From assembly GCA_009602735.1 (NCBI GenBank), contig WELA01003469.1:434045-454044 (forward strand): a DNA stretch of 20,000 bases. Direction: 5' to 3'. Of the stretch, positions 1 to 20,000 are shown piece after piece. The position numbers and the translations under genes were made by a program. Numbering within the stretch: position 1 is the stretch's first letter; each line of letters starts with the position of its first letter. The notes below the pieces were generated by a model. That model had not been told where the DNA came from and did no database searches. It worked only from the letters and a program-made list of their open reading frames with translations. Source of the stretch: Mesotaenium endlicherianum. Its lineage: Eukaryota.

Positions 1-3000
1 CCTGAAGTCTCCGGGCTTCTAGTAGAGAGACTTGGGGCTGGTCCAAGATGGGGGTTGGCAATATGGAAGCGCTTCAACTTCCGTTGAACTTTGTCAAGGT
101 AGTGCGCCGCCACCCAACTATTCTCCGAATCTGGATATCCTTTCCACTTGATCAAGTATTGCTGCTGTCTCCTGAAATTTCTCATAGCCATTATGTCTTC
201 CACTTCGTACTCCAAATGATCATCCACTATTGTTGGGGCTGGTGGGGTTGTCACACGTCCTGGGAACTTGTTGTCGGGTTGCACATATGGCTTGAAGAGG
301 GAAGCGTGGAATACGGGGTCGATGTGCATAGTCTGGGGAAGTTCTAGCTTGAAAGCAACGGGGTTGACTTGCTGGATAATCTTGAAGGGTCCCAAATACT
401 TGGGAGAGAACTTGCTGCCGGCAGGCCTGTTGTTCAGGGAAATGTTCTTGGATGATAGTAACACGTTGTCACCCACTCTGTACGTAATTTCTCTTCTGGA
501 TCTGTTCGCCACTCTTGCTTGAGCATCTTGCGCGTGTTGTAGAGCTTTCTTCGCTGCTGTAAGGGCTGCTTCTAATGTCTCCATAAAATCTGTGGCTGCA
601 GGTACTTCATCATGGCCAGCCGTGAAGCTCAGTGGCGTGGTCGGATGGAAGCCATAGTTGAGGAAGAATGGGGACTCTTGGGTAGAGGCCTGCGTAGTGT
701 TGTTGTAGGCAAACTCGAGGGGGGTCAAGTACATGTCCCAGTCTTGCTCGAGGGTAGACACGTAGGCCTTTAGAGAGGTCTTTAGGGTACGATTCATACG
801 CTCGGTTTGCCCATCTGATTGTGGGTGGTAGGCAGTAGACATATCCAGCGATGTACCCAAGTTCTTGAAGAGATTTTTCCAGAAATGGCTTGTGAATCTT
901 GGATCTCTATCTGACACAATTCTTGATGGTAGTCCATGGAGTCGGAAGATGTTGTCAAAGATGAGTCTTGCAAGTTGTGGTGCTGTAGCCTTAGTCGTCG
1001 TGGGAATAAAATGAGCCATCTTGGTAAGTCTGTCCACCGCCGTGAGTATTGCATTATGGCCTCGAGGTGTCACGGGCAAGTCCACGATAAGGTCCATTGA
1101 GATGTCCGTCCATTGTCTTTCGGGGATTGGTAGTGGTTGGAGGAGTCCTCCCGCCTTTTGCGATGATGGCTTGATTCTTTGGCATGTGTCACAGCTCCTG
1201 CAGTACTCCTTGACTTGCTTAGACATGCCTGGCCAACAATAAGTCCTAGCTAGAACGCCCGTGGTCCTTAGGATTCCAAAGTGTCCTCCAAGAGGGTTGT
1301 CGTGTGCTTCTCGTAGAAGCAAGAGCCGGAGGTCTAAGTCATTAGGAACACATCTCTGGCCCGTATCTTGCCTCACCCAATAATTGCCTTCTTGCTTCTT
1401 GCATGGGTCCAAGGCTGCTTCTCCGTTCTTGTAGTAAGGGTCTCTTTCATAGGCGGCTGAAAATCGAGCTTCCAGATCTGTCTTCAGGGATACCATCACT
1501 GCATTTAATTGCAGTCTTGAGAGGGGGTCAGCCGGGTTTGTCTTGCCGGGCTGGTACTGAATCGTGATGTTGTATTGTTGCAAGTATCCGCTCCATCTTG
1601 CTTGTCTCCTTGAGAGATACGGCTGCGTTTGGAGGTGCTTTAACGCCTCGTGGTCCGTGGTGACCAGTACTTTGCGTCCTTCAACGTAGCAGCGCCAAAC
1701 CTTCAAGGCATGTACAATCGCCAATGCCTCTCGCTCCGTGGTTGTATAATTTTGCTCGGCTGGATTTAGCTTCCTTGACTCGTAGGCGATGGGCTGCAGT
1801 CCCTTGCCTTGGTCTTGAAGCAGGATTGCTCCTATTGCATAGGAAGATGCATCGGTGATGACGTGGAAGGGCCAATCTGGGTTTGGACTTGGGAGTGTGA
1901 GCACCGGGGATGTGGTCAATCTTCGCTTTAACTCTTGAAATGCCTCTTCCTCTTTCTCGGTCCATGTATATAGCCTGTCCTTCTTGAGTAGATCTGTCAG
2001 GGGGGCTGCTATGTGCGAGAAGCCTTGGATGAATTTTCTGTACCAATTGGCAAATCCCAAGAATGACTGGAGTTCTTTCTTGGTCGTGGGGGTTGGCCAT
2101 TCCTCCACCACCGTGGTCTTCTTGGGGTCCATCTTGATGCCATCAGCAGTCACGTGGAGACCTAGGAACTCCACTTCTTGTTTGGCAAACTCGCACTTTG
2201 ACTCCTTCGCAAATAGCTTGTTTTGCTTCAATACTTCAAGGACTTCTTTCAAGTGTCTCGCATGCTCTTCAAGGGTCTTGCTGTAGATAAGGATGTCATC
2301 GATGAATACCACCACAAATCTGTCCAACATGGGCTGAAATATGGTGTTCATCATAGTCATGAAAGTTGCTGGCGCGTTGGTGAGTCCAAATGGCAGGACC
2401 ATGAACTCAAAATGTCCATATCTTGTCCTGAATGCCGTCTTCTCTATGTCCGGTTCTGCGATGCGAATCTGGTGGTAGCCGCTCCGTAAGTCAATCTTCG
2501 TGAAGTACTTGGCTCCAACCAGCCGGTCCATGAGCTCATCCATGCGCGGCAGCGGGTATCGATTCTTGATGGTGATCTTGTTGAGGGCGCGATAGTCCAC
2601 ACACATCCTCAAGGTACCATCTTTCTTCTTGACAAATAGCACCGGGGCTCCAAATGGCGACTTGCTAGGTCGAATGAAGCCATGCTCCAGTAGCTCCTTG
2701 ATTTGCTTCTTGACTTCGTCTAGCTCCGTGTATGACATTTTGAACGTAGGCCGAGAGATGGGCTTGCTTCCGGGCTCCAACTCTATCTTGTGGTCTACGA
2801 ATCTTTTGGGGGGTAGGCCCTTGGGCAATTCCGGGGAGAACACTTCTTTGTAGTCCTCTAAGACTTCTTGTATCTCCTTGGGAACGGGGCTGCCTTCTTG
2901 ACTCTCGATGTCTTTCTTGATGTCTTTTGGCGTGATCAAGGCCAAAAGAAGCTCGTGTCCCTTCCTCACAAGTCTCTTGAGTTGGAGGGCGGACAATAGT

Positions 3001-3530
3001 ATCTCGTGTGCCGGCTTCTGGATGTCTTGGGTCTGGATATTCTGGATTGCGCGCAAAATACAGATTCTTGAAGTGATGTCATTCTTGATCTTGATAGTAC
3101 CGGTCCTCCAATCAACTTGGGGGTTGTGCTTGGTCAACCAAGGCGTCCCTAGGATGACGTCGTACTTGCCCAATTGCATGGGGGAGAACACTACTCTATC
3201 CTTGAAGGACTTGATAGAGAGTGCCAAGGGGTACGTCTTCTTGGAAGGGGTAGTATAGGAGAATCCATCGGGCATCATAATCTCCTCGTCGTGGTCAAGA
3301 GTTCGCATAGTAATACCGTGCTTGGTGGCAAAATCTGCAGCAATGAAGTTGCCTTGAGCTCCGCTATCCACCAAGATGTGGACCTTCTCTCCTCCAAGGT
3401 AACCTCTCAAACTCATTGGGGCTGGAACGTCGTCTTCAACGGGGGTCTCCACCTCACTTGGCGTGTTGCCTTCTCGTGAAGTGGGTCTTGGGGTGGTAGG
3501 CTCCTGGCCTACCGGCGCTGTCCGTTTTTT
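1..3530 (-). CDS. pol: Pol polyprotein (protease, RT, RNase H, integrase, chromodomain), reached by -1 frameshift; 3'-partial
   Basis: Manual translation: [10 protein letters not shown] (DSG 3360-3368), [10 protein letters not shown] (~2580-2610), [12 protein letters not shown] (FIDD 2295-2306), VITDAS (~1845-1862), HHCC zinc motif (~1180-1305), DRD, QTER, GPF, and chromodomain [23 protein letters not shown] (~110-212). The frame at the slip site, DSG, FIDD and base 1 is the same. The ORF track lists nothing in this frame, consistent with no stop before the window edge. Confidence 0.95.
3495..3530 (-). promoter_or_regulatory. Predicted -1 programmed ribosomal frameshift signal (A_AAA_AAC plus stem-loop)
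   Basis: Gag codons TCA AAA AAC give A AAA AAC (3530-3524); the -1 frame is pol; hairpin GGTAGGC-CAGGA-GCCTACC at 3513-3495. Confidence 0.8.
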
Positions 3531-4789
3531 GACAACTTTTTGGGGCATGAAAGTGCACGATGGCCCTTTTCCTTGCAATAAAAGCATAGTCCAGCCGTCA
3601 TGAGAGCTTCTTTTTCAGCCGGGGAGAGTCTTGCTTTCACTCCTTGCTGGTTTCTTGCATCATAAGTGTCATTGGAGGGTCTTCCACTCTTCCGGGCAGC
3701 CGCGGGGTCCCTTTTAATAACTCCGATTTCCATGGGTGTGGGTCCAGATTCGGATGTGGAAGGGGCTGCGTACACCCGCGTCGTCGGTACCCGTGAAGAT
3801 GAAGGCACGGAGTGCTTGAAATCCAAGGTATCCACCTTTTGGGCCACTTCAATGATCTTTGAGAAGTCCGTCAAGTCGCGTAACTCCACTTCCTTTGCCA
3901 CCTTGGGTTTGAGGCCAAAGATGTAGCGGTCAATCTTCTCCTCGAGAGACATGTTGGGGATCTCAAGAGTGAGGGCGTGAAATCTGGATGTATACTCTTG
4001 AACGGACGTCGTTTGCTTGAGATGGTGGAGCTTTCCTCGGGCAATCTTCTCCGCATTGATGGGCATGAATTGCTTCTTGAGGGCCTCACGAAAATCTGCC
4101 CATCTTGCATATGATGGTGGGGGCTCTTGGCCGAGCATGGGGTGCGCCATAGCTTGATATATAGCCGCTTGATAGTTACGCCACCATGATGTTGCTGCTC
4201 CTCTAAGTAAGGTAACGGCAAAGGGAACGTAGTCCTCCTCGGGTACTTCAAGGAATGCGAGGTACGTCTCCACTTGGTAGAGCCATAAATTCAGGTTGGC
4301 ACCTTTCCCGGGGTTGAAAGTGTCGGGTTTGCCGGGCTTGATGAGTTTCCTTGCTCTCGTTGGCTCTTGTGGAGGCGCTTGAGCCGGGGCTGGATTTTGA
4401 GCATTGCTCGCAATAGGGGCAACCATGGCAGCCATAGCTTCTCTTGACGCTTGCACGGTTGCTTCATAGGTGGCCAAGCCCACTTGGTTGTGGACGGTCA
4501 TTAGGAAGGCTGCCCACTCATTTGCGGGAACTCCTTGTGGTGGGGTCAACTTTGCTATAGCGGCTGCCACGGGATTTGACGGTGCTCCTCCTTGTGGTGC
4601 TTCTTGTTGTTGGAGATTTCCTTGAGTAGGCTCTCCCATCGACGCTGGAGGAGGGTGTGCTCCTCCTTGTGGTGCTTCTTGTTGTTGCAGATTTTCTTGA
4701 GTGGGCTCTCCCATCGGCGCTGGAGGAGGGTGTCTTGGAGAGGAAGGGCTTCCTTCGAAAGCTTGCTGTTGGTCTTGAGGATCGGCCAT
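3509..4789 (-). CDS. gag: Gag (retrotransposon capsid domain plus CCHC zinc knuckle), 426 aa
   Basis: [59 protein letters not shown] lies just downstream of the PBS. Confidence 0.96.
4583..4732 (-). repeat. 75-bp in-frame tandem duplication in gag N-terminus
   Basis: [25 protein letters not shown] / [25 protein letters not shown]. Confidence 0.95.
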
Positions 4790-4809
4790 CTTCTTGTGCT
4801 ACCAAAGTG

Positions 4810-4825
4810 CCTAGCTCCGATACCA
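4810..4825 (-). promoter_or_regulatory. Primer binding site, tRNA-iMet type
   Basis: TGGTATCGGAGCTAGG, 1 nt after the LTR end; resembles plant iMet PBS TGGTATCAGAGCCAGG with two wobble-compatible changes. Confidence 0.9.
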
Positions 4826-4826
4826 C

Positions 4827-5329
4827 TGTAGTGAAACAGATAGATAAAGTACTTAGTAAAACAGAATACTTTATCTATTCAAGACAAGGATCTTTGAACA
4901 CAAGTGGTAGCTTCTTGAAAGAGAGATGGCTTCTTGAAAGTTAATATATTTCTGGATTTTGGCAAGTACAAGAGTGATTCTGGAATGTCTTTCTATGTTC
5001 TAGCTCTTGTTTATATACTTGCTACATAAGTAATTTCTAGGAAGGTGTATGTTGATGTGTTGGCACCCAACACATCCCAAAACTTGCCACCTCTTTCTAG
5101 AATAATGTACACATGTCCTTTTGACCTAAAAATGGCACATCTGACTTTTGCCACATGGAGTTCTTCTAGGTCTTTCCTCTAACTTCGAAAATGCCTTGGA
5201 AGGTTCAAAGGACATGAACCAAGTTACTAGAGTACCTATTCACACTTGACTCCACACCATACTACTTCAAATATATTTGAAAACATTAAAATATATGCAA
5301 ACTAATGTATAATAACTCAAATCACTACA
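4827..5329 (-). repeat. 5' LTR of family A (503 bp)
   Basis: Perfect 8-bp terminal inverted repeat TGTAGTGA...TCACTACA; adjacent to PBS; TATATAAA on minus strand at 5017-5010. Confidence 0.93.
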
Positions 5330-6037
5330 GAAAACATGCCTTCGTCAAATGGGCGAAGAATGCAGGCCGGATAGATATCAGCAGGCTGAAAGCCAAGCAA
5401 CCTCCAGCGCGCCCTAAGAAAGGGAGATCAGTAGACTACTCCATGTCTACCAGAGAGCAAAACGACTTAGTTGACGAGACTCCTACTCTTTCAGAGGAGG
5501 AGGATGAGGGGGATGAGGAAGAAGAACAAGGTAGAGGCGAAGCATCAGGAGCTGGTACTCAGGAGACCCAGGGGCAAGCAGGGGCACTTCCTAAGGAACC
5601 AAGATCAGGTATATGGAACGTGATCCCCGTCATGGAGGCAACTGGACCCCGCACTCGCTCCCCCATTCCACCTGCCCATGCAAGGGGAAGAAGCTAATCT
5701 GATTGTACTGGGCAGCAGACACAGGCAGAAATCCCCAGAGGACAGGGGTTTCAGAAGAGGGATACGCGGGGTGGCCAGAGGTATGCCGGCCTTCCCCTTT
5801 GCTCATGGACATGTACCTCTTGCCAATGTATTTCAGCATCCTATTGGAATGCCTGTCTATGTGGGGATCAACATCCAAGTGGGTGAAGAGCAGGCTACCA
5901 TCCTTCGTTCTCCTCGAGGTCCAACTTTAGAACAAACGGGGTTCTTTAGAAGGCCAGCGGACAGACCTAGACGGCTGTCTAGATCTAGGTCCAGATCTCC
6001 GTCTCCAGATCCTGAAGCCCCAGGAACAACCCCCTAA
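5330..6037 (+). pseudogene. Disrupted 3' ORF of family B, unknown protein (acidic tract, C-terminal RS-rich tail); frame switch near 5650-5700
   Basis: KHAFVKWAKNAG (one frame) and GMPVYVGINIQV..PTLEQTGFFRRPAD (next frame) are both conserved in the second copy, with mostly synonymous differences. Confidence 0.6.
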
Positions 6038-6132
6038 GGTGACAGGCTGAAAAGGCAGTCAGTGGGGGAGGCTGGTCAGGTTCAGGTCCCTTATTTAAGA
6101 CTTTTGCAGTTTAATGTTGTCGAGGCGACAAC

Positions 6133-6150
6133 AAGTTAAGTTGGAGGGAT
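6133..6150 (+). promoter_or_regulatory. Polypurine tract of family B
   Basis: AAGTTAAGTTGGAGGGAT directly before the LTR's TGT; TGGAGGGAT also abuts the second LTR copy (12813-12821, minus). Confidence 0.75.
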
Positions 6151-6868
6151 TGTAATGAATCAGTATGTTAGTAGATGTAATATTCATTTAAATATAATAT
6201 TATTTAAGTTCAGCCTACTGAACTCTAGTTGATTATCCGTCTGCTGGACTTTATATTTAATATCGGTTTAATGACTCAGCCGGAAGTAGCAGGCTAAAGT
6301 CCACTTAAGTCAGCTTGCTGACACATTCTTTAACAGCCAGCTGACTTCCGTACTCGGTAGCGGCAAACTGCCTCGATATGCATCTAAGTATGATATGTTA
6401 GATGAATGGCCAGATGACATCCCTATGATGGATGGCGATTCGGGATGATGGGAGATGGTGGTGGATTTGGTTAACCGAGGTCCTACCAACGTGGTTAACT
6501 CCCGGGTAGGCGATGCCATCGCACTAGCCGTTGAACAGTAACTCATTCCATGTACATATGCTAGGCATTGCTCTCGAGTTTGGCACTCGGAAATGAGGCC
6601 AACTCTCTTGTACAGCTTACTGAGAGAGATCTGAATCCAAGGCGAGAAGCCATTGATACGCACTGTCTTCTAACCTTGCTTATGTATGAGTTTACTGATT
6701 GCATTATCGATGCTAGTTTACTCGCATTTCAATTACGAGTATTGTTCCCTGCTAGTGTGTTGTCCTTTGCCGTTTAACCAATTAACGGAAAATACCATAA
6801 AGATTACTTGCTGATATAAAGATCTTTATTAATTGTTAATTGCCTATTTGGTAAGTCGATTCATTTCA
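6151..6868 (+). repeat. 3' LTR of family B (718 bp)
   Basis: Termini TGTAATGAATC...GATTCATTTCA (10/11 inverted match); homology to 12060-12812 stops at the CA end. Confidence 0.92.
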
Positions 6869-7889
6869 ATCTTTCACTCAACTCGACCTTAATAAGGGTT
6901 TGGGATTGAACGAACCTTCGAGGAGTAAAACTCCAGGTTCTGGTCGCGTCAACTCGAGGAACGTATTTATCACGATATCGCGTCTGCTCAATCGACATAT
7001 TTCAAACCGAAGCGCGTCAAATCAATCGAGTATGCCTTGCCGACGGGACCGACATCAAAGGAAGAGTAAATTAATCCCGCGGCTTCTACATGGGGTCACT
7101 TTGTTTGTTGGCTATGATATTCGATCATGTAGGCTGCACGTGAACAAAATCTCATTTTTTCGTGCCTCCCTCGTAAAGTTAACATGACGGCCCTCACCTT
7201 GAGAATGGGCAATGGGTGGTATGTGCCGTTTCCTACTTTTTCAAAAGTATGCAAAGTATGCTGAGGCAAATCGCTCGACGACGGCCGGCAAACAATTGAA
7301 GAACACTTTTTTCACCTACAAAGTAGGTTCACCGACTCAAGATAGGGTAGGATTCGATCTGGGAGCCATTCCTTTACCAAAAAGTAAGAGGCCTTACCTT
7401 CATCTGCACCTCGAACCTCAAGCTCGAGTCACCTGCACTACAAGATGCTTGAAGTCTGCGACAATCGAAATAGCAATTCATAAACGTCGGCTTCTGAACC
7501 CTCAACACGTTCTTCGTCACTCGAACGTTGTCGAATGTCAACGCAATATGTGACACGTTGGGATAAGTCGGATTGTGCCTCGAGCGTGGTCGAATGCAAG
7601 CCAAATGACCTAACTTCGATGTTGCTAGCCCGCCGTAATCTAACAACCGGGAGAGTTAGCCGCAATTGTCCTCGAGCTTGGGTGTTTAAACTTTCTACTA
7701 ACACTTGACGTCTCTAACCTTTGTGATTGTATGATGTTCTCACTTTGTTCACATGGCACAGTGTGCAGGGGTGTAGGCAGGGGCTTTCTCCGCATCAATT
7801 ATTGAAAGTGAGCAATGGGGCCTTGGTGCTCTCGACATTTAGTCTCCCTGGCTTTCGGCTTGAACAGCTAACAGACGTGGCCCCTTATC

Positions 7890-7960
7890 TTCCCTCCCCC
7901 TCCCCCCNNNNNNNNNNNNNNNNNNNNNNNNNNNNNNNNNNNNNNNNNNNNNNNNNNNNN

Positions 7961-8018
<58 letters not shown>

Positions 8019-9869
8019 CTTTCCGTGTGAGTTTGACATGCATGTAGGCATGGGATGAGTGAGTGACCGACCAAGTTTGCCCCCAAGGTGCCCACCAGGA
8101 GGCTCGTCAAAAAGGCCTCCCTTAAGCGTGTGTAAGCTGCTGTTCTCTTTGTCTACTGCCAGCCTCCGCCGTTGTCAAGCACTTATTATTTGCCGCTCCC
8201 TCACGCTGTTCTTTTTGCTTCCTGCCAGCCGCCCCCGCCCCCCCTATCTATCGTGCTGTTTTTTTGCCTGCTTCCAACCCCCCTTTCTTTCTTTTGCTGT
8301 TGTATGTGCCTGCTTCTTTATGCTGTTATTCTTGCTCTCACGCTGTTAATATTGCCTGCTTCCAACCCCTTCTCCTCTCACGTTGCTAAATTTGCTTGCT
8401 CTCTCACGCTGTTATTCTTGCTTGCTGCCAAACCACTCCCCCCCTTTTCACGCTTTTATTTTTGCCTGTTGCCTGCCTGTTGCCTCCACCCCCCTCTCTC
8501 CTGTTATTAGTCCCCAACCCCCTCTTCCTCTCTCTCTCTCTCTCTCTCTCNNNNNNNNNNNNNNNNNNNNNNNNNNNNNNNNNNNNNNNNNNNNNNNNNN
8601 NNNNNNNNNNNNNNNNNNNNNNNNNNNNNNNNNNNNNNNNNNNNNNNNNNNNNNNNNNNNNNNNNNNNNNNNNNNNNNNNNNNNNNNNNNNNNNNNNNNN
8701 NNNNNNNNNNNNNNNNNNNNNNNNNNNNNNNNNNNNNNNNNNNNNNNNNNNNNNNNNNNNNNNNNNNNNNNNNNNNNNNNNNNNNNNNNNNNNNNNNNNN
8801 NNNNNNNNNNNNNNNNNNNNNNNNNNNNNNNNNNNNNNNNNNNNNNNNNNNNNNNNNNNNNNNNNNNNNNNNNNNNNNNNNNNNNNNNNNNNNNNNNNNN
8901 NNNNNNNNNNNNNNNNNNNNCCCCCCTCTCTATCTCTCCCTCTCTTTCTCTCTCTCCCTCTCCCTCTCCCTCACCCCCACGCTTTCCCTGTCCCTCTTTC
9001 TTTTTTTCCCTCTTTTTCTTCTCTTTCTCGCGCACGCTATTTTTGTCATGTTTGCTCCTCGTTGGCTGCCCTAGCCCTCCTCTCCTTTAGTTATTTTTTT
9101 CCGTTGCCGGTGCCTCCTTTCTCTTCCACGCTCTCTCTCCTCCCTCTCCCACACCCTTTGCTTTCCTACTCCCTCTTTCTCTTTCTCCCTCCCACTTCTC
9201 TTCTGCGCACACGCTATTTTGTTGTGTTTGCTCTTTGTTGGCTTCCCCACTCCTCCTCTCAATTTATTCAGTTTGCCTGTTGCCAACCCCTCCTTTATCG
9301 CGCCCTCACTCACCCTCTCCCTCACCCTCTTCTTCTCCCTCTCTCTCTCCCTCTTTCTTCCCCTCTTTTTCTCTCTCTCTCTCCGTCTTTCTCCCCCTCT
9401 CTCCCTTTTCTGTCCCTCTCACTCTCTCAATCTCCCTCTCGCTCTCTCTCCACCCCATCTCTCTCTCCCTCTCCCTCCATTTCTCTCTCTCCCTCTCCCT
9501 GTCCCTCACCGTCACGCCCCTTCACCCTCTTTCTTCCTCTCCCTGTCCCTCACCCTCAGGCCCCTTCTCCCTCTTTCTCTTTCTCCCTCTCTCTCTTCTC
9601 TTTCTTGCATACGGTGTTTTAGCCTTGTTTGCTCCTTGTCGGCTGCCCCTCCTTTCCTCATATTGTTGCTTTTGCTTGTTGCCAGCCCCTCCTCTCTCTC
9701 TCTCGCTCTCTCTTCTCCCTCTCCTCACCCTCTTGCTTTTTCTCTCCCTCTTTTTCTTTCTCCCTCTCTCTCTTCTCTTTCTCGCTCACGTTGTTTTTGT
9801 TGTATTTGCTCCTCGCTGGCTGCCCCATTCCTCCTTCATTTTTTTTAAATTGCCTGTTGCCAATCCCTC

Positions 9870-9920
<51 letters not shown>

Positions 9921-10400
9921 CTCTCCCTCAGCCTCTCGCTTTCCCTCTTCCTCATTCTCCTTCTCCCTCTCTTTCTTATCTTTCTCGCACACGCTCTCTT
10001 TCTTGTGTTAGCTCAACGTTAGCTGCCCTACCCATCTCATATTCTTTATTTTGTCTGTTGCCAGCCCCTCCTTTGATTTTGTTCTATTAACAGACAATTT
10101 ACATTATGTATTCAATTTTGGAGGGAGAATGAGGCAAATGAGAGGTGGTAGAGGCNTCTCATTATGTTTATTCTGCCTGCTGCCAGCTCCTCCTCTCTCG
10201 CGCTCTCCCTCACCCTGTCCCTCACCCTCTTCCTCTCTCTCTCTCTCGCTCTCTCTCCTCTCTCTCCCTCAGCCTCTCGCTTTCCCTCTTCCTCATTCTC
10301 CTTCTCCCTCTCTTTCTTATCTTTCTCGCACACGCTCTCTTTCTTGTGTTAGCTCAACGTTAGCTGCCCTACCCATCTCATATTCTTTATTTTGTCTGTT
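7890..10400. repeat. CT-rich low-complexity / (CT)n microsatellite tract with a degenerate larger unit; assembly gaps 7908-7960 and 8551-8920
   Basis: Pyrimidine-rich plus strand, (CT)n runs, recurring TGC(C/T)TGTTGCCA(A/G)CCCC and CACGCT(G/A)TT motifs. Confidence 0.9.
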
Positions 10401-10496
10401 GCCAGCCCCTCCTTTGATTTTGTTCTATTAACAGACAATTTACATTATGTATTCAATTTTGGAGGGAGAATGAGGCAAATGAGAGGTGGTAGAGGC
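9913..10496 (+). repeat. ~245-bp identical direct duplication (offset 341) around the single N at 10156; probable unmerged contig overlap
   Basis: 9913-10155 matches 10254-10496; the first copy ends exactly at the N. Confidence 0.85.
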
Positions 10497-10724
10497 ACTT
10501 CCACGAGGTGGTTGCATCCCTTGTGGCTGGATAATGAGTTCCTAGACACTAGGATGTAGGACAGACTTGATTACTGTCATGCTTGTAAGGTAGAGCTTAG
10601 CTCTTACGTTTTAATTAGGTGGCTATAGAGGTACAAAGTATATATTGTTGGGATCTCATATTTTTAGTTTGGATTTTAATGTCTGTACCAATTTTGCACG
10701 TGAATTGCCATTCATAATGAGGTC

Positions 10725-10825
10725 AAAACCCACCTGGTTTAAAGTTTGGAAAACCCACCTGGTTGAAACCCACCTGGTTGAAAGGTTGGAAAACCCACCT
10801 TGTTGAAAGGTGGGAAAGCCCACTT
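10725..10825 (+). repeat. Short tandem array, 5 x AAACCCACC(T)-core units, ~25-bp period
   Basis: AAAACCCACCTGGTT(T/G)AAAG(G/T)TTGG-type units, one shortened, the last degenerate. Confidence 0.85.
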
Positions 10826-11537
10826 ATTTCTGGTAGAAAATTTCCGAGAGAAAGTAGATTTACCTACTTTTGGCTACGAGACGCTGCCAGACAAAGTGCG
10901 GATTTTTTTCGTATGTTTTTTGACCTCTAAAGAAGTATGAAACGACATGTCGGCCTTACTTAACGGCCTCAAAACGGCCGTTTTCCCCCTTGCCCATTAT
11001 CAGGGTGCTCTCAAGCGACCAATTCGGCACAATATCCTGTTGAAATCATGTTGCAAATAAATATAGTGTAGCCTTTCTCTGCTCTGTTGTGCCTAACAGC
11101 GTCGGACTCGTAGCTTCTCAGCACGTGTGCCTTCAACCTCGTCGACGTGTTGGTGCGTTGCTGCACGTGGGAAAATTGACCGAGTTAATGGTCCCCTGCA
11201 CGTATGTCGGTGACGGCAACCAGTTCCTCACTCTACCTTACCAACACTTAGTGGAAATTTTCAAAAACTTATCTCATCCTCAGCTTCCCTTACACCCCTC
11301 CCTTTCAGCTGAGGCGTCCCAGCCTTTCCGTTGAAAGCCTCTATCTCTTGGCCTTGTGGCTAGGGTTTTTAGGAAGGCAGTCAGGACATTCTCATTGTCC
11401 TGCCATAATCTCCTCTTTACCAATGCAAAAGGTGTGCCAACAAGCACTACACATATCACAAGTTACCATTGCTTCTTAATCATCCCGCACTTTGCAACTG
11501 GCACAAGGTGTGGCTGGCACCAATTCCTCGGGCACAG

Positions 11538-12059
11538 TGTTGTGCGTTACGAGGTCGAGTGCGCACCATAGGCATAAGCAACATATCATAGGCAAGCAGG
11601 CTTTGCTGCAATGGAGTCTATATTACATGTGGCATTATAGCCAAAACGGAAGTCAAATCGAAAATATTCTAATTAAGGAATGTGTACTCTCCAGAGTGAG
11701 CACCTCAAGACTGTAATCTGGTAGGAAAACAACTAATGAAGTATGGCCCAAAAGATCACTGGAAGCACATCATGATCTTCAGAGTAGTCCTATGGCAAGG
11801 GCTTAAGCTGTGACTTTGCTCACCACTTGTGAAGTTCTTCAAGTGACTGGAAGCCTGGAGGGCTTGCTCTTCACAAGAGAGTAACTAAGTGGTCCTGAAA
11901 ACACAAGAGATAAAAGTGTAAGCTTTACTGATAATCTCTGTTACTTAGACCTGGCATAATGGACTTCTAAACGATGTCTCTTCTAGGGACACCTCTAGTA
12001 CTTATACTCCTGGAAATCCGGCGGGGTATGCGGCGGATCCAGTGCATGTAGTCACTCTA
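11538..12059. repeat. Putative LTR segment of a third family (C), interrupted by family B
   Basis: Begins TGT exactly where similarity to 13476-13612 begins; appears to resume after the CTCTA TSD at 12823. Confidence 0.45.
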
Positions 12060-12821
12060 TGAAATGAATCGACTTACCAAATAAGCGATTAACAATTAAT
12101 AAAGATCTTTATATCAGCAAGTAATCTTTATGGTATTTTCCGTTTAACTGGTTTAACGGCAAAGGACGACACACTAGCAGTGAATAATACTCGTCAGTCA
12201 AATGAGAGTAAACTAGCATCAATAATGCAAATCAGTAAACTCATACATAAGCAAGGTTAGAAGACAGTGCGTATCAATGGCTTCTCGCCTTGGATTCAGA
12301 TCTCTCTCAGTAAGCTGTACAAGAGAGTTGGCCTCGTGTCCGAATGCCGAACTCGAGAGCAATGCCTAGCATATGTACATGGAATGAGTTTACTGTTCAA
12401 CGGTCAGTGCGATGGCACCGCCTACCCGGGAGTTAACCACGTTGGTAGGACCTCGGTTAACCAAATCCACCGCCATCTCCCATCATCCCGAATAGCCATC
12501 CATCATAGGGATGTCATCTGGCTATTCATCTAGCATACCGAACTTAGATGCATATCAGGGTAGTTCGCTGCTACCGAGTACGGAAGTCAGCTTGCTGTCA
12601 AAGAATGTGTCAGCAAGCTGACTTATATGGACTTTGAGCCTGCTGCTTTCGACTGAGTCAGCAAACTGATAATTATGTAAAGTCCAGCAAATTGACTATT
12701 AACTAAATTAAAGTCCAGCTGACTGACTATTAACTAAAGTTCAGCAGGCTGAACTTAATTAACTATTCTATTTAAATGAATATTATATCCACTAATATAC
12801 TGATTCATTACAATCCCTCCA
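12060..12821 (-). mobile_element. Second family B copy: 3' LTR (12060-12812) plus PPT; remainder collapsed at N 12822
   Basis: Reverse-complement homologue of 6142-6868; CTCTA at both 12055-12059 and 12823-12827. Confidence 0.9.
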
Positions 12822-12977
12822 NCTCTAGGAGGCTCTCCTATGTCCACTAATGTGTACAAGGCATGTACCAGCACTCCTATAGGCTAAGCATCACTCAAAC
12901 CAATCAAAGCAAGGTGCGTAGGATATGCTACGTGTCCCTCATTGGCCGAGCTTACCTTGGGTGATTCTACCTAGATN

Positions 12978-13114
12978 TACAGCCCTCTAGGTTTGTCAGC
13001 TGGCCTTCTAAAGAACCCTGTTTGCTCTAAAGTTGGCCCTCGGGGAGAATGGAGGATGGTGGCCTGCTCTTCAACCACTTGGGTGTTGATTCCCACATAG
13101 ACAGGCATTCCAGT
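12978..13114 (-). repeat. Family B internal fragment between single Ns
   Basis: Inverted homologue of ~5844-5978; encodes GMPVYVGINTQVVEEQATILHSPRGPTLEQTGFFRRPAD. Confidence 0.9.
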
Positions 13115-13475
13115 NCTTATGTAGGCTAAGGGGCTCGCGGATTTGTGCGCACAAAGCTTGGGGTCACGAAGAGCCATTAATGTCACCTTTGGGGACATTG
13201 AGTCACAAATTGGGCCTTGGGAAAGTTTCGCTAGGGACCGGTAGGTGACGCGGACTAGATCGCACCTATCTCGCTTGATACTTGACCAAATGACGCGAAA
13301 TTGGTGCCATTCGGAAGATGCTTCAACACGCTACACGTTGGTGACTTGGAAATCTAGAAAAGGTCAACATAAAAATGCGTAAAGTCAATGCAAAGTCGGC
13401 CTTCCTAGGTTGATGTTCCGCACATGTGGAGCTTGGTTTTTATACGACAACCTCGACTTAATAAATCATGACAGC

Positions 13476-13612
13476 TGTCGTGCGTTACGAGGTCGAGTGC
13501 GCACCATAGGCATAAGCAACACATCATAGGCAAGCAGGCTTTGTTGCAATGAATTCTATAATACATGTGGCGTTATAGCCAAAAAGGGAGTCAAGTCGAA
13601 AATGTTTTAATT
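13476..13612 (+). repeat. Diverged direct repeat of 11538-11674 (putative family C LTR terminus)
   Basis: Collinear 137-bp match starting TGT(T/C)GTGCGTTACGAGGTCGAGTGCGCACCATAGGC. Confidence 0.88.
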
Positions 13613-13634
13613 CCCCCCCCAGCTCTCAGCCTCN

Positions 13635-13728
13635 GCCTGCGTTCTTTGTCCATTTGACAAAGGCATGCTTTCCCTTAGAGAAGTACTCTCTTCCCCTCCT
13701 CCTATGTTCCTTGGTCTCTGCATTCATA
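13635..13728 (-). repeat. Family B internal fragment spanning the empty site of the family A insertion
   Basis: Reads ...CTCTAAGGGAAAGCATGCCTTTGTCAAATGG; matches GAAAACATGCCTTCGTCAAATGG from 5330. Confidence 0.85.
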
Positions 13729-13729
13729 N

Positions 13730-13870
13730 ATCTTCGCAGAACCAGTCTCCAGCTGGCACGCGGGCCACCGGCGGGTCGAGGCAGCCGATGTGGAAGCCAA
13801 GGTTGCAGCTGTCGCAGAGCAGCATCTTGGCCTCCTGGCCAGTGCTGTGACAGATCTGGCACGCCCAGTC
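13730..13870 (-). other. PHD finger (C4HC3) at the integrase C-terminus
   Basis: DWACQICHSTGQEAKMLLCDSCNLGFHIGCLDPPVARVPAGDWFCED; the last Cys would fall at the N. Confidence 0.92.
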
Positions 13871-13899
13871 CTTGGGCGGCCGCGCGTCGCTGGGACGGA

Positions 13900-16690
13900 C
13901 CTGCAAGTCAAGGTTAGGAAGGTGGCACGGCCCACAATTCTTCGTGTGGTCCTTGTGAAGACGGCCATCTGCGCCTTCCAGCTCCAGGACTCCTGATGCC
14001 AAGGCACGCTTGACGCGCAGGATGACCGGCGAGCTGCTGGTGTCGAGGGTGTTCTTCGTNCGAGGGTGTTTTTCGTCTGGCGTCGCAGGTACACGAAGTC
14101 TCCTGCGAAAAACTGCAACACCTGCGGATGATAGGCTCCTCCACAAGTCATGGCGTACCTCAGTGTGTCGCGATGCTGTGCGATGCTGAGGCTATCCATG
14201 GCCATGGGCATCAGGCGCCGAAAGAGCTGAGCACGCTGCCCGATAAGAGCACTCCATATCTCGGGACTGTCTAAGTCCAAGACGTTCTCGGCCACAGTCC
14301 TGGCTGCTGCTGGCAGGATGGGCTGTCGGCCGTAGAGAAGGAAGTAGGGAGAGTGCGAGGCCAAGGAGGCCTGCTTATTGAACCTGTACCCCATCGCTAG
14401 CCAAGGGAGGGCGTCGTCCCAGTGGGTACGGTCGTGGGCAAGGCAGTACTTCCGCAACCCTAGCTTGACGGTCTGCACCATGCGCTCGGCGAGGCCGTCA
14501 GCCTGAGGATGATCACGGGAGGTGGTGCGGTGGTCGATCATAGAGCGCTCCAGCAGCTTCTGAAAGCTGCCCTGGAACTCCTTGCCCTAGTCGGTCAGCA
14601 CCTCAACGCAGCCGCCAAAACGGCTAAGGACCTGATCGAGGAAGGCCTGAGCGATCCCCTCACTGGCCTTGCTGGGCAAGGGCACGAGCTCGATCCACTT
14701 GGACATGTGCTCAATCATCACCAAGACGTAGAGGTTGCCCTGGCGAGACTTGGGCAGCTCTCCAGCCAAGTCAAGCAACCACCTGTAGAACAGCCCCTGA
14801 ATAGGAAGGGGGCTGAGGGCAACGGTGCGCGCTGTGAAGCTCGAGCACACACGGTCGCAGAGAGTGCAGCTGCTGACGACAGCGGCGACGACCTTAGTCA
14901 TGCCGTGCCACCAGTACTTGGCTTGAAGAAGACTGAGGGTGCGCTTGACACCGAAGTGCCCGAAGGACTCGTGCACTTGGCGCCACAGCTGACTGCGTAT
15001 GGCAGGCTCAGGGACCACCAGGACGGAGCCGTCCGCCATCGCGCGCCGCACGCGCCCCTCCATGAAAATGAAGTCGCGGCTGCGCCTGAGGATGCGGTCG
15101 CGCTCGCGTGCGCTGACATCGGGTGCCAACTCCTTGGCCGTGACAAACTGCAGCACTGGGGCGTCGTCCCACACGTCTTCAGGACCGCGCTGCCAGCTGT
15201 CCTGATCCTCTGCCGCTGCCAGGGCCAATCGCCGAGTGGTGACGGTCACCATGTCCAGGCTAGTGAGCCCTGCGGGCCGCACATCGCCGTCCACGGTGAA
15301 GGCCAGGAAGGCCGCCACGTGCCAGGCCACCGGTTCATCCTCATCGTGGCGGGCCACAGTGAGATCCCTCAAGGAGGGCAGCGGGTTACGGCTGAGACCG
15401 TCAGCGTCCAGGTTGGTCAAGCCTGGACGGTGGTGCACGTCGAAGGTGTACTCTTGCAAGATAAGCGCCCACCGTGCGTACTTGCCGGTCAAGCGCTCCG
15501 ACGTCATGAGCCACTTAAGTGGCTGATGGTCGGTGACCAGGCGGAAGTGCGTGCCGTAGAGATAGTGCCTGAAGTGCATGATTGCCCAGATCGCTGCCAG
15601 GCACTCCCCCTCGTAGGAGCCGTAGTTGCCTACCGCGCGGTTGTTGCTGCGGCTGGCGTAGGCCACCACATGCTCAAAGCCGTCATGCTCCTGCACTAGC
15701 ACAGCGCCCAGCCCTGCCTGCGACCAGTCGGTGTGGAGGATAAAGGGCTTCGCGTAGTCAGGACGCCGAAGCACCGGAGCGCTCACCAGCAGCTCCTTGA
15801 GCTTATCGAATGCCGCCTGCTGCTCTGGTCCCCACACGTAGGCAACGCCCTTGCGGAGCAAGTCGTTGAGCGGCTTGGCTAGCTCGCTGAACCCTGGCAC
15901 AAAGCGGCGGTAGTAGTTGGCGATGCCAAGGAAGGCCCGCAGCTGCGAGAGATCTGTAGGAGGTGGGATGCCTGTGATGGCCGAGATCTTCGCTAGCTGG
16001 GGTGCCAAGCCGCTGGAGGAGAGCAGGTGGCCAAGGTACTCCACCTCGCGGGTCCCAAAAGTGCACTTGCCTGGATGGCACTTGAGCCCAGCGGCCTCCA
16101 AGCGGTCCAGGACGCAGTGATGTGCGCCACGTGCTCCTCAAACGTCTGACTGAAGACAAGCACGTCATTGATGTAGCATCGGGCAAAGGACAGCCCGGCC
16201 GGCTCCTTATCCATCACCCTCTGAAAGGTAGCTGGCGCGTTCTTCAACCCAAACGGCATCACCACCCACTCGTAGAGCCGCTGTGCTCCCCAGAACGCCG
16301 TCTTATGTGGGTCCTCCTCGGCGATGGGAATCTGGTTGAAGCCCTGACGCAGATCCAGCACTGAGAACCAAGTGCACGTGCCAATGTTGTCAAAGATCTC
16401 GTCAAGCGTCGGCATAGGATATCTGTCCAGCTCGATGACCTCGTTCAGCCTACGATAGTCACCGCACATCCTGTCTGCGCGCTGATCAAGCCATCCTTGA
16501 AGTGGCTGTAGCGATAACGCTTCAGGAAAACGGGCTCCTGCGACGTAAGAGTAATCCGCATGGGGTCCCCCCTGTAGCGCCCGAGATCGTGCATGCCGCT
16601 GGCAAAGCTGGTGCTGCGCCTCCCGTCCAGCAGTGCCGTCAACTGTGCAGCCTGCGCCTTGGTGAGTGTCCCCCCCAGCTTCCATGTCGG
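13900..16690 (-). pseudogene. pol: RT - RNase H - integrase of the DNMT-Gypsy element, disrupted
   Basis: [38 protein letters not shown] (for YIDD), LRAFLGIANYYRRF, HTDWS, YEGECLA, TDHQPL, HESFGHFG..CTLC, LDLAG, LTD*G, HPQADGLAER. Lesions: deletion ~16475, 1-nt loss ~16113, stop 14587-14589, N junction 14060. Confidence 0.95.
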
Positions 16691-16815
16691 TGGAGCTGGT
16701 GGCGTCGCCTGGCCTGCAGTTGGAGTCTCCTGTCTTGCCGCTGGGGTAGACTCTGGTGCTGCAGGTGTCACCTGCCCTGCAGCGGTTGGCGCTTGGCCTG
16801 CCGCGGGTACCTGCA
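16685..16815 (-). repeat. Degenerate ~21-bp (7-aa) coding repeat, (T/V)PAAGQx, in the DNMT-RT linker
   Basis: [42 protein letters not shown]. Confidence 0.75.
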
Positions 16816-17149
16816 CCGTGGCAGCTGCGGCCAGCTGCCTGGCACCGTCTGCCTGCGAGCGAGGAAAAAGAAAGGGTGACCGGGACATCCTGGGTGACCG
16901 AGACTCCCTAAGTCGCTGTGAGGACTCCTCTCTCCGCCGTCTCCCCCCCAGCGAACCAGAGTCCTCCCTGCGCGGCGGTGGGGAGGGGGGGCGGGCGCGC
17001 ACCTGCGGTGCAGGCCCTGCGCGCTAAGGATGCCACGTCGTGCCGGGCGGGGCCTGATTGTCATCGTCGGTGGAGTCATCGTCCATATCATCGGCAGGCC
17101 TCGGCAGCTCGGGATGCCGGGCTGCGGCGTAGAGAGGCGCCAAGGCCTG

Positions 17150-18100
17150 CGTCTGCAGCAAAATCCACGTGAGGACGTTGGCGTCGATCACCTGCCCCAA
17201 GAGGCGAATGCGGTTCACCTCAGTGGGACCGTCCACCTGTGTGAGATGCGGCGGGAAGCCCATGGCACGCTCCATCTCCGCAGAGCGCGGCCTGTCAAAC
17301 ATGCCAGTCTCCAGGTCAATGACCATCCCGCGCTGATCTCCGACGAAGGCGTCGCTGTCGTAGCGGCTGACAAAAGTCGGCAGCGCGCGAGTGACGTCAT
17401 GCTGGACCTCACACTGCGCCATGGAGGGATGTGGTAGTGCAGTCACGCACTGGGCCAGACGAGGGGCGTCGAGGATGGAGTCAACGGTTCGTGGGTTACG
17501 TTGATGAGAGGCGGCCATTGCCTCGAGATTACCTGGCATCGCCAGGTTTGTGAAGTAGGCGCGGACGCGGTGCGTGAAGGAACCAATCTGGGCAGCGTCG
17601 ATGACGGCCTCGCAGCCGACGTAGCTGCTGCAAAGAGCAAAGTCGGAGCTAACATCGGGTCGATAATCGTGGCGCGCGGCCACGTTCTCCAGGACCCACG
17701 CGCGTGTGTGCGGCGGCTGGCGATCCAAAAAAATTTGAGGACGCGGAGCAAGTGCCAAAAGAGGGCCGTGCGGGGATCGCTGAGCGCCCTGCCACGCCCG
17801 GCTCTGGAGAAACCCTGGCACTCCCAACCGGCGATGACGAGGTCATTTGTCTCAAGGCGGGTGACATGCTCGACGGTGATGTCGCGGATGTCCATGGGCC
17901 AGTCTGTCTGAGCGCGGCGGAATGCGTGCGCGGGAAGGAGGTCTAGGAACCGCTCGTGGCACAACGCCATCTGTTAACGGGCCACCTGCTGGGCCTTAGG
18001 ATCGGGATCAACGTAGACGTAGCGGCGCACCGGGATGCCGGCCTGTAAGGTCGCGAGCAACCCGGTGGCGATGCCGGCGAAGAGCTCGATGAGGACAATG
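17150..18100 (-). pseudogene. C5 cytosine DNA methyltransferase domain (DNMT3-like motifs), disrupted by one stop (17974-17976) and one frameshift (A7 run 17727-17733)
   Basis: Motif I LIELFAGIATG, II YVYVD, III DIRDI, IV DLVIAGWECQGFS (Cys 17818-17820), VI VLENV (17681-17689), VIII DAAQIGSFTHRVRAYFTNL, IX EMERAMGFPPHLT, X RIRLLGQVID, all in canonical order. Confidence 0.93.
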
Positions 18101-18879
18101 CCGCCAGGCCGCTCGTCTAGAGCGTCTGCGCAGATAGGAGTCGGAAGTGGGCGACACCCCATTGCAGGGGTGCCGGGCTGAGCGGGCAGCGGGAAGGTAC
18201 GCTCGGCGCTGTGCTGATGTGGCGCCATGCGGAGGGCGGCCACAGCACGGTCTGCGTAGTCACGCGTAAGGCTAGGGATGCAGTTAGTGAGCGGCTGCGG
18301 ACGCTCCTCCCGTGCGTGGTCCTGATAGGTGCGCCACCGCAGGCGCGCATCCTGCAGGGCTGGAGAGACAGCGCGGGACTGACGTCGGTCCTAGGCCACG
18401 CACAGCTGCTGCCACCTGTCGCGCTGGGCGCGGTCAGTCTGGTGCGAGGCCGCGTGGGCCAGATGGTCGAGAACGGGATGCTGTGTTAAGTAGGGGTGCA
18501 GGTCGAAGTAGGCCCGTTGGCGTGCGCGCATGTCTGCAGAGGGGACTGTGCAGACGGAGCGCTCGGAGCTGTCGACCTCCTGCGGGGACCAAACTAACCG
18601 GCGAGGGGCCAGTTGGACTCGCGGCCAAGGCTGCCCTCGTGGGACGGGCGCGTCTCGGGGTTGCCGGAGACTAGGCATGAGCCGTGTGCATGCGGCGGCC
18701 GTAGATGGGTGGCGACTGGGCGGCCTGCTGTCGATGCGGGCCACCTTGGGAGGAGGTGACCCGGAGGGACCGTCGCCAGCGATGTGGCTGCGAGGGACGC
18801 TGGCGCGCGGAGCTGTAGGGGCCAGCATCACATAATGCGCCTCGGAATAAGACTGAGCGTCGTCGCCAACTGAGAGGGG

Positions 18880-19100
18880 CCGGAAGGGCGGAGTGCGGCG
18901 TCGGTCTCGAGTGTCGTCGTATGGCGGCGTGTCCCCGCGGGCCCGCGTGTCGTCGTAAGGAGGCGTGCGCTCCCTGTCGTCGTAGGGCGGCGTGATGGAG
19001 CGGGCTCGCGTCTCGCGGAGGGGAGTCACCTCTCACGTCTCGCAAAGGGGTGTCAGCGATCGGGAGCGGCTCGTCTCGCGGAGAGGAGTGGTCTCTCGAG
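18880..19100 (-). repeat. Coding repeats TPLRET x3 and TPPYDD x3 upstream of the DNMT
   Basis: TTPLRETSRSRSLTPLCET*EVTPLRETRARSITPPYDDRERTPPYDDTRARGDTPPYDDTRDRRRTPPF. Confidence 0.8.
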
Positions 19101-20000
19101 CGGGCCCGATGGTCGGCCTAGTGCAATGTGCGTAGGTCAGATGGGCGCAGATAGACGGGGTCGTGCGGGGTGGCTCGCGGACGCTGAGCCTGGGCGCTGG
19201 CTGCTGTATGGAGTGTGTGCCAGCGCTAGAGGAGGCCGTGGCAGCCTGGCTTGTCGCAAACAAATGCACGATGCGGCGACACACGTGGCTCGTCGAGCAG
19301 TCGTGTGACACTGGACGGCTGGGTCTAGCGGCGTCGGTGCGAGCCTTGCTGGGCCAGTCGTGTGTCATGGGCTGGCTGGGTGCGCTGAAGCCGGGCGGAC
19401 CAGTAGGTGCGCGGTGCCTGCGTGCCGTAGGCGCAGCTGGCGGGGGCTCCGCGCTGAGTACCTCGACGGATGCCTCTGGCAGTCGCTCCCACTGTGTCTC
19501 CTCCTCACTCTTGAGGGACTGGTCGTCGGATCTGCCAGGAGAAGCTGCCTGCCGCATGACCTCGTCCTCGGATGCCGTGGTGCGAGGCCAGGTCTCACCG
19601 GTCTGATGCGAGGCGTCGTGAGGGGGCGGCTGAGAGTCCATACTGTACTGAATGGCCACGCCAACAGGCACGTCGTGGCAAACGGGGACGTCGGTCCTCG
19701 CGGACGGCTCGCCGCGAGAGGCCAAGACCCCCTGATGAGCTGTAGGCGCTGCGGCCGCACCGCGAGCAAGGGCGGCGGCAGCGATGGCTGTGCTGGCCGT
19801 GGCGAGGGCCTCAGTGCCATCGTTTGCCATCTGCCGCATCATCGCGCTGTGGGCAGTGCAGATGCGGATCTGCTCCCTGGCCTGGGCTGCCAGGACATCC
19901 GCCTGCTGCTGCGGCGTGAGGTGGAGCTCGGCACTAGGTAGGTCCGGCTCCTCGTCCTGTGGCTCGAGCAGGTCCACCCCCACAGAGATCTCCTCGTCCT

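What the first reader, a model, noticed from the sequence alone, without database searches (positions are those of the whole stretch)
13730..20000. Gypsy retrotransposon whose polyprotein encodes its own cytosine DNA methyltransferase
Seen: a full set of C5-MTase motifs (I-IV, VI, VIII-X) at ~18100-17150, in the same reconstructed frame as the upstream linker and the downstream RT entry, so the DNMT is part of the polyprotein rather than a neighbouring gene. Motifs VIII-X (DAAQ..HRVRAYFTNL, EMERAMGFP, RIRLLG) resemble the DNMT3/DRM-type catalytic domain but in non-permuted order. Known: from memory, DNMT-carrying retrotransposons have been reported in dinoflagellates and charophyte algae, so the class is rare rather than unprecedented; this family or host may be new. 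Inference: the packaged enzyme could pre-methylate the cDNA or integration site (host mimicry or self-dampening).
Basis: partly seen in the sequence, partly recalled or inferred. Interest (0 to 1): 0.93.

Follow-up and report, generated by a model that had tools for sequence, protein, structure and literature searches.

The report
Retrotransposon with built-in DNMT3-like methyltransferase
This is a broken copy of an abundant jumping-gene family, likely from a non-seed green plant or alga, whose replication polyprotein contains a DNA cytosine methyltransferase like animal DNMT3 that likely methylates the element's own new copies; the kind of element is already known from an alga, and this is a new family of it.

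Summary
Confirmed, and of a known kind. The minus strand (20000 to 13731) holds a decayed Ty3/Gypsy Pol: long linker, C5 cytosine methyltransferase (18120-17102), RT, RNase H, integrase, PHD finger. Motifs I-IV, VI, VIII-X are unpermuted with the catalytic Cys, Glu and both Arg. The frameshift inside the domain and the stop between it and RT are peculiar to this copy, so the enzyme is part of Pol. The family is multi-copy in at least three coded organisms. Its DNMT has 376 relatives; those with flanking domains are Gypsy polyproteins in two layouts: DNMT before RT (this one, Closterium) or between RNase H and integrase (Monoraphidium). Profile and fold rank DNMT3A/B first. The class is in print: KnitGypsy-Dnmt3 of Klebsormidium (PMC5890265). 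New: a family about 40% identical to its nearest relative, a probably histone-reading PHD, two DNMT positions across green lineages, possibly a land-plant host. Host, terminal repeats, expression and activity are not shown. Likely role: methylating its own cDNA.

The parts
18121..20000 (-). Pro/Ala/Arg-rich linker of at least 626 codons upstream of the DNMT, same frame as the DNMT N-half; stops at 19035 and 18393; contains short T-P-P/L repeats (about 19100-18890). No protease D[ST]G motif; Gag and protease are presumably beyond the window.
   Evidence: no hit to relatives; family contigs cover it
17735..18120 (-). DNMT3-like methyltransferase, N-half (motifs I-IV, catalytic Cys); stop at 17976; frameshift at about 17734
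   Evidence: frameshift absent from other copies
17102..17734 (-). DNMT3-like methyltransferase, C-half (motifs VI, VIII, IX, X)
16685..17101 (-). Acidic then Pro/Ala-rich linker from DNMT to RT, in frame; the stop at 17026-17024 is peculiar to this copy
15760..16684 (-). Reverse transcriptase; deletion near 16470 and frameshift near 16113 in this copy
   Evidence: RVT_1 E 1.9e-19; loose ends at 16470-16472, indel at 16113
15448..15759 (-). RNase H
   Evidence: PF17917 E 3.3e-36
14200..15006 (-). Integrase: zinc-binding domain and core; stop at 14589 peculiar to this copy
13731..13864 (-). PHD finger at the integrase C-terminus, reached across a 17-base duplication near 14055; cut one codon before its last Cys
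   Evidence: (PF00628 E 5.6e-12)
13728..13731 (.). Junction with an unrelated repeat: family contigs run on for about 145 other bases past 13731, and contigs of the neighbouring repeat run on past 13728; this copy's 3' end is lost
   Evidence: tables 7 and 8

Best explanation
This is a dead copy of a multi-copy Ty3/Gypsy retrotransposon family whose polyprotein holds a DNMT3-like cytosine methyltransferase just before the reverse transcriptase and a PHD finger after the integrase; in working copies the enzyme is likely packaged with RT and likely methylates the element's own newly made cDNA. Shown: domain order, one reading frame in the family, intact catalytic motifs, long co-inheritance of DNMT with RNase H/integrase. 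Inferred: the protease releases the DNMT (alone or joined to RT) inside the particle; it methylates the cDNA, most likely at CG as DNMT3A and SymbioDIRS-Dnmt3 do; the PHD, of the type that binds the unmethylated histone H3 tail, steers integration away from H3K4me3 promoters; the new copy thus arrives pre-marked in quiet chromatin, which disguises it as host DNA or dampens it and lowers its cost. Odds: identity and architecture 0.97; catalytically competent in the active family 0.8; own cDNA as main substrate 0.5.
For: Domains. Breaks peculiar to this copy. One contig of run X5 spans 17156-18994 and one of X6 17207-18654, tying DNMT to the upstream linker; DNMT is covered at the same order of depth as RT in all four runs laid. 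Intact relatives: P0001, P0051, P0160, P0162, P0170, P0236 have zinc knuckle, protease motif, DNMT and RT in one ORF. Conservation at about 40% overall identity: catalytic Cys in 184 of 184 relatives with a residue there, motif VI Glu 185 of 186, motif VIII Arg 184 and 185 of 186. DNMT distances track RNase H/integrase distances in 77 non-redundant of 87 elements (Spearman 0.64, 0 of 999 permutations as high). DNMT3 type: profile E 1e-24 for DNMT3A against 2e-13 for DRM and 3e-9 for HhaI; a model of relative P0005 (pLDDT about 80-98 over the domain) matches DNMT3A/B at Z 27.7, rmsd 2.7, 272 aligned, against 24.4 for the best bacterial enzyme. PHD best matches are KMT2C/D, CHD4, PHF12, WSTF, KAT6A, UHRF1, KDM5, PHF21A, AIRE; Gly, not Trp, stands two places before the zinc His in 86 of 96 relatives; that such fingers bind unmethylated H3K4 is recalled, not from a call. 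Precedent: SymbioDIRS-Dnmt3 domains methylate CG de novo in yeast, and the authors propose cDNA methylation (PMC5890265).
Against: No activity is shown for any Gypsy DNMT3: KnitGypsy-Dnmt3 gave no methylation in yeast, called inconclusive by the authors. The element is not CpG-depleted (observed/expected 0.90, 1.10 in the DNMT, against 0.63 in the neighbouring chromovirus and 0.29 in relative L002), so repeated CG self-methylation has left no footprint; SymbioDIRS-Dnmt3 also lacks depletion, so this is not decisive. The E-C motif IV departs from the usual P-C. Most Gypsy families move without a DNMT. The DNMT3 label rests on profile and fold ranks, not on a tree with host DNMT3; phage methyltransferases also score well (90 bits, E 7e-18; three Atlas clusters tie at 0.96, two viral and one streptophyte). 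The fold was made for a relative, not for this copy.
Confidence: 0.55

Rival explanations
1. The enzyme is active but works on host chromatin at the insertion site, travelling with the integration complex and guided by the PHD, much as the ADD domain guides DNMT3A to unmethylated H3K4.
For: In 131 of the 156 relatives whose layout could be read (of 239 proteins examined) the DNMT lies between RNase H and integrase, next to integrase; 89 of 113 such proteins with an integrase carry the PHD. The ADD comparison is recalled.
Against: In this family the DNMT lies before RT, far from integrase, and only 4 of 18 relatives of this layout with an integrase show a PHD, so the two domains are not obligately paired.
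Confidence: 0.25
2. The domain is kept for binding rather than catalysis: it binds or flips cytosines in the cDNA, or acts as a decoy for host DNMT3 or its partners.
For: No activity of KnitGypsy-Dnmt3 in yeast; E-C motif IV; no CpG depletion.
Against: Near-invariant catalytic Cys, Glu and Arg residues and a kept SAM-binding motif I across 186 relatives; human DNMT3B also failed in that yeast assay.
Confidence: 0.13
3. The DNMT benefits the host, as an antiviral methylase kept on a transposon (hypothesis of PMC6338049).
For: Only the published speculation (passages).
Against: The domain stays inside a polyprotein and co-diverges with the replication domains; no sign of domestication; this copy is dead.
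Confidence: 0.04
4. The DNMT is a neighbouring gene, a one-off capture or a nested insertion in this copy only.
For: The copy is fragmented by stops and frameshifts. A related subfamily (P0161, P0163-P0166, P0168, P0008) ends its ORF 78-155 residues after the DNMT.
Against: Other copies read through to RT and cover the DNMT at RT-like depth; 25 relatives have DNMT then RT in one ORF.
Confidence: 0.02

Closest known systems
KnitGypsy-Dnmt3 of Klebsormidium nitens (de Mendoza et al. 2018, PMC5890265; parts 1-4 of 7 of the main text read, three supplements searched; Fig. 4c and the main supplementary PDF not visible)
   Same: Gypsy element with an intronless, unpermuted DNMT3-related domain in the Pol ORF, key residues conserved, green-lineage host.
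   Different: A new family (best relative 41% identical over the DNMT), apparently very abundant; carries a PHD finger (the word PHD does not occur in that paper's text); at least 626 residues of linker before the DNMT against 151-270 in 17 relatives. The Klebsormidium domain order and its DIRS-like repeat layout could not be compared.
Unnamed Closterium polyproteins (CAI5973665.1, CAI7855100.1, CAI7911866.1; P0167, P0171, P0172)
   Same: DNMT directly before RT; same clade in the DNMT and the RNase H/integrase trees.
   Different: About 52% identity in RNase H; no PHD detected; the 12 listed hits of a search with Closterium, retrotransposon, methyltransferase and DNMT3 held no mention of Closterium.
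SymbioDIRS-Dnmt3 and SymbioLINE-Dnmt of Symbiodinium; EpiLTRs of Cymbomonas and Euglena (10.64898/2026.05.21.726589, passages)
   Same: Retrotransposon-borne cytosine methyltransferases.
   Different: Other retroelement classes or other DNMT clades (EpiLTR DNMTs are sister to DNMT4 and come with DAM and a chromodomain).
PHD-bearing Gypsy-7a_cRei of Chlamydomonas (PMC9940879, passages)
   Same: Gypsy Gag-Pol with a PHD finger, proposed to limit harmful insertions.
   Different: No methyltransferase is listed among its domains.
Human DNMT3A/DNMT3B catalytic domain
   Same: Best sequence-profile and fold match.
   Different: About 23% identity in the structural alignment; E-C motif IV; no PWWP or ADD domain; embedded in Pol.

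Membership tests
Ty3/Gypsy LTR retrotransposon | Pol order RT, RNase H, integrase | tested here: met
Ty3/Gypsy LTR retrotransposon | Gag and aspartic protease upstream of RT | tested here: inconclusive
   not inside the window; present in intact relatives of the same layout
Ty3/Gypsy LTR retrotransposon | Long terminal repeats, primer site, target-site duplication | not testable with these tools
   5' end beyond the window, 3' end cut at 13731; no genome held
Gypsy-DNMT3 (KnitGypsy-Dnmt3 kind) | DNMT inside the Pol ORF of a Gypsy element | tested here: met
Gypsy-DNMT3 (KnitGypsy-Dnmt3 kind) | DNMT3-related, unpermuted, intronless catalytic domain with key residues | tested here: met
Gypsy-DNMT3 (KnitGypsy-Dnmt3 kind) | Groups with the Klebsormidium sequences in a DNMT tree | not testable with these tools
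   no Klebsormidium protein came up among named hits; trees held only the fetched relatives
Gypsy-DNMT3 (KnitGypsy-Dnmt3 kind) | DIRS-like arrangement of terminal repeats | not testable with these tools
   ends missing here; relatives L001 and L002 show no terminal repeat pair but are decayed and cut
Gypsy-DNMT3 (KnitGypsy-Dnmt3 kind) | Purifying selection on the DNMT | tested here: inconclusive
   Ka/Ks not computed; near-invariant catalytic residues and co-divergence with RNase H/integrase point the same way
C5 cytosine methyltransferase (PF00145) | Pfam match and motifs I, IV, VI, VIII in order | tested here: met
C5 cytosine methyltransferase (PF00145) | Methyl transfer to DNA cytosine | not testable with these tools
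   needs an assay
Plant DRM | Circularly permuted motif order | tested here: not met
   motifs run I to X; DRM chains match only the N-part of the profile
Chromovirus | Chromodomain after integrase | tested here: not met
   PHD instead; the clade stands apart from 8 outgroup Gypsy sequences, the window's own chromovirus among them
SymbioDIRS-Dnmt3 / DIRS | Tyrosine recombinase instead of DDE integrase | tested here: not met
   H2C2 zinc finger and rve integrase present

The most novel reading that the evidence does not exclude
A young, very abundant Gypsy-DNMT3-PHD family living in a non-seed land plant, where print says methylase-carrying transposons are absent (PMC6338049), and one branch of a green-lineage-wide clade that captured a DNMT3-like enzyme once, before chlorophytes and streptophytes split, and has since carried it at two positions in Pol together with a reader of unmethylated H3K4: a self-contained write-and-target unit that mirrors animal DNMT3A with its ADD domain.
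Probability: 0.35. Interest if true: 0.68.

Novelty: new member of a known kind. Interest (0 to 1): 0.45.

Why it matters
Why a transposon would carry the enzyme that silences it is an open question since 2018; the one Gypsy enzyme tested gave no result. A multi-copy family whose contigs differ from this copy by only about 5%, in several related organisms, plus hundreds of relatives with intact ORFs, gives material to test activity, sequence context and cDNA methylation. The two DNMT positions and named relatives in Closterium, Monoraphidium and Tetraselmis suggest the class is far wider and older than the single alga in print. The window itself holds only a dead, truncated copy.

Tried and rejected
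Expression: no RNA holder listed; two poly-A runs, 6% and 12% read, laid 0 reads on 16660-17260, which is no test because no other stretch showed the organism in them. Host identity: the neighbouring chromovirus Pol found no close named relative (best named 52%, best unnamed 61%); three cluster look-ups named only Closterium and Tetraselmis members; Rfam found nothing. Metagenome scan: 2 loci of 239 candidates, one decayed AT-rich element of the same layout. The upstream linker matched no relative. The Atlas answered once and tied viral and streptophyte clusters; a second query did not complete. Earlier findings of the scan: nothing by place or sequence, nothing for one word set. The review with PubMed id 31726061 is not held. 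Rejected: motif IV E-C as decay (clade trait); the stop at 17026 as a true ORF end; the inverted repeat 5845-6868 / 12060-13112 as this element's terminal repeat (it belongs to another repeat). The exact sister of this family is unresolved in all trees; supports are SH-aLRT from a fast search; P0235 falls outside the DNMT-before-RT clade and P0099 and P0235.
Full report
Observation. The minus strand from the window edge (20000) to 13731 is GC-rich (64%, against 45-51% in the other stretches measured) and encodes, in order, a long linker, a C5 cytosine methyltransferase, RT, RNase H, integrase and a PHD finger. PF00145 passes its cut-off on the unrepaired middle piece, and a profile made from 186 relatives alone scores the two halves 141.5 and 172.8 bits against at most 2.2 in 30 shuffles.

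Is the enzyme part of Pol? This copy has five stops (19035, 18393, 17976, 17026, 14589), frameshifts near 17734, 16113 and 14055, and a deletion in RT near 16470. The stop at 17026, just after the DNMT, could have been a real end of an ORF; indeed a related subfamily ends 78-155 residues after its DNMT. Contigs from public runs settle it: 99% of the depth in run X1 (20 contigs) and the one covering contig of X6 carry a sense codon there, and the only listed indel in 16660-17260 is of three bases. The breaks at 19035, 17734, 16113, 14589 and 14055 are likewise absent from contigs of other copies; 18393 and 17976 were not among the rows displayed. Single contigs span 17156-18994 (X5, 93 differences) and 17207-18654 (X6). 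Twenty of 24 listed runs, from 8 studies and five coded organisms, hold part of the DNMT stretch; I laid four of them, from three organisms. In X1, 7552 contigs lie on the 6.7 kb, and DNMT depth is of the same order as RT depth in all four runs; this shows a multi-copy family that carries the DNMT, though it gives no copy number. Family contigs run about 145 bases beyond 13731 with other sequence, so this copy's 3' end was lost at a junction with another repeat.

Relatives. The DNMT C-half finds 376 proteins. Of 239 proteins examined, 131 have the DNMT after RT/RNase H or directly before integrase, 25 have it before RT like the window, 77 are too short to tell or end after the DNMT, and 6 lack it. 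Named members: Closterium for the DNMT-before-RT layout, Monoraphidium for the other, Tetraselmis without readable layout. The window groups with the DNMT-before-RT elements in the DNMT tree (40 tips, 22 of this layout, none of the other; FastTree support 0.94) and in the RNase H/integrase tree (16 tips, support 0.915); a fast IQ-TREE run on a subset agrees with moderate support. Two proteins of this layout fall outside. DNMT and RNase H/integrase distances correlate (0.64), so the domain has long been inherited with the element. Nearest identities are 41% (DNMT), 63% (RNase H region) and 57% (integrase): a new family.

Enzyme type. Both window halves hit DNMT3A/3C first in the PDB, weakly. 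The profile of 36 relatives gives DNMT3A E 1e-24, DRM 2e-13, HhaI 3e-9. A confident model of relative P0005 (40% identical to the window domain) matches DNMT3A/B best by Foldseek and VIA-align. Against a clean eukaryotic origin, phage methyltransferases also score well, and no tree with host DNMT3 could be built. Catalytic residues are near-invariant; E before the catalytic Cys is the majority state.

Host. Not identified. Three indirect signs point to a non-seed green plant or streptophyte alga: all named relatives are green algae; 19 of 23 displayed C-to-T-type differences of this copy lie in CG or CHG context against 53% expected (p about 0.01; a small, tool-selected sample), as plant-type methylation would give; and the neighbouring chromovirus at 1-4800 has a chromodomain with the aromatic-cage residues (read), which in plants is limited to algae, mosses and club-mosses (PMC6317226, passages). 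Land plant or alga cannot be told.

Mechanism. Most likely the DNMT is made and packaged as part of Pol and methylates the new cDNA, while the integrase-linked PHD binds unmethylated H3 tails (binding class recalled) and biases insertion toward quiet chromatin. This is inference. For it: position beside RT, conservation, and CG activity of SymbioDIRS-Dnmt3 in yeast. Against it: no activity seen for KnitGypsy-Dnmt3 and no CpG depletion here. Rivals are methylation of the target site, a binding-only role, and host benefit.

What is known. De Mendoza et al. 2018 (PMC5890265; parts 1-4 of 7 read, supplements searched, Fig. 4c and the large supplementary PDF not visible) describe KnitGypsy-Dnmt3; a 2025 paper (PMC12344493, passages and part 2 of its supplementary table) and a 2026 preprint (10.64898/2026.05.21.726589, passages) cite it as the streptophyte case. 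PMC6338049 (passages) states that methylase-encoding transposons are absent from land plants such as tracheophytes. Eight literature searches listed no paper on Gypsy-DNMT3 in land plants, Closterium or chlorophytes, or on the two layouts; subscription papers and unseen figures may hold this. Earlier AI notes of this scan report the same kind of element from a peat-moss-like genome; they are unchecked leads.

Verdict. Real, correctly read, a new family of a known rare kind. Interest 0.45; up to 0.68 if the host is a land plant and the class proves green-lineage-wide from a single capture.

Noticed in passing
window 1-4800 (minus): A second, nearly intact Gypsy element: Gag ORF (3509-4798) and overlapping Pol ORF (3-3614) with protease, RT, RNase H, integrase, SH3 and a chromodomain with aromatic-cage residues; best relatives 52-61% identical.
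   Followed up: partly
window 5845-6868 and 12060-13112 (extending by a shared peptide to about 5290 and 13720): Two inverted copies of another repeat, about 88-90% alike, flanking a CT-rich block; contigs show it is multi-copy and continues beyond 13728 in other copies. Class unknown.
   Followed up: partly
window 7900-10500: Strongly strand-skewed CT-rich degenerate tandem region with assembly gaps.
   Followed up: no
proteins P0161, P0163-P0166, P0168, P0008: A subfamily whose zinc knuckle-protease-DNMT ORF of about 1330 residues (1775 in P0008) ends 78-155 residues after the DNMT, so the DNMT may close the first ORF with RT in a second one; DNA context not available.
   Followed up: partly
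proteins P0199, P0007, P0011, P0024 and others: Most relatives carry the DNMT between RNase H and integrase, usually with a PHD; one is Monoraphidium MNEG_11595. I found this layout in no paper listed.
   Followed up: partly
L001 5837-10056 and L002 7164-11381: A decayed, AT-rich (40% GC), strongly CpG- and CHG-depleted element with the same DNMT-RT-RNase H-integrase-PHD order.
   Followed up: partly
window 18890-19100 (minus): Short degenerate repeats encoding T-P-P/L units in an Arg/Asp-rich tract of the linker; weak Spt5 CTD-repeat match below cut-off.
   Followed up: no
protein P0084: A relative with a G-patch domain between DNMT and integrase.
   Followed up: no

What the first reader, a model, noticed from the sequence alone, without database searches (positions are those of the whole stretch)
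13730..14100. PHD finger in place of a chromodomain: predicted H3K4me0 reader paired with a DNMT3-like writer
Seen: C4HC3 PHD at the integrase C-terminus, where chromoviruses such as family A here carry a chromodomain. It has an Asp three residues before Cys1 (DWAC), an LLCD strand, and GFH rather than WFH/WYH. Known: these features characterise PHDs that bind unmethylated H3K4 (AIRE PHD1, BHC80, CHD4 type) rather than the aromatic-cage H3K4me3 readers, and animal DNMT3 uses a PHD-like ADD domain to read H3K4me0. Inference: the element may have convergently assembled an H3K4me0-reader plus de novo methylase module, steering integration and/or methylation away from active promoters.
Basis: partly seen in the sequence, partly recalled or inferred. 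Interest (0 to 1): 0.85.

Follow-up and report, generated by a model that had tools for sequence, protein, structure and literature searches.

The report
PHD-tipped integrase of methylase-carrying retrotransposon
A decayed copy of a green-plant jumping gene carries a DNA-methylating enzyme and, at the tip of its integrase, a PHD finger that likely grips unmodified histone H3 tails to steer insertion; the pairing is the rule in a large, partly described family, and the two parts likely act separately.

Summary
The PHD finger is real (Pfam 48 bits, cut-off 24); seven of eight zinc ligands are visible, and the eighth codon falls on N13729. The N at 14060 is an assembly overlap: a contig from another run bridges it. 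DNMT3-like domain plus PHD is the rule in this Gypsy clade: 29 of 32 gap-free metagenome loci, and 50 of 56 proteins found without PHD bait. The element belongs to the published Gypsy-DNMT3 kind (KnitGypsy-Dnmt3), and PHD fingers on algal Gypsy elements are published too. All 178 relatives lack the cage Trp and most keep the H3 A1/R2 pocket, so binding to unmodified H3 is likely. An ADD-like reader-writer unit is unlikely: the domains lie about 1000 residues apart, each occurs without the other, and one subclade has a leaky-type stop between them. I did not find in print the chlorophyte order RH-DNMT-INT-PHD or that stop. The scan noted this kind three times before in other genomes.

The parts
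13730..13870 (-). PHD finger (Cys1 at 13859-13861, seventh ligand at 13736-13738); eighth-ligand codon lost at N13729
   Evidence: Pfam PF00628 E 1.2e-12; PDB hits; AlphaFold pLDDT 83-93 over residues 61-109; Foldseek UHRF1, DPF, BAZ2, ATXR5 at about 0.5-1.5 A over 43-48 columns
13916..14110 (-). Integrase C-terminal beta module (GPY/F, SH3-like by position; name inferred), split by N14060
   Evidence: Three strands at pLDDT about 90; precedes the PHD in 178 parsed relatives
14044..14076 (.). Scaffold overlap: 16-nt duplication around N14060, an assembly artefact
   Evidence: 15 of 16 letters alike; bridged by an X8 contig with 17 letters left out
13729..13729 (.). N at which the element breaks off; its 3' terminal repeats are not in the window
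   Evidence: Loose ends of X1, X8 and X12 contigs at 13728 and 13731
14330..15010 (-). DDE integrase zinc finger and core; premature stop at 14587-14589
   Evidence: PF17921 E 9e-16, PF00665; most other copies differ at that stop
15427..15747 (-). RNase H
   Evidence: PF17917 E 3e-36; profile hit
16020..16480 (-). Reverse transcriptase, frameshifted near 16113, with an apparent deletion near 16490
   Evidence: PF00078 E 2e-19; frames; indel table
17150..18100 (-). DNMT3-like C5 cytosine methyltransferase, broken (stop at 17974-17976, frameshift near 17734); a further stop follows at 17024-17026
   Evidence: PF00145 E 3.3e-7; C-terminal part hits DNMT3A/B/C best; the intact relative P0008 hits DNMT3C/3A/3B at E 4e-9 to 2e-8, ahead of HhaI at 9e-6
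3..4798 (-). Unrelated neighbour, family A: chromovirus-type gag and pol ending in a chromodomain (comparison only)
   Evidence: Pfam; lies among the outgroups in both trees

Best explanation
The stretch is the PHD finger at the C-terminus of the integrase of a decayed Ty3/Gypsy element that also encodes a DNMT3-like methyltransferase; the finger likely tethers the integration complex to nucleosomes through the unmodified H3 N-terminus, while the methyltransferase likely acts as a separate product on the element's own cDNA. Shown: the domain identities, their linkage in one family, the clade-wide pairing, absence of the cage Trp, and retention of residues matching the KDM5A PHD1 pocket for H3 A1 and R2. 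Inferred: H3 binding; a preference for unmethylated K4 that may be modest (UHRF1- or KDM5-like rather than AIRE-like); bias of insertions away from H3K4me3 promoters; protease release of DNMT from integrase-PHD; cDNA as the DNMT substrate (the published proposal for such elements). The two domains would co-operate by travelling in one particle, not as one ADD-like catalytic unit.
For: Linkage: bridging contig, and X8 contigs tiling PHD to DNMT at depth 9-21; 29 of 32 loci with both flanks carry both domains with no N between; 69 of 75 proteins with DNMT and a whole integrase tail carry a PHD, 50 of 56 without the 19 found by PHD bait. Reader type, n=178: no Trp two before His (Gly 162); Asp after Cys3 164; hydrophobic residue before Cys3 nearly always; C-terminal Pro 158, Gly 140, Trp 176. 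The window has matches to KDM5A E305, L308-L310, D312, V330, P331, G333 and W335 (numbering). Nearest folds are UHRF1, DPF, BAZ2A/B and ATXR5, many solved with H3. Separability: 7 sister elements carry a PHD without DNMT3, 4 of them with Dam; 5 elements keep a DNMT with largely intact motifs but no PHD; an in-frame stop followed by CARYY(A) lies between DNMT and RT in 17 of 55 loci, against 8 of 392 (CARYYA 0 of 392) background stops. Chlamydomonas Gypsy-7a has a PHD and inserts between genes 2.6-fold more often than chance.
Against: No binding or insertion-site data. The best sequence hits are KMT2D/KMT2C fingers, and other fingers of those proteins bind H4, not H3. Only 31 of 123 human PHD constructs bound H3, 10 preferring K4me0. 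The conserved Asp and Trp also have structural roles, so their conservation is not proof of binding. 68 of 178 relatives have no acidic residue in the four positions before Cys1, and the second R2 Asp is present in only 16. In the chlorophyte-type order the DNMT lies directly before the integrase and the PHD was never missing (37 of 37 without PHD bait), which favours closer coupling there. KnitGypsy DNMT showed no activity in yeast, a result its authors call inconclusive. Selection against genic insertions could explain the Gypsy-7a bias.
Confidence: 0.55

Rival explanations
1. One reading: the PHD is a strict H3K4me0 reader that guides the element's DNMT3 to chromatin, a convergent copy of the animal ADD-DNMT3 module, methylating the new insertion or its flanks.
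For: Long-term co-retention; DNMT catalytic Cys, EN and HRxR motifs kept in 55-56 of 58; in the RH-DNMT-INT-PHD order a DNMT-integrase-PHD product is possible and the PHD is always present.
Against: In the window's order RT, RNase H and integrase (about 1000 residues) lie between the two; PHD without DNMT3 and DNMT3 without PHD both occur; a leaky-type stop separates them in one subclade; the K4 acidic site is poorly conserved.
Confidence: 0.2
2. The PHD is a general chromatin or protein tether: it binds the H3 A1-R2 end with little regard to K4 methylation, or binds a non-histone partner, and raises integration efficiency without steering it.
For: UHRF1 PHD, among the nearest folds, loses only about 3-fold on K4me3 and is also solved with non-histone peptides; the A1/R2 pocket is conserved while the K4 side varies.
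Against: 134 of 178 keep an acidic residue before Cys1 or at the KDM5A E305 position, and the window has that Glu; the reviewed cage-less readers are blocked by K4 methylation.
Confidence: 0.2
3. The pairing is a scaffolding chimera of two families, or the PHD is a decayed passenger.
For: N14060 and N13729 are real contig joins; no long read of this copy was available; the copy has several stops and frameshifts.
Against: Bridging contig; pairing in gap-free loci and single proteins; PHD dN/dS 0.42, like the adjoining module's 0.41 (decayed copies, non-independent pairs).
Confidence: 0.04

Closest known systems
KnitGypsy-Dnmt3 / streptophyte Gypsy-DNMT3 (de Mendoza et al. 2018, PMC5890265)
   Same: DNMT3-like domain inside a Gypsy Pol; a Klebsormidium nitens protein (P0081) lies in the same clade and ends in a PHD; relatives show the DIRS-like split repeat layout that the paper reports.
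   Different: The word PHD is absent from the paper's text and from the 3 supplementary files searched; its Fig. 4c, which I could not see, may draw it. Reported for K. nitens; here the clade reaches Marchantia, Closterium and chlorophytes, with a second domain order and a leaky-type stop in one subclade.
PHD-bearing algal Gypsy elements: Gypsy-7a_cRei and REM1 of Chlamydomonas
   Same: PHD finger in a Gypsy polyprotein, proposed to influence insertion; Gypsy-7a is biased to intergenic DNA.
   Different: The Gypsy-7a legend lists the PHD before the integrase and no methyltransferase, like my sister group III (membership not tested). Here the PHD follows the integrase. The REM1 paper was not held.
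Chromoviruses and EpiLTRs (bioRxiv 10.64898/2026.05.21.726589)
   Same: Histone reader at the integrase C-terminus; EpiLTRs already combine a reader with a cytosine methyltransferase.
   Different: No Chromo hit in 17 clade and sister proteins scanned or in 80 loci (weak three-sequence profile).
Unmodified-H3 PHD readers: KDM5A/B PHD1, UHRF1, BAZ2A/B, ATXR5, DPF PHD2, AIRE, BHC80, CHD4
   Same: No cage Trp; hydrophobic strand and Asp around Cys3; Pro-x-Gly-x-Trp pocket.
   Different: No acidic residue at the CHD4/AIRE-type position (3 of 178) and rarely at the KDM5 D292 position (29 of 178); binding untested.
Animal DNMT3 ADD domain
   Same: Would exclude H3K4-methylated chromatin; occurs with a DNMT3 catalytic domain.
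   Different: ADD sits next to the catalytic domain in one protein (recalled). This is a canonical single PHD at the far end of the integrase, and ADD was not among the top sequence or fold hits shown.

Membership tests
Gypsy-DNMT3 (KnitGypsy-Dnmt3 kind) | Gypsy Pol order RT-RNase H-integrase | tested here: met
   Pfam
Gypsy-DNMT3 (KnitGypsy-Dnmt3 kind) | Unrearranged DNMT3-like domain within Pol | tested here: met
   DNMT3A/B/C are the best PDB hits for the window's C-terminal part and for relative P0008; the middle fragment alone hits HhaI and DNMT2 weakly first; no tree with host DNMT families was built
Gypsy-DNMT3 (KnitGypsy-Dnmt3 kind) | Same lineage as the Klebsormidium elements | tested here: met
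   Window and K. nitens P0081 lie in one clade, 99/97; P0081 starts after the DNMT position, so its identity with KnitGypsy-Dnmt3 is inferred
Gypsy-DNMT3 (KnitGypsy-Dnmt3 kind) | DIRS-like split terminal repeats A-coding-B-A-B | tested here: inconclusive
   Both ends lie outside the window; the full pattern is seen in relatives L009, L027, L041, L058, L066
PHD finger | C4HC3 ligands, family score and fold | tested here: met
   48.1 bits; fold; eighth ligand lost at N13729
H3K4me3 cage readers (ING/BPTF type) | Trp two residues before the zinc-binding His | tested here: not met
   Gly in the window; Trp in 0 of 178
AIRE/BHC80/CHD4-type H3K4me0 readers | Acidic residue two before Cys1 | tested here: not met
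   Trp in the window; acidic in 3 of 178; CHD4 register, AIRE and BHC80 register recalled
KDM5/UHRF1/BAZ2-type unmodified-H3 readers | A1 and R2 pocket residues | tested here: met
   Matches to L309, L310, D312, P331, G333, W335 and E305; D315 and D292 not matched
KDM5/UHRF1/BAZ2-type unmodified-H3 readers | Measured binding to H3 and loss on K4 methylation | not testable with these tools
Chromovirus | Chromodomain at the integrase C-terminus and nesting among chromoviruses | tested here: not met
   No Chromo hit; the clade lies apart from family A and three chromodomain-bearing rows; few reference rows
ADD-DNMT3 module | Reader adjacent to and inseparable from the catalytic domain | tested here: not met
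   About 1000 residues apart in this order; each occurs alone; stop between them in a subclade

The most novel reading that the evidence does not exclude
A green-lineage-wide Gypsy clade uses an integrase-borne H3K4me0 reader to land off active promoters and a packaged DNMT3 to methylate the new copy; in chlorophytes the DNMT has moved next to the integrase to form one DNMT-integrase-PHD protein, and in one subclade stop-codon readthrough makes the DNMT at Gag-like levels. This would be a mobile, convergent version of the animal rule 'no H3K4 methylation, then DNA methylation'.
Probability: 0.2. Interest if true: 0.78.

Novelty: new member of a known kind. Interest (0 to 1): 0.44.

Why it matters
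Why retrotransposons keep a cytosine methyltransferase is an open question in the paper that described them. This clade offers natural contrasts to test it: DNMT before RT or next to the integrase, with or without PHD, fused or behind a leaky-type stop, and a sister group with PHD but no DNMT3. If the finger reads unmodified H3, it would be a second histone-guided targeting device in green-lineage Gypsy elements beside the chromodomain. The window's copy itself is a decayed, ordinary member.

Tried and rejected
No whole genome is held for this window, so copies in the same assembly could not be compared. A word-index search with the PHD tail found nothing (182 candidates); the exhaustive search found 6513 at E<=0.001. 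No long-read run was listed and no RNA holder was listed. The REM1 paper was not held. dN/dS on metagenome loci was of limited use: copies are decayed, no locus had one open frame from DNMT to PHD, and no DNMT pair passed the filter. The DNMT tree did not resolve whether the two domain orders share one capture (2 changes, none forced). My in-frame stop check on the window linker used a wrong frame and is disregarded; the ORF list is used instead. No complex prediction was run, as no H3 chain was available. Rejected: chimera at N14060; the Asp three before Cys1 as a diagnostic residue; an H3K4me3 cage reader; descent from a chromovirus by domain swap (not shown). A look-up by sequence among earlier findings was blank.

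Full report
What is in the window. Two LTR-type retroelements lie on the minus strand. Family A (3-4798) has gag and a 1204-codon pol ending in SH3_Tf2-1 and Chromo. Family B (13730 to beyond 20000) reads DNMT, RT, RNase H, integrase, C-terminal module, PHD, with stops at 14587-9, 17024-6 and 17974-6 and frameshifts near 16113 and 17734. Contigs of runs X1 and X8 differ from the window at four of these five places (the stop at 17974 was not among the 40 rows shown of 225), so the copy is decayed. The host is of the green lineage: named relatives are algae and Marchantia, and one contig joins the element to plant-type telomere repeats. I did not identify it further.

The observation. The finger scores 48.1 bits against Pfam PHD and folds like UHRF1, DPF, BAZ2 and ATXR5 fingers (model mean pLDDT 81.5, pTM 0.47, 30-sequence alignment). 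Seven ligands are visible; the eighth codon begins at N13729, where other copies run on into different DNA. N14060 lies in a 16-nt overlap, and one X8 contig bridges it with 17 letters left out. Summed contig depth in X1 is 32-40 thousand over the DNMT core and 41-66 thousand over the PHD end; this is not a copy number, but it is of one order. No single record spans DNMT to PHD for this family.

The pairing is clade-wide. A search with RT-RNase H-integrase listed 120 of 473 hits. With profiles built from them: 21 have DNMT before RT (13 with PHD), 27 have DNMT between RNase H and integrase (26 with PHD, the other truncated; named members Haematococcus, Pleodorina, Chromochloris), 41 begin just before RT (39 with PHD), 7 have the PHD before the integrase and no DNMT3, and 24 are outgroups. 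Over all 295 proteins from three searches, 69 of 75 with a DNMT and a whole integrase tail have a PHD; without the 19 found by PHD bait, 50 of 56. Of 80 metagenome loci, 48 of 53 with enough upstream DNA have the DNMT, 44 of 47 with enough downstream DNA have the PHD, and 29 of 32 with both flanks have both; many of these loci are near-copies from a few data sets. In RNase H plus integrase trees the window falls in one clade with both DNMT orders (99 in FastTree, 128 rows; 99/97 in IQ-TREE, 45 chosen rows). The chlorophyte order is one subclade (100/99). The PHD-before-integrase group is a weakly supported sister (86/65), and chromodomain-bearing rows lie outside.

What the finger likely reads. 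In 178 parsed relatives (15 more did not parse and were dropped) the cage Trp is never present, the Asp after Cys3 is kept in 164, and the Pro, Gly and Trp of the A1 pocket in 158, 140 and 176. These match the residues that hold H3 A1 and R2 in KDM5A PHD1 and UHRF1. The window also has the Glu matching KDM5A E305, a K4 contact (Glu or Asp in 76 of 178). The position two before, acidic in CHD4, is Trp here and acidic in 3 of 178; the KDM5A D292 position is Lys here. K4 contacts in several readers are main-chain, so a K4me0 preference remains plausible, but UHRF1 shows that such a finger can lose only 3-fold on K4me3. Base rates are sobering: 31 of 123 human PHD constructs bound H3, 10 preferring K4me0. 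My estimate: binds the H3 N-terminus 0.7; clearly prefers K4me0 0.5.

Reader and writer are probably not one unit. The DNMT is DNMT3-like with catalytic motifs kept in 55-56 of 58 relatives. In the window's order about 1000 residues separate it from the PHD, and polyprotein processing (established for LTR elements; sites not tested) would part them. Five proteins keep the DNMT without a PHD, and a sixth has a degenerate finger. Seven have the PHD without DNMT3, four of them with Dam. In a neighbouring subclade, 17 of 55 examined loci have an in-frame stop 90-98 codons before RT followed by CARYY (5 by full CARYYA), against 8 and 0 of 392 decay stops. These 17 come from four or five subfamilies 79-94% identical in RNase H. 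CARYYA is a known readthrough signal. Thirteen proteins from the DNMT-baited search end after protease and DNMT, and several end at the matching place. This predicts DNMT in excess over integrase-PHD, fitting a packaged enzyme acting on cDNA, the published proposal. The window's family shows no such signal: its stop at 17024-6 is not followed by the motif and is not shared by X1 contigs. Against my reading, the chlorophyte order puts the DNMT right before the integrase and never lacked the PHD (37 of 37 without PHD bait).

Comparison with print. KnitGypsy-Dnmt3 is described with a DNMT3 in Pol and DIRS-like repeats; five loci here show that repeat layout in full. PHD fingers in retrotransposons are called widespread, and Gypsy-7a has one. 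Reader plus methylase elements are described with chromodomains. Eight full-text searches showed no paper describing PHD with DNMT3 in this clade, the chlorophyte order or the stop; the library lacks most subscription journals, I could not see figures, and bioRxiv supplements were closed. What I saw: PMC5890265, passages, the Discussion and a search of 3 supplementary files; 10.64898/2026.05.21.726589, passages and section 8; passages only of PMC6673714, 10.1101/2021.11.30.470311, PMC6979384, PMC3241642, 10.1101/715474, PMC3214078, PMC2774666, 10.1101/2022.06.16.496473, PMC4132726, PMC10124903 and PMC12344493; the REM1 paper, nothing (cited by others). The names GPY/F and ADD, the AIRE/BHC80 register and polyprotein processing are recalled. 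Three earlier notes of this scan report the same kind in other genomes; they agree but are not evidence.

Verdict. Real feature, real linkage, a new member of a known kind. The targeting role is likely, the strict H3K4me0 and ADD-like claims are unproven. The clade's internal variety is the more interesting part. Interest 0.44.

Noticed in passing
L002, L003, L004, L006, L007 and 12 more loci, 90-98 codons before RT; P0269-P0278: Conserved in-frame stop followed by CARYY(A) between Gag-protease-DNMT and RT-RNase H-integrase-PHD: a candidate TMV-type readthrough that would put the DNMT on the Gag side.
   Followed up: partly
P0042, P0056, P0085 and others: Chlorophyte subclade with the order RT-RNase H-DNMT-integrase-PHD, often with 150-450 unannotated residues after the PHD.
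   Followed up: partly
L027 2324-2616, 11356-11978; L041; L058; L066; L009: Split direct repeats A-coding-B-A-B on elements with a DDE integrase; how such ends are replicated and integrated is unexplained.
   Followed up: partly
P0089, P0090, P0092, P0097; P0295: Sister elements with Dam adenine methylase and a PHD between RNase H and integrase; P0295 has a divergent DNMT then PHD before the integrase.
   Followed up: partly
window 13916-13950 (-): A Cys/His-rich motif ends the integrase module just before the PHD (Pro-Cys and a later Pro nearly invariant in alignment A1); it might be an extra zinc site like the one before the UHRF1 PHD.
   Followed up: no
window 13730-20000: Of 32 listed transitions private to this copy, 17 are in CG, 10 in CHG and 5 in CHH context, against 29/24/47% background (a subset of the best-supported rows), as expected from host methylation. 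CpG o/e is 1.1 in the DNMT, 0.82 in RT-integrase and 0.63 in family A.
   Followed up: partly
window 13750-14560, runs X23 and X24: 17 and 22 poly(A) RNA reads at about 90% identity or less cover the integrase end and PHD, from related subfamilies; none over the DNMT in the 6-12% of each run read. The pile at 14884-14918 is a 35-nt partial match.
   Followed up: partly
window 6139-6868 vs 12060-12824; 5845-5990 vs 12969-13112; 11534-11674 vs 13471-13612: Further repeated segments (88-91%, the first two inverted), probably pieces of other elements.
   Followed up: no
window 9884-10155 vs 10227-10496: 99% duplication beside N10156, probably another scaffolding overlap within a CT-rich microsatellite tract.
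   Followed up: no
window 3-4798 (-): Family A has uninterrupted gag and pol frames with a chromodomain, apparently a young chromovirus-type copy.
   Followed up: partly
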